Origin: an uncultured Nitrososphaeraceae archaeon
Lineage (GTDB): Archaea; Thermoproteota; Nitrososphaeria; Nitrososphaerales; Nitrososphaeraceae
Direction: 5' to 3'
Assembly (NCBI GenBank): GCA_963825865.1
Contig: CAWGVG010000060.1
Coordinates: forward strand, 96,001-160,000
DNA: 64,000 nt
In this document: positions 1 through 64,000 of the stretch, in pieces
How the letters are laid out: every line of letters begins with the position of its first letter
Position numbering within the stretch: position 1 is the stretch's first letter
The notes under the pieces: generated by a model
Seen by the model: only the letters and a program-made list of their open reading frames with translations
What the model was told of the DNA's origin: nothing
Databases searched by the model: none
Translations under genes and position numbers: made by a program

Positions 1-1
1 C

Positions 2-136
2 TTGAAGATGATAGTAAGGGAAAGAACCGAGCAGGAAGCAGAAAAAATCGTAGAAAAGCTTTGCGAAGAATTGCGAATCTTCAATCCTGTTGTGAGCGAC
101 TGTATAATTAAGTCAAAAGGTAAATTATTAAACTAA
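2..136 (+). CDS. purS: Phosphoribosylformylglycinamidine synthase subunit PurS, 3' end (partial)
   Basis: Manual translation ...EQEAEKIVEKLCEELRIFNPVVSDCIIKSKGKLLN* resembles the PurS C-terminal 'LC..L..NPV' motif; adjacent to purF/purL/purQ. Confidence 0.85.
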   Translation: MKMIVRERTEQEAEKIVEKLCEELRIFNPVVSDCIIKSKGKLLN

Positions 137-205
137 TATTTATTTTCATAAAATCGGAAGCAGGTAACACCAATGATTGATTGTAATTTGCTAGATTGAA
201 AATAG

Positions 206-1647
206 CTATTCTTGACCTTTCATTTGTGCTCTTGATTTAAAAATAGGCTTAATCCCTAGCGGTGAATAGTCGCCATTTGAGCAGCTAAAACACAGCTCTT
301 GTTTAGGAATCCCAATTGCCTTAGCTAGGTTTGATGTGTCATTATAAGCGACGTAATCTGCGCCAATGATTTTAGAAATCTTTGAGCCGATCTTTGTATT
401 CGAGATTTCTCCTTTTGCCTGCTGGTAAGCCAAAAGCTCTTGCTGCGAAGGAAAGTCGATGCCCGCGTAGCATGGATAGCGAACTGGAGGATAGGTGACA
501 ATCATGCTAATTCTCCTTGCACCAACAGCACGTAGAATTTTGATAATAGATGCAGAACTTGTTCCTCTAACAATACTGTCATCAACAATAACTACGTGTT
601 TATCCTTGATAATATCGTGGATCGGTATGATCCCCTTGTTTATTTCTACCCTGTCTTCTTGATATGGTTCTATGAAGCTGCGCATCGAACCTTTCTTTCT
701 GTATCTATCCTTGAGCAAGCCTTCTTCGAAAGGAATGCCTAATTCTTGTGCATATCCCAATGCTGCCTGGTCGGGCTGAATCTGGAACAGGTATTACAAC
801 GTCAGCGTCCTTGATAGGAAATTTTTTGGCTAGTAATTGTCCAATCCTTTTTCTTACTTCATATACATTCGCCCCTTCAATTACGCTACTCGGATGAGCG
901 AAATAGGTGTATTCAAAGGCACAATGAGCATGGGACTTTTCTGTAGAAAATCGTTGCTGCTCAATTCCATCGCTACTTATCTTAATAAGCTCCCCCGGTT
1001 CTATATCTCGCGTTAATTGTGCGTCTACGGCAGATAAAGCACAGGATTCTGATGCAATGATGAAGGTATTACTCTCCTTATGATGCCCCAAAACAAGTGG
1101 CCTGAAACCCTTTGTATCCCGTGCTGCATAAACTGAACCATTATCCGTTAGAAATGTGAAGCAAAATGAACCGACCATTTCACCTTTCAGAATATACAAG
1201 GCCTTTGTCATATCTCCTTTCTCAGCAACGTGCATAACAAGACGTTGTGCTGCAACGAGAGTATCGCTCATAGTCTGGGGAGTAAATGTACATCCACCTA
1301 CCATGCTTGATAACTCTTCGACATTGGCAATAGTCCCGTTATGTGCAACACAAAGATCTTTTACCTTCAGAGGTTGAGCATTTTCTAAGAGTACTCTTAC
1401 CCAGAGTTGAATAACGAACATGACCGATTGCAGCGTTTGAATTAAACTTTTTAATTATAGTCTGAAATTCTGGAGCCGCCGCAGAAACTAGTCCTAGCCG
1501 CTTTAAAGGAGGCTTGTGTGGAACTGCGAGTCCCCAAGATTCCTGGCCTCGATGCTGCAATGCACGCAGGGTATCTACGACAAAGGGTATAACATTATGA
1601 CCCGCCAGTGAAAATACACCAACCACCCCGCAGTTTTCATGAATCAT
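206..1647 (-). CDS. purF: Amidophosphoribosyltransferase, split into three ORFs by two 1-nt insertions (~1390, ~770)
   Basis: N-terminal ENCGVVG, LQHRGQES, GHVRYST, AHNG, CAFEYTYFAHP, VPDSA, IVDDSIVRGTS, PCYAGIDF. Confidence 0.96.
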
Positions 1648-1853
1648 AATTCAATTACCATTTCCTGATTTCAAGAAAACTAGAATACAATATCATTTAT
1701 ACAATAACATTTAGAGATAGTATAAATTTTACTACCTCAAACTCCTATCCATCATAAGTGTTTGTATTTCAGCTTTAAGAAACATTATTACATCATTTTC
1801 GTCCCAAACAATCTCTCCATGTCAAAAGTAGCTTATTTATACATAGCTAGCCA

Positions 1854-4043
1854 CTATTTCATTATTTTTTCCAATATATTTAAATTTTCTTCTAATTTTT
1901 TAATAGTGGTCTCAATGACGCTTACTTTCTCTTTATATATAAATTTAACACCATTCCTCTTATTGGTAGCATTACCGATTTGAGCAAAAGAGAGTCCTTG
2001 GATATTTGATAGCAATTTCCTTACCTCTTTAGGCTCCCTTGTTCCAAATATATAGCGTGATTGTGACTCTGAAAACATCAGATTGTCTATTCCACAGCAT
2101 GAATTAGGAATACAATCAAGGTTTATGGTAAATCCAGTTTTTCCTTGAACTGCCATTTCACAAAGTGCCACTGCTAATCCTCCTTTGGAGCAATCATGAA
2201 CACAACCAACAAGATTACTTCTAATCAGTTTCAATATTGCATTGGCGTTCGACTTATCAGTCTCAAATTCTAGCTTTGGAACGATTCCGCCAATAACGTT
2301 ATGATAATATTCGTAATATTCAGAACCACCCATTTCATCACCAGTAGCCCCTATTATAAAAATGAAATCGTCGGGTTCGAGAAATGATTGCATAATCCAT
2401 GTTTCCTTTTCAATCAGTCCTAACGATCCTATAACAGGCGATGGTTTTATCGGCCCCTTTAACGTTTCGTTATAAAAACTTACCTTTCCTCCAACTACAG
2501 GAATATCCATAAAGTTACAAAAATCAATTATTGCATTTACTGTCTGAACAAAAGTCCAAAATATCTCTGGATCTTCAGGACTAGCAAATTGCAGATGATC
2601 AATTATTCCTATTGGTTTTGCACCTGTACAGATGACATTTCTGCATGCCTCAGACAAACATCCTAGCATTCCCAGATACGGATCTAAGTAACAGTGTTTG
2701 GAATTTCCATCTAATTTAAATGAGACAAATTTGCCATTACCAAGTTTCAAAACAGAAGCATCACCACAACCAGGTTTTATTACTGATCTCAACCCAACTT
2801 CATGATCATACTGATGATAAACCCATGCCTTACTAGCAATAGTCGGATTAGACAGCATGCAATACAGAGCAGCCTCTAGATTTTGACATGTTTTTGGCAA
2901 CACAAAAGATTTCCTTATTCTATCAAGATAAGCAGGACGTTTTAATTCTCTATCTATATTTGGTGCGTGTGCGAAGAGATTTGATGGCAAATCAGCGATT
3001 ATTTTTCCATCATATCGTATAATGACGTCTCGGTGGTCTTTGACTCTTCCGATTATGGCATACTTGATTCCGTATTTACTAAATATCGTTGCTAATTTTT
3101 CAAATTTTGAGTCGTCAGTAATGTAAAGCATCCGCTCTTGTGATTCCGATACCATTAATTCTGTGGGTGACATATTCTCATGTTTGGAATGGATTCTAGT
3201 TAATTCTATATCGAACCCTTTTTTCAAATTGTCTGATGCTTCCGATAAACAGCAAGATAGCCCTCCACCGCCAAGATCCTTGATTGCCTTTATGCAACCT
3301 TGTTCTACTGATTCAATAGTCGCTTCCAGTAACAATTTTTCTAAAAAAGGATCTGGGATTTGTACTGCAGATCTCTCTTCTACTTGTAAAGCTTTTGAGG
3401 CAAAAGAAGCTCCATCAATCCCATCCCTGCCAGTGGATCCTCCTGCCAGTATTATTACGTCGTTAATGTCAATCTTGTTTGAAATTAGTTTCTCCCTTTT
3501 TCCTACTCCTATCGAGGCAACATCAACAAGACAATAATCCTCAAAAGATGGATCGAATTCTATTTCACCTCCTACAGTAGGTATTCCAATACAATTTCCG
3601 TAGTCAGCAATTCCGCGAACGACATTTTTGAAAAGCCATTTTGATTTTGCTTGACATTTTTTACGCCCACCGGTGATTGGCGCGAATCTAAGAGCATCAA
3701 GAATTGCTATAGGACGAGTCCTCATTGATATTATGTCTCTGACTACACCTCCGACTCCAGTAGCCGATCCACCATATGGTTCTACCGCAGAAGGATGATT
3801 ATGACTCTCGATGTGAACTGTAATAACATAACCATCACCAACATCCAATATACCAGCATCTTGGCCTGGGCCAATTATAACTCGTTTTCCAGTAGTAGGT
3901 AATAATTTTAGATATGTCTTAGAAGATTTGTAGGAACAATGTTCAGACCATTCTGAACTAATAATGTCCAGCTCGATTTTATTAGGAACACGTTGTAACT
4001 TCTCCTTCAGATAATTTAGCTCTTGATTTGTAAGTTGAGCCAT
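1854..4043 (-). CDS. purL: Phosphoribosylformylglycinamidine synthase subunit PurL
   Basis: WSEHCSYKSS, HIESHNHPSAVEPYGGSATGVGG, DLGGGGL, SESQERM, GGKVSFYNE, VHDCSKGGL. Confidence 0.97.
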   Translation of the reverse strand: MAQLTNQELNYLKEKLQRVPNKIELDIISSEWSEHCSYKSSKTYLKLLPTTGKRVIIGPGQDAGILDVGDGYVITVHIESHNHPSAVEPYGGSATGVGGVVRDIISMRTRPIAILDALRFAPITGGRKKCQAKSKWLFKNVVRGIADYGNCIGIPTVGGEIEFDPSFEDYCLVDVASIGVGKREKLISNKIDINDVIILAGGSTGRDGIDGASFASKALQVEERSAVQIPDPFLEKLLLEATIESVEQGCIKAIKDLGGGGLSCCLSEASDNLKKGFDIELTRIHSKHENMSPTELMVSESQERMLYITDDSKFEKLATIFSKYGIKYAIIGRVKDHRDVIIRYDGKIIADLPSNLFAHAPNIDRELKRPAYLDRIRKSFVLPKTCQNLEAALYCMLSNPTIASKAWVYHQYDHEVGLRSVIKPGCGDASVLKLGNGKFVSFKLDGNSKHCYLDPYLGMLGCLSEACRNVICTGAKPIGIIDHLQFASPEDPEIFWTFVQTVNAIIDFCNFMDIPVVGGKVSFYNETLKGPIKPSPVIGSLGLIEKETWIMQSFLEPDDFIFIIGATGDEMGGSEYYEYYHNVIGGIVPKLEFETDKSNANAILKLIRSNLVGCVHDCSKGGLAVALCEMAVQGKTGFTINLDCIPNSCCGIDNLMFSESQSRYIFGTREPKEVRKLLSNIQGLSFAQIGNATNKRNGVKFIYKEKVSVIETTIKKLEENLNILEKIMK

Positions 4044-4769
4044 CAATATCTCACAATTGCTTTCTTTTTTGATCGTAATGGTTCATGATGATCAAAATAT
4101 GATATTAGCGAACGAAATACCAATATTGCATCATTGGAAAATCTGTTAGGGGAAAGCAGACTTTTCACTAGCTCTTTCAGGATGTGGCATCATTCCCATT
4201 ACATTTCCTTCTTCATTACAGATCCCGGCAATTGAATCATAGGAACCATTTGGATCATCGTTGAAATATCTTAAAACGATCTGATTGTTCTTTTTGAGAT
4301 CATTTAAAATTTGATTATTCACCACATATCTTCCCTCGCCATGAGCAACTGGAATTTGGAACTTTTGATTTTTTTGGAAGCAATTCGTAAATGGCGTCTT
4401 ATTATTCTGGACCTTAACGGTCGTCCATCGACAAACAAAATTAAGAGAATTATTCATCATCAAAGCTCCAGGAAGCAAACACGATTCGATAAGAATTTGA
4501 AAACCATTGCAGATACCAAGTATGGGCAGACCATCCTTCGCCATCCTTTTGACTTCATTTATGATCGGACTATTAGCGGCTATAATGCCTGCCCGAAGAC
4601 GATCCCCGTAAGAGAAACCTCCGGGAATTATCATAGCATCAAAACCAGTAATCTTATCTTTTGTATGCCAGATATAATCAGCATGCAGATTTAAAATGTT
4701 GTTGAGAACATGATAAATATCACGCTCGCAATTGCTTCCAGGAAAGACGGCAATTCCAATCTTGGACAT
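4043..4769 (-). CDS. purQ: Phosphoribosylformylglycinamidine synthase subunit PurQ; frameshift near 4163, alternate frame continues to a TGA overlapping the purL ATG
   Basis: FPGSNC, PGGFSYGDRLRAG, GICNGFQIL, AHGEG, GMMPHPER. Confidence 0.96.
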
Positions 4770-4887
4770 TCTTTGAGATTGTTAAGTTTGCATTGTTAAT
4801 GTATTAATACCTTCGCGAAATATGTGTTTATATAACGTATAAGTAATATTACAAAGTTTTTATTCTGAATAAAAAAATAATAGCAGC

Positions 4888-5304
4888 ATGATGGATGAGC
4901 TTGTTCGAGACATTATGACAAAAAATGTTGTTACAATTGCTGAAGACAAAACAGCATTGGATGCAGCCAAACTAATGGCTCAAAAAGGTATCAGTTCTTT
5001 GATAGTTGTAAAGAATGGAAATCCTGAAGGTATCATAACTGAACGTGACTTTATTAAAAAAATTTGTGCTAAAGAATTGCAAATATCACAAATAAAAATT
5101 ATTAATATTATGTCAAAAATTCAAACAATTGCTGAACCCGATACTCCAATAGAAGTCGCCGTACAAAGGATGGTCAACCGTAAGATCCGCAGATTGCCTA
5201 TCGTGCAGGAGGGAAGAGTTGTTGGAATTATTACTGTTACAGATTTGGCCAGACATTTGCGGACTATATTATTAATCGAAGGAGCATTATCAGGTGATAA
5301 ATAA
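4888..5304 (+). CDS. CBS domain pair protein
   Basis: VRDIMT..., GIITERDF, IRRLPIV, VGIITVTDL tandem CBS motifs. Confidence 0.9.
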   Translation: MMDELVRDIMTKNVVTIAEDKTALDAAKLMAQKGISSLIVVKNGNPEGIITERDFIKKICAKELQISQIKIINIMSKIQTIAEPDTPIEVAVQRMVNRKIRRLPIVQEGRVVGIITVTDLARHLRTILLIEGALSGDK

Positions 5305-5346
5305 CTTAAATGTTGAAGAACAAGGAGTACTTTTATTTTACATGAT

Positions 5347-5886
5347 TTAAGGCTCATTAGTATCAATAGGGTCTGTTTTTATTCCTTTTCTTTCAAGTTT
5401 TTCAGCATTAAATATTATCCTTCTTTCTAATTCTTTCTTATATTTCTCAATTTTTACAGCTACTCTTTCATATTTTAGTGCTAGAATTTGGCAGGCAAGG
5501 ATTCCAGCGTTCCTTGCTCCATCAATTGCAACAGTAGCTACAGGAACTCCTGTAGGCATCTGTACTATTGACATAAGAGAATCTAAACCATTCATACTAG
5601 TTGTTCTAATTGGTACTCCGATTACTGGTATAGGAGTAATTGCTGCAACCATCCCCGGAAGGTGTGCGGCTCCGCCAGCGCCTGCTATAATTACTTGAAT
5701 TCCACTTTTCTTGGCGTCTTTTGCATAATTTATCATTCTTTCAGGTGTCCTATGTGCTGAGACGATTTTGATTTCATTCGATACTCCAAAAGAGTCTAAA
5801 ATCAAAGCTGCGTCTTTCATCACCGGAAGATCTGAATCGCTTCCCATGATTATACCAACAAGAGGCTTAACTACTAATTTGGTCAT
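5347..5886 (-). CDS. purE: N5-carboxyaminoimidazole ribonucleotide mutase
   Basis: [40 protein letters not shown]. Confidence 0.97.
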
Positions 5887-5891
5887 CTATT

Positions 5892-7067
5892 TTAGTTCAC
5901 CACTAATTTTATCATCTTTCTTGCTCTCTTTGCTCTTGATAATGCTTCTTCTATAGTTTTTGCAGTAACAGTGATATGCCCTAGCTTTCGCCTTGGTTTC
6001 GAGATTTTCTTACCGTAAACATGTAATTTTACACCAGGAACCGAAAACAAATTTTTCAATCCTTTAATCTCATACGGTCCATTATGATTTAGAGATCCAA
6101 GTATATTCACCATAACGGCAGGGCACAATAATTCCGGCTTTGACAAGGGCAGATTAAGTATAGCGCGTAAATGCTACTCAAATTGTGAGATCGAGCATGC
6201 CTCAATAGAATAGTGACCGGAATTATGTGGTCTTGGAGCGATTTCATTTATTACCACATTCTCGTCTTGCATTACAAACATCTCAATACCAAAAATCCCA
6301 GCTCCTTTCAGTGCCTTCATTGTTTTCTGTGCCATTTTCTTTGCCCTAATATTGACTTTTTCTGAAATTCTTGCGGGGACAATAGTTGTATCTAAAATGC
6401 CTTTGGTATGTATATTCTCACCTGTTGGAAATGACTCGATCTGACCTCGGGAATTTCTTGCGACTAATATTGATATCTCTTTTTGATATGGCACGAATTT
6501 TTCTAGCATGCATTCTTTTCCGGCAAAATAGCCAATGGCTTCATGTATTTTATCTTTGGACTTGATTAGAAAATTACCTCTTCCATCATAGGAATCTTCG
6601 CATACTTTTAACATGGCTGGAAAACCGTATCTGGCACAGAGCGCTCTCAAATGGTCTTCTGAATCAACAAGGTCAAATTTAGGAACTGCTAAATCGTTAT
6701 CTTTCAAAAATGATTTCTGCCTATACTTATTCTGGATTATTGCCAAAGTTTCTGGCGAGGGGTAGACCGGATATTTTTTTGTTTGTAATTCCTTAAGGGT
6801 AGTTGAATTCGCAAGCTCTATTTCGTAAGTAAGTACATCGGATTTACTTGCCAACTTTCTAATGGCATTTTCATCCTTGAAATCAGCAACAATTTGTTCA
6901 TCTGAAATAGAGGATGCAGGACATTCCTCACTAGGGTCTAGAATTATAACCCTAAGAGACATACGTTTGGCCTCTTGAGTAATCATTTTTCCTAGTTGTC
7001 CTCCTCCAATTATTCCTATGCAGATTGGCCTCTTCATTAGAAGGACATCGCTCCTGATTTCAGCCAT
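5892..7067 (-). CDS. purK: N5-carboxyaminoimidazole ribonucleotide synthase, frameshift near 6175
   Basis: GIIGGGQLGKM, YDGRGN, NEIAPRPHNSGH..SQFE then C-terminal HVYGK..PRRKLGHI. Confidence 0.95.
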
Positions 7068-7269
7068 GAGTCTTCTATTGCATTCTTAAAAAGCGAATTA
7101 AAAGTCTTCTTTTTGTAGTATGAAATGATTACATAGTTGTGAATGTATACATGCAAAGCCTTTCTTTAAAACAAGCGAAGATAAGCTGGTCTTGATTTTA
7201 TATACATATATATATATATATTATTATTTTGACAGGTACTTTAAAAAAGAGTGTTTGACTTTTACGATT

Positions 7270-8028
7270 ATGAATCTAAAGGGAAAAGTTGCAATTGTTA
7301 CTGGAGCTGGCGGGGGAGTTGGCAAGGCTACTACAAAAAGATTAGTTTCTGAAGGCAGCAAGGTCGTTCTCATAGGACGAGAAAGAGGAAAGCTTACAAA
7401 AGTTATTTCTGACGCTGACACTAGAAAGAATATGTTAGCAGTTACAGCTGATATTACTAGAGAAGCCGAAGTACTAAGCGCTATAGAACAAACTATTTCA
7501 GCATATGACAGAATCGACATTCTGGTAAACAATGCAGGAGTCCTTAACGATCCTACTCCTTTTCATTTGATGACAGATGATCAATGGATGGAATTAATCA
7601 ATACAAATCTCATTGGAACCTTTAGAATGACAAAGGCAGTTCTCCCAATTATGATGAAGATAGGTGGAGGCAGCATCATAAATATATCGTCTATACTTGG
7701 AATAAGAGCGATTCCAAAAGTTCCATTTTCAGTTTATGGAGTAACAAAGGCTGGTGTGATAATGTTTACAAAGAGCATTGCGGTTGAATATGGTCAATAT
7801 GGCATACGATGTAACTGCATTGCTCCATCTACTATACGCAGTCCCATGATTGAACCGTATTTACAAGATGAGAATGCAAAAAAAATTCTTGAGTCATCTT
7901 TTCCATTGCGAAGAATAGGCGATCCCGATGATATTTCTGGAGCAGTCTGCTACCTTTCTTCTGATGATGCAAAATGGATAACTGGAACAATTTTAACTGT
8001 AGATGGTGGAATCTGTGCAAAGCAGTAA
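7270..8028 (+). CDS. Short-chain dehydrogenase/reductase (FabG-like)
   Basis: TGAGGGVG Rossmann motif, NNAG, YGVTK catalytic YxxxK, ITGTILTVDGG. Confidence 0.92.
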   Translation: MNLKGKVAIVTGAGGGVGKATTKRLVSEGSKVVLIGRERGKLTKVISDADTRKNMLAVTADITREAEVLSAIEQTISAYDRIDILVNNAGVLNDPTPFHLMTDDQWMELINTNLIGTFRMTKAVLPIMMKIGGGSIINISSILGIRAIPKVPFSVYGVTKAGVIMFTKSIAVEYGQYGIRCNCIAPSTIRSPMIEPYLQDENAKKILESSFPLRRIGDPDDISGAVCYLSSDDAKWITGTILTVDGGICAKQ

Positions 8029-8131
8029 AGCAAAATAAGGGATAACAGGCATTGCTTACAAAAATACGAAATAATGAGCCAGGGTAATGTAATCGTCGAT
8101 TTATTTGACAATAGTAATAGAAATTCATATG

Positions 8132-8574
8132 CTATTGTTGTGCTTGGTCTAGTAGTCTATTCGTATTTTTACCTACCAGTGGAATTATCTTTTTTATTAT
8201 AATCTCATGGAAATTGTTGGTATTGACATCAAATGACAGCAGTAATACGTATGAGAGGCGGCTGCTATAATCTGTAATTGGAATAGTTGCTCGAATTAAT
8301 TTAGCGTAATGAGAGCTGGCATAAATGATTTTACCCAGTAAATACTCCCATCTAAGCCGTGTATACTGACGAGTAGCGAGCTGTAATTGCATACTCGAGC
8401 TCTCTCTTCCGGTCCTAGCAATGGCTTTAGATCTTTTCGATGAGAAGTGGATAATAACTTACCGTCCTCGTCAACAATTGCTGCAAATCTAATTGAATGA
8501 TCCTGTGATATAACGTTATCACATAATTCCTGGAGAAATCCTGCTTTCAATCCGTTATATTCATATGTACGCAC
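8132..8574 (-). CDS. Thaumarchaeal DUF6659-like (roadblock/sensor-like) protein, frameshift near 8400
   Basis: LCDNVISQDHSIRFAAIVDEDGKLL...RKDLKPLL then LGKIIYASSHYAKLIRATIP; similar pattern to 43487-43852. Confidence 0.65.
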
Positions 8575-8748
8575 TTATATATGAGCATATTTTGTCTTTC
8601 GGCGTATATTATGAGAATTAGCCTTATAGATTAATCCCTGGCATCTTTTACGCAAACAAACCCAAAATGCACAATAAATAGGAATTCTATGTTAATTAAC
8701 TTGTGGCGTTAAAATTTTTATCACTGCTAAGATCTCTTACTGTCATTC

Positions 8749-9570
8749 ATGAAGATCCAAGAGGGTTCATATGTTTTACTATTTCATACAAATAAGAAGA
8801 AATGGCTGACCAAGGTTGCCTTAGAGAAAAAAATGCATACACATCTTGGAGTCATAGACATTTCATCGATTATCGGAATGGAGTATGGCTCTCTAGTTAG
8901 AACTACTGAAGACAAAATCGTGTACCTTATTGAACCTACAATTCATGACTTTGTAATGAAATCAGAACGAAGAACTCAGATCGTTTATCCAAAGGATTTT
9001 GGTTTTATTGCAGCTCGCACTGGTCTGAAAAATGGATCAAAAGTGTTGGAAATTGGAACGGGTAGTGCCTCCCTCACAACCTTTATTGCAAGTATTGTAA
9101 AGCCAGATGGACATATTTACACGTTTGATATTAATCCAGATTCTCTCGCCATCGCAAAACGAAACCTGGAAAAGGCCGGAATGTCTGAATACGTTACCAT
9201 ACGTCAACACGATCCACATCAAGGGCTTGTTTTAATGGAGGCAGATATTGCAATAGTTGATCTAGGCGATCCGTGGACTATGATCAACCAGGTTCATCAG
9301 GCCTTGAAAGGAAGCGGTGCATTTGTTGCGATTTGTCCCACTATGAATCAGTTGGAGAAAACCGCAACTGGACTAAAACAAAATGGTTACGTCGACATTG
9401 ACTGCATAGAAATAATGATCCGGAACATAGAGGCAAGAGAAGGAATGACAAGGCCTTCAATGAGAATGATAGGACATACGACATATTTAGCGTTTGCAAG
9501 AAAAGTTAAAAGAATAGAAGATAATAACGCGTTGCCTGAATTGACAGATGAGAGGGGTCTTCTCATCTGA
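8749..9570 (+). CDS. trmI: tRNA (adenine-N1)-methyltransferase (TrmI/Trm61)
   Basis: RRTQIVYPKD, VLEIGTGSASLT, DLGDPW, TRPSMRMIGHTTYL. Confidence 0.92.
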   Translation: MKIQEGSYVLLFHTNKKKWLTKVALEKKMHTHLGVIDISSIIGMEYGSLVRTTEDKIVYLIEPTIHDFVMKSERRTQIVYPKDFGFIAARTGLKNGSKVLEIGTGSASLTTFIASIVKPDGHIYTFDINPDSLAIAKRNLEKAGMSEYVTIRQHDPHQGLVLMEADIAIVDLGDPWTMINQVHQALKGSGAFVAICPTMNQLEKTATGLKQNGYVDIDCIEIMIRNIEAREGMTRPSMRMIGHTTYLAFARKVKRIEDNNALPELTDERGLLI

Positions 9571-9683
9571 TTTGATGAAGTTTGGGATTGTCCTTTTTCA
9601 GTTGATGTCGCACATTTGTCTTATTGCCTAAGCTGCCAATTGGGCAATTCTGTACATTAAAATTAAATAGTTTTTTAGCACGT

Positions 9684-10916
9684 ATGATGTTGATGAAGAA
9701 TAAGATTGCTATCCTAACTGTAGTTGTCACAATAACATTGGCCTCCATCATCTCCTTTGCAGAGGTTTATAGTTATTTTTCAAACAACTCTCAACACAGG
9801 GTGAACATAGTCCAGGCAAAAATAATGCGCTCGGACGTTCAAAAAGTCCTTCTGCATACTAATAACATTGCTAGTTCCTCCTTTGGAGCTTATTCTGACA
9901 ACTCGGCGCAGCAACAGGTCCTTCCACAGCTATTTAATCATGTACAAAACTCTGTTGTTCAGATAACCAGCAAGGTGCCAACAAACATAATTGCCGATGG
10001 CAATCCCCTACAAGGCCAATCTACTGCACTTGGTTCAGGCTTTATCTTCGACAAGGAAGGACATATAATCACAAACTATCATGTGATACAACAGTCCGAC
10101 GACGTTCATGTAACGTTTGTTGATGGAAATGTCTATACAGCAAAAGCAATAGGAAAAGACGTCTTCTCAGATCTTGCTGTATTACAACTTGACAAGTCTG
10201 CGTTGTTAAAAGAAAATCTTGCGCCATTACCATTTGCAGACTCTTCTGCTATTGAAGTTGGACAGCAGATTGCTGTCATAGGAAATCCATTTGGCTTAAG
10301 TGGATCGATGACACATGGTATAGTCAGTCAGCTATATAGGCTACTACCAGATCCAGAATTTGGATTTTCCTTACCGGGTATAATCCAAATTGACGCTGCA
10401 ACAAATCCCGGCAATTCTGGTGGTCCACTTTTGAACTTGTACGGCGAAGTTATAGGTGTAACAACTGCAATTAAATCAAACACTGGCACCTTCTCTGGAA
10501 TAGGTTTTGCAATACCCTCAAAAACCGTACAAAAAATCATACCACAGCTCATATTGCGCGGTAGTTATGAACATGCATGGCTTGGAATTGCTGGGACCAA
10601 CATTATCCCAGATACTGCAAAGGCTATGGGTTTGAATGAAACAAAAGGTGTTATTGTAGAATCTGTAACGCCGGACAGTCCAGCAGACTTGGCAGGAATA
10701 AAGAGTGGAACGAATACTGTTACTATAAGTGGTCACGATCTAAACACCGATGCAGATATTATTATCGGAATTGATTCGCAGCAAATTAGAAAGATCGATG
10801 ACATTATCAATTACATAGATAGTAAATCGGTCGGTGAAGCTGTGGTCTTGAAAGTTTTGAGAAAAGGCGGTACTCAGAATATTGATGTCAACCTTGCAGC
10901 ACGACCAGTCCAATAA
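9684..10916 (+). CDS. HtrA/DegP-family trypsin-like serine protease with PDZ domain
   Basis: N-terminal hydrophobic segment, GSGF, ITNYHV, DLAVL, IQIDAATNPGNSGGPL, C-terminal PDZ. Confidence 0.93.
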   Translation: MMLMKNKIAILTVVVTITLASIISFAEVYSYFSNNSQHRVNIVQAKIMRSDVQKVLLHTNNIASSSFGAYSDNSAQQQVLPQLFNHVQNSVVQITSKVPTNIIADGNPLQGQSTALGSGFIFDKEGHIITNYHVIQQSDDVHVTFVDGNVYTAKAIGKDVFSDLAVLQLDKSALLKENLAPLPFADSSAIEVGQQIAVIGNPFGLSGSMTHGIVSQLYRLLPDPEFGFSLPGIIQIDAATNPGNSGGPLLNLYGEVIGVTTAIKSNTGTFSGIGFAIPSKTVQKIIPQLILRGSYEHAWLGIAGTNIIPDTAKAMGLNETKGVIVESVTPDSPADLAGIKSGTNTVTISGHDLNTDADIIIGIDSQQIRKIDDIINYIDSKSVGEAVVLKVLRKGGTQNIDVNLAARPVQ

Positions 10917-11618
10917 TAGATCATAGAACTTGGCTTGATAAGGTTGTCTAGCGACAGTATCCTCCCTCCCTGGGATGGTCATCAAAAAATACTACAAATT
11001 TGTACATTGATTTGCTTGTATATACTTACAGTCCTATTGTGCACCTACGATTAAAAAAATTTATGTAAGCTCGATTAACTATGATGAATTTCATCAATAA
11101 TATTAAGTTAGAAGTAAAAATATTGTATAGTAACCTAAGTTTGGAAATACTACAAGGTTTTATCAAGAGATTGCTTTCTTCAGGATGCATAAGAAGCCGT
11201 ATTCTCATATACTTTTCCTTTACTTTAAAAAACAGCACATCTATATCATAAATTTGATGGTGGCGCACCAACAATGCGGCCAGACATACTGCAAGTTCCT
11301 GCGAAGAAATCCCCAGAAGGAGGACAGAACAAAGATAATGTTCTGTTAGTCCACCCGATAACTCCAATTTCCACATGGGAGAGTATCTTACAGTAAAAAT
11401 ATCACTTGTTGTCCCCCTTAAATTGGAAAGTGCTCATTGTATTTTGTATTGTCCTGTCTTCAATTTATTCAAGTTCTCATTTAATAGTGCTATTGGAATC
11501 GTAGGTTGTTTTCAAAATGTTCTAGGCTTCGATATGCTGAATTTCTTTTAAGCAATCGAAATTTGTAATTTTACTGAATTTTATTGAGTCTTACTTGAAA
11601 AAGACTTTGTGATTTTAC

Positions 11619-13447
11619 CTACTCCTTTCTTAGAAAGACTTTGATTATATTTCCAGCTAACATTGAGTTTATTATTTTTCTTCCATGTTCCGATCGCTTG
11701 TCAACCTTTATTCGAGACTTTCTTTCCTACCTGACTGCTAAGTATGAATTGATCCTCTATATATAAATCGACTATTTTTCCGATTATGTCCTCATCCAAT
11801 AGAATTGTAATAGCAGATCCAGCTTCGCTGATATCAAAATGGATTTCTTCGCCAAGTGCAGGAGTTTTAACTTCTATGTCAATATGGATTCCCAATATTT
11901 TTTCTAATTCTGCAACAGTAGACCCTCCTTTTCCAATTATTCTGGGGACGACATCTTTACTTACTCTTACTTGTACCTTGTTGTCAGATATTATATTGAT
12001 CTCGGCACTTGGATCGAATCTCCTTATTGTATCCTTGATTTTAGATTCAGCCAACTTTTTTATATTGCTCTCAGCTTGCGTTGTTTTACTTAATTCTGAC
12101 GTTGGAACGACAACATTCTCTTCTCCGTATGTATAGATTTCGTATTCAATTGCTCCAGTTTCAAAGTCGCGAACTTCTACTAGCGGTCTCGCTAAGTCTG
12201 CTTCAACCATTCCTGTTGGAACTTTCACAGTCAAAGATATATCATATACTTTATGGATACTGCCTTCCTTAACGAAAATAATTGTATCCAAAATGTGTGG
12301 TATCATACCTAATTCTACTTTGCCTATAAATCTTTGAATTGCATCAAGTGGACTACTTGCATGAATAACTCCAACCATCCCAACGCCAGCCAATCTCATA
12401 TCGGAAAAGACTTCGAAATCTTTTGTTCTCCTCACCTCATCAAATATCGTGTAGTCAGGACGCACTAACAACAAAATATCTATCGCATTTTCAAAGCTTC
12501 CTTCTAGTGGCCCATACTGTGTTACTTCCTCAGGAACCTGCAAATCTCTAGGAGATTCAAATGTTTTCACTATCTTTCCTTTATGAACATAGAACTCAGC
12601 AATGCTGCTTGCTAAGCGTACTTTTCCCAGAACCTGGAGGACCAGAAATTATTATACCCTCTGCTTTTCCTGATAATCTTTCCATTAATTTATCAGTAGT
12701 ATTATAATCATCTAATGATAGGTTTACTATCGGTTTAACTATTGTGATTTCAATTCCATCCGAAAATGGTGGCCGGGTAATCGCAATTCGAAACCTTCCA
12801 TACTGAATTACTGTTGCACCACTGCGGCTAATTTCTATAGATCCTTTTATTCTAGAGGCTTCTGAGATTTCTTTAATAATATTTGTAAGTTCAGTTCGGG
12901 TACATTTCTCTTCTTCCAATTTAAGAAGAACGAAATTACCTGGTTTTCCCCTTTTTGCCATAGGTGGTACGCCATCCTTTAAATGGACGCTCATAGTGTT
13001 TTCATCAAAGAACTTTTCAAATTCTAAATTAGTGGTCTTCGTCTGAGACCTTATATGTAGGGCTTGTACTCCTTGTGCCTCAGCTAGTTGAGCTTGAATG
13101 TAATCGGCTGTAATGAGCATAGCTCCTTCTTTCATTGCTACATCTTTTATTATGGCGTCAATTCTTCCATGTTTTGCTAAGCGTATATCATCAATACTAG
13201 GTCTTTCACCGACAAATCTCAGATCGATATTTTTACTTAAACATTGTTCTCTTATTTTCCTAATCTCGCTTAGCCCTACAAAGCCATGTTCCTTATTAGT
13301 GGATGCTTGGGATTGTAGTTCATCTAATACCGCTAAAGGAATTATAATTTCACTACCAGAATTAATACTATTTCCTGACTCGAGCAGTTTTGTAACCTCG
13401 CCATCAATTATTATACTAGTATCTAAGACAAATTTTTTTTTATCCAA
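11619..13447 (-). CDS. PIN-domain/ATPase/KH protein (PINA, MJ1533 family), frameshifts near 12610 and 11720
   Basis: FVLDTSIIIDG PIN domain, ISGPPGSGKST Walker A, RPDYTIFDEVR Walker B, IIGKGG KH domain. Confidence 0.92.
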
Positions 13448-13800
13448 CTGATATAGGAATACATTATTAGACTTAAAGTATTTTATCAATCAGAGGAAAT
13501 ACTAGTTAGATGAAGTGACTCTCCATTATTTTGGATATCTTCGTTATTGTTATTTTTATTAAAATAAATATAAATCACATCAGTTAAATATTGTAAAACT
13601 TTTGTTATTTATTTTTGATTAATCCAATCTTCAAGCGATATTGTAACTAAAAAATATGAACAGTGATGCCTTTGTATGTAATCGATTATTTAGAATCTAT
13701 ACTCAGTAATAGATAAATTATAGTATATTGGCTATTGTTTATGTACATAGATATATTATGTATGTATTATTGTCTATCCTATATCCTTTATTTTATTCAG

Positions 13801-15726
13801 CTACATTTTGTGAATTGGGGTGATCCCAAGCATGTTTAAAGTGATCTTTAAGGTTAAACCAAACGCTTTTACAAGCGCTAATCTTGCAGCCATAATTTCC
13901 TCGTTTTGTTCTTTCAAGACTGGTACTTTCTCATAAAATACATTGAAAGATGTCGCGAGCATATAGGTATATCGTGCAAGGAATTTTGGATTGAGTGTTT
14001 TGACAACCTCTTCTATAATAATGTCAAATTTTGATATTGCTTTAATGAGGTCAAGTTCTGATTCTGCAATCAATAAATCATATTTTGCTTTCGAAAAATT
14101 TTGAGCTGATTTTTCCAGAATGCGCTGTGATCTAGCATATGCATATTGCAAGTAAGGTGCAGTATCGCCTTCTAGACTAAGAGATTCTATAATATCAAAA
14201 GTGATTACCTTGTCTAAATCATGTTTGATCAAATTGTATCTGATAGCAGATACAGCAATTTCCTCTGCGATATCATTGCATATTTCCTCAGATAAATTCG
14301 GATTTCTCTGCTTGACTTCCTCATAAGCTTTTTCATGTAGCTTATCCAAAACATAATCTGCATCTACTTGAATGCCGGTTCTACCCGACATGTGTATAGA
14401 TTTTCTTTCTCCAATATCTAATCCAATCATTTTCGCAGTTTCAGAACTCAAGGTTATTGCTTCATAATTGAGATGATAATATTCATTGCTTTTTTCATTC
14501 AGATCAGACATAATTTTTGATATTATTCTCTGCAGTCTGGCTTGTCTAGAGTCAATTACAGTGATAGCAATTTCTGCCGAATTAAACTGTGGATGATTAT
14601 GCTGACTGCAGGCACTGTTAAGTGTTGTAGCCCAAAGGGTAGAATTATCCCATTGGTGTTTGAATTTATAGTATAAGAAAGGATCTTCAAGTATTCCTAA
14701 TTTCCAGGCAGCATATGGAATGTCTTTAGCAATATAGGTTGCAGTTCCATCGCTTCTTATGATTATCTTGTCATCTTCATGTTCTTGCTTTATTACCCAA
14801 CAGTCTTTGTTTTTCCCGCTAGTTTCTAGAGTAACAATTCCTTTATGTTTTAATAACTCAAAGGCTTTGATCCATAGTTTTGAAATAACAATATGTGATT
14901 CAAAATTCAATAAGTCGTAATGAGTCTTCATTCTCCAACAAGTCTTTAATTGCTCATTTAAAACTCGCACCGTAATTTCGGTGGCAAATTTGGCAATTTC
15001 TGAGGTACCTTCTTCGATTTCTCTCAGAACTAATCTCCTTTTTTCTTCGAGAGAAGGATCTTTTTTATATAATTCATTGATCTTTACATAAACTTCATTG
15101 CCACAATAATGGTCAAACTTGATAGATTTGTTCTGGGGTTCTAATGGAAATCCGGCAAACCTGAATCCAACTACAATATCTGCGACCTGTAAACCTGAAT
15201 CATCGATATAATTTAAAACTACAGTTCTGTGATTAGTAGCTTTCATTATTCTGTATATAATATCTCCTAGAATCACATTACGCATGTGACCTACATGTAA
15301 AGCCTTATTTGGATTGACACTTGTATGTTCCACTACGACGTATCGACTCTTTCCTATATCATAAAAACCGTAATTTGGATTCTCAAGAGCTCCCTTTAAC
15401 GTGATTGTTGCTAAATTTGCAAAGTTTGCTTTGAAATTGATATAACCTGAAGGATGAGACTGTATTGATAGAATAAGTGATAGAGAATTTTTCCTCTTCT
15501 TTTCGAGAAGATAGCAATTTAGCTGTTTTTCAATGATTTCATTTGCGATATCAAATGGTCGCCTTTTAATTTTTTTACTAATTTGAAATGCTACGTTGCA
15601 ACTCAGATCTCCATATTCCTTCCTAGGAGTCTCTGAAACATCAAAGTCTTGATCAGAGTAACCTAAATTTGCAAGAGCAACTGATACCGCCTCGCGTATC
15701 TCATTCACTAGAACTCGAAATGTCAT
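13801..15726 (-). CDS. argS: Arginine--tRNA ligase
   Basis: EHTSVNPNKALHVGHMRN (HIGH), RSDGTATYIAKDI, MSGRTG, GDTAPYLQYAYAR, FYEKVPVL. Confidence 0.97.
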   Translation of the reverse strand: MTFRVLVNEIREAVSVALANLGYSDQDFDVSETPRKEYGDLSCNVAFQISKKIKRRPFDIANEIIEKQLNCYLLEKKRKNSLSLILSIQSHPSGYINFKANFANLATITLKGALENPNYGFYDIGKSRYVVVEHTSVNPNKALHVGHMRNVILGDIIYRIMKATNHRTVVLNYIDDSGLQVADIVVGFRFAGFPLEPQNKSIKFDHYCGNEVYVKINELYKKDPSLEEKRRLVLREIEEGTSEIAKFATEITVRVLNEQLKTCWRMKTHYDLLNFESHIVISKLWIKAFELLKHKGIVTLETSGKNKDCWVIKQEHEDDKIIIRSDGTATYIAKDIPYAAWKLGILEDPFLYYKFKHQWDNSTLWATTLNSACSQHNHPQFNSAEIAITVIDSRQARLQRIISKIMSDLNEKSNEYYHLNYEAITLSSETAKMIGLDIGERKSIHMSGRTGIQVDADYVLDKLHEKAYEEVKQRNPNLSEEICNDIAEEIAVSAIRYNLIKHDLDKVITFDIIESLSLEGDTAPYLQYAYARSQRILEKSAQNFSKAKYDLLIAESELDLIKAISKFDIIIEEVVKTLNPKFLARYTYMLATSFNVFYEKVPVLKEQNEEIMAARLALVKAFGLTLKITLNMLGITPIHKM

Positions 15727-16438
15727 TCTTTGTTCTCATTCCTAGATAATTAAATGCAACAAAATCTATAGCATCTACTAGACCGTAGCCTTCTCTTCCT
15801 CTAACGACATGTTTCGCCTTAGATGTAATTTCATCATCTGTGTTACTCAGCGCAACACTATAGCCACAAATATCAAACATTGGAATATCGGTTTCACTAT
15901 CGCCTATTGCAATAGTCTCCGCGGGCTCGGTTTTTAATATCTTCAACGCTTCCTTTAGCCCGCTACCCTTATTCACTCCTTTTTCATTAATATGAAAAGC
16001 ATATTTGCTATCGTTAAGAGTAAGGTCTAAGTTATGTTCTTCTAAAATTTTGCGACCTTCTTTTATATCAAATGTTCTAAACAATACAATCTCTGTAAGT
16101 CTATTAAAGACAGGTTTAATTTGCACCTTATCAATACTTTTTTTTAATATTTCGTAACCTTTCAAACATTTTTCTTTACTGGCTAAAAGGATATGTTCTT
16201 GAGGTGCTATTGTTAGTGCCCCACCATTCTCTCCAACCGCGATCTTTGTAGTTCCTCCAAACACTGCAAGAATATAAGCTTCTACAGATGATCTTCCAGT
16301 GACATAAATTACGTTATATCCAAGTCTTTCAAGGTAGCGTAAATTTTCAATAGCAGGCAAATATACAATACCCCCACCGTCTTCTGTGAGGGTCCCATCA
16401 ATATCCACTGCAAAGGCTTTAATCGATTTCAAAAACAC
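15701..16438 (-). CDS. Phosphoglycolate phosphatase-like HAD hydrolase (Cof/SPP family)
   Basis: VDIDGTLT, VTGR, ENGG, KGSGL, IGDSETDIPMF. Confidence 0.9.
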   Translation of the reverse strand: MFLKSIKAFAVDIDGTLTEDGGGIVYLPAIENLRYLERLGYNVIYVTGRSSVEAYILAVFGGTTKIAVGENGGALTIAPQEHILLASKEKCLKGYEILKKSIDKVQIKPVFNRLTEIVLFRTFDIKEGRKILEEHNLDLTLNDSKYAFHINEKGVNKGSGLKEALKILKTEPAETIAIGDSETDIPMFDICGYSVALSNTDDEITSKAKHVVRGREGYGLVDAIDFVAFNYLGMRTKNDISSSSE

Positions 16439-16579
16439 TTGAGAGCAAAAATAGATTTTGAAATATAAGTGTAATGTAATCTGATGGATATATAATATAT
16501 GAAACAATGATAATAAAAAAAGTTACTGATCGGATTATTACTCTATGTGAAGATTCATTTAAAAGCATCGGGCAGTCAA

Positions 16580-17050
16580 TTATGCGTTTATTGATTGACT
16601 AATTTTTGGACTGTCATGTTTAGAGGATATCTGGGGTTCAACTTTTCGTTCAGTAAGTTTCCCTAACTGCCTGGTACTCTTAGTTCGCCTGTCAGTCAAT
16701 GATTTCTGTTTCTTGATCTTTACCTTAATCTTGAATCCGAATTGACTATTGTTACTCCACTTTTCAATGTCTTCTACATCCCCTGAACCAACTACCCTGT
16801 CGCCTTCATCCGTAACTACGGTAAAATCAGTTTTGTCGCCTTCCTTTATTATTGAAATCTTATCATAAAAGTGATGCCAATCGAGCGGATTTGTGACCAG
16901 AACTTCAACAGCAAGTACATCTCCCACACTCAGATCAGTTATATATGGCGATAAAATTTCTAGCTGGCACAGTTTAGCATACATCAACATAGAATGGAAT
17001 AAGTCGGATATATGACTTTGGGAATGTATTACTATATAAAAATAACTCAT
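16580..17050 (-). CDS. Hypothetical protein (true start probably downstream of 17050)
   Basis: 156-codon ORF with protein-like composition, no recognised motif. Confidence 0.55.
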   Translation of the reverse strand: MSYFYIVIHSQSHISDLFHSMLMYAKLCQLEILSPYITDLSVGDVLAVEVLVTNPLDWHHFYDKISIIKEGDKTDFTVVTDEGDRVVGSGDVEDIEKWSNNSQFGFKIKVKIKKQKSLTDRRTKSTRQLGKLTERKVEPQISSKHDSPKISQSINA

Positions 17051-17135
17051 TTAAGAATTTTGTTTATAATACATATTTAGTTATAATGAAACATAAAATC
17101 CTTACAGTTATATAATAAACAGAAAAAGCAAATTT

Positions 17136-17227
17136 GGGTCCGTCGCCCAGTCTGGACAGGGTGCTGATCTTTAAAAAGCACAAGCCTCCGAAGCCAGTTG
17201 TCGTGGGATCGAAGCCCACCGGGCCCG
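17136..17227 (+). tRNA. tRNA-Arg(CCG) with 17-nt intron at non-canonical position 29/30 (17167-17183)
   Basis: Acceptor GGGTCCG/CGGGCCC, D arm GCCC-AGTCTGGACA-GGGT, anticodon stem CTG|GC..GCCAG with loop CT-CCG-AA after removing the intron, T arm GTGGG-ATCGAAG-CCCAC; TATAATAAA about 20 nt upstream. Confidence 0.92.
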
Positions 17228-17635
17228 CTTCGACATTAGTTTTTAAAATGAGGCAGCTTGGTAGAAAGAGCACATATCCAAAAAACTCTTAACTTTTCAT
17301 CGGGGTCACATCTGAAGATTTGGTATATTAGTGGCTCGGAACATTGTTGATAGCCATATCATTGTTTATTCCTTTTTCTTCTTCCAATTTTTCCGTACTT
17401 TTTGCTTGCCGATCTAAGAGAACTGTAAGAATGTGTCTTATTGTTTGGACTTCTCGTCATCTATATAAGTTAAATATGAACCTGTTATTTCTGCTTTTTC
17501 TTGTTGAAAAGGAGCTGTACATACTATTTTGGAAATGACGTATCCTCTCTAGTTATCTTGCTCATTATGCATTGATAACAGCAATCGTTAGATAAGGAGC
17601 AATTTATTGAACTACTACTAGCAAGTCAGTTTTTT

Positions 17636-18064
17636 TCATGATTTATCAGTTATTATGTTTTGATTTTTTGTTGATGGTTCTGACTTTTGACGAAGTGAAA
17701 AATATTTCGTACCTTCCATTGCCATTATAGATTCTGATCTTTCTATAAATAATATATCTCTTTTCTCATCAATTAAATTGGAATCTGAATAATCCCCAGC
17801 CTTTAGCATATATAGATTATATTCTTTTTTGAGAGTTTCTGCAGTAGATCTATAAACAATCCAACTTTCTTGTGCCTTTGTTAATTGAAGAATGCCTGTT
17901 GCACCTACAATCATGCTGCCTAGAATAGACGAAATTATTCGTACAATGAGGTCATTGCCATCTACGACATTTACTATGGGAATTAATACACTAGCACCAA
18001 TTATCATAATCTGTAGTTTGTGGTATCTGTACATATTATCTTTAGCATTATTATTATACCAATT
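17636..18064 (-). CDS. DUF4231/SLATT-family two-TM protein, 5' end truncated or disrupted
   Basis: WYNNNAKDNMYRYHKLQ, two hydrophobic helices, then QESWIVYRSTAETLKKEYNLY..AGDY. Confidence 0.75.
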   Translation of the reverse strand, partial: NWYNNNAKDNMYRYHKLQIMIIGASVLIPIVNVVDGNDLIVRIISSILGSMIVGATGILQLTKAQESWIVYRSTAETLKKEYNLYMLKAGDYSDSNLIDEKRDILFIERSESIMAMEGTKYFSLRQKSEPSTKNQNIITDKS

Positions 18065-18392
18065 CTATTTCTTACACAAACAGCAGTAGTACTTAACCCT
18101 GGTTCCTAGTGCAAGAGTTCTGGACATGGCATCGAGTTGACAGGAGAAGTCCGGTCGATGCAAACTTGTACGTTAGCGCAAGTGAAGTTATTCATAGGGC
18201 AATGGGAAGCACTACGCTTTGATACTCGGTATGATATAGCAGTCGAGAGACTTAAGATGAACAACAGATTATCATCAACATTCTCTAGTCTACAAACAAA
18301 CTGCCTGCTCTGGTCAACAATACAAACGAGCAGTTTGACTTCAATTGATATATGCAAATACTTATATAAGTTGCAAAGGTCTTTTTCTGCAA

Positions 18393-18776
18393 ATGTCTTT
18401 AGAGGTTGTTAAATTGGAAGACCGCAATAACTCTCTCCTTAACAGGCGTGAAATTAAAGCAATCTTGAAAAATGCGGCAGGTAAAGTTAAGAGGGTTGAG
18501 GCTGCAGCTACACTCGCAAAACAGCTCGATATAGAAAGCAAGACAATAATTCCGATTAAAATGTCATGTGGGAATGGTACAACCGATGTTCATGCTACAT
18601 TTTATATTTACGGTAGTGAAGAAGCAAAGAAACAGCTCCCCCGTTACAGGCTGTTAAGAAATATGCCAAAGGCTGACAGAAAAAAATTGATAGATGAGGA
18701 GAAAGCTGCAAGGTTAAAAGCTAAACAGGCGTCTGCATCTGATTCAAAATCTGGCACCAAAAGGGGCCGCAAGTAG
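18393..18776 (+). CDS. rps24e: 30S ribosomal protein S24e
   Basis: NSLLNRREI motif; directly upstream of rps27ae. Confidence 0.88.
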   Translation: MSLEVVKLEDRNNSLLNRREIKAILKNAAGKVKRVEAAATLAKQLDIESKTIIPIKMSCGNGTTDVHATFYIYGSEEAKKQLPRYRLLRNMPKADRKKLIDEEKAARLKAKQASASDSKSGTKRGRK

Positions 18777-18778
18777 TA

Positions 18779-18994
18779 ATGGCAGATAAAAAGACGACAT
18801 CGAAAGGCGAAGTTTCTGTGTATAAATTCTATACTGTCAAGGATGACAGAATCACTAGAAGCAAACGTGATTGTCCAAGATGTGGCAAAGGTGTTTTTAT
18901 GGCAGAACATAAAGACAGACATACCTGTGGTAAATGTGGGTTTACCGAATTTGCACATAAAGAACAGTCAAAGAAGGTCAATAAGAAACAATAA
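18779..18994 (+). CDS. rps27ae: 30S ribosomal protein S27ae
   Basis: CPRCGKGVFMAEHKDRHTCGKCGFTEF zinc ribbon. Confidence 0.96.
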   Translation: MADKKTTSKGEVSVYKFYTVKDDRITRSKRDCPRCGKGVFMAEHKDRHTCGKCGFTEFAHKEQSKKVNKKQ

Positions 18995-18999
18995 CAACA

Positions 19000-20680
19000 T
19001 TAGCCAACGAAAGTTGTTAATTCCTTCTTTATCAGTTGACCTATTGCTGGAGTAAAAACAGGGTAGAATGATTGAACATAGTGTTTTGATTTGGCCAATT
19101 TTTTGACATGTTCAATCGTCCGGTCTTTTGAATAGCCTCGTAAGAATTCTTTTATTATCTGACTAGCCATGGCAGTGTTACCGGTTCTCTTCAGCCCATG
19201 GCTAATAAACTGAACAATATCCAAAACAGGATCACCTGATTTAAAACCAAACTGTTCACCGCCGGTGAAGTACAAATTATCTCTACTTATTATAAGATCC
19301 ATCGGCTTTAAGTTACCAAGAGTTGATTTATCTGCATGAATTTTTGCAATTTGTTCTCCTGCTACTCTAATCCATTCAAGGCCCTCAACGCTATTTCTTC
19401 TCAGACATTCTTTAGTTATATCCGCAATTGTTTTACCTTCTATAAATTCAGTAACGAGCATCTTCTTGTCTAAAATTACCGATTCAATAATTGGAGTATT
19501 CAGTCCTAAGCGGCGAATATACCTTAATGCTTTATATTCAGTTCCTAGTCTGAATAGAGGATCTATGCTGAATTGCCTAACCGGTGTAGTCCATATGCCC
19601 AGTCCTCTCCATTTTAGTCCTTTGGTTTTTGCAAGTTCCTTTACCACTATGATCTTGTTTTGAGTATTATCGTCAGGATTTGTCAAAGTGAGGGAAATAG
19701 TTCTGCTATTTAAATTTCCTAATCGACATTTATTTGAGATGAAATACTTTGAAAAACCATTAGACTTTGCTATTATTTTCAACCAATTCTTACTATCAAA
19801 GATAAGAACACCTTCCGGTATTTTCCAGTATAACTCCTTCGGGCATGACATAAATTTTGGCAATTCTATCGGAAATTCTTTCTGACGATTTATTTTTGAT
19901 TCGGCCTCCTTTACAGCATGATGGAACGCATGTCTACCAGCATACGCATGGACGAAATATGAAGCAATTTCTTGCAATTTCTTTGTGAGTTTCAAAGAAG
20001 CAACTTTTCGGTTTTTCTCCACTAGTACCCGTTTTTCAGATATTTGAAGTAGGTTATTAGGAGAAGGTCTAATTATTAATAATTCATTGTCTTCATCTAT
20101 TATTTCCTTCAATGCTCGTCGATAACCATCAAGCGCAAAGTCCTTATTACGAACGGAATTTTCTCCACAATACATTTTATAATAACTATAAATGGCATTT
20201 GGATATAAAATACTTCTATGTTTAATCTTTGAGAACATCACATATTCCAAAGGAAAGAAAATTTCTGTGCTGAAAATGTTTGTATCTTTAACAATATTAA
20301 ATATCTCCTCTAAGAGAACTCGTTTTTTGTAAGTTATTTCCAAGCCCCTAAATAATTCAGGATTGTAAATGGGCTCATAAGTATGCAATAAACGACCGAC
20401 TACAAAATCTCCAAGAAATGCAAATTCAGCATCTTTTTCTATTGATTTACGATCGACTACAAGTGCAGAAACTTCTATTTCTTCTTCTTTTAAATAAACA
20501 TACTTTATAATATATCCATAATTTTCCAGAACGACAATAATGTCAAAATCACTATTAGTACCGAGCATAACCCCCAACCTTTGAGCCATATAAGCAAGAC
20601 GCCACAACTCTATAGTTTTTAGCTGCCCTATTGATACAGTTTTTTATAATCTTTAGTTGTTCATGAGAAATACTAGACAT
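19000..20680 (-). CDS. Fusion of N-terminal Pol-beta-type nucleotidyltransferase and C-terminal Bud32/RIO-like kinase fold with degenerate catalytic motifs; frameshift near 20560
   Basis: Rejoined N-terminus MSSISHEQLKII...CLYGSKVGGYAR/TNSDFDIIVVL; C-terminal IVVKE, EYKAL..GLNTP, LVTEFIEG, IHADKSTLGNLKP. Confidence 0.75.
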
Positions 20681-21395
20681 AATGACTAGTTTTCTTTCGT
20701 GTTATTTTCCTGCTTTCGAATTCGATAACCCTTTCTTTTATTATATGATCTACTTCGAGATTAGCCATTAGTTCGATAGGTATTCTCATTATATTCATAT
20801 CAACTGGCACCGTACGAATAGGAAGATGTGTACCGATCCATTCTTTAACCACTTTGTCTTCTAATCTTAAATCTCTGAATCCTTCGGGAAATTTTTTGTT
20901 AATATGATCAATCAAGGTACTGTCTGATTTGAATACTACTCCAGCTTCTAATAAGTGATCAGAATCTTTACAATTTCCCTCAAACAGAGTGCCTGAAATT
21001 TCATCTGATATTACATTCATTTTTATAATCCTACTTATTAGATCCATATAATGCATAAATTCATGAGCCAAAACGGCGTGGATGCTTCCTAGCAAACCAT
21101 AAGCTATTAGTGGAGCAGTTATTTGAACAACAACATTTAGGCGATTGTCTTGATTTACTACAGGAATTGTCCTTGCAAACAAAATGCCGAATTGTGTAAA
21201 CTCTACTTCCGAAGTAGAAATGACAAGACTTGGTTCAACATAATAATAAGGATAATCCATTCCAGTAGCTTTTTCGATTCTCTTGACTCCATCTCTAATT
21301 ATGTGAAATCGATTTACTATTAGATGATATAACTTATCAGGAAGTCGTCCGGCGTCTCTAGCATCTTCTACTTTTTGTAGAGGATTAAAAACCAT
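20673..21395 (-). CDS. Hypothetical protein with HEXXH zincin-like motif
   Basis: IHAVLAHEFMHY; stop overlaps the start of the downstream gene. Confidence 0.75.
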   Translation of the reverse strand: MVFNPLQKVEDARDAGRLPDKLYHLIVNRFHIIRDGVKRIEKATGMDYPYYYVEPSLVISTSEVEFTQFGILFARTIPVVNQDNRLNVVVQITAPLIAYGLLGSIHAVLAHEFMHYMDLISRIIKMNVISDEISGTLFEGNCKDSDHLLEAGVVFKSDSTLIDHINKKFPEGFRDLRLEDKVVKEWIGTHLPIRTVPVDMNIMRIPIELMANLEVDHIIKERVIEFESRKITRKKTSHYV

Positions 21396-22552
21396 CTAAC
21401 TACTTTCACAACACTCTGATCTAAAAAAATGTTGCTGAATTCGTACGTCCAGAATATCAAAAAGCATACATTCAGATTTTGTACCAATGATTTCCGATAC
21501 ATTTGGTTCCGCGTATTCTTGACCGCCAACAAATTGCTTGATTAAGAGTCCACCGTCCGCAACTATAGTAAGAAAAAAGTGCCTATCATTAATTTTTCGG
21601 ACGCTGACAGAATATATTTTTTTTGTAACTATTTTAGATTTTATTCTGAACTTTACCAATGAATTGTTTAGAGCATTTAATTTTGTTAGCTCATTTTTCC
21701 TTAGCGGTTCATTGGATTGTACTAATATTTTAGTCTTCGTGACGAATAGAATCGGCGATTCTGGAATTTTTTTTGATTTTCCGTTAATGGTAGCATATAT
21801 GCCATCAGTACTGATTTTTATAACTTTCTTTAATATTCTAACTCTTGGATTTGAGATGCGTACAAAGAAAGGCCTGACCTGTACCCAAAACAAGGCTATT
21901 CTGGTCTTCGCTTCCTATCCACAGAAATTTTGCGTTCTCTCCCTTCGTTATTGATATTAGTTTTTTTGCAATAATGTCCTCAATACTGTGCTGTCCAGCT
22001 GAATCTCGAATAATCGCAATCAATCGATTCTTTGCCTTCACACTGTCTGTATTTACCCTGTTTTTGTGATAATCCTCGGCATTTTTTTATATATCTGCCA
22101 GTTAAAATTATAGGATAAGTCTTTTGAGATTATGTTGACATTTTTTTGATCGTCAATAATTAGGTTTATCGTAATATCTGGTATCAAATAGCCAACTTTT
22201 TTTTTTGTAATTTTTATAAATTTAATTCCGAGTTCTTTAGTGAGTTGTTTTTTGATACTTTCTTTTCCACGAATTTTGAACCTTGATCTAATCTGGTCTT
22301 CGCGCTCATAAAGCTGAGCAGGCAGAGAGGCTCCTAGCAAAAAAGTGTTAAATTCATACTTCTTCTCCACATTATCAATTATTTTTTCGATGATTGAATC
22401 TAATTGGCTCATAAGTCCACAACAGATATAGCACTTGTCTAAATTCCTTGCACATCCTTCCTTGACATAGGTTAATTGTCGGTCAAAACAATATTTGCAA
22501 AGACTGTAATGTTTTTTTAGCCGTTGGGCAAGTAATTCCTCGTATCGGGCAT
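21396..22552 (-). CDS. pus10: tRNA pseudouridine(54/55) synthase Pus10, several frameshifts
   Basis: N-terminal CKYC/CYIC zinc site, PDITI, WIGSED..SLVLG, RPF, ADGGLLIKQFVGG..EPNVSEI..FDILDV. Confidence 0.85.
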
Positions 22553-23923
22553 TAACCAAAACCAAATCGCCTAAGCATTCCTTGCATTTGTCTGCCCTTT
22601 GCCTGTTTCATCATGGTCTTGGAATTATTATACTGTTTTATCATCTCTTTAACATCATGTTCCAACATTCCCGAGCCCCTAGCTATTCGCTTTCTTCTAG
22701 AGTCATTAATGAGATCTGGATTTTTCTTCTCTTCCTTTGTCATCGATTGAATAATAAATCTCCATTTTTCCATTTTTCCTTGCAGTGCATCAAGCTCGTC
22801 CTCTTTAACCATTCCAGATAAACCTGGCAAATTATCAATTACGTTTCTAAATCCCATTTTTCCCACTTGCTCCATCTGTGCATAAAAGTCCTCAATTGTT
22901 ATCTTACCGCTTAGAAGCCGCTTTGTTTGATTTTCATCAGCTTGCGATTCAAGACCTTTCGCCATTTCGAGAAGAGCTTTAATATCACCCATTCCCAGCA
23001 TTCTACCTACAAATCGTGTTGGCGAAAATTGTTCAAGGTCATCTACACGCTCTCCTGTTCCAATGAACATTACCTTAGCATTCGTAGCGAGCTGACGCTG
23101 CAATCGCTCCACCCCCTCTCGCCGTTCCATCAAGTTTCGTTATTATGATACCGCCAACTGAAGTTGCTTCATGAAATGCTTTAGCCTGATTGTAAGCCTG
23201 TTGACCCATTGTTCCATCTATCACTAATAGCACGAGATCTGGAGCTGCCACCTTGTACATGCTATTCATTTCCTCCAAAAGACCAGTTTCTTCCTTATGT
23301 CTTCCAGCAGTATCAATAAGAATAATGTCAATGTTTCCTGGTCTAAAATATTCCAGACCCTTTTTTACAATATCTACAGCATTTTTTTTCCCTTCTTCGT
23401 CCCCGTATACTTCAACGTTTATTTTGCTGCAATTCATTTTTAATTGTGTAAGTGCTCCGGGCCGCCATGTATCACATCCAATGGCTCCAACACGATATCC
23501 ATGTCTCGTCAGCCAACGAGCAAGTTTGGCCGTGACCGTTGTCTTTCCGCTGCCCTGAATTCCCAGCATCAGAATGACATTTTGTTTATCGGGTTTGAAA
23601 GAAATAACTTGTTCTTCTGAGTCTTGGTGCTTTTCAACACTTTTAATTATTTCTCCTCTGTACCCGAGCAGTGTTGAAAGTTCGGCATAGAGAATAGTAA
23701 TAATGTGGTCTTTTCTAGACAGACCTTTAGGAGGTTTCTCATTTATTGCTCGGCTCTTTAGATTCTGAGTAATTGAGAAAACCAATTTGACATTAATATC
23801 AGATTGAAGTAAAGTCCTTTGTACGTCCTTGCATAGTGAATCGATAAGCTCTTCGTTAACATCTGATGCTCCAACTATCTTTTTAAGGGTACTTCTAAGA
23901 CCACTACGTAAATTGTCTAGCAT
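22552..23923 (-). CDS. srp54: Signal recognition particle protein SRP54, frameshift near 23085
   Basis: GIQGSGKTT, DTAGRH, TKLDGTARGGGA, GTGERVDDLE, RMLGMGDI, IIQSMTKEE, RIARGSG. Confidence 0.97.
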
Positions 23924-23928
23924 GACAG

Positions 23929-24617
23929 TCACTTTAATACTAATTCAGCTTCCAATATTTCAAATATTCCCCTCTGTCCGTCCCACAGGGTATTTGCTTT
24001 CTTTATACTGCAGCTTTTTTCTGAAAATTGGACAATCTACTACCAACGTTTCTGCCTCACCACCCTCAAAAGTTAAGTTGAAACCAAATTTTTTGCTGAA
24101 ATATTCCAGTTGACCCATTAGAACTCTATCAAGCGATCTTCCTAGCCAATGTCTGTCTAGACCCATTGCAGACACACCTACAATTTTAATATTAAAGTTA
24201 TTATCAAGAAGTCTGTACATATATTGAGATGGTTGGACATTCCATAACGGCGCTACTGATTCAAGATGTATTTTTTGAACAAATTCTTTCAAAAATGTCT
24301 TTTTGAAATTTGCTAGATATACCACCGTGTACTATACCTTCGATATTGTAGTTTGATTTGGCCCATATAATTGCCTTTTCCAACGCATCAAATTCTGCTT
24401 CTTTTGACGACCCATTTACAGTAAATTCTATTGCCGGAATTTGCATGGCATCTGCAAGATATTTTGTCAGGCAAAGATTTGGGATATGAAATAATAGGCT
24501 ATCGTCTGGACACGGATGCATAGTGATCAAGCATAGGACATCGTGACCCATCTGTTTGACTTTAAAAATAGAGTAGGTACTATCTTTTCCACCAGAGTAA
24601 AGCGATGCTAACCTCAT
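23929..24617 (-). CDS. dph6: Diphthine--ammonia ligase (PP-loop ATPase), multiple frameshifts
   Basis: LYSGGKDS, GGISSKFQK, APLW, FEGGEAETLVVDCPIF, LWDGQRGIFEI. Confidence 0.9.
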
Positions 24618-24860
24618 TACCTTTGTCAAGAAATTTCCCTTCCTATTAAAGTACTTAGGAAAAGGCCGATCGTCAAATCTCTAACTCTGCTTTTGCATGG
24701 TAGATGATTCCTAAAAGCAAAATTCAGAAATGGCAACCTGCGATCTGGATAAAATGGTAGCCTTTCTTAAGACCCGCCAACAGACAGTAGGACCATTGTG
24801 ATCAGGCAGATCCTTCTTTTCTTTGGACAGGTGTATATATAATATCAAATGTAATATTTT

Positions 24861-25062
24861 ATGACAACAGTTGTTTCTCGTTAAAAAACTTGGCAAAAAT
24901 GGTAGTTGGAATACAATCAGCCTAATTGATGAAAACGGTTCGTTTAGGGGCGAAGCGAGATTTGAGTCAAAAAAAGAAGCGCAAAAGTATCTTGAAGAGT
25001 ATAAGAGAAGGATGAAAAGTCCACAAGAGCTCAAAGTGTTTTGCGATAAATCAAGTGACTGA
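24861..25062 (+). CDS. Small hypothetical protein
   Basis: 63-aa ORF with protein-like composition; TATATAATA about 20 nt upstream. Confidence 0.6.
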
Positions 25063-25342
25063 TAAGAAAAGTCAAAATTGAATATAGAGTTTTAAGAATC
25101 CGAATGAGGCGTATGCTACGAAAGCTTTAGAGACTGACTATACCGTCGCACAAGAGGCATCATAAGATAAGAATAAAAAAAAGTCTAATTTTAGAAATAC
25201 GCTTTATAATAAGGATAAATTTAAAGTCTTCATCCCCCTCCTCTGCGTAGCCATATTACAATCGATTAAAGAATAGTTCCTTAGTATAAGGGATCATTAC
25301 AATTTTTCTTCTCTTGAGGATAACGGTGTAAAACCCAAGGTC

Positions 25343-25783
25343 TTATCGTCGATCAGTGCTCGAATTTAGTAGTCTTTTGATCTTATATGCAATTCCTAAA
25401 AGATCTTCATGAGACGCAACACGTCTGGTAGGCCATTTTCCGTTCGGACTATCGTCATTAAATCTAGGAATAATATGAACATGCACATGTGGAACAATTT
25501 GATTAGCAGCCCTGCCGTTATTCTGCCCTACGTTAAATCCATCTGCATTGACAGCGGTTACAACTGCTTTTGCTATAATCGTAACAAGGGAATATAATCC
25601 GCCAACTTCCTCAGGCGGCATTAAAAGTAAATTATCATAATGAAGTTTTGGTATAACAAGAGTATGTCCAAGATTTATTGGGTATTTATCCATCAGCACT
25701 AGAAAATCTCGATCTTCGTAAATTTCGGCTACTGGCGAGCGACCTGCAATTATACAGCAAAAGATACAAGAAGTCTTTGTCAT
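25343..25783 (-). CDS. HIT family hydrolase
   Basis: CIFC, GHTLVIPK.H, QIVPHVHVHIIPR histidine triad. Confidence 0.94.
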   Translation of the reverse strand: MTKTSCIFCCIIAGRSPVAEIYEDRDFLVLMDKYPINLGHTLVIPKLHYDNLLLMPPEEVGGLYSLVTIIAKAVVTAVNADGFNVGQNNGRAANQIVPHVHVHIIPRFNDDSPNGKWPTRRVASHEDLLGIAYKIKRLLNSSTDRR

Positions 25784-25991
25784 TGTGAGCAATTTACATT
25801 TATTCTCAACTTTTATATATCTACTTTTGACTATCTCTTCGGTAACTTATATCTAAAAGAAATTTGGTTGGATATTCGATGGGGGGAGCAAGGTTTTTGC
25901 TAATTGTACAATATATACGATTGCCATTCAGGTAGCAGTTATTTGATTAAGACCATCTTTTAAGAACCAGCGCACGGTCTAATTGCGATCG

Positions 25992-26664
25992 CTAGCCCTT
26001 TAAATTAATATTAATAATCTGATTCTCTATCACCCTTTTAGTTTCATTTCCATTACTATCTTTTATTGATTGCACAGTTCCATAGATTGGCTGTCCTCTG
26101 AAGTGTTCTCCTGTAGCAAGGTTATCTAAGAAAATCGAAATTATGTTGCCTTTAGAAATTATAATATTTGTTTTTACTCCTTTCCATGCATCAGCATCAT
26201 TTAATTTGACATCGACAGTCCCGGATATAGATATGCTGTTATCTCCAATCGCATGTATTTTTGTATTATTGTCAGTTGTGAAATTGACCAGTTCATGAGT
26301 ATGCCAACGCTTTCCATCAGGAAGAACATTGACAAATTTTGCTTGAAAGTTCTTTACAACCCCTTGATTGACGATTAAGTTCCAATCGCCAAACAGAATA
26401 AATTTTTTTCGTAGCACCTAGGGTAGAATTATTATTATCAGAAGATAAATAAATCAAGGAATTTATTGTCCCGCCTTCTGAGAAAGTATCGTGGATACTG
26501 GTTGGTATTGTCATGCTTCTAGGGGATTTAAGATTATTAGAGGTTTGGATGTTCGTTTTATTCATTTGTGCAAGTACTGAAAGGCTAGAATTATTGCCTA
26601 AGATTCCTAATATCAAGCCTAAGGTAGCCATTACTGCAACTATAAGAACAGATATTTCTTTCAT
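25992..26664 (-). CDS. Secreted/membrane-anchored hypothetical protein, frameshift near 26405; paralogue of 60395-61243
   Basis: Signal-like N-terminus; shared LxGDWNL, DG..WHTHELVNF and HFRGQPIYG motifs. Confidence 0.75.
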
Positions 26665-27000
26665 ATTGAATGATATACAAAAATCATAACACAAAAACTA
26701 TAGATATAGTTTTTTGTCATTTACATACGTCGGTGTTAGCCACGATACCTCATCAGATGTAGGTGGGACTAAAGTCGCATATGACATCGCTTGCTGGCAC
26801 TCGTTGGGAATGTTCACATACTCACGTCTAATAAATTTTCAACGATGATCGTTGAAATCTATTATTGTACTATCAAATTTAACATTACTAATGACTTCAC
26901 TATACACAGGCAGACTGCTAGATTGAGATATTGTCAGTAATAAATGAATTATTCTGTGTGACCAACATTTAAAAATAGGCTTATTTGATACTTGGAACGT

Positions 27001-27159
27001 ATGGCTGCCAGAAAAAACTCCTCACGAAAGAAAAGATTGTTAAAACGTACCACACAGAATAGACCTGTACCAGCCTGGGTAATAATTAGGACACACAGGG
27101 AAGTAAGAACAAATCCAAAGCGGAGATTATGGCGTAAGTCTGATGTGAACGTGGGATAG
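27001..27159 (+). CDS. rpl39e: 50S ribosomal protein L39e (absent from ORF track)
   Basis: [52 protein letters not shown]; upstream of rpl31e. Confidence 0.96.
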
Positions 27160-27181
27160 AGATCTGGTGATGTCACAATAA

Positions 27182-27496
27182 ATGTCTGCTGATGAAGAAA
27201 ATATAAGCCGCATATACACTATTAATCTCGGGAAAGCATGGGATACGCCGCAGTACAGGAGGACAGATAGGGTAATCAACATCATCAAAGAATTTGCTGA
27301 AAAACACATGAAAAGTGACGAGGTTAAAGTAGACCAAGATTTGAACAGACAGATCTGGAAAAGAGGTAAGGCCAGTCCTCCAAGAAGAGTCCGAGTAAAA
27401 ATGATAAAAGATGATGACGGAGCAGTAACAGTCTCATTGTACGAAGAAGCAAAGACTGAAGCCAATTCGTCAGCGGAATCCCAAAGCAAGTCATAG
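27182..27496 (+). CDS. rpl31e: 50S ribosomal protein L31e
   Basis: RIYTINL, IKEFAEKHMK, VDQDLNRQIWKRG..PPRRVRV. Confidence 0.96.
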   Translation: MSADEENISRIYTINLGKAWDTPQYRRTDRVINIIKEFAEKHMKSDEVKVDQDLNRQIWKRGKASPPRRVRVKMIKDDDGAVTVSLYEEAKTEANSSAESQSKS

Positions 27497-27535
27497 TAGA
27501 GAAGATTTCGGTGGAGTATTATTTAATAGGAAAAA

Positions 27536-28060
27536 CTAAGACTGAAATCTTTTGCCTTTTTGAACATCTCTTAGTCTGTCCAACAAGTCGGTAATTTGTT
27601 CGTGAGTAGGATTAACAGCCTTGACAATATCCACATCAACATTGAGATTCTGTAGTTCTGTATAGGCGTCTTTATCTTCTATTGTATCGATTAACGCATT
27701 CAATCCGATTGGTTTTTGTCTTAACTCCACAACTTGTTTCAGCTTCTTTATAGAATATTCTAGAGTCTCTTGTACATAGGCAGACACAAATATTATTCTC
27801 TGATGTGGATTTATTGCAATAATCTCTTCTGCTACTCCTATACCACTAACCTCTGGCATTTTATGATCAAGAATAACAACATCAAATGGCATACGCTCAG
27901 TAGCATCTGTCCTAAATCTCATCTTTTGAAACTCTTCGTTATAGGTTTTTAAACAAACTTCACCATTATAAGTCATTGTAACATGATGATTTCTCTTTTC
28001 TAACGCTGTTTTGTATAACATTGCAATGTCATATTCATCTTCAGCTATCAGTATCTTCAT
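27536..28060 (-). CDS. Response regulator receiver-domain protein with short C-terminal extension
   Basis: MKILIAEDE, FDVVILDHKMPEVSG, IIFVSAY, KP. Confidence 0.9.
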   Translation of the reverse strand: MKILIAEDEYDIAMLYKTALEKRNHHVTMTYNGEVCLKTYNEEFQKMRFRTDATERMPFDVVILDHKMPEVSGIGVAEEIIAINPHQRIIFVSAYVQETLEYSIKKLKQVVELRQKPIGLNALIDTIEDKDAYTELQNLNVDVDIVKAVNPTHEQITDLLDRLRDVQKGKRFQS

Positions 28061-28760
28061 AGCCCTAATAATGTTAATGGTATTCAAGTGAGGTCCCCCT
28101 CTTCAAATTCCATTTTCTCTTTAATCATTAACGATTCAATATTCATCCATACAGGAGGCAATTGCCAACAATTAAACATTAGTTAATTAAATAACGTTTA
28201 GGTGCCATGAAATAGATTAACTAATTAAATAAAATATAGTCTAAGCCTAAGTTAGTACCGTTGTATTAACATCTAGCCAAAGTATGAATAAATATATCAA
28301 GGTAAATTGCTAATGTTCATTGATTCCTACTATGCAAATACAATAAGAACATTGACCGCCATATTAAACGCATTAAAAGGTTCTTCATTTTAGTTAAGAG
28401 TAGTTACAACAATCATCCAATCTAATGGTTTGATGTATACAAAATCAATGTCGAAAATAATATAATCTACATACGGAATAGAGCATATTCAACTGCATTA
28501 CACTATGCTAAACAGGCCATCATAACTACATATGTTTTGGGTCGGATTTCTGTAATTTAAAATCTTGAGTTTCAGCAGATAAAGAGCATTGTTAGTCATA
28601 AACAAACATGCAAGTATTCTAATTCTTTAATATATCCTACCATTCGGAAGCTTTTTCGAATACCTCTATCTTTCAATTATACAACGAAAATACAATTTTA
28701 TTTATTAGGATCAATAAATAAAGTGAAATTTAAAGGGATACAATAGATTATTCACGTATC

Positions 28761-29736
28761 TTATTCGAGATTAGGAATCATGATCTCTATATCTGGAGAT
28801 GAATCCATATCTTCCCAATCTAACACATTCTCTTTTGGAATAATCTCTGCAATTGGATCATATTTGTCAAATCTAGTTTTATCTGCAACTGCAGCCATGA
28901 GATGAACTCTTACATTATCTGAACTAGCTGATGACATTGAAACTTCAGTAAGGTCATGGTCTTTGAAAATGCCCTGCAAGTTGTCAACAATAGAATTGAG
29001 GCTACCAATTGGAATCTTTTCGCTACCCATTACATGCGAGCATCGCCCTCTTTATTGTCGTTGGATCTGCATTTTGATACAGCATTCCAATTGAGTCCTT
29101 TATAGACGATTCCGCGCTACCGGTATCAATTCTACTTGTGCATAACAGGTTCAGGTTTGTACAAATATAACGCTTAGAAAATGAAGCTATTATTTCACAG
29201 AGGGCTCGGTTAGTAATTTCGTAGCATTCTTCAGTCGAGAGTTCAGGATTATTATTCAAAAGAGCATCATTATCAATCACTATAGTCGCGTCAGATAATC
29301 CTTGTAGCCGTTTTAATGAAATACCAGCCTGGAATATTCTATCTTTTTCATATTTGAAAGGCATTATTGCAGCAGATATTAGTGTATTGGCAGATGATAG
29401 TCTTCCTTCTCGGCATACAACTGGTGCCATCGCAGTTCCAGCCCTGCCTGCAAGATTTGCGATGACAATTATAGTCTGAAAGCCCTCGACAGCTGACTTA
29501 ATTGTCTCAGCAGCAGATTTGGCAAAAGATCTTAGCTTATAGCTTGATGGATTAATCCATGAATTGGAATTAATGAAAACAGTGATGCAATTGCTATCTA
29601 GATCTTCTATATCATTACTTATCAAAACACATTTGCAACCAAGTAACTTGCTAGAAATAATTGCAAGTTTGCTTCCTGCCCCCCCAATACCAACTATCAC
29701 TATTGGCTGTTTGATTTCAAGACGATCGTCTTTCAT
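28761..29736 (-). CDS. ftsZ: Divergent thaumarchaeal FtsZ/tubulin-family protein, frameshift near 29035
   Basis: IVGIGGAGSK, NLAGRAGTAMAP (variant signature), MPFKYE, IVIDNDAL. Confidence 0.82.
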
Positions 29737-29802
29737 AATCTAATCCCCATCATGTGGGTTATCAAGATTTGGTTAAAAGTTTTGGTGATTAAATATAAAA
29801 AT

Positions 29803-31173
29803 CTAAGTTGTGCAAAAATATTGAGCTGTACTTCTTAGTAAAGAACTAGAAAAACCATCAATACGAACTATAATTTTGCATCCGATAGGAAAATTAGGAT
29901 ACAAAGAAGATGGAGACGAGACAATGACTGGTTTATATGCATAATTCCTTCCTTGTATTGTATTATTGTTTATCTCATCTATAATTATTTCTCCTGTCCA
30001 CTCATCCCATAACGAATTGCGCGTTGTACCAATTTCCTTTGATATCAAATGAAGTTTTTCAGTTCGCTCCTTGACTATATTAGATCCGGTTTGTTTAAGT
30101 TTGGCTGCTTGAGTTTTGGGCCTAGCGCTATATTTTGAGCAATTAATAATATCTGGCATTGTTTCTTTTAATAATGTCAGTGTCTTTTGGAAATCCCCTT
30201 CTGTTTCTGAAGGAAAGCCTACAATTATGTCAGTTGCAATTGTCATCTCAGGCATTTTGCTTCTAAATGCTTTGACTGCGTCGCAGTATATTTTTACGGT
30301 ATGACCTCTCTTCATTTTCCGCAAAATCCTATCGCTACCACTCTGAACAGGAATATGTAAAAACTTGAAGATCTTGTCGTTATTTGCATATACCGTTACT
30401 AATTCATCTATCAAGCTAGGTAGGTACATTGGATTCATCATGCCTACCCTAATTTTATAATCCCCTGATATCTTACAACATGATGTCAGTAATTCTACAA
30501 GATCAGACCCTATGTCTTTTCCGTAACAGCCATTATCAGTGGATGAAAGCCATATCTCTTTGCATCCCTCGTCGATATCATTTTGGATCTGTCTAACTAT
30601 ATCACCAATGCGATAACTTCTAATCCATCCCTTTGCAAGCTTGGTCTGACAAAACGTACACTTGCTCAAACATCCGCTTGCTATTTCTACGATGCTAATT
30701 ATCGGATTTAGTCTCATTTTTGGAAGATTGATTTTATCAGCCGTAGAATCCTCAAGAATTACCTTTTTCTGACCAGAGATGGCATAATTTACGACATCAA
30801 CCGTCTTATCAATAGAGTGAGGTCCAAGTAAGCTCGCAGAAGGAGAAACAGATTCTACTCTGTATCTATCTGCCTTGGGAAGGCAGCCCGCAACTACAAT
30901 GGGTTTTCCCAGTTTCGATAACTTGCCAATTCTATAAAGCATTTTATGTTCAGTCACGTCCTTTACGGAGCATGTGACGATAAGATTAAGGGACGATTCA
31001 TCTTCATCGGTTGCTATTTCATAACCATTATTTTTCAATAGTCCAGTAATCATTTCGGAATCTGCCTTGCTAGCAGAGCAGCCATATGCCTCAATCCACA
31101 CCTTCTTCTTTTCATTGCTAGTTGATAGTGCCTCTTGTGAGATGGATTCAGCAGTAGGAACTCTGTTTATCAT
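29803..31173 (-). CDS. mtaB: tRNA threonylcarbamoyladenosine methylthiotransferase (MtaB/e-MtaB radical SAM)
   Basis: YGCSASKADSE, TCSVK, VAGC, GCLSKCTFC, HIPVQSGSD, TDIIVGFPSET, C-terminal TRAM-like region. Confidence 0.92.
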   Translation of the reverse strand: MINRVPTAESISQEALSTSNEKKKVWIEAYGCSASKADSEMITGLLKNNGYEIATDEDESSLNLIVTCSVKDVTEHKMLYRIGKLSKLGKPIVVAGCLPKADRYRVESVSPSASLLGPHSIDKTVDVVNYAISGQKKVILEDSTADKINLPKMRLNPIISIVEIASGCLSKCTFCQTKLAKGWIRSYRIGDIVRQIQNDIDEGCKEIWLSSTDNGCYGKDIGSDLVELLTSCCKISGDYKIRVGMMNPMYLPSLIDELVTVYANNDKIFKFLHIPVQSGSDRILRKMKRGHTVKIYCDAVKAFRSKMPEMTIATDIIVGFPSETEGDFQKTLTLLKETMPDIINCSKYSARPKTQAAKLKQTGSNIVKERTEKLHLISKEIGTTRNSLWDEWTGEIIIDEINNNTIQGRNYAYKPVIVSSPSSLYPNFPIGCKIIVRIDGFSSSLLRSTAQYFCTT

Positions 31174-31193
31174 AATAACCAGAACGAGAATTC

Positions 31194-31463
31194 TTAGCGG
31201 TATTTTTTTTCTCTATTTTCAAAGGCTTTTCTTGGTGGCGGAGGAGAATCGTTCTCATGTCCAGGATGCGACCTTATATGATACCAATATCCTGAATTTA
31301 CAATGGCATTTTTGCAAATAGGACAGTTAGCATAACCACATTTATGGTATCCTATAAAGCTTGGATGAATTGTTAGGTTGCATTCATTGCATTTATTATT
31401 ATTATTCAAAATATGTTCATTATTAATTCCAGTAGGTACAATTAGGATGTATCGGTCAAACAA
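31194..31463 (-). CDS. Small Cys/His-rich putative zinc-finger protein
   Basis: CNEC..HKC and CPIC-x11-HIRSH. Confidence 0.55.
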   Translation of the reverse strand: MFDRYILIVPTGINNEHILNNNNKCNECNLTIHPSFIGYHKCGYANCPICKNAIVNSGYWYHIRSHPGHENDSPPPPRKAFENREKKYR

Positions 31464-32006
31464 TTGACCATAGGTGTATGAAAATTATTCATGGTAGCCT
31501 CGGTACTCGTATTGCTGTTTCTTCTTATGCAAACATACTAATTCAAGCGGACAAAAATTAACTGATGTCGACTAATCCACATCATGGAACGTTCTTATTA
31601 TTTCTTTATCTATCAATGACATTTTCTCCATCAGTTAACTTTTAAATTTCGTTTGTTCCTTATTTCGAGGCTCAATATATTGTTCCCTTCTTCAAAGATT
31701 CCATCCTTCGCCTAATTAGTCTCTTTTTCGACTTTTATTATTATTACTATATCTAGAAATAAATTAATAACTATTAAGTTTAGTATCATATCTAAAATTC
31801 CGAGTCAATTTCATTACTTTGCCTAATAAACAAACGCTTGCAGTTGCTCGATTATGGTTTATGGATTATATTATTTTTATTTAACACCTCTAAGGAGATT
31901 TTTAAGGTATATTTATACATGAATTTTCAGCTTTGTATGCAGAGGATGAATTAAAAAGAGAAGAGAATATTATTTATAGCAATCACAAATTGTTATAAGC
32001 TGTTGT

Positions 32007-32315
32007 TTGATGCCAGACTACTTTGAGATAGATCGATTGATAGAAGACCTTGCGAAAATATATTCGACAGCATGTGCAACTACATGGTTTAAGGTAGCGA
32101 AAAATAAGCATCCTACAAAGGAAGAATTTCGTCTCAAGGTAGTGGAGTTTATGACTCATTTTGAATATACTTTGGCAACTTATCCTCAGAGCCCAGAAGC
32201 AAATCATCTAAGGGACCACGCCAAGAAAATCCTACAAAAAGAAATCGACAATATTCAATCTGGAAATAATAAAGAAGTCGAACGACGCTATAAATATTAT
32301 GTCGATTATACATAA
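32007..32315 (+). CDS. Hypothetical protein
   Basis: 102-aa helical-looking ORF, TTTATA box upstream. Confidence 0.7.
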   Translation: MMPDYFEIDRLIEDLAKIYSTACATTWFKVAKNKHPTKEEFRLKVVEFMTHFEYTLATYPQSPEANHLRDHAKKILQKEIDNIQSGNNKEVERRYKYYVDYT

Positions 32316-33063
32316 ATCGACCCTAGCATTTTGATATCAATCTCGAATCCTGCTTGACTTCTCTAGATTTTGAAGTGTATTATTAACATTGCATTATAAT
32401 AGCCCATCTTGATGAAGTTGATCCAATAAGGGATTTAAGTCGATGGCTACCTCTTTTTTGCCGAGTATAACATTCGACTATATTACACTAACAACAGAAA
32501 GCATGTTCATATATATTCTTTAGCAGCATATATATTATAGCACTGGTTATACCAAAACTTCCGTGGTTTTGCTCCAACCATTGTTTCCATGTTTTGCTTT
32601 CTTTAACATTTCCTTCCAACGCTCCTATAGTAAATCAAGATTCATAGCTTTGTAGTTATCAAAAAGATTCAGTTTTAGTATTGGGATCATAAGGTCACCC
32701 CGTTTGACACTAACATGTGACTTGTTCAGTTTTTCAATAATATCATATTCCATTTTCCATTATGCTTTCTCGTTTTCTTCTAAACCCTAATAATATTAAA
32801 TTGAGTGGATATTTGTAAGTTATCGGTGTGAGTGGTCTTCGGTTGCCGAATTTTAGCGCTGAATAAAACATATCAATCTATAAGATTTCTGGTGAGCGAA
32901 ATGTGATAATAGGTATAATCTTGCGATATATTGATATGACTTGACAAAATCTAATAGATATTACATCTCTGTGAGATTGGGAGGTTTGAGTTTTATTCTG
33001 GCACTAGAATAACTCAAAACAAATAACAAAAAAGTTTTAAACTTCATTTCATGAATTGTGGAT

Positions 33064-34203
33064 ATGAAAATAACATTATCGGCAATTAAGGCAGACATTG
33101 GAGGCATTGGCGGACATACTCGTCCGAGTGATGAGCTTGTTGAAAGAGTCAAAATATTTGTTGCAAAGTCGGCAAAAGATTTTCTAATTGACTATTATAT
33201 CGGCTATACTGGAGATGACATTCATATTATTATGAGCCATATACAAGGTGCCGACAATCAAAAGATTCACAAACTTGCCTGGGATGCATTTACAGAAGGA
33301 ACCAAAATCGCAAAAGAACAGGGATTGTATGGTGCTGGACAAGACTTGCTCAAAGATGCGTTTTCGGGGAACGTCAGGGGATTGGGTCCTGGTGTAGCTG
33401 AAATAGAAATGGAGGAGCGTCCAAGCGAAGTCTTTTGCATATTTGCTGCAGACAAGACAGAGCCTGGAGCGTTTAATTTTCCCTTTTGGCGAATATTTGT
33501 CGATGCGCGAAGTAATACTGGATTGATTATTAACGAAAACCTTGCTTCCGGCGTAACATTTAGGATATTAGACGTATTGACTGGAAAAGTTGCAGATCTG
33601 AAACTCTGGAACGATAAGCCAGAACTAGAGGCAGCATTGATGTATCCCGGTAGGTTCGTAGTACATTCTGTTCTATCTTCTGAAGGGGAGCAAATTGTAT
33701 CTGCATCAACTGATAGGTTACATAACATTGCAGGAACGTACGTTGGCAAAGACGATCCGATAGCAATCGTGAGAACACAAAAAAATTTCCCTGCAACTGA
33801 AGAAGCAGGTAGCTCATTTAACGATCCACATTTTGTGGCAGGCAATACAAGAGGAAGTCACCATATGCCTCTTATGCCGGTTAAGTTGAATTCAGCTGCA
33901 AGCCTAAACTATTCTATACCCATTGTTTCTTGTTTACTTTTCAGTATGCATAATGGCAAATTGACAGGACCACATGATGGATTTGGTACTACAGACTGGG
34001 ATTTCCAAAGAATGCGAGCGGCTGAACGAGCTATGATACTGCGTAATCAGGGATTTATTCACCCCGCAACTCTCGTTCCTGACGAACTGGAATACAACAA
34101 GGGTTATGAAGCAAGAATGGCTAAACTAGAAGAAAAATTTAAAGACATACAAGAGAATGTCGCTAAAGGGCATAATGGAGCAAAAAGAGATGACAGGAGT
34201 TGA
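33064..34203 (+). CDS. fbp: Bifunctional fructose-1,6-bisphosphate aldolase/phosphatase (class V)
   Basis: KADIGGIGGH, GDDIHIIMSH, GLYGAGQDLLKDAFSGNVRGLGPG, ADKTEPGAFN, YVGKDDP. Confidence 0.96.
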   Translation: MKITLSAIKADIGGIGGHTRPSDELVERVKIFVAKSAKDFLIDYYIGYTGDDIHIIMSHIQGADNQKIHKLAWDAFTEGTKIAKEQGLYGAGQDLLKDAFSGNVRGLGPGVAEIEMEERPSEVFCIFAADKTEPGAFNFPFWRIFVDARSNTGLIINENLASGVTFRILDVLTGKVADLKLWNDKPELEAALMYPGRFVVHSVLSSEGEQIVSASTDRLHNIAGTYVGKDDPIAIVRTQKNFPATEEAGSSFNDPHFVAGNTRGSHHMPLMPVKLNSAASLNYSIPIVSCLLFSMHNGKLTGPHDGFGTTDWDFQRMRAAERAMILRNQGFIHPATLVPDELEYNKGYEARMAKLEEKFKDIQENVAKGHNGAKRDDRS

Positions 34204-34880
34204 AACGGCCGCTAATTATTAATTTTAAAAACTATCTTGAAGTTTCTGCAATTAAAACACTAAAACTTGCAATAGCAGCTCAGAAAGTTGCCGACAGATT
34301 GAAAGCAGAAATTGTTCTGGCTCCGCCGCAACCTTCTATCGGTCTGGTAATAGAGAAAGTCAACATCCCTGTCATTTGCCAACATGTTGATGATGCTGAA
34401 TTGGGTTCAACCACAGGATATTTTATTCCTGAGATAGCTAAATCTTATGGAGCCTCAGGTTCGCTGATAAACCATAGTGAACACAGATTATCCATTAATA
34501 CTATTCCCAGCTTGATTCAGCGTTTACGACAGTTAAATATGACCTCCATAGTTTGTGCTCGAACAACCGCGGAGGTTGTAGAAATCGCAAAATTGGCGCC
34601 TGACTTTATTGCCATCGAACCTCCAGAGTTAATAGGTTCGGGAAAAGCAGTGTCTAGAGAATCTCCATCAATTATTACAGACTCTATAAAATCAGCAGCA
34701 AAATATTCAAAATCTACGAAAGTAATTTGCGGCGCTGGAATAGTAGAAAGAGACGACGTTAGTAATGCAATTCAACTTGGAGCTGAAGGTATTTTAGTTG
34801 CAAGCGGTATAATAAAGGCAAGTTCCTGGTATGAAAAAATATTAGACCTTAGCTCAGGATTCAATACCTCTAAAGAGTAA
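34200..34880 (+). CDS. tpiA: Triosephosphate isomerase (archaeal type)
   Basis: INFKNY, INHSEH, IAIEPPELIGSG, CGAGI, GILVASG. Confidence 0.96.
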   Translation: MKRPLIINFKNYLEVSAIKTLKLAIAAQKVADRLKAEIVLAPPQPSIGLVIEKVNIPVICQHVDDAELGSTTGYFIPEIAKSYGASGSLINHSEHRLSINTIPSLIQRLRQLNMTSIVCARTTAEVVEIAKLAPDFIAIEPPELIGSGKAVSRESPSIITDSIKSAAKYSKSTKVICGAGIVERDDVSNAIQLGAEGILVASGIIKASSWYEKILDLSSGFNTSKE

Positions 34881-35032
34881 CATGGAACTGGTATTAATGG
34901 ACATTTTTGGGAATTAAGAAAAGCATTATTGCAGGAAAGAAAGGACACTTATACTCCAATCCATGGATATAGTTAGAGTAACATACTTCAATGATATAAA
35001 TCATTTTATAAAATATACTCAATTAAAACGTA

Positions 35033-35689
35033 ATGGACACCAGGATATTGAGAGTCTTATCTAGATTGGAAGATCAATCAAACCTCGAACGACTAGAGCA
35101 TGTTCCTTCAGAAAACATGTTACTTGCAATTACATCAGATACAGGTATGCTTTTTAACATTATGCTCAAAGCCATGAGAGCAAATAAGATTTTAGAAATA
35201 GGCACCTCCGCTGGTTATTCCACACTTTGGTTTGCAGACGCAGTATTGCAAAACAATATCATAAATAAATCAGAAATAGAAAAACGTATAATCACAATAG
35301 AAATGAACCATTCAAAGGTTGGTATTGCAAACAAAAATTTTTATGATGCGGGAGTTAATGAAATAATAGATATAATTGAAGGCCGAGCTAAAGAAGTTTT
35401 GTCCAGGCTGCTAGCAAACTATCAAAATAATATTTGCATCAACAATACTGATAATTTATTTGATTTTGTTTTCATTGATGCAGATAAAGAAAACTTGATG
35501 GATTATTTTGATTTGATTATACCAATGGTAAAAATAGGTGGAATTATCGCTACCGACAATATGTTGTATCCAGAAAACTATCGGCCGCAGATGACTAAAT
35601 ACGCCAACTATGTAAGAAACAAGAATAACATTGAGTCTGTAACAGTACCTGTTGGCAATGGCGAAGAAATCACAATCAAACTAGCATAA
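35033..35689 (+). CDS. Class I SAM-dependent O-methyltransferase (TrmR/CCoAOMT-like)
   Basis: ILEIGTSAGYSTLW, FDFVFIDADK, GGIIATDN. Confidence 0.9.
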   Translation: MDTRILRVLSRLEDQSNLERLEHVPSENMLLAITSDTGMLFNIMLKAMRANKILEIGTSAGYSTLWFADAVLQNNIINKSEIEKRIITIEMNHSKVGIANKNFYDAGVNEIIDIIEGRAKEVLSRLLANYQNNICINNTDNLFDFVFIDADKENLMDYFDLIIPMVKIGGIIATDNMLYPENYRPQMTKYANYVRNKNNIESVTVPVGNGEEITIKLA

Positions 35690-35908
35690 TAAAGATGTCG
35701 AGAATGTGATGTGTTACAATATAATCTCGATCGGAGTAATGCAAGCGAAACTATGTCAAGTCATTTTACCGCCTGTATCTCGTACCTCTTTGTTTATAGT
35801 TGATCATTATTCGACATCGAAAGAGATAAGTTAAGTAGTGAGTCCATACAAGGAGTATATGAATTGATTACGACAGATGATAGATGATTTATCAATGATT
35901 AAAATTAT

Positions 35909-36658
35909 CTAGGACGACTTTTTCATGAGTTCTTGTTTCTTTTGTAAGTATTCGGATTCTAAAATTATGCCTTGTTCCCTCAGTTTTTGGAGTTCAGATA
36001 ATTCATCTGCAATCAATTCCTGTTTAGCCGAAGGATAATCAGACCCTTTATCTTTTACAATCGGTTGTTTAATATATCCTATAATTTTCTGAAGATTTCC
36101 CTTCGAAAGGGCATACATATATTCATCATCTCTACTTACTTTATACTTAAGAACTAGTACAATACCTCCGATAAATCCAAGGGTACCAACAACAATTAAT
36201 AGAACACCTGTGAATATCCCACCCAATGCACTCATGTTAGGTTTTTCATTAACACCTAGCATTGGAAGATATCCAAGTATCGAATCGACTTTCACTTGTT
36301 CAGTTCCTTGATTCGTAATTAATAGATTATATCTTCCCTGAACTTGTGGATTAAAATTGGTGACGAGATCCTGACTGAAAGTAGAAGTGGATACTGTTGA
36401 TCCATGAGGATCCTTAACAACGGCACTGAGCGGAATATTGGGTGGGTCTGATTTCAAGACGATGTACATGGTGGGTCCAACATCGACCACATTAAATGGT
36501 GCGATTTTTGATACTCCAGGATTAATTATTCCATTAGTTACTATTATATTCTGGCTAAGAAAAGGTTGCGCTGCGTTTATGCCAGAAGATGCAGTAAAGA
36601 AAATTCCTACTACTATTATAGCAGAACTTAAAATTAATACGAAATTTCCAAGCCGCAT
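35909..36658 (-). CDS. Membrane protein with extracellular beta domain and C-terminal SHOCT-like motif
   Basis: Two hydrophobic segments; ADELSELQKLREQGIILESEYLQKKQELM. Confidence 0.8.
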   Translation of the reverse strand: MRLGNFVLILSSAIIVVGIFFTASSGINAAQPFLSQNIIVTNGIINPGVSKIAPFNVVDVGPTMYIVLKSDPPNIPLSAVVKDPHGSTVSTSTFSQDLVTNFNPQVQGRYNLLITNQGTEQVKVDSILGYLPMLGVNEKPNMSALGGIFTGVLLIVVGTLGFIGGIVLVLKYKVSRDDEYMYALSKGNLQKIIGYIKQPIVKDKGSDYPSAKQELIADELSELQKLREQGIILESEYLQKKQELMKKSS

Positions 36659-36877
36659 TACAAATACATCTCTGTATCTAATCAGGACGTATGTTTTTAT
36701 TAGTATCAACGTTTAACAGTTTTGGTCTGATAGAGTAAAACTTTTGTTGTGGTACCGATGGGCATAGATAAATCAAATTGGTAATATCATGTTATGGAAG
36801 ATGCGTGGAATGTGCTCTTTTTAATATTAGTGCAAGACTCTAAATATTTATACAACGCCATTTGCAGATAGATAATA

Positions 36878-37705
36878 TTGTCACAAGCTCCTGCAGGAAC
36901 TTTTTTTCCCCGTAGTACATTACAAAAAAAAATTATTAGTCTTGCTATAAAGACATTTTTACTTGTAGCTGCAACATGGATTGGTTTGTCTATATCCAGT
37001 GGGGTAGTGGAAACATACTTTGAAATTAAGAATCTGCATCTTCAACAAATTAGTAGTAGCATTGCTACTATTGCGATCTCATTTATAATAATTACTACCG
37101 TTAGGCGGTTACTACAAAAGACGACTCCGAGGATAGGTGTTCATTTATCAGCAAGTATATCTTTCTTTATAGCTGTAATTATTTCTTTGATTGCAGTCAT
37201 CATTTTAATGTATCAGTGGAATATCGACCCTCAATCCATAATTGTTGGAGGAGGAGTAGCGGCAATAATTCTTGGTATAGGTATATCCACAATAGTTGGA
37301 AACATGCTTTCTGCTGGGCTAATGTTAACCACATTTCCAGCTAGAATCGGCGATTCAATATACATAGTTAACGACAAAATACGGGGGAAGATAGAGGAAA
37401 TAAACTTCATTTATACGAAGATAATGACGGATACAGGGACTGAATATGTGGTTCCAAATAATGCCATCGTGCAAGGGAATGTTAGAATTACAAAAGATAA
37501 CTCCATTTATGATGAACGGTTACCTTTTGTAGAAGGCGATTATATAGAGATAACTAATTCATCAAATGTATATCGTGGAGCTGTTAGCAAGATCACCGCA
37601 AATTTCACTATTATATTCAACAATGAGAATAAAGATGAAGTCATTATGGCAAATAGTGCAATTTTATCGGGTCAGTTTATCATAACAAAAAAGAAACAGG
37701 TCTGA
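36878..37705 (+). CDS. mscS: Small-conductance mechanosensitive channel family protein
   Basis: TM helices, GGGVAAIILGIG..VGNMLSAG, PARIGDSI, GKIEEI..YTKI, VPNN. Confidence 0.88.
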   Translation: MSQAPAGTFFPRSTLQKKIISLAIKTFLLVAATWIGLSISSGVVETYFEIKNLHLQQISSSIATIAISFIIITTVRRLLQKTTPRIGVHLSASISFFIAVIISLIAVIILMYQWNIDPQSIIVGGGVAAIILGIGISTIVGNMLSAGLMLTTFPARIGDSIYIVNDKIRGKIEEINFIYTKIMTDTGTEYVVPNNAIVQGNVRITKDNSIYDERLPFVEGDYIEITNSSNVYRGAVSKITANFTIIFNNENKDEVIMANSAILSGQFIITKKKQV

Positions 37706-37812
37706 AAGAGTTAAACGGTCAAGATATTATTTTAAATCAAAAAAAGCAATTTTAAAATGTGACGATACTATATCTGATAAGAAAAACTCATCTTATTACA
37801 AAAGAATGAATC

Positions 37813-38673
37813 CTACTTCCTCCGCACTAAAGCGTCTCCAGCAATTACTCTATAGATATTATTATCAGATTTTTTAACAAGTAATGCTCCATCACTGTCG
37901 ATGTCTATGGCGGTACCTTCAAAGGACTCATTTTGTTGTTCCACAAAGACTAGGTTATTTAAAGTCTCAGATCTCTCTCTACATTTTTGCATAATGCTCC
38001 TTGCAAAATTTTCCTCTAATTGAGTGTAATAATATTCCAATTTTTCTAAAAGCATCTGAGTAAGATCGGTTATGTTAACATTTTTGCCAGATAGCTCCTT
38101 TTTTAATGATGTAATTTTTAAAGTTCCGGGTTTTGGACAAATATTATTACTAACATACCTGATGATTTTGGAAACATTGACATTTGCATTTATTCCAATC
38201 CCTATCACGACATACTCTATATTATCATTATCTATGCTTATATCTGCTAGAGTACCAGAGACTTTCCTTCCTTCAATGACAATGTCGTTAGGCCATTTTA
38301 TTTTAGAATTCAAGTTTGTCTTTTGGTTTATTGTATCACATACTGCAAGAGCAGCGATAATAGGTAGAAGAGTGGCTTGAGCCGCTTTTATTTTTGGTTT
38401 TAGGATTACCGATAACCACACACCTCCTTTTGGTGAAATCCATTTTCTATCGATCCTTCCCTTTCCGTTTCTTTGTCTTTCTGCTATGATTACTGTGCCA
38501 TGTACATTTTCTAATTTTTTTTTGACTAGTGATATTGCTAAATCTTGGGTAGAACCTACCTCCTTGTAAAAATGAATTATTTTAGCAATAAACAACGTAT
38601 GTAAGCATTTCATCAGCTCCTTTGGAAATTGGGATTGGCTTGGACATACAATTGTGTGGTCGATACCTTTCAT
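37813..38673 (-). CDS. birA: Biotin--protein ligase
   Basis: STQD, AERQRNGKGRIDRKWISPKGG, KWPNDI..RKVSG, GIGIN, IDSDGALL. Confidence 0.93.
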   Translation of the reverse strand: MKGIDHTIVCPSQSQFPKELMKCLHTLFIAKIIHFYKEVGSTQDLAISLVKKKLENVHGTVIIAERQRNGKGRIDRKWISPKGGVWLSVILKPKIKAAQATLLPIIAALAVCDTINQKTNLNSKIKWPNDIVIEGRKVSGTLADISIDNDNIEYVVIGIGINANVNVSKIIRYVSNNICPKPGTLKITSLKKELSGKNVNITDLTQMLLEKLEYYYTQLEENFARSIMQKCRERSETLNNLVFVEQQNESFEGTAIDIDSDGALLVKKSDNNIYRVIAGDALVRRK

Positions 38674-38879
38674 GACTCTAAGATTGTGTATTGGAATATT
38701 CGATATAAGGATAAAAGAATAGTCTCCTAATAAAAACGAATTCTGCAGACAAGCACGAGGTCATTTTATAATACCTTTTGATTTACGCTTGTAACACCAC
38801 TTATCATTCATAATGATCTGAAGATCAACGGTATGGCAGATAGGATCTTTTTAATATCAACACTACAAAGACCCTTTGT

Positions 38880-39360
38880 CATATATAGACATTATTCCAA
38901 ACCATTTTTGCTAATTTCAAAAGAGCTTCTGAAAGAGGTCGAGTTGTGCTATAAACGATAAGTGTATGATCCCCTGTTTTTTGATCTGGCCAAAATTCTC
39001 CTGGACAGTATTTACAAGTAGCATAATGGAAGTTATATTCACTTAAAATTGCAAAACCATTGTTTGGAAACTCGTCGGTGTAATAACCAAGCCAGCCAGG
39101 ATGAGATCCACCAACATTATCCAGATTATTTGCTTGAATTTCATCCTCTTTCAGGATATAAAATCAATTTGTTCGGTGTTGTCAGGTATTGCTTTGGAAA
39201 AGGTGCGAATTAATCTTTAGTGCCTTTTTCTTTGATCTTGCTTCATGAACTTCGAGGCATATATGATAATGTCTTTCATCTCTTGGAACTTACCGATGGC
39301 GTCTTACCGGTTCCAACTTCGATGTGCATTTTAGAGATAAACTCTGTTTCCTATTTTGTA
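38880..39360 (-). pseudogene. Decayed gene remnant of unknown family
   Basis: Start-less open stretch YILKEDEIQANNLDNVGGSHPGWLGYYTDEFPNNGFAILSEYNFHYATCKYCPGEFWPDQKTGD...; upstream continuation has several in-frame stops. Confidence 0.4.
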
Positions 39361-39795
39361 TTGCATTTCATTCACGTAATATGCTGTATGCAATCCTAGA
39401 GAAGATAGTTTGCACCCCATACAAGTATTCATTGAACACGTCAACGTGTACTCTACGTAAGATAATATTCATATGGCATAAACCAAGTAAAAAAATATTT
39501 ATAAATTTTAATTGAAGCGTATATTTTTAATCTACGGCAAAAAATCTCTCAGCATATGTGATATTTAGAGCTACAATTACTTGTCATAATCATGAAAATA
39601 AATATCCCACAGCGAATTGACACCTTGGCAAATCAACAACAATAGGAGTTTATAGGTATGATAAATATCATTACTCAATATCATTACTTGCATTATTATT
39701 GTCCTAGATCTTATAAACAATTTGAAATTACAAATAAAATTTTTTTGGATTGTTATACTGTTGTCTCAAATAGGGGCCTTTCATTACCCGTAACG

Positions 39796-40134
39796 TTACC
39801 CCGTAATATCAATGGTTGTGCTCTGCCTATATCTCCTCTTGATCTCTGCATAATTATATATATTGTCAAAGTCTGCAGAAGCTCTCATTTTATGTACTCT
39901 TGGAGCATAATTATACAATCCATGGTAGTATATGTTGCTATCATAGTTTTTCCTTGACTGCTCGTCAGAAAGGACCTCATAAGCTTCAACGATCTGCATA
40001 AATTTTTGCTTTGATTCTTCGGAGTTTTTATTTCTATCCGGATGATATTTTAACGCTAAATTACGAAAAGACCTTTTAATTTCTGCTTCTGAAGCAGTGC
40101 TAGTAACTTCTAGTATCTGGTAGTAATTCGTCAC
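39796..40134 (-). CDS. DnaJ (J-domain) protein
   Basis: [46 protein letters not shown]. Confidence 0.92.
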
Positions 40135-40588
40135 TTTTGGTATATATCACATCAAGGTAACCAAGTATAATCATAAGAGGTTATACTTGTTATCGTTTTT
40201 GTCTAAAAATATACTCTACTGCATAAATAACATATTTATTCAACTTGTGTTTTGTGTGCTATACTATAATAACTGCATATACAAGATAACTGTTTTTAAT
40301 TAAAGATCCGATATCTCTGATGTTTATACAACGGCAGAAACAAAAGTTGAATTTTGTTTATGGAAGTTTCAAGAATTGACTACATAAACAAAAGCTCGTG
40401 GATATAGTAAAGATATTTACGACAATACTTTATAGCCGTTCGAGTCAGGAGATCTGAAGCTCATGAAACATGTCTTGTTGAATTAAACAGCAATTTTAGG
40501 CAGGCATAAAATATTTCACAACATATTTTTACTTCTATTTCCGTTCGTTGGTAACGTTATTCCCTCTATTTCTAACTGGTTAGATTCA

Positions 40589-41936
40589 TCAAACGGAATT
40601 TATTAGATGCTGACCAAGATTTACACAGCTTATGACTGTTTCTGAGGAATTTTTTAGAAGGTTGGATTTCTTACTTGATATATATAGTGCTAATCCTTCT
40701 TCAGTTATAGGATCCGCAGGTCTTCCATGAGAACCTTTGATCAAAGGTGGAAAGAGCGGTATTGAGTTGGTTTTTGGATCTGCGAACAACTCAACAGGAT
40801 CATAGCCTGGTTTTCGGTGTATATCAACAGTTCTTGCAAAATTAGGAGCTTTTTCAGCATCATACCACCAATAGTAGCTGAACCACTTATCTCTGTCTGA
40901 TATTGCAATGATTTCGCCACTGCGTTCATGGTCAATATTTAACCTATTTTTCTGTTCACTACCATATACAACCTTGTCGATACCCTCGATATTTTCCAGA
41001 ACTCTTTTACTTTGATTCATAAAACCCTCCTTGACATAAATATGTGCTATCTGATGATCTACCATAGCAAACGCCTTACTGCACTCAAAATCTATGTATT
41101 CCTTATTATTTATTGTACGTACCGCGAGAAGACCCGCATCTCTAAGCTTTAGATTTAATGGAATAGCATCATTAACATCGTTGAATGCGTATTCCGAGAG
41201 AATAATTATTCTGGTTTCGTCTTTGATTCCCAACTCTGCCGTCTTCTGAATTATCTTTTGGACCAGATCGTCAGCTTTTTTTAAATCTTCTTTTACCTGG
41301 CAACTGTTCTTGCCAAATCTTTGAACTGAATAGTCAAGATGTGGTATATATGTAAGCATCAAATTGGGACGTTTTTTCTCTAATGTATATTCTGGCAGCC
41401 TGGACAATCCATTCACTTGATTTTGGAGATGCAAATGGACCCCAGTAGCTTGCAAGATTAAACTCTCCTAATTTCTGTTTTATTTCTTCATAATATCCTA
41501 CTGGCTTTGAATAACACCACATCACCATTCCATTATCCATATGAAGAGGCCTAGGAGTAATGACAATATCTGATTTAGCATACATTGTGTTTTGCCAGAA
41601 TAATACCGCCGTTTTAATTGAAGGAGATGACGATGAATCGTTTCGTTCTATTATATCCCAGATTCTATCTGTTTGTACTAAAGCATTTGACTGTTCCCAA
41701 AAGGAAATAGTGTAATTGTTTCTATCATAGAATCCATTAGATATTATGCCGTGCTGGTTTGGATACTTACCGGATAGTATGCTCGCTTGTACTGTGCATG
41801 TTACGGCTGGAAATACAGGCTCCATTTTCGCACTTTCCCCAGTATTTGCAATCTTAGATATATTCGGAACGAGACCTGAATCCAAATGGTCATATTCCAA
41901 TCCTACAACATCCAAAACTATAGTATATTTTACCAT
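40589..41936 (-). CDS. Alkaline phosphatase superfamily/nucleotide pyrophosphatase, EboF-like; frameshift near 41395
   Basis: VLDVVGL, PVFPAVTCTVQAS, HGIISNG, YWGP, YIPHLDY, AFAMVDHQIAHIY, VDIHRKPGYDPVELF, KGSHG. Confidence 0.88.
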
Positions 41937-41974
41937 TAATCTTACTTTATCTTAATATTGTCATTAATAGTATG

Positions 41975-42829
41975 CTAAGGTTTCCATGTAAATCGAGGTG
42001 ATTGCTTAAAGAAATCATAAGCATTATAGAAAGTGACCTTTTCGATATCGCTCAAGCTAAATGATCCTCCTGCCCCTTTTCTCATGTCTCTAGCTACCAT
42101 CGGAACACTAAGTGGATCGGAAATACCCCAGTCAGCAGCGCTGTTTACCATGATACGTTCTGTTCCATGCTTTTTTATTATATTCATTGCTCTTTCTGGC
42201 GAAAGTTTTGTAATAGGATATACTGAAAGACCAGCCCACATTCCCAATTCAAGTGTCTTCCCAATAGTCTCCTCTGTATTGTGATCTATTAGTATTTTAT
42301 TTCTGTTGTAATTTTTACCATTTTCAGTGTATAGAAGAATATGTTCAATTCTTTTCATCCCTTCTAGCTTATTATTATGAGGTAGATGAATCATCATTAG
42401 CATATTTTTTTCCATAGCTATATTCATTTGTTTAACAAAGACTTCCTCTTCTAAATCATTAATCAGGTTATATCCTATTTCTCCAACAGCAACTACTCGC
42501 TCTTTATCAAGATAACCATTCTTTACCATAGATGCCATTGCATCTGTTGCCAATGGTCGTGTAGTTGCTTCTTTTGGATTTACAGAAATACAGACAAAAT
42601 GCTCTATCCCAAAACTCTTTGCTCTTTTAGTCTCAAAACCTATCATATGCTCCCAATAATCTTCGAAGGTACCAACAAAAGTTCGTGGGCCACCAAGCCA
42701 AAATGAAGGTTGAACTATAACTTCAATCCCTGCTTTGGACATCGCTTCATAATCATCCGTCGTACGAGAGTACATATGAATATGTGGATCAAATATTCTG
42801 GTCATGAGAACTGTTATCTTCTCGTTCAT
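41975..42829 (-). CDS. TatD-family metallohydrolase, EboB-like
   Basis: RIFDPHIHMYSRTTDDYEAM, PSFWLG, VGEIG, IHLPH, IDHN, NSAADWGISDPLSVP. Confidence 0.88.
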   Translation of the reverse strand: MNEKITVLMTRIFDPHIHMYSRTTDDYEAMSKAGIEVIVQPSFWLGGPRTFVGTFEDYWEHMIGFETKRAKSFGIEHFVCISVNPKEATTRPLATDAMASMVKNGYLDKERVVAVGEIGYNLINDLEEEVFVKQMNIAMEKNMLMMIHLPHNNKLEGMKRIEHILLYTENGKNYNRNKILIDHNTEETIGKTLELGMWAGLSVYPITKLSPERAMNIIKKHGTERIMVNSAADWGISDPLSVPMVARDMRKGAGGSFSLSDIEKVTFYNAYDFFKQSPRFTWKP

Positions 42830-43001
42830 AGTGATAAGTTAAGCCTAATAATATGAATGTACATGATTCACGTCTAATTGATATTCCTAAAAGTTGCTCT
42901 AGATATATTTTATCGTCAGAGTAGCAACTCCTACCATCCACCCTCTGAGAGGAAGGGTTGTAATTCATATTGATATATGGCGATAAGAGAAAAGGCTCGA
43001 G

Positions 43002-43145
43002 TTAGGCTTTGGATTTCAGCCATAACTCTATAGCTTCTGATATTGAATTAGTCAGATTACCTTTCTTCATGCCATAGCGTTTGAATATTGCTTCTCTAAA
43101 CCTCTTCTCTAAATCCTCATCTAATGCTACTAAGATTTTACCCAA
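43002..43145 (-). CDS. 47-aa ribbon-helix-helix (CopG/Arc-like) DNA-binding protein (absent from ORF track)
   Basis: MGKILVALDEDLEKRFREAIFKRYGMKKGNLTNSISEAIELWLKSKA: beta strand then two helices ending EAI..W; TATATATC upstream. Confidence 0.8.
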   Translation of the reverse strand: MGKILVALDEDLEKRFREAIFKRYGMKKGNLTNSISEAIELWLKSKA

Positions 43146-43486
43146 TTGTATCTATGTTAAATACAAAAGGGACAGATATATAGATATATGATAGATACTG
43201 CGGTTAATGTCCAGAGATTCGATGCTATCCCGTAACTGACCACCATAGCAGAGAATAGCAGCAGTTCGTTGATCCAAGGCAATGCGGGTCGACCTAGGCT
43301 ACATTCCCTAATTAGCCGTAATCGTAACTTAAAGTCATGTAAAATGATTCGATCACCATAGAAATATGCTTAAAAATCGTGTCTTACTATGGAACTAACA
43401 TTATAAATTAATCAACATGGAGCTAAATTCATAGACAACTATGATCTGATTCCTTTATATATTCTATAATATATTTTTATATTCTT

Positions 43487-43852
43487 ATGGATTTTACAGG
43501 AATTTGTGAATTTGTCTTCGCATTGCATGAGGACATACGTTATGCAGGCGTGATAGATGACGCGGGAATATTAATTGCAGGAGGCATGCGTAAAGGACTT
43601 GCTTCCATGACAGAAAAGGATAACGATCATCTTTATTTAACACAGACAGCTCTCCGAAAATCAATGAGAGAAAAATTTGATAACACTATGGGCAAAGCAC
43701 GGTTTGCCTATATACAGCGAGAAAAGATTGCGATGCTAACCTTTTACATGGATAGAAACATACTCATAGTATCTATAGAGCCAAATGTTGATTCACATAC
43801 TATCGTGGATATCGCGACGGATACATTAGAACTGTTGGATGGAAAGGGCTGA
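43487..43852 (+). CDS. Thaumarchaeal DUF6659-like protein
   Basis: ICEFVFALHEDIRYAGVID..G..IAGGMRKG, MREKFDNTMGKARFAYIQREKI. Confidence 0.75.
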   Translation: MDFTGICEFVFALHEDIRYAGVIDDAGILIAGGMRKGLASMTEKDNDHLYLTQTALRKSMREKFDNTMGKARFAYIQREKIAMLTFYMDRNILIVSIEPNVDSHTIVDIATDTLELLDGKG

Positions 43853-44166
43853 TGCTCATTCCTTTACAGAAAACTAATACAATTAACTTCAAAAAAAGAT
43901 AGCAGTTTTGAAAAGAAAAAACTGGTTTATGTTGCCGCGCCTGAATAAGGATTCTTACTCCAGAAGCTTTGATATTTCATTAACTGGCAATTTTGATTAA
44001 GATATCTAAAAAATTGTGCTTGCGATTGAATATTCCTATCACCAAGACTAATACTCGTCAAGTCTTTACTCATGTAAACGAAAATTAAAGCTTACTTCTA
44101 TTCTTGGTAAAGTTGATAGGTATGACCCATGTAGATTCTATGACGAGATTGGTCAATTCTAGGAAA

Positions 44167-44337
44167 ATGAAATTGGAAATTGAAATCGAAGTTGATATAC
44201 CACTTGATATTATGGAGGATAAAAAAAGAATGAAGGCTGTGGAGGATGGTCTAGGACGAAGTATTTCCAAAGGTCTATACGAACAAGGAGTCTCATTCAA
44301 GATAAATAAAATCCATTCTGAAAGTCGTGACATATAG
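44167..44337 (+). CDS. Small hypothetical protein
   Basis: MKLEIEIEVDIPLDIMEDKKRMKAVEDGLGRSISKGLYEQGVSFKINKI; protein-like beta-alpha-beta pattern. Confidence 0.65.
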   Translation: MKLEIEIEVDIPLDIMEDKKRMKAVEDGLGRSISKGLYEQGVSFKINKIHSESRDI

Positions 44338-45012
44338 TTATCTCATTTCCTTTACTCGATAGTTGAGGAACAAATGTTTTTCAAACAATTGATCTACTTA
44401 TGATGACCTGGACCTGTCTAATTTCAAATCAAATAATCCATTTTCATGAAAACAATTGCTTAACTAAGAATTTGGCAAGATTACACGATAATCTTGGTAT
44501 GAATTTAACCCTTCATATAATCTGGTAAGGCAATGGATTTTAGTTTGTTCTCGTGCATCTCACTTTACTTTATAAATTCTTAAGTTACTTGGTCAAGCAA
44601 GAAGAATTTACGATAACGAATTCAAGAAATTAGGTAAAAATTTCGTAAATTTAACCATGTCTATAATGGCAATTAGTAGTCAGTACTCTGGATTGAAAGG
44701 CTCTTGCAAACTATAATAATTAATTTTCGAAAAGCGTGCAGCCCTTCCAATCCTTCTTTTTATCAATTTGCTTATATCTGAATTCAGCTAGACTTTCACC
44801 TCATAGCTCCACCAAAGATATTGAAGTAATATTCTTTCGTATAATATATAAAGTATAACTTGGCGCTATCAACAAGTGATAATATGAACCTATAATTATG
44901 TCTAAGACATTAAATTTAAAAGACAATCGGATTCTTGTTTTAACATAAACGATACTGGTAATGGAATAGATTCGAAACTACATTACTCTGTAATAAGCAA
45001 AGTAATGGAATT

Positions 45013-45644
45013 TTGAAAGATGGCCAGTATTGTATTTTGAATGACAGAACTGATCTTGTTTCTAGTCCACCGCCAGAATATTCGATATCGCTGTCACCTG
45101 CTTCTTTAACTGGCATGCGGCCAGGTGATGAAAAGAATGTTGAAGTTCAAGTAAAATCAAATTCAACTCTTCCTTTCGATCTGACTCTTTCTGCAATAGA
45201 GAAAGATCTTGAACTAACATTTAACCCAAATAAGACAGCTGGAGTTCCTGGCGGAATAACTACTTCAAATCTTCATATCAAGGTTCAACCTGATGCAACG
45301 GTAGAAAAACAGCATACCTTTCCTATAAATGCTGATATCAATCTCAGACCAACTTTCAATCCTACTAATGCATCCGTTGCTAATATAACGAAGATTTCAG
45401 ATTTTACAGTAAATGTAGCCCCTCCTTTAGATTGGAAACAGCAAATTAACGAAGCATGGAGTGGTTTGGATCTGCTATAAATGGATTTATAGGATTGATG
45501 GCTGCAATTATTGGTATTAGTGGGATCATAGGGGGATTCTTTTTAAGAAAATTAAAGAAAGAAAAAGATGAGTCGGTAATATTGTTGCCTCTCGTCCAGC
45601 CTATTGCTATAAGAGTCATACCATTTTTACAATTTACTAGATGA
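45013..45644 (+). pseudogene. C-terminal fragment of a cell-surface protein (Ig-like domain plus TM anchor), 5' truncated, frameshift near 45465
   Basis: PPPEYSISLSPASL..RPGDEKNVEVQVKS; C-terminal hydrophobic helix followed by RKLKK. Confidence 0.6.
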
Positions 45645-45692
45645 AGTTCTTACAATCGCAACCGTATCCATCTGTACAAACCAGTTTTTCCT

Positions 45693-46130
45693 TTATGTAC
45701 AGTAACTCTGCTCTCTAAGTCCAGTCACTAGTCCTAGTCTGGATATAAAACCGATCTCCCCGGGTAGCTCGAAAATTATCTGCACTTTCTCTTCTACAAA
45801 TTGTGGACTGACAAGGTATATGCGATCTTTCATATCGAGATCTCTATTGAGATCATATCTTTCGATAATCTCCCTGATTAACTGAATGACTTCTCTATTG
45901 TTATATTTCCTATAATAATAATCACCAAGCCTTTTTATCGCTTGGAGGATCCAAGATCTTTTGTGTGGGGCCAGTTTTAGCAACTGAACATCTGGGTTTG
46001 TATTAAAAAAAATTGTAGCATATTTATCAAAATAATTTACATAAGATTTTGCCGTATGATCAGAATATCTTTCTTTTAGATACTTGAGGAAATCAGTAGG
46101 AATAGCAAAAAGGATCAGTAGTTTTCAAAT
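45693..46130 (-). mobile_element. Truncated tyrosine recombinase/integrase remnant
   Basis: PTDFLKYLKERYSDHTAKSYVNYFDKY core-binding-like region and LGLVTGLRE box I; frame ends before box II and the catalytic Tyr. Confidence 0.65.
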
Positions 46131-46170
46131 ATAATCATCAAACAGGCAATTTAAGGGGTCAATTAGCAGC

Positions 46171-46797
46171 CTATACTTTTTGTATTCGGGATGCATATCT
46201 ATTAAGATAGCCGGTCATCTCACTTTTTCCAACTACAAAACGCCAGTCTTTATCCAATCCATGGCTTATCCCTATTCTCCCGGTCGCAACTGTGTCAAAG
46301 ACATCAAGTCCAAATTCTATATGCAATTTACTTTTTGTATCCGTCATATCTTCTTCATTGAGAGCTTTGGTAATATTCAATGCCTGGGTAATTTTCCCAG
46401 GACCAGAAGTCAAAGATAACGGGTCATCTGTTTTACGAAAACGCTTCATCAGGTCAATGCCTTCTAAAGGCTGTAATGCTCTTATGAGAACAGCACCCGC
46501 TTTGATTCCAGCTGATCTTGCTGATACATTTACACAAAAATGGCTTCCATATGTATAGTAGATATATGCTCGGCCTACACCACCGAACATTGCACTATTT
46601 CTCGAACTTTCACCTCTATAGGCATGACTTGCTGGATCGTCTTTGAAGCCATATGCCTCTGTTTCAACAATTACACCAGATATTCGAGTCAGTTGACCCA
46701 TTGTATTAACAATTAGACGGACTAAGGTTTTTCCTAGTAATTTTTTAGCAACGATTTCAGTTGACCTAGAATAAAACGAAGAATCTGGACTGCTCAA
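46171..46797 (-). CDS. mpg: 3-methyladenine DNA glycosylase (MPG/AAG)
   Basis: IVETEAY..DDPASHAY, AYIYYTYGSHFCVNV, AVLIRALQP, GPGKITQAL, RIGIS, WRF. Confidence 0.95.
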   Translation of the reverse strand: MSSPDSSFYSRSTEIVAKKLLGKTLVRLIVNTMGQLTRISGVIVETEAYGFKDDPASHAYRGESSRNSAMFGGVGRAYIYYTYGSHFCVNVSARSAGIKAGAVLIRALQPLEGIDLMKRFRKTDDPLSLTSGPGKITQALNITKALNEEDMTDTKSKLHIEFGLDVFDTVATGRIGISHGLDKDWRFVVGKSEMTGYLNRYASRIQKV

Positions 46798-46932
46798 AGG
46801 TAAACTCGCAATTTAAGAAATATATAACAAAGTTTTTAATATAAAAGGTTTTTAAAAGATAATAAGATTCTTTTAACTTATCAATTTTTAATCCTCCGTA
46901 TTGTGATTAGAAGACTAACACAGTTTGGTTAA

Positions 46933-47280
46933 TCATTGCTTGTATGAACTATTGTTGTTATTAATTGTGTTTTTTGCTTCGTTTCTGATTCTATTGTATT
47001 GGTCCATTCTTCCATCATGACAGGCATCCAATTTATTATTATTACTTTCACAGACTTTGTTTATTCCATCTCTTAACCGGGGGTCATCACAAGCCGGTAT
47101 TCCATTTGGCAGAGACCTAATACAAATATCAAGAATTCGATTGATTTTATCATTAGCCTCAGCCTGATTTATAGGAGGAGACGGAGCAGGAGATCTCGTG
47201 TAAAATGATATGGCGCTAACCAGAACAGACAACAGAAGAACTGCCATTAGTCCTATCACCAGTACCTTTTTAGCGGCCAT
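46933..47280 (-). CDS. Secreted/membrane-anchored hypothetical protein with 4 Cys
   Basis: N-terminal hydrophobic helix, Pro-rich linker, Cys-containing helical domain. Confidence 0.7.
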   Translation of the reverse strand: MAAKKVLVIGLMAVLLLSVLVSAISFYTRSPAPSPPINQAEANDKINRILDICIRSLPNGIPACDDPRLRDGINKVCESNNNKLDACHDGRMDQYNRIRNEAKNTINNNNSSYKQ

Positions 47281-47478
47281 ACTCTACATGTCATATTTCA
47301 TTTTATGGTTATTTAGGCATTGTTAAGTGATGTCTTAAGTCCTTTGCGGTTTTGAGATTAATTGAAGGACCACATATATCCGTTCATTCATTATTTTATT
47401 GAATAGAACAAGGAAGTTAAAAACAATAACAAAAATAAAGGGAATTCAGGGAGTATTAGGAAATGAAGTGGCTATTTT

Positions 47479-48145
47479 CTAATATTTAGGATTAAATAGT
47501 TGACCTGTATTTGAAGCTTGGTTATCTGAGTTGCTACCTGTATTTGAAGCTTGGTTATTGAAGTTCCCGTAGAAGGTTTGGTCATAACAGATGTCAACTA
47601 TGCTTCTAGATAATCCGTCGGGTCCTTTTTGCTGCTTTAGATATACAACTTTGTAGTTTTGCTAAGTCTTTGTTAGAACCTCCTGTCTTGCTTGTGCTAG
47701 ATCCCTGGTCATGGTTTGCTAATATGTCTTTGTTAGAACCTCCTGTCTTGCTTGTGCTAGATCCCTGGTCGCTGTTTGCTAATATGTCTTTGTTAGAACC
47801 TCCTGTCTTGCTTGTGCTAGATCCCTGGTCGCTGTTTGCTAATAAATGCGAGTGCTTGGCAGATCCTGCTGTATTACTCGAATACGACCCTTGGTCATGG
47901 TTTGCTACTTGGTCATTGTTAGACCGGCTGGTCTTGTGCGGCATGTTGTAGTCAGCAGGCAACGATGAAGTTCCTGGAACGCCTGATGTGCTACTACTAC
48001 TGCTACTACGAGGAGTTGCTTGATCCTGGCCTATGAAGCTCTTGCTCGTCTTAGCAGCTAAAGCTGTGGCGGCAAAACTACCTGCTGTTACAAGCGCGAA
48101 CGCTGCAACAACGGCAATGATTGCCAAATTTGTTTTTGTACTCAT
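47479..48145 (-). CDS. Secreted Ser/Thr/Gly-rich repeat protein, frameshift near 47627
   Basis: Signal peptide; 20-aa repeats; rejoined C-terminus LQSCISKAAK/GPDGLSRSIVDICYDQTFYGN...PKY*. Confidence 0.75.
47666..47844. repeat. Three tandem near-identical 60-bp repeats (AN[S/H]DQGSSTSKTGGSNKDIL)
   Basis: tgttagaacctcctgtcttgcttgtgctagatccctggtc recurs at 47671, 47731, 47791. Confidence 0.97.
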
Positions 48146-48450
48146 TGCATCTGTCGCAACGATATATTTTATATGAGGTCCGTTCAACAGTATCATAACT
48201 AATTGTAAAGTTATTTTATACCGGATTTTTTAGCATCAAATATATCATTAGATAATGTTATCCATATTATATTTAATATATCTATAGCTTTCAAGAGCGA
48301 TGGTTGAATAGCATGATTTCAACATACAATCTTATAGAGATTTCTTATAAGCAAACTCCGAAGACTCGCGTTAATGTTGCTATTTCTTGTTGGGATTTCG
48401 GGATTTTAATATACTAGATCATACTAAAGAATTTGATACTAAGGTGCGAA

Positions 48451-49312
48451 ATGGTTTACATTAGAAGTAAGAAAGTAAAAGGTATTGATTATGCCTATTT
48501 AGTTAAGAGCGTATGGGATAAAAGAAAGAATACCTCAAGTCAGCAAACAATAAAGTATCTTGGAAAAGCATCAGATATAAAATTCAACGATATTCCAAAA
48601 GAGTACAGTAAGGACCCAAAGATCCTTGCATTCATTTCTTCTTACTCTGGAGACCGACTAGAGAGGGAATTACTTATAACGAGAATTCAGGAAGAAATCT
48701 TTAAATTGTTAGTCGAATGCGATGTAAAAGGATTAGTTAGAATCTATGAGAAATATCGAAGTTTGATTGAACTTAGCTCTTTTTATGATGACCTTCTAAA
48801 ACCTGTGATGCATAATATTGGAAACCTTTGGGTACAAGGCAAACTTGACGTTGCAACGGAACATGTGTGCAGCAATGCAACAAATAATCTTATAAAGTTA
48901 ATTAATGAAAAGACAAATAAGGCGAAACTTAACTTCAAATACAAGATCCTTATCTGCACACCAGAAGGTGAATTACATAATATAGCCTGTAATATGATTG
49001 AATCGCTGCTTCTCAGTAAGGGCTTTAAAATCTATAATATCTCTCCATCAGTACCTTTGGACTCTATCGTGGGCTATGTAAAGAACATTGATCCAGATAT
49101 AATTCTGATTTCTGTAACTCTTGAGGAAAATATAATGGCAGTTAAAAGGCTGATTAATCAGATCAGATCGAAATTTTCCATTCCTGTAGTTGTCGGCGGT
49201 GAAGCTGTAAATCAACTACTTGTCGGGCAGCAAGATAGATGTCATAATAATGCAAGATGGATCGCTTAGCGAGTTGGTGAAGCTAATAAATTCAGCATTT
49301 AGCACTAGATAG
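48451..49312 (+). CDS. Cobalamin (B12)-binding domain protein, CarH-type helix bundle plus Rossmann domain; frameshift near 49225
   Basis: PVMHNIGNLWVQGKLDVATEH, CTPEGELHNIA, ISVT, VVVGG. Confidence 0.88.
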
Positions 49313-49501
49313 CACTATATTGAATATTTAGTCACTATATTAATAATAGTGATAAAATCAATTATGCAAAAGAAAGAATGAGACGACTTTATCGTCTTGC
49401 AGCTCGGACATACTTTCAAGGTTATTAGAGCTTGATTGTAATGGTTTTCATGATAACCATTACTTTAATATAGAAAATCAATGAAATATGCATTATCACA
49501 G

Positions 49502-50668
49502 ATGGATGCAAGAAATATCGGTTTGAGGAACATAGAAATCGCTGATACAAAGATTAGCTCTATTGATGGCGAAAACGGTAAACTGATTTATCGCGGTTAT
49601 GATATTTTAGATCTAGTTAACCATTCTACGTTTGAAGAGACAGCTTATCTTTTGTTATTTGGAGATCTTCCAAGTGCAGAAGAATTATCCGATTTCTCCT
49701 GTAGATTAAGAGAAGAACGTCATCTCCCTGAACCGATACTATGGAATTTAAAAAACCGGCCTAATAACGCACGTCCTATGGATGTGCTTCAATCATGTGT
49801 GTCTGAGCTAGCACATTATGATTTCAATATAGGAGAAGACACAAGAGAAGCCAATATTAGAAGATCAATTATTCTTATATCGAAGATTCCTACGATTGTA
49901 GCAGCGTGGGATAGGATTCGAAATGGACAGAATGTTATAGATTCTACTGAGAAAGACTCTCATGCAACTAACTTTCTCCATATGCTTCGAGGAAGAAAAC
50001 CCACACAGGAAGAAGCAAAAGTATTTGATATTTGTCTCATATTACATGCTGAACACAGTTTTAATGCGTCGACATTTGCTGCGAGAGAGATTGCATCAAC
50101 TAGAGCCCACATATATGCTTCTATTGGCGGTGCTGTAGGTGCATTATCAGGTGAATTACATGGGGGAGCAAACATCGAAGTAATGAAGATGCTCCTAGAA
50201 ATTAATGATCTAGCTAATGCCGAAAAATGGGTTGCAAATACGTTACGAGAAGGCGGGAGAATTATGGGTATGGGCCATGCTGTGTACAAAACCACTGATC
50301 CGCGGGCGGATATACTTTCAAGATTATCAAGAGCTATGTCAAAAGAAAAAGGTACAAAGTGGTTTGAAATCACAGAATCTGTTGAAAATTCTACTAAAAA
50401 ATATATGCTCGAAAATAAAAAACAGCAAATTTATCCTAATGTCGATCTTTATAGTGCTTCACTTTATTATAGCATGAATATTCCAATGGATCTGAACACT
50501 CCAATCTTTGCTGTTTCAAGAATTGCAGGTTGGTGTTCCCATGTGGTTGAAGAGAAGTTCGCGGAAGCAGCTCCTAAGCCAGCGCTTTATCGTCCAAACG
50601 CTGTATATGTAGGAAAGTATTGTGGTCCAATGGGTTGTGAATATACTCCTATTAAGAAAAGGCAGTGA
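49502..50668 (+). CDS. gltA: Citrate synthase (type I/2-methylcitrate synthase family)
   Basis: GKLIYRGY, LHAEHSFNASTF, LSGELHGGA, MGMGHAVYK..DPRA, YPNVDLY. Confidence 0.95.
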   Translation: MDARNIGLRNIEIADTKISSIDGENGKLIYRGYDILDLVNHSTFEETAYLLLFGDLPSAEELSDFSCRLREERHLPEPILWNLKNRPNNARPMDVLQSCVSELAHYDFNIGEDTREANIRRSIILISKIPTIVAAWDRIRNGQNVIDSTEKDSHATNFLHMLRGRKPTQEEAKVFDICLILHAEHSFNASTFAAREIASTRAHIYASIGGAVGALSGELHGGANIEVMKMLLEINDLANAEKWVANTLREGGRIMGMGHAVYKTTDPRADILSRLSRAMSKEKGTKWFEITESVENSTKKYMLENKKQQIYPNVDLYSASLYYSMNIPMDLNTPIFAVSRIAGWCSHVVEEKFAEAAPKPALYRPNAVYVGKYCGPMGCEYTPIKKRQ

Positions 50669-50842
50669 CAATACAATTAGAACGTACTTGTAGTTTCCTA
50701 ACATTATAAGAGTAACAATGCGACTGACTTTTGCCTTAATTTACCAAGGATTTCTTTTTATGCTCAAAATTGAAGCCGATTTATAGATAACTAGTAGGAA
50801 GAAAGCAAAGGGCGCAAAATCTATCCTCAATGCTTATTCTTA

Positions 50843-52129
50843 TCATGACTTACTAGAAGTGGGGGGCTGAGTTGCTTTCCCCTGTCCTCTGTACCTAAAT
50901 TTATCGAGTTTTATTAATGCATGGTAGGAGCCAAATTGTGCAGGGTCCGCCTTATCCAATTCAGTTTCACCTTCCGCCTTTTCTATCCCATATACTTTTA
51001 TCAATTTATACGTAGTTGAGCGCTGGGCAGGTATCCTGCCAGATGATCTAATGATTGAGTGTATTTGCTTCGGCTTCATTAGCTGTCCGTGCTGTGCACC
51101 AGCAGATGTAGATATACTCTCATTAATTAAAGTACCTCCAAAGTCATTCGCACCGGCCCCCAGTAAAAGTTGGGACATTCTTGCTCCTTCCTTGACCCAT
51201 GAAATTTGAATGTTATTGATGTGTCGATTTAGCATGATCCGCGATACTGCGTGCATTTTTATTACCTCATTGCCCTCGGGGCCAGGTCGAGTACCGGATA
51301 TAGTGTTATGACCGTACATTGGTGCCTCACTATGCACAAAACTCAGGGGTACAAATTCAGTAAAGCCATGAGTTTCCTTCTGTATGTTTCTTATCAGCTC
51401 TAAATGTTTTGCTTTGTGTAGAGACGTTTCGATATGTCCATACATTATTGTGGAGGAAGTTGGAATTCCCATAGAATGTGCAAGTTGAATTATCTTAATC
51501 CAATCTTTTACTGTAATTCTGCCCGGAGATATTATATCCCTCATTCTCTGATCTAAAATTTCAGCTGCTGTTCCAGGAAGACTTCCGATACCGGCCTCTT
51601 TTAACATTCTCAAATATTCTTCGACTGTGACTTGAGATGCGGTAGCTCCGTAAAGGATTTCTTCAGGTGAAAAGGCATGAATATGGATATCAGGTAATTC
51701 TTTCCTCACAGCGTTACAAATATCAATATATAGATGACCGTCCATCTTTGGAGGCAACCCAGCTTGAATGCAAATTTCTGTGGCTCCTAGTTTCTGGGCC
51801 TCTCTTGCTCTTCGTACAATTTCTTCTGTAGGTAGAAAATATCCCTCTTCTTCTCGAAAATCTCTGCTAAAAGCACAAAAGCCACAACGTTTGATACAAA
51901 CATTAGTGAAATTGATGTTTCTGTTAATAACATATGTTACATTTTCTCCGACGGTCCGTCTACGCAATTCATCTGCAACGAGTACAAGCATATTCATTTC
52001 CATTCCGTTTGAATCTAATAGATCTATTGCGTGAGCCACCGAAACATCCTTGTTACTCAATGCACGATCCAATGCTGATGAAACTACGGGATCAATCTTT
52101 TTTAAAAAAGAGTCAAGAGCCAGAGTCAT
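50843..52129 (-). CDS. cofH: FO synthase subunit CofH (F420 biosynthesis, radical SAM)
   Basis: NRNINFTNVCIKRCGFCAF, SLPGTAAEILD, TIMYGHIET, GFTEFVPL, NIQISWVKEG, GANDFGGTLINESI. Confidence 0.95.
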   Translation of the reverse strand: MTLALDSFLKKIDPVVSSALDRALSNKDVSVAHAIDLLDSNGMEMNMLVLVADELRRRTVGENVTYVINRNINFTNVCIKRCGFCAFSRDFREEEGYFLPTEEIVRRAREAQKLGATEICIQAGLPPKMDGHLYIDICNAVRKELPDIHIHAFSPEEILYGATASQVTVEEYLRMLKEAGIGSLPGTAAEILDQRMRDIISPGRITVKDWIKIIQLAHSMGIPTSSTIMYGHIETSLHKAKHLELIRNIQKETHGFTEFVPLSFVHSEAPMYGHNTISGTRPGPEGNEVIKMHAVSRIMLNRHINNIQISWVKEGARMSQLLLGAGANDFGGTLINESISTSAGAQHGQLMKPKQIHSIIRSSGRIPAQRSTTYKLIKVYGIEKAEGETELDKADPAQFGSYHALIKLDKFRYRGQGKATQPPTSSKS

Positions 52130-53319
52130 TTTAGATAATCCTCTCTAATGAGTCCGGCATTATCTGAAAGCAAGTCTATATAACTTCTTAGTTTATCTGG
52201 TATAAACTCATCATCTTTGTCAAGAAACTCTGGATAAACAGGCAGACGTGCTCTTAAGTTGTAGCCTCTACTATTGGTAACACGTTTTATAAATTCTATA
52301 GATGGCCATGGAGATTCTGGATTGACATGATCGATAGTAATTGGAGAGACACCACCCCAATCATTAATACCGGCATCGATGTATTTTCCAAAATTCTCCG
52401 AATTGAGGTTTGGAGGGACTTGAATATTCATTTCTGGTATAATAATTCTAGCAAGCGCTATACTTTTAAAAAAATAGTCGTATGAAGCAGGCAATGATTT
52501 TGCCATTCCAGTCCCTGGCTTTGGTACAAAGTTTTGCATTATTATTTCTTGAATGTGACCGTACTTGTGATGGATTTCTTTAATCACATACAGAGCGTCA
52601 ATTAGCTCTTCTGGGCTTTCGCCTATTCCGACCAGTAGCCCCGTTGTTATGGGTATTTTAAGTTGTCCAGCATCCTCGAGTGTCTTTATTCTAACCTTAG
52701 GGTTTTTACTTGGTGCCATTTCATGCGGCATACCTTTCTCTATCAATCGTTCGCTCGAAGATTCTAGCATCATTCCTAAACTAACGTTAGTATCCTTTAA
52801 AATTGACATTTCTTTTTTTGTCAAGCTACCTGCATTCGTATGGGGAAGTAAACCAGTTTTTCGAAGCACCAAATCGCTCATTTCTCTTATATATTCCACA
52901 GTCGAAGAATGTCCAACGGACCTTAGCCATTCTCTCGCTTCCGGATATCTCTGCTCCGGCCTTTCTCCGGTTACAAATAATACCTCTGTACATCGAAACT
53001 TTTTGCCTGTCTCTGCAATTGCTAGGACTTGGGATGGTGTAATCATAGACGCTAATTTATCAGTTGGTTCCTTTTTATAAGTGCAATAAGAGCATGTATC
53101 CCGGCAAAGGTTAACGAGGTTTATGAATACTTTGCGAGAATATGTGAACGAACCAACTTTAATTTTATTTCTAATATTTCTTGCAATAGAGGAAATTAAC
53201 TTGTTCTCCTGGGAATCGGAATTAATTAAGTGGCGTGCATCGGTTTTAGAAATCGTTTTTCCTTCCAGTGTTTTATCTAAGATCTCCTGAAGAATTGTAT
53301 TTCTTTGCCCAGCCAGCAT
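52126..53319 (-). CDS. cofG: FO synthase subunit CofG (F420 biosynthesis, radical SAM)
   Basis: TYSRKVFI..LCRDTCSYC, LPHTNAG, TTGLLVGIGE, HIQEIIMQNF, QVPPNL, GINDWGGVSP. Confidence 0.95.
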   Translation of the reverse strand: MLAGQRNTILQEILDKTLEGKTISKTDARHLINSDSQENKLISSIARNIRNKIKVGSFTYSRKVFINLVNLCRDTCSYCTYKKEPTDKLASMITPSQVLAIAETGKKFRCTEVLFVTGERPEQRYPEAREWLRSVGHSSTVEYIREMSDLVLRKTGLLPHTNAGSLTKKEMSILKDTNVSLGMMLESSSERLIEKGMPHEMAPSKNPKVRIKTLEDAGQLKIPITTGLLVGIGESPEELIDALYVIKEIHHKYGHIQEIIMQNFVPKPGTGMAKSLPASYDYFFKSIALARIIIPEMNIQVPPNLNSENFGKYIDAGINDWGGVSPITIDHVNPESPWPSIEFIKRVTNSRGYNLRARLPVYPEFLDKDDEFIPDKLRSYIDLLSDNAGLIREDYLK

Positions 53320-53500
53320 ATCAAAATCTTTATTCCTATAGATTAGACATATCCATTATTAATAAACAATTAGAAGTTTCATGCTAAAGGGAGTTGAAAT
53401 TATGAGAATGATTAAATGTGTTCTTATGTCTCGGGGGATTTACAATAGTTAATGTAACATGCTAAATCTATAGTTGAGTTCAGAAAACATTAGCATTTCT

Positions 53501-54704
53501 CTAATCGAAAGGATGCTGGATTTCGTCAATCGTATATTGTCTGCCTCGCCAACTTACAGCGCCTCTCTTTTTTGCATCGACAATCGAAGAAATAAAACAA
53601 ATAGAAATGACTGCCCCTCCTAGAGGAGAAGCGAGTGCATATAATGGATTTTGGAACATTCCAAATTTTGACTGTATTATATTGGCTATAAATATAACAA
53701 TTATCGTCGCGAAATTGATATCCATTAGAATGTGAGTGACCAAATGATTTATAGCACGATACATTAATAACGAATATGGTAATAAAACAAAAGGTTCAAA
53801 CAACAAGAAAAATACTGCAACTGCCATAAGAGAAGCTCTGATCCTATTTTGACTATAAATAGAGACCATCAATCTACGAAGTCCGTCCCAAAGCGTCTTG
53901 AAATCTCTAGCCCAGATTGCATCTATGTGACGTTCGCCACGAACCATTTTCATTCTGAATTTTCCCTCCTTTACTCTGCTTCCTAAGGCACCATCCTCGA
54001 CAAGTTCATGCTTCACTATTTTGTGTGTTCCGACAGTTTCATAGGGTACTTCTAGTTATTATAAAAAAACTACCAAAAAAATAACCAGTTTTCGTTTTTG
54101 GATCGTTGACTCGTAAGGCAGAAAACCGACTATGCAAAAAATTGGAAAGAACTGGTAACGTAATTTTCGTCCAAATATCTTGACATAAAAGTTTAGGTAT
54201 TGCAGTAAGCGCGTCTAGATTTTGTTCTAATAAATTTGCAATGGCCAGAGACATAGTTGAGGGTGAATGAACGGTATCTGCATCTGTAAAGAGAAAGACA
54301 TCTCCAGTTGCTTTCAGATATCCTTGATAGCATGCCCAGTTCTTTCCTGCCCATCCATCTGGTTTGGGCTTTGAATCAACAACAACTAATGTACCCTGTG
54401 TTGCATATTGATACATTATATCGATGGTTCGATCGGTTGATGAATCGTTGATCGCAATAATTTCGAAATTCTGATAATCCTGATTCAGTAAACTATCAAG
54501 ACATTTTGCGATGTATTTTTCTTCATTGCGTGCAGGAAGAATCACGCTAACTTTTGGAATTTTCGATATGGGAGATTTAGTGATAGGTTCTAACATCGGA
54601 GATTGTTTTAAAGACTTAATCATATATCCAATAAAATAAATCCATGTACCAAAGATTCCAAACATTATTGCAGCCAATATTCCATTGATTATTATAATTT
54701 CCAT
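53501..54704 (-). CDS. Membrane glycosyltransferase family 2, frameshift near 54045
   Basis: [46 protein letters not shown]. Confidence 0.9.
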
Positions 54705-55015
54705 AGGCTAAAGCTCTTGCTGAACAAATATAGATTATGCTGCCTAATTTCAATGCTATTAAACTATTAGAGTGCATCCGACTATAACGATAGTTTATTT
54801 CACAATACCCATTATAATTGGGGTATATGTAGACAATCCTGGTTATCCATGATGAAAAAGCAGCGCGTTAATATCTGTTAAATCAAAATATATTATTCAA
54901 ATTTATTCCAATCTAATGGATTATTTTTAGAACTGTTCTCGTATTAAGAATGTGTATTCTAATTTCATATTATAGAAATGAAATCGTTAAAAATGCTTGT
55001 TCATACGTTATTGCA

Positions 55016-55438
55016 ATGGAAAAAACAACAACACATATGGCAGTCGTTTTAGCACTGGCTTTTGGGCTCATTTTGGGGTCAATAGGTTCCGCAAGTTTAG
55101 TACATGCTCAACAGCAACAAGCCAACACAACTGGCGGCGGCAACATGACAAGTAAAAGCACCGGTCCAAGCGCAGCTGGTAATGTAACGAATCCAACTAA
55201 TGCGACCAAATCACCAAGCGTTGTGGGAGGAGGCAATATGACAAGCCCAACTAATGCCAAAGCGGCAAATCAAACAGCGAGTATGCAATCCGGAGGAAAT
55301 AATTCAATGGCTGGGGGTACCAATGCTAGTTCTGGAAATGTAACGAAATCTGGCAATCAAACCAACAGCACCGGAAGTATGTTAAGCAAAATTCCTGTGA
55401 TAGGACCTACGCTTGGAAAGATTTTAGGCGGTAAATAA
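55016..55438 (+). CDS. Secreted low-complexity Gly/Asn/Thr-rich protein
   Basis: Signal peptide ending VHA, repeated GGGNMTS/N-x-T sequons, amphipathic C-terminus LSKIPVIGPTLGKILGGK. Confidence 0.8.
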   Translation: MEKTTTHMAVVLALAFGLILGSIGSASLVHAQQQQANTTGGGNMTSKSTGPSAAGNVTNPTNATKSPSVVGGGNMTSPTNAKAANQTASMQSGGNNSMAGGTNASSGNVTKSGNQTNSTGSMLSKIPVIGPTLGKILGGK

Positions 55439-55653
55439 TAATAAAGGCATAGATCATCCAAAACGGATAAAAATTCTTGTTGCTTTCTCCAGCAACAAGA
55501 ATAATTTATTTTATAAATCAACGGTCTGATTAGACAATGCATACGTGCACCTATATAATATCAACACTTGTCAAAAACCAGTCCTAAAAAATATAATATA
55601 ATTCTCTTTTGGTGCGTAACTGATTTTAAGAAGCAATATAATTAATTAAATTT

Positions 55654-56007
55654 ATGAATAAACCAAGCGAAGAAGAAAAATATATTGTTACATTTGAGGA
55701 GTTTTCAAAGATTCATTTAAAAATTGGCGAGATTCTTCAAGCTGAAATCATTCCGGGTATGGAAAGGTAGACCTTCTCAAGGTAAAAGTAGACATAGGAA
55801 TGGAACAAAGAGTTCGTCGGCGCTGCACTTTTTTACAGACCAGAAGAACTAACCGGTAAAAAGGTAGTTGTTTGCACAAATTTGAAACCGCGGAAAATTG
55901 CCGATATAATATCTAATGGAATGTTACTTGCTGCAGAGTGAACTGGAGCAAAGCCAGAATTCCTTGCAATTACTGAAGATATCCCAATTGGAGCAACAGT
56001 CCATTGA
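55654..56007 (+). pseudogene. tRNA-binding OB-fold protein (CsaA/Trbp111/MetRS C-terminal-like), disrupted
   Basis: VTFEEFSKIHLKIGEILQAE.. / LLKVKVDIG / [40 protein letters not shown]; two frameshifts and an in-frame TGA. Confidence 0.85.
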
Positions 56008-56011
56008 AAGA

Positions 56012-56731
56012 TTAGCCAATACCTGGTCGAAATCTAGATGGCTCTTTTTCCTTTTGAATATCTTCTAGAATTGCTTCGTATTGTTTATCAAGAGGTTTTG
56101 TATCAAGCTTAATATTTTCAATTTTTGCAAATGCTTTCACAATACTTTTAGCCGCCAACGGCTGAGGACTTGTCGCTTCTGAAATTTCACCAAACAATCC
56201 TATTGCATTAATATTTCTATCGGCTGCCAAACCCAAAATTAATCCATTGAACCATGTTATGCTATTAACCTCAGTTCCAACAAGCGCGATGTCCGATTTT
56301 TTAAATACCTCTTTTAATTCTGAGTTATTCACTACTCCGCAAACCCTTGGTGCACCTGTTAATTGTTCATGGAGATAACCACCTGCTCCGTACAAGAGAT
56401 TGACTTTACCTGTGGCTTGTACATAATCCAGGAAGGTATTGCATAAGTTATAAAGCTCCATAGGCTCCTGGGGTTGGGAGTTTCCAGTAAAGATTAACAA
56501 TTTGTTCAATTTGTTATAATATATATTGTAGATATCTAGCGCAGTCTTAACTATACCATCCGAATATAATACCCATGGTTTCTCACTGGATATTATCTCA
56601 GCTACACATTCTGTTTCCAAATTTTCTGCCAAAAACGTTGAGACAAGTCCTCCTACTCTCCCCATATCGGGAAGTGAGGCAAAAACTTTGAATTCATCTA
56701 CTTTTAGATCTTTTATAATATTTAATCTCAT
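56012..56731 (-). CDS. PAC2 (proteasome assembly chaperone) family protein
   Basis: ASLPDMGRVGGLV, IFTGNSQP, GAGG, ITWFNGLILG, GLFGE..PQPLAAK. Confidence 0.88.
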   Translation of the reverse strand: MRLNIIKDLKVDEFKVFASLPDMGRVGGLVSTFLAENLETECVAEIISSEKPWVLYSDGIVKTALDIYNIYYNKLNKLLIFTGNSQPQEPMELYNLCNTFLDYVQATGKVNLLYGAGGYLHEQLTGAPRVCGVVNNSELKEVFKKSDIALVGTEVNSITWFNGLILGLAADRNINAIGLFGEISEATSPQPLAAKSIVKAFAKIENIKLDTKPLDKQYEAILEDIQKEKEPSRFRPGIG

Positions 56732-57616
56732 TTCATATTGTCCATCCCGTTTATCCTTTCAAGAAACGCGGATACTGCCGTATAATCTTGTTGAGAAAAT
56801 CCACTGTTATTTGCTGCCCTATAGATTTGCTGAACTATTGTCGCAGCTGGCAAGAAGATCCCTATAGACTGTGCAGAGGTTGTAACAAGTTCAAGGTCCT
56901 TGAGCATATTTTTAAGATGAAATGATGGCTCGAAATTATTCTTCACCATCTTTGGTCCCTTGGTTTCACTTAGTCCTGTCTTGAAATACGTAGAATTTAA
57001 GATTTGAATAAAAATCTGCGGATCTATTCCAGACGCTTTGACTAGTGTGATTCCTTCTGATATAGCGCTTGCTATCAGAGCTATATTCAGATTTAATGCT
57101 AATTTAACAGCGTTAGCATTGCCGTCAACACTGCCCATATAATATACCGAACGGGCCATTTTTTCAATGATTGGTTTTACTTCTTCAAATACCTCCTTTT
57201 TACCTGCAATTATTGACACCAGTTCACCTTTTTCTGCTGTCTGCCGGACCCCCCATCATGGGCATTTCAAGCATTTCAATTTGGTTTTTCCTAAATAGGT
57301 CGGCACAACACTTTGATTCCTTAGGAGAAATCGTGCTTAAATTTCCTACTATCAGACACTTGCGATTGGATGTAATAATTCCCTCAGTTCCAAAAGATAC
57401 TTGTAGTATTGCTTCGAAGTCTGTAACACAGATTATGATAAAATCGCAAATCTGTGCAAGTTCTTTTGGACTGGTTGCTATCTTGGCATCGATCCTTTCA
57501 AAAGGTTTTGTTTTTGTTGTATCACGATTGTAAACACTAACAACGTGACCAGTATTAATTAATCTTGAAGCAATTTGAGAACCCATTAATCCAAGACCAA
57601 TTACACCGACCCTCAT
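56728..57616 (-). CDS. NAD(P)-dependent beta-hydroxyacid dehydrogenase (3-hydroxyisobutyrate/tartronate semialdehyde family), frameshift near 57240
   Basis: GVIGLGLMG, YNR, STISP, PMMGG, VKLALN, F.LKNMLKDL. Confidence 0.92.
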
Positions 57617-57997
57617 TATACTTGGGTAAAATTAATCCAAGAATAAAAATGATGTCTTTTGGACGTAATTATCCTCGTCATTGCTATTTGCCCAACCTTT
57701 GACCAGCGATTTTTTGATATCATCTGGTTTTAATTAGTTATAAGAAACATTCATCTATCAATAGTATTAGTTTTCGCATTTTCTGGCAACAGGCTTACTC
57801 TCATTTGTTTTCTGGCCAGGATTTATTAGATCCATTTCACTTCATAGTGTTGCTGCTTCGGTGGTTTTATAATAGCTTTATCGTTGTTGTTGTTGTTATT
57901 TCATTAAGCTCTAAAATTAATTAATATTAGAAGTAATGTTCTATTGTTACCATTATATAGTAAGAATATACAAGAATTAAGTATTACAAGCTTTTGA

Positions 57998-58669
57998 TCA
58001 GGTTAATTCTTGAATTTGTAGCTTCTTGATATATTTTATTAATTGTATAGCATCTCGCTCTTTCAGGCTTTCTCTATTGTTGGTTATGTATGCTCGAAAG
58101 GATTCAATATGACTATCAGAACGCGGATATTTCTTCTTTGTTAGGTCCAGGATATCAGTATAATTTCTATATGGAAAATAGATGTTCTTTGCAACTTTTA
58201 TTATCACTCTTTTGGTATTCTCATCAATGATTCCTTTTCTTTTTGCAATAAATAAGTTAAACCTGATATCTATCATTGCTTCTGATTGAAGTATATGGTG
58301 ACCTTCTTCGAAAGTGACTGCTACTTCGTCATCTCCATCAATTTTACCTGTCTTGTAGAGCTGCGAATATTTTACCTATACCAATCATTCCAAATTTTTC
58401 AAGCTCCACCGCCCGCAATGCGCCAAGGCTTGCTGCACCTACAAGGACCATATTTTTTTTTGTTGCTATTTGATAGACCTCTATTGGTGTTGGTGGATAA
58501 TCCTGTAAAAAAAAGCCATCAACCAATCCAACAATCGTTACCTCATTTGTCAAACTTGCAAGCCGAAAAGGTCACCTTTTTTTGCTGGAGGCCTATAATC
58601 TGCTTCAAGAATACTCATTGCCTTTTCACGGCTAAGACTTGGGCCAAGAAAAATTATTGCTCTGTTCAT
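57998..58669 (-). CDS. tfuA: TfuA-like protein, split into three frames by 1-nt indels (~58567, ~58365)
   Basis: Rejoined MNRAIIFLGPSL..DYRPPAKKGDL / VGLVDGFF..GAASLGALRAVELEKFGMIGIGKIF / DDEVAVTF..SEAMIDIR..LKERDA; ATG overlaps the ycaO TGA (ATGA). Confidence 0.92.
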
Positions 58670-59988
58670 CGTTTAAAATACTTCCTTGCTCGATGTCCCA
58701 TAATTGATTTTGTGAATTTGAAAGTTTCTAGCCCGGGAACTATAGCGCGTACCACTGGAATGCCAATATAATCATTTGTCAGGGTAACGATTATCGCTGT
58801 TCTTAAACCAGCCTGTTCTAAACGATTTAAAATCAGCTTAATGTCATCAAGAATATCTTCATTAATGTATGTTTTAATTTCAGAGAATCTAATTGTACGT
58901 TTGGATGGCATGAACTGCCACGCGCGTTTATCGTCAGTATTATTTTCCCCATATCTAATTTTTCTCAGATCATCCCTTGCACCCTGAATGTTAGCGGCTC
59001 TTGTTTGTGAAACCTCAGTTATAGCGCGTAATAATGCTATACGTGCATCTGGATGGGTTCCATGTCCTTCTGCAAGATACCCATAGTTATTGGTTATCCA
59101 TTCAATACTGCTTGCATTAAATGTTGGAATACCTATATCTGATGTGACATCCTTTATTATCAGAGGGATTCTAGCTTTTGTAAATTTTTTGACCATATTT
59201 TTTAGTGGCTGAAATTCAATGTCTGAAATGTCAACGTCAGGAAATATTCCTGCGTCATCCATGAATTTATCCGCTGGAATTGCTGATAGAGGATAACCTT
59301 GCGTCTTCAGTGAGTTCATTATACATCGTAAAAAGTGAAATGGGATAGCGCTAGCACGTAATTCGGCTAGACTTATTGCATCTCGCTCTATGACTTCACA
59401 TAATGAATGACATATTGCCTCTTCCTCTACATTGCCAGATGCAAGTCCATTTGTATGGTGGAATGCAAATGGATTAATAACAGGAGATTTGGGACAGTAT
59501 CTAAATAATGCAAGCGGCGCAGGGACCATAATTTGCTCACCTGACAATAAGTCAACTCCAGGAAGGAATTCCATTAGCATATTATTTTTGTATTCAAACC
59601 TAACGGGTTCTACAACCTCATTAGGATGCAAGACTTTCGATGTCTTTGATAGTTCGTCGTAACTTCCTACGATAAAATTCCTAGGAGCTCCACTGGGTAG
59701 AGAAGTATATCTCTCGATGCTCTCCATTAAGGCACTAGCCTTTGCATGTTCCCTTGTTTGACCTTTTCCGTTATACACCCAAATGTAATCTTCTGTTCCC
59801 GGTAAAACTGCCGAATAATTTGGTATACGTAATATATCCATATGCGTAATATCAGCAAGTCTGGTCACCCCTATATTTTTGGATAATGTTGTAATTTTAT
59901 TGAGTGTCTCTTGGGGAGAATTTATTCTTGTAGTTCCCTTTTTCGTCCACTTTTTTCTGCTTTTAAGAAATAGTGGCTGAGCACTCAT
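58666..59988 (-). CDS. ycaO: YcaO-family ATP-dependent peptide backbone-activating enzyme (TfuA-associated, thioamide-forming type)
   Basis: GVTRLADIT..D.L.IP, NGKG..AKASALMESIER, TNGLASGN..EEAICHSLCEVIERDA, RAITEVSQTR, IPVVRAIVPGLE. Confidence 0.95.
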   Translation of the reverse strand: MSAQPLFLKSRKKWTKKGTTRINSPQETLNKITTLSKNIGVTRLADITHMDILRIPNYSAVLPGTEDYIWVYNGKGQTREHAKASALMESIERYTSLPSGAPRNFIVGSYDELSKTSKVLHPNEVVEPVRFEYKNNMLMEFLPGVDLLSGEQIMVPAPLALFRYCPKSPVINPFAFHHTNGLASGNVEEEAICHSLCEVIERDAISLAELRASAIPFHFLRCIMNSLKTQGYPLSAIPADKFMDDAGIFPDVDISDIEFQPLKNMVKKFTKARIPLIIKDVTSDIGIPTFNASSIEWITNNYGYLAEGHGTHPDARIALLRAITEVSQTRAANIQGARDDLRKIRYGENNTDDKRAWQFMPSKRTIRFSEIKTYINEDILDDIKLILNRLEQAGLRTAIIVTLTNDYIGIPVVRAIVPGLETFKFTKSIMGHRARKYFKR

Positions 59989-60036
59989 GATTATGAGCCC
60001 TTGTATTAGACCATATCAAGTTTACGAATCAGACAT

Positions 60037-60050
60037 AGAAATATATATTA
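60037..60050 (+). promoter_or_regulatory. Putative BRE/TATA box for the 60075 peptide gene
   Basis: AGAA-ATATATATTA ending about 25 nt upstream of the TTG start, consistent with archaeal leaderless spacing. Confidence 0.45.
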
Positions 60051-60074
60051 GATTTTGCATTTGTCTCTTATTAG

Positions 60075-60251
60075 TTGAACCCGCGACAGAAGGACGCTGA
60101 GATCATTAGCGAAATTCTTTTGAGAGCCACTAGTGAACCCGAATTCAGAAACCTATTGATTAAGGACCCTACAAAATTCTTAGAGCAATACAGTATTTCA
60201 CGAGAGGCCAAATTGATTATAAAAACCAGTATAGTTGATCTTACCCAATAG
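60075..60251 (+). CDS. 58-aa NHLP-leader-like peptide (absent from ORF track), divergent from ycaO
   Basis: MNPRQKDAEIISEILLRATSEPEFRNLLIKDPTKFLEQYSISREAKLIIKTSIVDLTQ matches the NHLP-clan pattern I..RA..(D/E)PEFR..L..DP...L..Y. Confidence 0.75.
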   Translation: MNPRQKDAEIISEILLRATSEPEFRNLLIKDPTKFLEQYSISREAKLIIKTSIVDLTQ

Positions 60252-60394
60252 CGCATATATGTCCGTATTTTTATGTGTTTTCATAAATTGCATCGCATAG
60301 GCTAAAACCTATAGTCAAATAAAATGCATGTATTTTTTTGTTTTCAGTGCTTGGTATGAAAACATTAAAATTTATTCTCGAACTTTTTTAGCTA

Positions 60395-61243
60395 ATGAAA
60401 AAATCTGTGGCGGTTGCATTGGTATTATTTCTTGGAGTTTTCCTGACAGTCATAATAGTTAGTCTGCGTATACTTGCACAGATAAACACAGCAGCCAATG
60501 CTATTAGTTACAATGTGATGACAGCAGAAAGGTTAGACACGTTTTCTGCCATGGGTACAATATCTTCTTTGATTTTTGACTCAGGAACATCATTACCATC
60601 AGCAACCACTAACGGAAATCAATCACATACATCTGGCAATCAAACCAAAGATATTATATCTCCAGGTACAAACACAGTAACAACTGAAGAAAAAGGGGAA
60701 GCACCATATGCTTTATCTGGTGACTGGAACTTGAAAGTGGAGAGAGGAAAGGTAAAGGATTTTACGGCAAAATTCACTATGGTACGTGTTGATGGAAGTC
60801 AACGCCATATACATGAACTAATTAACTTTAAAACCGGCAATTACAGCGACATTCAATTGGATCCGACAAATATCACTTTTATCAAGGGAACCTCCAGTGT
60901 TAGAACAAATGGTATTGAAACTTGGAGAGGGGTAGACACATTTCTATTGATTAACAAATTGAAGGTACTAAGCATAATTCCAAGCTCACAGGAAGTAAAT
61001 GATCACTTCAAAGGACAGCCAATTTATGGCATAACAGAATCAATGAAAGACAAAACCGGCAATGATATCATCGTATCATCCAATAGCATGACTCCTAGTA
61101 TCAATGGAACTATATCCAATTTTGTAGCTAATGGGACAGAAGAAGGAAAATCATTCTCTAACAAACCAGGAAAAACAGCGAATGCAACTATAAACAATTC
61201 CTCATTAGAAAGCTTGTACAGGAAATTTTTTGGCTCTTCTTGA
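60395..61243 (+). CDS. Secreted/membrane-anchored hypothetical protein; paralogue of 25992-26664
   Basis: N-terminal TM; LSGDWNL, DGSQRHIHELINF, HFKGQPIYG. Confidence 0.8.
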   Translation: MKKSVAVALVLFLGVFLTVIIVSLRILAQINTAANAISYNVMTAERLDTFSAMGTISSLIFDSGTSLPSATTNGNQSHTSGNQTKDIISPGTNTVTTEEKGEAPYALSGDWNLKVERGKVKDFTAKFTMVRVDGSQRHIHELINFKTGNYSDIQLDPTNITFIKGTSSVRTNGIETWRGVDTFLLINKLKVLSIIPSSQEVNDHFKGQPIYGITESMKDKTGNDIIVSSNSMTPSINGTISNFVANGTEEGKSFSNKPGKTANATINNSSLESLYRKFFGSS

Positions 61244-61573
61244 CTAAGTTTAACACTTGACTTTGATTAGCCGATAACTAAAAATTATTCATAATGAAAT
61301 AAGACGCTGAAAATGCCATCTTATCTCAGCGTAAGACGAACACATAACATATATTATTAATGCTATTATTATTATTATTATTATTATTCTTCAGTCCATC
61401 GTTCACTGCTTGGACTGGATATAGCGGTGCCTTCTATCCGTTCACGGCTTTGTCTGCACACCAAACAAAACAAAGCTTTAGAACTGCTAGCCTCGTCATC
61501 TGAGCTTCGTTCTCTAAAAAACCCAAGTTAAGTCCTTTCTATAAATATATTTTGCTGGTGTTTATCCAGATAG

Positions 61574-62611
61574 TCATTGCGTTCTTTTTGGCTCTTCCTT
61601 AGACATCATTTTTATCTCTTCCGGAGTTGGCTCTGTTTCCCTTTCGAATTTGCCGCTTACTAGTGCACTTGGCACATCTATCCATAATGAACTGCCATCA
61701 TAATTGTTTATGTATGACTTAGGAATGTAATAGTGATGAATTTTTACATCTCCTTCTCTAACTGCAATAAATTCATTTCCTACTGTTTCAACATCTCCTA
61801 TGTCTATATTGTCAGTTGTTCTGACATGCTTATGAATTACCTCTTCCCATGGGATATTGAGTGTCTTTCCCGATGATTCTGATTCAATGGCAACACCTGA
61901 CTCTTTGGCCATAAACGGTACCCCATATCTGAATTGTGGATATGCAGATTCTGTTTTTCTCATTTGTTCTTCGTATTGCTGCGTCTTGAATTCGGATTCA
62001 GAAGGAGGGCTATCTCGTTGATATTTGTCTTTGATTTCATCTTTCGTCAAGGATGCAAATAAGTCTTTACCGTCGAATCCTTGAATGTAGTATTTGGGTA
62101 TATAATAGTGCTTTTTACTTACGGTCCCTTCCTTGACTTCTATGTAATCAGTCGAAACGCTTTCAACCTCCCCTATCTCTTGGCTATCACTTGATTTTAC
62201 CTTCTTGTCGAGAATTTTTTCCCAAGGCAACCCAACCATGTCTTGGGAAGTAGTGGTCTGTCCTGATTTTGATCCAGTATGTGCAGGAATATTATTTGCA
62301 AAATCAGGGAAGTCTTTTGTCATTGTTGTCCTTCTCTCTGTATACTCTGGTGTCTCAAATTCTGAAGGGTCAGGTGCTTTTTCTTTCTCATATCTTGATT
62401 TTACTTCGTCTTTTGTCAATGAAATCCAAAGGTTGTCACCATCATATCCTTGGATATAATATTTGGGGATGTAATAGTAATTCTTTGATACTAATCCTTC
62501 TTTGGTCTGTATAAAGTCTTTAGTTATACTTTGGACCTTCCCTAAATCTTGGCTATCACTTGATTTTACCTTCTTGTCGATCGCCTTATCCCACGATATA
62601 ATATCGGCCAT
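61574..62611 (-). CDS. Protein of three tandem PRC-barrel/DUF2171-like domains
   Basis: Three repeats of W....K.V...D..D.G.V..V....I...EG.V....YYIPK.YI..YDG..LW. Confidence 0.82.
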   Translation of the reverse strand: MADIISWDKAIDKKVKSSDSQDLGKVQSITKDFIQTKEGLVSKNYYYIPKYYIQGYDGDNLWISLTKDEVKSRYEKEKAPDPSEFETPEYTERRTTMTKDFPDFANNIPAHTGSKSGQTTTSQDMVGLPWEKILDKKVKSSDSQEIGEVESVSTDYIEVKEGTVSKKHYYIPKYYIQGFDGKDLFASLTKDEIKDKYQRDSPPSESEFKTQQYEEQMRKTESAYPQFRYGVPFMAKESGVAIESESSGKTLNIPWEEVIHKHVRTTDNIDIGDVETVGNEFIAVREGDVKIHHYYIPKSYINNYDGSSLWIDVPSALVSGKFERETEPTPEEIKMMSKEEPKRTQ

Positions 62612-62815
62612 TATTATTCATTGGATATTCCTGAACATACAATTTATCAGTTTTAGATCAATGTTATATGTTTTTTAGATTACGTATGATCTTTTTATAA
62701 AAGCAGTAGACAATTATGAAATTTAAATCTAGGTTTAAGCCAAAACTAATACATGAACCCGCGACAAGCCGGCCGTTTACAATTGCGAATAAAGAAAATG
62801 TACACAAACTATGGG

Positions 62816-63430
62816 TCAACCAACTATTCTTGCAGTAAATGTTACTGAGTTAGGCGGTATGCTGCCGGATTTGATGTTAGCTATTTGAACAGTAATATCA
62901 CCAGTGTAACCATTTGCCAATGTAACTCTCTCGATACCTCTTCCGCCAGTTACGGGCTGGTTTACCTTATTCCATAAAACCTTACCTTGGTTGGAATAAA
63001 TTGTCATATCATAACTATCTATAGGTACGGTTGGTTGTATGCTAGAAGGAACACTGGGTCTGTTTGCACCAATACTTGATTCTCCCTTTACATTTGATTC
63101 CTTTTGTGGAACTGTATTTGCCGTTGGCGAGCGGAGCGCTTGCGTTCAGAAAGTCTATTTCCATATCAAACCCTTTCTTTGAAAGAGCAAGTGACGACTC
63201 ATTCCACATTATTTGTATTCTATAATTACCCTTGTCAGAAACCTTTTCTAGAAGCGCACCTGCCGTTGCGACTCCCTGTGAGTTTAATGGTTGCTGACCA
63301 TTCTGAGTTGTCGCACCATCTTGTGCGAAGGCAAAGTGACAGGATACAGGGATTGATAAAACAATAAGCAGAAGAGTAAGAAATGAGCAGAATGTTGTAT
63401 AAAATAAAATAGTGTTAGAATAGACTCTTC
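62816..63430 (-). CDS. Secreted hypothetical protein, frameshifted; start uncertain
   Basis: Signal-like segment ending AFA, LEKVSDKGNYRIQIMW, C-terminal YDMTIYSNQGKVLW..YTGDITVQI..SVTFTARIVG. Confidence 0.65.
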
Positions 63431-63869
63431 TTTCACTTTTACAATAGCAGTGCTCCAAAAGAGTAAAATTAAATAATTTTTGGCAAATTTTCTTCGCTTT
63501 AGTGCTTTGTAATTTGAAGATAGATTCATTTCTCATGCATTACTTTAACATGCTATGTTAGTATTTAGAGGTTTACTGGTTCAAGGCTGAACTGGTAAGG
63601 TACTGATATGTCCAACTCAGAGTGCTATCCCAATAATAACAATAATACTGGGATCAGCGTTAAATTAAGACAAGACAGATAAGCCGAATAAATATCACTT
63701 CAATCCAATTTCCGAAAAAGAGCTTATCATTTCTAAAAAATTTTGTCCCCCGCCTCTGACCCACACATAATCACAGGTAGCCATACACTCAAGTGTGTAC
63801 TCCTCCTCGTGCACTCTCTATAACGGGGAGCCTATTTGTATCATTCCGAAAATATAAAGATCGTGTTTA

Positions 63870-63998
63870 TTATGTTGGCAACAATATAGATAGATTTAGC
63901 TCAAAAGCAACTACCGGTACCCTTATCCTGAAATTATCTATTGCTAAAGGTGTAACTTCTCCTATGAGGCCGACATATTCATCGTCTACATTAATATC
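63870..63998 (-). CDS. pheT: Phenylalanine--tRNA ligase beta subunit, 3' end (partial)
   Basis: DINVDDEYVGLIGEVTPLAIDNFRIRVPVVAFELNLSILLPT* resembles the archaeal PheT C-terminus (G.IGE..P....F....PV.AFE). Confidence 0.8.
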   Translation of the reverse strand, partial: DINVDDEYVGLIGEVTPLAIDNFRIRVPVVAFELNLSILLPT

Positions 63999-64000
63999 TG

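Follow-up and report, generated by a model that had tools for sequence, protein, structure and literature searches.

A divergently encoded NHLP-like small protein as candidate partner of a YcaO–TfuA pair in ammonia-oxidising archaea

Among described systems, the best-scoring family for both enzymes of the locus analysed here is the methanogen YcaO–TfuA pair linked to the thioamidated glycine of McrA (models TIGR03266 and NF033432; MJ1094, structures 6pe3 and 6peu). The bacterial TfuA–YcaO clusters for thioamidated RiPPs, of the thioamitide type and others, resemble the locus in that a small candidate precursor gene adjoins the enzyme pair, and the accessible part of the paper describing them places Nif11-like precursors in such clusters (PMC8120280). 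The same part mentions eight thaumarchaeal TfuA clusters without further description, and an earlier study, in its accessible part, counts homologues from ammonia-oxidising archaea (AOA) within the methanogen YcaO clade (PMC5589413). Subscription journals aside, the literature searched yields only these two papers, of 2017 (PMC5589413) and 2021 (PMC8120280), on these enzymes in ammonia oxidisers; the available parts note the AOA enzymes in passing and propose no substrate. A further paper (PMC9635834), in the portion available, gives a bare citation of the 2017 work. AOA YcaO and thaumarchaeal TfuA clusters are thus already published, and to call the pathway undescribed, as the initial annotation suggested, overstates the case where the enzyme pair is concerned. 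Neither the partner protein nor the YcaO insertion presented below is mentioned in the open literature searched; predicted thaumarchaeal precursors may be listed in the supplement of PMC8120280.

We analysed a stretch of 64,000 nucleotides (the window) from an assembly of an uncultured Nitrososphaeraceae archaeon. The features of the locus are as follows.

57998..58669, minus strand: tfuA, coupled to ycaO by an ATGA overlap and present as three frame pieces in the assembly.
58363: second tfuA frameshift; the window has one base more than four of four public runs.
58567..58568: first tfuA frameshift; the window has one base fewer than four of four public runs, which carry an extra G behind 58567.
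58666-59988, minus strand: ycaO, an intact open reading frame of 440 codons encoding a diverged relative of the YcaO of McrA-glycine thioamidation.
59209..59352, minus strand: lineage-specific YcaO insertion, codons 213-260, comprising helix 214-229 and a loop; predicted docking site of the small protein.
59989..60074: divergent intergenic region of 86 bp; some 30 nt ahead of the TTG it contains an A/T-rich, TATA-like stretch (60040-60050).
60075-60251, plus strand: peptide gene, 58 codons with a TTG start, encoding a small four-helix protein that appears to be a distant member of the NHLP clan.
60395..61243, plus strand: gene for a predicted membrane-anchored or secreted protein of 282 residues, downstream of the peptide gene; its membership in the module is uncertain.

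Several readings made earlier from the letters of this DNA hold as they stood: YcaO is intact at 440 residues and ends in RKYFKR, its stop codon (TGA, 58668-58666) overlaps the tfuA start codon (ATG, 58669-58667) as ATGA, and the peptide gene starts on the opposite strand, 86 bp away from the start codon of ycaO. The assignment of the host to ammonia-oxidising Nitrososphaeraceae is likewise borne out. Judged by its amoA (383 bits), the host, a soil archaeon, is an ammonia oxidiser, and the records that hold the best 80 YcaO relatives listed all bear the name Nitrososphaeraceae, Nitrososphaera or Nitrosopolaris in their titles, or that of a broader group. A search for MCR_alpha (PF02249) gave no match in the 81.8%-complete host genome, with controls detected in two methanogens, so that McrA, the substrate of TIGR03266 pairs, was not found there; two other genomes searched (G027 and G032) likewise contain no PF02249.

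YcaO matches the superfamily domain over its full length (PF02624, 242.1 bits against a gathering cut-off of 25.7, E 1.3e-71, profile 1-325 of 325). Its acidic motif residues E89, E92, E198 and E201, which we take to be the ATP/Mg2+ ligands, are invariant across the 17 YcaO orthologues aligned and fall on the ...MEAIER... and ...EIIERDA... stretches of MJ1094, which is also the best solved relative (6pe3, E 4.3e-40). The top NCBIfam model is TIGR03266, with 279.7 bits in two stretches. The initial annotation's reading of the genes as a ycaO–tfuA pair is supported; their nearest models are the McrA-thioamidation families, with which the locus shares the two-gene ycaO–tfuA order and the conserved Glu motifs. 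The match is nevertheless a distant one. The equivalog cut-off of TIGR03266 (365) lies above the scores of both the window's YcaO and that of locus L020 (287.8 bits), and NF033432 gives 209.8 bits against a cut-off of 235.2 for the orthologous TfuA of locus L027, scored instead of the window's copy. The placement of YcaO draws on these scores, on the PDB match and on the statement in the accessible part of PMC5589413.

Azoline-forming YcaOs of the TOMM/cyanobactin type (LynD, TruD and MusD) share the YcaO domain, with PDB matches at E 2.8e-21 to 9.6e-18, but differ in other respects. The window's protein scores 142.2 with TIGR03604, below the cut-off of 219.25, and an E1-like or RRE partner is neither fused to it nor encoded next to it. 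A Pro-rich C-terminal tail is a mark of azoline-forming YcaOs; this YcaO ends in ...RARKYFKR.

Unlike the methanogen pair, the AOA pair comes without a detected McrA, carries an insertion of about 35 residues in YcaO and has, by prediction, a dedicated small partner. The segment that holds the insertion is 48 residues long in the window's YcaO and 14 in MJ1094. It is present in 17 of the 17 YcaO orthologues aligned, and its helix 214-229 is visible in the YcaO structure model. Methanogen-type ycaO–tfuA pairs with neither insertion nor peptide gene occur in three genomes of this order that do encode Mcr. Their YcaOs show a 35-column gap at this place; one Mcr-associated YcaO of the order scores 492.1 bits with TIGR03266, and one Mcr-associated TfuA scores 270.8 bits with NF033432.

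The peptide gene appears to be a real gene. Differences among eight ungapped orthologues number 372, 254 and 876 at the first, second and third codon positions, and this third-position excess indicates coding. The TATA-like stretch in the intergenic region is a putative promoter of the gene, whose TTG start is conserved and whose mRNA is possibly leaderless. In an alignment of fifteen orthologous proteins, A18, P22, F24, R25, L36 and K46 are invariant. The protein is modelled with a pLDDT of 89.3 as a single folded helical domain with no free tail, its helices spanning residues 3-20, 22-30, 32-36 and 43-57 of 58.

Kinship with the NHLP clan, which the initial annotation had proposed for the peptide, is upheld at a sub-threshold level only. 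The window's protein scores 17.3 with TIGR03793 (cut-off 50.9) and 19.3 with NF038399 (cut-off 40), and among the fifteen members NF038399 is matched by 12 and TIGR03793 by 10, all below the cut-offs, with a best E-value of 4.9e-6 against the NHLP-clan models. More distant matches of the family's own profile do exceed the TIGR03793 and NF038399 cut-offs. When the model was searched with Foldseek in the PDB, nothing matched at E <= 0.001; two weak NHLP-clan rows, a proteusin precursor (8tb1, TM 0.53) and Os1348 (6lk7, TM 0.55), and the Nif11 and Os1348 clusters of the ESM Atlas (0.81-0.83) are leads only. On profile similarity, then, the small protein may be counted as a sub-threshold member of the clan, alike at clan level. 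The nearest family is that of Os1348 from Pseudomonas sp. Os17 (NF038399, 6lk7), whose cluster has, in the accessible part of PMC7726476, acetyltransferase, peptidase and SagB-like genes in place of the YcaO–TfuA pair found here.

Of 16 loci, drawn from three families, 14 have the peptide gene beside ycaO, and the synteny that the initial annotation had suggested comparing is in this respect confirmed; it is less general among the 75 closest YcaO loci, only 29 of which carry the peptide gene upstream. Where the two genes are linked, a median of 69 nt separates the end of the peptide frame from the start of ycaO. Where the two are unlinked, the peptide gene is kept elsewhere in five of five genomes picked, one of them already counted. 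Across 151 genomes of the order, whose counts are not independent of one another, both the peptide and TfuA are present in 41, the peptide alone in 2, TfuA alone in 5 and neither in 103, and in 32 of the 41 the two genes lie at most 4 kb apart on one contig. Among 300 other genomes of the phylum, outside the peptide-bearing lineages, just three weak partial matches were found, and in the samples searched the family is confined to three archaeal families. The co-occurrence tracks three whole families and may therefore go back to just a handful of evolutionary events.

Structure prediction suggests a physical connection between the two proteins. The predicted complex of the small protein with YcaO has an ipSAE of 0.72; the best of three controls gives 0.01. 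In the calibration of the tool, 58 of 80 solved complexes and 2 of 110 mismatched pairs attain this mark, counts that apply only roughly here, where our own alignments were supplied. At least 94% of the contacts agree between runs, with a pLDDT of 87 or more for the partner. YcaO residues 216-247, which lie within the insertion, form the predicted interface, with the remaining contacts at residues 438-440. The small protein is probably a binding partner of YcaO–TfuA and possibly its substrate.

No other gene of the neighbourhood offers itself for these roles. The neighbours encode a PAC2-family protein, a 3-hydroxyisobutyrate-dehydrogenase-like protein, the 282-residue protein and a DUF2171 repeat protein, and none is a candidate for an alternative substrate. 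Pfam and NCBIfam searches reveal no sulfur carrier, tailoring, peptidase or exporter gene adjacent to ycaO–tfuA, in keeping with the initial annotation, and three ThiS-family matches occur elsewhere in the host genome. The 282-residue protein itself has no Pfam or NCBIfam match. We considered its gene as a conserved operon partner, but the peptide gene was found in 20 of 22 scanned sequences, and homologues of the 282-residue protein lie behind it only in the window and in loci L039 and L040; in the latter two, the peptide gene and ycaO are not linked. Loci L020, L041 and L043, of other families, have a different protein family at this place, and most loci have no same-strand open reading frame of at least 120 codons within 700 nt after the peptide gene. 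The 282-residue protein is therefore not counted among the core parts of the module.

These observations can be brought together in one model: that an intact ycaO–tfuA pair and a divergently encoded, NHLP-like helical protein of 58 residues constitute a module of some AOA that works by thioamidation. The case for and against it seems to us evenly balanced. In this module, the small protein would fold and its first and last helices would dock on the helix-loop insertion of YcaO (residues ~214-250), which would be exclusive to this YcaO lineage. An amide oxygen in the backbone of the docked protein would then be activated by YcaO at the expense of ATP, and TfuA would provide sulfide, drawn from a ThiS-type thiocarboxylate whose gene would lie elsewhere in the genome. 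TfuA is said in an earlier paper to hydrolyse the ThiS thiocarboxylate. The product would be a backbone thioamide on a small protein that is not cleaved and stays inside the cell. The chemistry is assigned to the pair by analogy with its relatives and may differ here; that the small protein is the substrate rather than a mere partner, the site that would be modified and the cellular role are likewise inferred. Two points count against the substrate reading: characterised relatives modify glycine, whereas the fifteen aligned members of the peptide family share no conserved glycine, and the conserved active-site Glu residues of YcaO are absent from the listed contacts of the predicted interface.

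A further step, which we put forward as possible but would not rely on, is that some AOA kept thioamidation enzymes of the McrA type without Mcr and retargeted them, through the YcaO insertion as a docking platform, to the NHLP-like protein. A thioamide-bearing small protein might then serve, for example, in soft-metal (copper) binding in these copper-dependent organisms, which is pure speculation. We also entertained the idea that the peptide's C terminus mimics the McrA site, on the basis of a D-L-Q-like motif that we presume to belong to the thioglycine site; the motif is absent from three McrA proteins (L127-L129), whose site region differs, and the idea was dropped. The present analysis adds a substrate candidate that is linked to and co-occurs with the enzymes and is predicted to dock on the very insertion that sets these YcaOs apart from those of the three Mcr-bearing relatives. 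It gives a testable answer to the role of these enzymes in non-methanogenic archaea. If correct, it would mean that backbone thioamidation in archaea extends beyond Mcr, would supply the first archaeal thioamidated protein known besides Mcr, and would exemplify a modification enzyme retargeted through a docking insertion and a leader-like partner.

Of the alternatives to this module, the most serious gives the small protein another role: bound to YcaO, it would serve as a specificity adaptor, chaperone or regulator, and the thioamide would go on another cellular protein of AOA. A protein that the model shows folded throughout, lacking any free tail, could act as such an adaptor or regulator rather than as a substrate. 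The predicted complex, which seats this folded four-helix protein on the insertion and has no catalytic Glu residue among its listed contacts, fits this role, as does a peptide with neither a disordered core nor a conserved glycine. In Nitrososphaera-titled loci, moreover, the peptide gene and ycaO are unlinked and yet both retained. On the other hand, annotated relatives in the NHLP clan are named as RiPP precursors in the model descriptions and are treated as precursors, that is, as substrates, in the accessible part of PMC7726476, and the neighbourhood yields no other substrate. On balance an adaptor seems unlikely, though it deserves to be kept in mind.

It is considerably less probable that the peptide gene is a mere neighbour, functionally unrelated to YcaO–TfuA, and that the docking prediction is a false positive. 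Co-occurrence at the level of whole families, the 46 of 75 close loci without linkage and the two mismatched pairs that reach the mark in calibration could all be read in this way. Such a reading sits poorly, however, with a divergent layout kept in three families, with an interface made of an insertion found only in the YcaOs of peptide-bearing lineages, and with docking controls that all three stay at or below 0.01.

Very improbable here is a classical RiPP precursor with an NHLP leader, one that would be thioamidated and cleaved and would leave the cell as a bioactive natural product; the RiPP pathway envisaged by the initial annotation is hardly supported in that form. The clan similarity, sub-threshold as it is, and the Nif11-like precursors of bacterial TfuA clusters (PMC8120280, in its accessible part) speak for it. 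Against it, the protein has just 58 residues, all modelled within the helical domain, with no core after a leader-like domain. A Gly-Gly cleavage site is typical of NHLP precursors. Such a site is stated in the accessible part of PMC8120280 for the related Nif11-like precursors, whereas the window's own peptide is without glycine and so has none. Further, the sequence is strongly conserved across genera, and the C terminus, rather than being variable, is conserved in the family as well; there is one copy per genome; and, unlike the bacterial thioamidated RiPP clusters, the window has no tailoring, peptidase or transporter gene adjacent, its candidate being a conserved folded protein.

Finally, the module could be dead in this genome if tfuA were a genuine pseudogene, which we consider highly doubtful. 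The initial annotation had noted that the gene is fragmented, and in the assembly it does lie in three frame pieces, with two 1-nt frameshifts and in-frame stops. The first piece ends at a stop after 39 codons, the core of TfuA follows in a second frame (58553-58344; PF07812, 59.7 bits, profile 1-56) and the C-terminal part, to 57998, is in the first frame again; two of the pieces together cover profile positions 1-56 and 52-118, and a TfuA domain thus adjoins ycaO, the HMM searches bearing out both assignments. Both frameshifts are missing, however, from the contigs of four of four public soil runs from four studies, as is the window's base at 58365, adjoining the second frameshift, where all four runs have the same substitution. 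The fragmentation is a property of the assembly and is unseen in the population sampled by these runs, none of which is established as the window's source sample, so that the copy in this single genome could be genuinely broken. With the two 1-nt differences applied, tfuA becomes a single frame of 223 codons, 71% identical without gaps to the TfuA of locus L027 and in agreement with all 16 loci compared, and full-length TfuA in a single segment occurs in 73 of 73 related ycaO loci with sufficient downstream sequence. Given their absence from the four runs and the full-length frame, the two frameshifts are most likely assembly errors, and the initial question about the integrity of tfuA is answered in favour of an intact gene.

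Other signs also argue against a pseudogene. The stretch of tfuA that the frameshifts scramble retains, in its own frame, its similarity to TfuA. In a crude comparison with relatives' loci, which were selected around ycaO and differ in base composition, open reading frames of at least 300 codons number 162 per Mb here and 367 per Mb there. The same kind of break affects the assembly's second ycaO and the 3-hydroxyisobutyrate-dehydrogenase-like gene, which is split here and forms a single open reading frame of 295 codons at L027.

The locus described in the initial annotation was read correctly in its layout. By ORF and Pfam reading, an intact ycaO is followed by a tfuA in fragments, with an ATGA overlap in which the tfuA ATG shares bases with the ycaO stop, and a 58-codon gene lies close by on the opposite strand:

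58666-59988, minus strand: ycaO, an open 440-codon frame with the C terminus ...RARKYFKR and a full-length Pfam YcaO match (242.1 bits)
58669-57998, minus strand: tfuA, start ATG at 58669-58667, three frame pieces in the window
from a TTG at 60075, plus strand: peptide gene, a 58-codon frame 86 bp from the ycaO start

The first tfuA piece runs for 39 codons to a stop; the second, in a different frame, holds the conserved TfuA core (58553-58344); the third, the C-terminal part, is again in the first frame and ends at 57998. The breaks correspond to two 1-nt frameshifts, one of each sign, separated by roughly 200 nt.

To judge these breaks, we compared window 57900-60300 with Logan contigs from four public runs (soil or unlabelled) belonging to four different studies. 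Relative to the window, all four runs lack one base at 58363 and carry an extra G behind 58567, and no other indels were listed for this region. With both differences applied by script, 58669-57998 becomes one uninterrupted tfuA frame of 223 codons, and the corrected TfuA aligns over its full length with its counterpart in each of the 16 relatives compared, the closest being that of locus L027 (71% identity, no gaps). Other genes are broken likewise. A 3-hydroxyisobutyrate-dehydrogenase-like neighbor reads as 130 and 163 aa here versus one 295-aa ORF in L027, and a second ycaO of the host genome, on another contig, is spread over at least three frames. By a crude comparison, 1.26 Mb of the host genome carries ORFs of at least 300 aa at a density of 162 per Mb, versus 367 per Mb for the loci of relatives. 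Because the frameshifts are absent from all four runs, the frame is then full-length, and other genes are similarly affected, they are most likely consensus errors; the case is strong but not final, since no run is tied to the window's own sample. Six substitutions common to all four runs (58365, 58413, 58753, 58834, 59218, and 59857) suggest that the consensus is wrong there or that the strain differs. The pair and the 58-codon gene are real, and the pair is most likely intact although the window as assembled shows the fragments.

The host, taken at first for an ammonia oxidizer without Mcr, fits that description: its genome (4.98 Mb, 62 contigs, 81.8% complete) carries archaeal amoA (383 bits) and gave no MCR_alpha match. 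The best 80 YcaO relatives among GTDB species genomes, the closest at 78% identity, are titled Nitrososphaeraceae archaeon, Nitrososphaera sp., Candidatus Nitrosopolaris, or, more broadly, Nitrososphaerales, Nitrosopumilales, or Thermoproteota. Among NCBIfam models, YcaO scores highest on that of McrA-glycine thioamidation, TIGR03266 (279.7 bits in two stretches, cut-off 365); the azoline-forming model TIGR03604 gives 142.2 (cut-off 219.25), and the best solved relative is MJ1094 of Methanocaldococcus jannaschii (E 4.3e-40). For TfuA, NF033432 scores 209.8 bits on the intact L027 orthologue (cut-off 235.2). Because the best models are methanogen families yet the scores fall below their cut-offs, both proteins are, judged by sequence, diverged relatives of the methanogen pair and not equivalogs. 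A second YcaO-domain gene of the host (G000:C36:36709-37813, loci L017-L019) reads as ORFs of 129, 89/98, and 235 aa with no neighboring TfuA, and TfuA is matched in the host genome solely at the window's locus.

Conservation among relatives was proposed at the outset as a check. TfuA was found in all 24 other genomes sampled from the host's family, against 2 of 16 sampled elsewhere in the order, and it is full-length and in a single segment at all 73 of the 80 closest loci whose downstream sequence reaches at least 720 nt. A divergent peptide gene is found upstream in 14 of 16 ycaO–tfuA loci from three families (13 by tblastn, L035 by ORF reading); none was found at L022 and L025. A second sample, drawn evenly from the order, comprises 151 genomes with the host among them; TfuA is present in 46 and the peptide profile matches 43: 41 have both, 2 the peptide only, 5 TfuA only, and 103 neither. 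The peptide-only genomes are G121 (67% completeness) and G080, whose weak match inside an 899-aa frame is probably spurious; those with TfuA only are G064 (TfuA at a contig edge), G100 (fragmented), G068, G085, and G110. Of the 41 genomes with both, 32 have the two matches on one contig and no more than 4 kb apart, and 9 do not. Among the 80 closest loci, the peptide gene is upstream in 29 of the 75 with sufficient upstream sequence (28 scripted, L062 added by hand), and those without it are mostly titled Nitrososphaera sp. Five of five hand-picked genomes without an upstream copy, one identical with G003, have the gene elsewhere, and 300 further genomes of the phylum gave three weak partial matches and no others. 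Because it follows whole families, this distribution amounts to few independent events.

The 15 orthologues of the small protein align end to end, with A18, P22, F24, R25, L36, and K46 invariant, a C terminus conserved within the host's family, and a TTG start at the same alignment position in most. Differences by codon position (372/254/876) show a coding frame under purifying selection. Within 60040-60075, about 30 nt before the TTG, lies an A/T-rich, TATA-like stretch, a hint that the mRNA is leaderless or has a short leader and that translation begins at a non-AUG codon. The label "NHLP-like" holds at a sub-threshold level: the window copy matches NHLP-clan models weakly (NF038399, 19.3 bits; TIGR03793, 17.3; Pfam Frankia_peptide, 17.1); at E ≤ 0.01, 12 of 15 members match NF038399 and 10 of 15 TIGR03793. 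Among 1.84 billion representatives, the family profile matches 172 proteins at E ≤ 0.001 and just 29 at E ≤ 1e-10; of ten more distant matches that were scanned, five score above the cut-off of NF038399 and two above that of TIGR03793. In the AlphaFold model, the whole 58-residue chain forms four helices (pLDDT 89.3). Foldseek returned nothing for this model at E ≤ 0.001, and its weak rows include a proteusin precursor (8tb1) and Os1348 (6lk7), which PMC7726476 describes as a putative precursor and for which it gives a crystal structure. The nearest ESM Atlas entry is a 574-member "hypothetical protein" cluster of Nitrososphaerota (0.89). The weak clan scores, profile matches, four-helix model, and weak fold rows together place the small protein as a distant, leader-only branch of the NHLP clan, in which both a core peptide and a Gly-Gly site are missing.

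Complex prediction from our own alignments (17 YcaO rows, 15 peptide rows) gave a median score of 0.72 versus 0.01 for the best of three controls. In the tool's calibration, 58 of 80 solved complexes reached this mark, as did 2 of 110 mismatched pairs; with alignments such as ours these counts are approximate. At least 94% of contacts agree among runs, and partner pLDDT is at least 87. The predicted interface joins YcaO 216-247 and 438-440 to peptide residues 4-29 and 44-58, and this prediction supports, but does not demonstrate, binding of the small protein to YcaO. Much of this surface belongs to an insertion at YcaO 213-260, 48 residues versus 14 in MJ1094, which is present in 17 of 17 orthologues and modeled as a helix (214-229) plus a loop.

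In the genomes compared, YcaOs with the insertion, and with them the small protein, belong to ammonia oxidizers lacking Mcr, and the plain YcaO accompanies Mcr. G068, G085, and G110, placed in the same order, have ycaO–tfuA (loci L036, L038, and L037, respectively) without the peptide, and their YcaOs lack the insertion (a 35-column gap). They encode McrA (PF02249 196-203 bits, ORFs of 554-557 aa, L127-L129), and no amoA was found in them. The pair scored, that of G068, exceeds the methanogen equivalog cut-offs (YcaO 492.1 bits, TfuA 270.8). Representatives of two other peptide-bearing families, G027 and G032, have amoA and no McrA. At L036-L038, tfuA is followed directly by a convergent gene for a NifB-like radical SAM protein.

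The small protein is most likely the cognate partner of this YcaO. It is probably also the substrate, on which YcaO would carry out ATP-dependent backbone thioamidation, the sulfide coming through TfuA from a ThiS-type carrier; this chemistry is that of characterized relatives, and the host genome has three ThiS-family matches. A less likely alternative is that the small protein is an adaptor, as it is modeled fully folded, its family has no conserved glycine, and no active-site contacts are listed for the predicted complex. For the enzyme pair, the idea of an undescribed archaeal pathway needs narrowing. PMC5589413 includes homologues from ammonia-oxidizing archaea in the methanogen YcaO clade, and PMC8120280 reports eight thaumarchaeal TfuA clusters and, in bacterial TfuA clusters, Nif11-like precursors, so the pair has already been noted in print for this lineage. 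What is new, as a variation on a known system, is the conserved NHLP-like partner with its predicted docking insertion, for which we found no description in the article texts searched and which makes the function of the pair in this lineage directly testable.

Several neighbors deserve mention. The frameshift-split 3-hydroxyisobutyrate-dehydrogenase-like gene (56728-57616, minus strand) lies outside the read-compared region. Downstream of the peptide gene on the same strand, 60395-61243 encodes an unassigned protein with a hydrophobic N terminus; counterparts follow the peptide gene at L039 (6206-7192) and L040 (6232-7233), so that this type of protein accompanies it in two genera where it stands apart from ycaO–tfuA. 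A 345-aa protein with three internal repeats and a DUF2171 match of 57 bits (61574-62611, minus strand) has a 74% identical homologue adjoining the peptide gene in L027 too. Finally, a 162-aa low-complexity ORF rich in Asn, Thr, Ser, and Gly (54950-55438, plus strand), with an N-terminal hydrophobic segment, looks like a secreted or surface protein.

Follow-up and report, generated by a model that had tools for sequence, protein, structure and literature searches.

The 58-aa protein encoded at positions 60075..60251 of the forward strand is the best candidate yet for the missing target of the YcaO-TfuA enzyme pair of ammonia-oxidising archaea (AOA). Enzymes of this kind replace oxygen with sulfur in the backbone of a peptide. 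Throughout this text, the window denotes the whole stretch of 64,000 nt that was analysed, which derives from an uncultured Nitrososphaeraceae archaeon. With a rough probability of 0.5, this small protein is the dedicated partner of YcaO-TfuA in terrestrial AOA (the Nitrososphaeraceae together with two other families) and most likely serves these enzymes as substrate. The AOA homologues of YcaO-TfuA are themselves published and have been placed in the clade of the MCR-thioglycine enzymes since 2017 (PMC5589413, PMC8120280), and the accessible parts of these papers name no target for them. Likewise, the searched literature on YcaO/TfuA with Nitrososphaera/Nitrosopumilus and on thioamide/AOA/RiPP does not name the 58-aa protein, although subscription papers, Figure S11 of PMC8120280 and other supplements may do so. 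What appears to be new is an archaeal NHLP-clan partner of a TfuA-type YcaO, which has neither a cleavage site nor a separate core and is conserved throughout.

The small gene and its neighbourhood

The original prediction had described a TTG-start ORF for a 58-aa protein at 60075..60251 (+), and this is borne out by the ORF list, with the stop codon included in the coordinates. The motif quoted at that time (EILLRATSEPEFRNLLIKDPTKFLEQY), the terminal TSIVDLTQ and the complete lack of Gly and Cys are all present in the 58-aa protein, and the antisense frame mentioned with it corresponds to a 61-aa ORF at 60071..60256 (-), which overlaps the 58-aa ORF. The annotation of the ORF as the gene of a small NHLP-clan protein draws on the ORF list, on conservation, on dN/dS and on an AlphaFold2 (AF2) model. 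The gene had also been described as hidden, which it is not: public gene callers already list a 58-aa 'hypothetical protein'. Indeed, a profile of 34 orthologues retrieves 869 homologues at E≤1e-3 from a collection of 5.8 billion proteins, and wherever a source names one of the 120 matches listed, the name is 'hypothetical protein', in records of Nitrososphaeraceae, Nitrososphaera or Candidatus Nitrosopolaris. The small gene is unnamed in public annotation, though it is called.

A six-frame search of 60 relatives and of the window's own genome recovered homologues with 52-79% identity in all 36 genomes of the same family (36/36, the unpublished G034 included). Two more families of the order, f4 and f9, yielded weaker but clear matches (2/2 genomes in each case), and the remaining matches had E values of 0.15 or more. 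The position of the TTG start is common to most orthologues. For the coding test, 25 ungapped orthologues of 174 nt were used out of the 36 extracted, with substitutions counted according to Nei-Gojobori. The sense frame has a mean pS of 0.79 and a mean pN of 0.21, and the median dN/dS is 0.11 (93 non-saturated pairs). Column entropy amounts to 36, 23, and 78 at codon positions 1, 2, and 3, respectively, and in the three antisense frames, 25, 15, and 25 of these 25 orthologues are interrupted by stops. Judged by this comparison of orthologues, the small ORF is a real gene, far beyond chance.

A truncation of the ORF by an assembly indel, of the kind seen in tfuA (see below), was considered and rejected. 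The same end residue is found in 115 of 120 homologue clusters, and contigs of other sequencing runs contain no indel in the ORF. The runs that contain this stretch are soil and rhizosphere metagenomes. Among the RNA libraries, one adapter-flanked contig of X16 spans positions 60092-60229 with zero mismatches, whereas the contigs of X15 do not cover the small ORF. It should be noted that RNA-library contigs are equally patchy on ycaO, tfuA, and the downstream gene, and that DNA carry-over is possible. The X16 contig is a weak sign of transcription and is not counted as proof.

The TATA box that had been proposed about 25 nt upstream of the start can be recognised as an A/T-rich, TATA/BRE-like promoter block at approximately 60036..60051 (+), 25-35 nt before the TTG. 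The block is conserved in relatives, where it reads approximately 'cattaggattatata' and precedes the orthologues whether or not these are adjacent to ycaO; its function as a promoter is presumed from these features. If it does act in this way, the 5' leader of the small-gene transcript would be short or absent. A second conserved element, 'catatcaagtttacgaa', was recognised by eye in the alignment of the intergenic region (60012..60028, no strand assigned). It occurs only where ycaO is the divergent neighbour, namely in most linked loci, and is absent in the unlinked loci L012, L020, and L027. Thus, 'catatcaagtttacgaa' probably represents the ycaO promoter or a shared operator. Because the 'cattaggattatata' block is kept with or without ycaO and 'catatcaagtttacgaa' is confined to linked loci, the upstream alignment suggests that the small gene and ycaO have separate promoters arranged back to back.

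In the window, 86 nt separate the small gene from the start of the divergent ycaO. The linkage to ycaO that the original prediction relied on extends to other genomes: of 80 species loci, 48 carry ycaO next to the small gene in divergent orientation, at distances of about 70 to 852 nt (median, 84), and the genome-by-genome distribution of the two genes matches as well. Five of the 80 loci end at a contig edge, and the remaining 27 have no ycaO within 1-3 kb upstream; 22 of these 27 unlinked loci are labelled 'Nitrososphaera sp.'. Among the relatives' loci, a set that overlaps with the 80 species loci, both genes are held by 34 of 39. At the level of whole genomes, the small gene (E<1e-3) and YcaO (E≤1e-20) occur in the same 41 of 61 genomes (again including the unpublished G034). 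An even sample across the class gave a corresponding picture, with YcaO (PF02624) in 22 of 201 genomes; these 22 are also the ones with the small protein, apart from one extra marginal match of the small protein (E 8.8e-4) within a 1001-aa frame. One family, represented by 114 genomes in this sample, has neither the small gene nor YcaO. Since the relatives are not independent of each other, these co-occurrence counts reflect only a few gains and losses in three families.

In a lineage labelled for the most part as Nitrososphaera, both genes are retained without linkage. In the complete genome G014, the small gene and ycaO lie approximately 925 kb apart, and the neighbours of the unlinked small gene (a Na/H exchanger, an OGG-like glycosylase and ORFs assigned to no family) are uninformative. 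In family f9, the gene of an SBF-family transporter lies between the small gene and ycaO, and a few genomes (G015, G023) carry a second copy of the small gene. Downstream of the small gene, the window encodes a 282-aa protein (60395..61243, +), which has a hydrophobic segment at the N-terminus as well as an N/T-rich region; it gave no Pfam match and is syntenic in part of the family. Its identity to the protein encoded downstream of the G014 small gene is 36%. The 282-aa gene was considered as the true partner of the small protein and rejected: apart from the window, it occupies the downstream position only in some unlinked loci, and most ycaO-linked loci do not contain it. The 282-aa protein is, by its distribution, probably not part of the YcaO system.

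Relationship to the NHLP clan and predicted fold

Three findings that would have told against the original prediction, namely a lack of homologues, of linkage with ycaO and of NHLP-clan similarity, were checked for, and none of them emerged. The original prediction had likened the small protein to the leader peptides of the NHLP clan. Homology to the clan stands, whereas the protein remains below the curated cut-off of every NHLP family model. Searched alone against Pfam and NCBIfam, it matches only models of this clan, each of them under its cut-off: NF038399, the Os1348 family (19.3 bits, E 8.6e-4; cut-off, 40), TIGR03793, the NHLP leader (17.3 bits, E 3.2e-3, profile positions 3-37 of 77; cut-off, 50.9), PF14407 (E 6.8e-3), and nitrile hydratase alpha (E 0.07-0.09). 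The same models recur across the 34 orthologues. NF038399, which is the best-scoring family model, is matched by 31 of them at E≤0.1 (best, 4.9e-6), and TIGR03793 is matched by 30 at the same threshold (best, 4.4e-5), with none reported above the cut-off; in Pfam, PF14407 is found in 25 and NHase_alpha in 15 of the orthologues.

The clan relationship emerges more clearly when the family profile is used as the query. Against the PDB, this profile finds the nitrile hydratase alpha chain 1v29_A at 8.5e-8, followed by 27 further rows of nitrile hydratase alpha, as well as the NHLP precursor 9cjx_A at 2.8e-3 and the proteusin precursor 8tb1 at 0.12. Against 1.84 billion representative proteins, 169 are matched at E≤1e-3 and 32 at E≤1e-10. 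Distant matches of ranks 20-86, chosen such that most short close relatives were passed over, were scanned for known domains, and 49 of these 50 proteins contain NHLP-clan domains, many of them above the curated cut-offs. Homology of the small protein to the NHLP/nitrile-hydratase-alpha clan is well supported by these profile comparisons. Within the clan, it is closest in sequence to the Os1348 family, and membership in a curated family is unsupported.

The AF2 model, computed from an alignment of the 34 orthologues, is a compact bundle of four helices (residues 3-20, 22-30, 32-36, and 43-57) with a mean pLDDT of 89.6. Accordingly placed within this model, TSIVDLTQ, which had been taken for a short tail, is predicted to form the end of helix 4 rather than a free peptide. 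Structure searches with the model were unspecific. Foldseek against the PDB returned zero rows at E≤0.001, and VIA-align, in its wide mode, gave Z scores of no more than 5.9, among many unrelated helical proteins. For Os1348 (6lk7), Foldseek yields an E value of 7.7 and a TM score of 0.55 over 44 columns, a weak match in the chance range for helical proteins, and VIA gives a Z score of 5.0 (rmsd 2.6, 54 aligned residues), where unrelated helical rows reach 5.9. Another weak Foldseek row is the proteusin precursor 8tb1 (33% identity over 42 columns). Therefore, the assignment to the clan relies on the sequence profiles instead.

The C-terminus deserves particular attention. Downstream of the EPxFR motif, 115 of the best 120 homologue clusters agree in length, and these 115 show little or no variation at S52, I53, D55, L56, T57, and Q58, the last of which is present in 115/115. 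It is unusual for the mere end of a helix to be so constant and for the stop to be so fixed, and this suggests that the C-terminus does something specific. The motif S-I-x-D-L-T-Q is not kept in the deeper lineages, i.e., in families f4 and f9 and genus g5, where some C-termini contain Gly.

As Haft et al. reportedly described in 2010, NHLP precursors have a leader cleavage site of the Gly-Gly type, which is followed by the core peptide. No such site is present in the window protein, which contains zero Gly, and the consensus of the 34 orthologues contains no Gly either; the 58-aa protein ends 16 residues past the region matched by TIGR03793, inside a predicted helix. In addition, no protease or exporter was found near the small gene in the window. 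A role as a sulfur carrier of the ThiS type was rejected, as the protein has no C-terminal Gly-Gly and no Cys. The small protein shares with the TIGR03793 precursors an N-terminal helical region homologous to nitrile hydratase alpha and a gene position beside a maturase of the YcaO family. It differs from them in that it lacks the Gly-Gly site, Cys, and a separate core, ends after the fourth helix, is archaeal, and is conserved along its whole sequence.

Two further kinds of clan members are instructive for comparison. Proteusin precursors with a structured NHLP leader (8tb1, 9cjx) likewise have a folded leader domain that is recognised by maturases; however, such precursors have long core peptides and undergo modification by radical SAM epimerases as well as other enzymes, and the match of the small protein to them spans the first helices only. 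Os1348 is a small helical protein from a gene cluster of Pseudomonas sp. Os17, which its authors take to be a modified precursor, according to the accessible part of their paper (PMC7726476). As described there, Os1348 (PDB 6lk7) is small, all-helical, folded, 'precursor-like', and devoid of classical NHLP leader motifs; the small protein resembles it in these traits, its helical fold being a prediction. In contrast, it is an 85-aa, dimeric, bacterial protein, and the cluster, in that portion of the source, comprises a GNAT, an HEXXH peptidase, and a SagB-type dehydrogenase and not YcaO-TfuA (PMC7726476).

The enzyme pair and predicted docking on YcaO

The ycaO gene (58666..59988, -) encodes a 440-aa YcaO of the TfuA-associated, thioamide type by its Pfam and NCBIfam matches. 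It matches PF02624 with an E value of 1.3e-71 (242 bits; cut-off, 25.7), and its nearest NCBIfam model is TIGR03266, the YcaO of McrA-glycine thioamidation (3.3e-83), where its 279.7 bits fall under the cut-off of 365. The tfuA gene adjoins ycaO and forms a single frame in relatives. In the window (57998..58669, -), it is broken by two 1-nt indels into three frames (58550-58669, 58344-58553, and 57998-58276), the pieces of which score 59.7 bits (cut-off, 30) and lower; the uncorrected frame is open for 39 aa only. In contigs from two DNA runs, X1 and X4, which stem from different studies, base 58363 is missing and an extra G follows 58567; a contig of the RNA library X16 also has this extra G. 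When both differences are applied, tfuA becomes an open frame of 223 aa, which is 67% identical over 221 aa to the TfuA of a relative. Since contigs of X1 and X4 (both differences) and of X16 (the extra G) depart from the window and the corrected frame is open, the breaks in tfuA are most likely assembly errors or changes private to this assembly. The 3-hydroxyisobutyrate-dehydrogenase-like gene next door is split in a similar manner. The modest completeness estimate of the genome (81.8%) may share a cause with the tfuA breaks.

The closest relatives of the enzyme pair in the window are the YcaO-TfuA of methanogens and ANME that act on McrA (TIGR03266/NF033432). The window YcaO differs from them in that it scores under the equivalog cut-off and has approximately 34 extra residues. 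AOA have no MCR, and we know of no small leader-like partner in the methanogen YcaO-TfuA system. For the methanogen enzymes, thioamidation chemistry is established (accessible parts of PMC7581889 and PMC8120280), and the target is a large protein, McrA, and not a peptide (likewise in part, PMC5589413, PMC7581889). The YcaO of AOA belongs to this McrA-type clade although AOA lack MCR, as far as the accessible text of PMC5589413 goes. A survey of TfuA clusters, as seen in part, counts 8 thaumarchaeal ones, draws that of Nitrosocosmicus in its Figure S11, and describes bacterial TfuA clusters with Nif11-like precursors (PMC8120280). The bacterial clusters resemble the archaeal locus in that a precursor of the wider NHLP/Nif11 kind lies beside YcaO-TfuA; however, in the same portion of that source, the Nif11-like precursors retain a Gly-Gly motif and are often accompanied by transporters of their own, and the archaeal locus has neither (PMC8120280).

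The possibility that the small protein acts on YcaO had been raised from the start, and binding to YcaO is indeed predicted by structural modelling. In three runs of complex prediction, the ipSAE was 0.74, 0.68, and 0.75, and all three controls gave 0.00. In the calibration, 116 of 157 solved complexes and 2 of 215 mismatched pairs attained the ipSAE mark applied here, counts that hold only roughly for the present runs because our own alignments were used (30 rows for YcaO and 34 for the small protein). The runs share at least 96% of their contacts, and the pLDDT of the partner is at least 87. On the side of YcaO, the predicted contacts involve residues 216-247 and 438-440; on that of the small protein, they involve residues 4-29 and 44-58.

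Most of the docking surface in the model belongs to YcaO residues 213-260 (59209..59352, -), which can be delimited by combining phmmer with the complex prediction. In phmmer, residues 18-212 and 261-436 of the window YcaO align to residues 8-187 and 202-378, respectively, of the M. jannaschii YcaO (6pe3_A), so that the segment between these flanking blocks holds an insertion of approximately 34 residues relative to that enzyme. The segment is apparently present in all 30 aligned YcaOs (448 alignment columns for 440 residues). The conserved acidic and Arg positions of the ATP site are not found among the listed interface residues of YcaO. Because the contacts include zero conserved catalytic positions, the model depicts docking and not a substrate in the active site. 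The small protein is thus predicted, at the level of the model, to bind YcaO at the insertion. An analysis of co-variation between the two proteins (MI + APC, 57 distinct pairs from 71 loci) gave zero signal: among the top 50 co-varying pairs, 8 involve YcaO positions 213-260 or 436-440 where 8.6 would be expected, which at this underpowered depth argues neither for nor against binding.

Substrate or adaptor

It is reasonable to propose the following course of events for a small protein that is the substrate of YcaO-TfuA. A strong TATA/BRE promoter of its own would drive transcription of the small gene, which lies back to back with ycaO, and the product would fold as a helical domain like those of the NHLP/nitrile-hydratase-alpha type. 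This domain would dock, in the manner of a RiPP leader, on the lineage-specific YcaO insertion (residues ~213-260). YcaO would then activate a backbone amide with ATP, and TfuA would help to deliver sulfur, giving a thioamide, probably at a site within the almost invariant C-terminal S-I-x-D-L-T-Q. The end product would be the whole modified mini-protein and not a released peptide, because there is no protease, exporter, or Gly-Gly site. Whereas the reality of the gene, its clan, and its association with ycaO are shown by the comparisons above and the binding is predicted, the thioamidation of the small protein, its site, and the role of the product are our inference; a metal-binding role for a thioamide is conceivable in copper-dependent nitrifiers. 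In favour of the substrate reading are the shared distribution and the adjacency with ycaO, the leader-like profile matches, the predicted docking, the constant C-terminus, the bacterial precedent of precursors beside TfuA, and the recovered frame of tfuA. Several observations count against it. The C-terminal residues lie inside the predicted helix 43-57, with no disordered core, the modelled interface includes no conserved position of the ATP site, and the window protein has no Gly, Cys, or Gly-Gly site and no protease or exporter close by. Moreover, the C-terminal motif is not kept in f4, f9, and g5, 27 of the 80 loci are unlinked from ycaO, and the co-occurrence reflects few independent gains or losses.

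As the main alternative, which the original prediction had also named, the small protein might be a stand-alone, leader-like adaptor or activator, which would bind YcaO in a folded and unmodified state and would switch on YcaO-TfuA or aim it at another protein, or would bridge YcaO and TfuA. This is possible, though on the unlikely side. A protein that is predicted to be fully folded, to have no flexible core, and to sit on a peripheral insertion of YcaO without listed contacts to catalytic positions would be well suited to such a task. The conservation of the whole sequence points in the same direction (most RiPP precursors have a variable core), as does the fact that the resemblance to NHLP precursors is confined to their leader (positions 3-37 of the 77 in the profile). 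Furthermore, the methanogen homologue modifies a large protein, McrA, in the accessible parts of PMC5589413 and PMC7581889. However, the near-invariant C-terminal DLTQ and the fixed stop are no less fitting for a reaction site than for a binding determinant, the second gene copies in G015 and G023 are more typical of precursors than of subunits, and no second substrate candidate is conserved in the neighbourhood. Moreover, no natural stand-alone RiPP leader that acts in trans is known to us. In its most specific form, i.e., a coreless folded NHLP leader that acts in trans via the YcaO insertion and aims thioamidation at another cellular protein of AOA, the proposal is rather doubtful.

It is improbable that the small helical protein has nothing to do with YcaO-TfuA, such that adjacency would be inherited synteny and the distribution would reflect the common descent of three families. 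The gene is still conserved where it is unlinked from ycaO (27/80 species loci), part of the family keeps the downstream 282-aa N/T-rich neighbour rather than ycaO, the two genes appear to have separate divergent promoters and do not form one operon, and few independent gain or loss events lie behind the co-occurrence, all of which would be in keeping with unrelated neighbours. Nonetheless, an exact match of presence and absence in 61 and 201 genomes, bar one marginal match, is difficult to reconcile with this explanation. Members of the clan are typically precursors for maturases of the YcaO type and others, the predicted complex passes while all controls remain at 0.00, the predicted docking surface lies in a segment inserted specifically in these YcaOs, and most of the loci with ycaO linkage lack the 282-aa gene. 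It is very improbable that the protein controls the divergent ycaO-tfuA operon as a small transcription regulator or a factor of the antitoxin type, since its divergent position, which is typical of local regulators, the conserved intergenic element, and its small and (as predicted) all-helical build are outweighed by the absence of any DNA-binding family among its Pfam/NCBIfam matches, which are to NHLP-clan models only, by its character as an acidic to neutral helical protein of this clan, and by the persistence of the same promoter block where ycaO is ~925 kb away.

The constant presence of the small protein with YcaO, the usual adjacency of the two genes, and the predicted docking on the insertion make the question of the AOA target directly testable. 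If the small protein is an adaptor, it would represent a new way to use a leader domain, and a leader that truly acts in trans would imply a housekeeping protein modification comparable to the thioglycine of MCR. If, as we favour, the small protein is the substrate of YcaO-TfuA, it would be a second natural protein target of archaeal thioamidation and an unusually minimal, fully conserved 'RiPP', probably used whole, in globally abundant soil nitrifiers.

Frame breaks in tfuA and other indels

In the window, two 1-nt indels, one close to 58363 and the other close to 58567, divide tfuA (57998-58669, minus strand) among three frames, and this split is probably an assembly error. Both indels are absent from the contigs of two DNA sequencing runs from different studies (X1 and X4), and the one near 58567 is also absent from a contig of an RNA library (X16); that contig does not extend to 58363. 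With both indels corrected, tfuA is a single frame of 223 aa. A 3-hydroxyisobutyrate-dehydrogenase-like gene (56728-57616, minus strand) likewise lies in two halves in different frames, NAD_binding_2 at 57224-57616 and NAD_binding_11 at 56728-57219, which suggests that this assembly contains more indel errors. Such errors may have lowered the completeness estimate of this genome (81.8%).

Neighbouring genes

Downstream of the small gene, a gene at 60395-61243 (plus strand) encodes a protein of 282 aa that matched no Pfam family. It begins with a hydrophobic segment, contains a region rich in Asn and Thr, and has a C-terminal domain that is conserved. This protein shares 36% identity with the one encoded at the corresponding downstream position in a relative (G014), and its gene is found in only part of the family. 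The gene at 61574-62611 (minus strand) encodes a 345-aa protein that has a DUF2171 match and consists of three internal repeats, which were recognised by eye. In the deeper family f9, ycaO is separated from the small gene by a gene whose product is a membrane protein of the sodium/bile-acid symporter family, SBF (positions 2815-3783 of locus L036, genome G044).

Second copies of the small gene and of ycaO

Some genomes carry an unlinked second copy of the small gene (G015:C279:121-294, G023:C220:73-246, and G028:C277:325-498). These copies represent a paralogous type carrying 'REPEFRNQLIKQPSNVLEQYNISDEAK', in which the C-terminal DLTQ is retained. A search of the window's own genome for a second small-gene copy found none. 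This genome does contain, outside the window, a second, decayed ycaO copy (G000:C36:36496-37852; 55-66% identity, 7 stops within the match).

A predicted docking segment in YcaO

Within positions 213-260 (window 59209-59352, minus strand), the YcaOs of these archaea contain approx. 34 residues that are absent from the YcaO of M. jannaschii (structure 6pe3). Modelling predicts that this segment is the docking site for the small protein.
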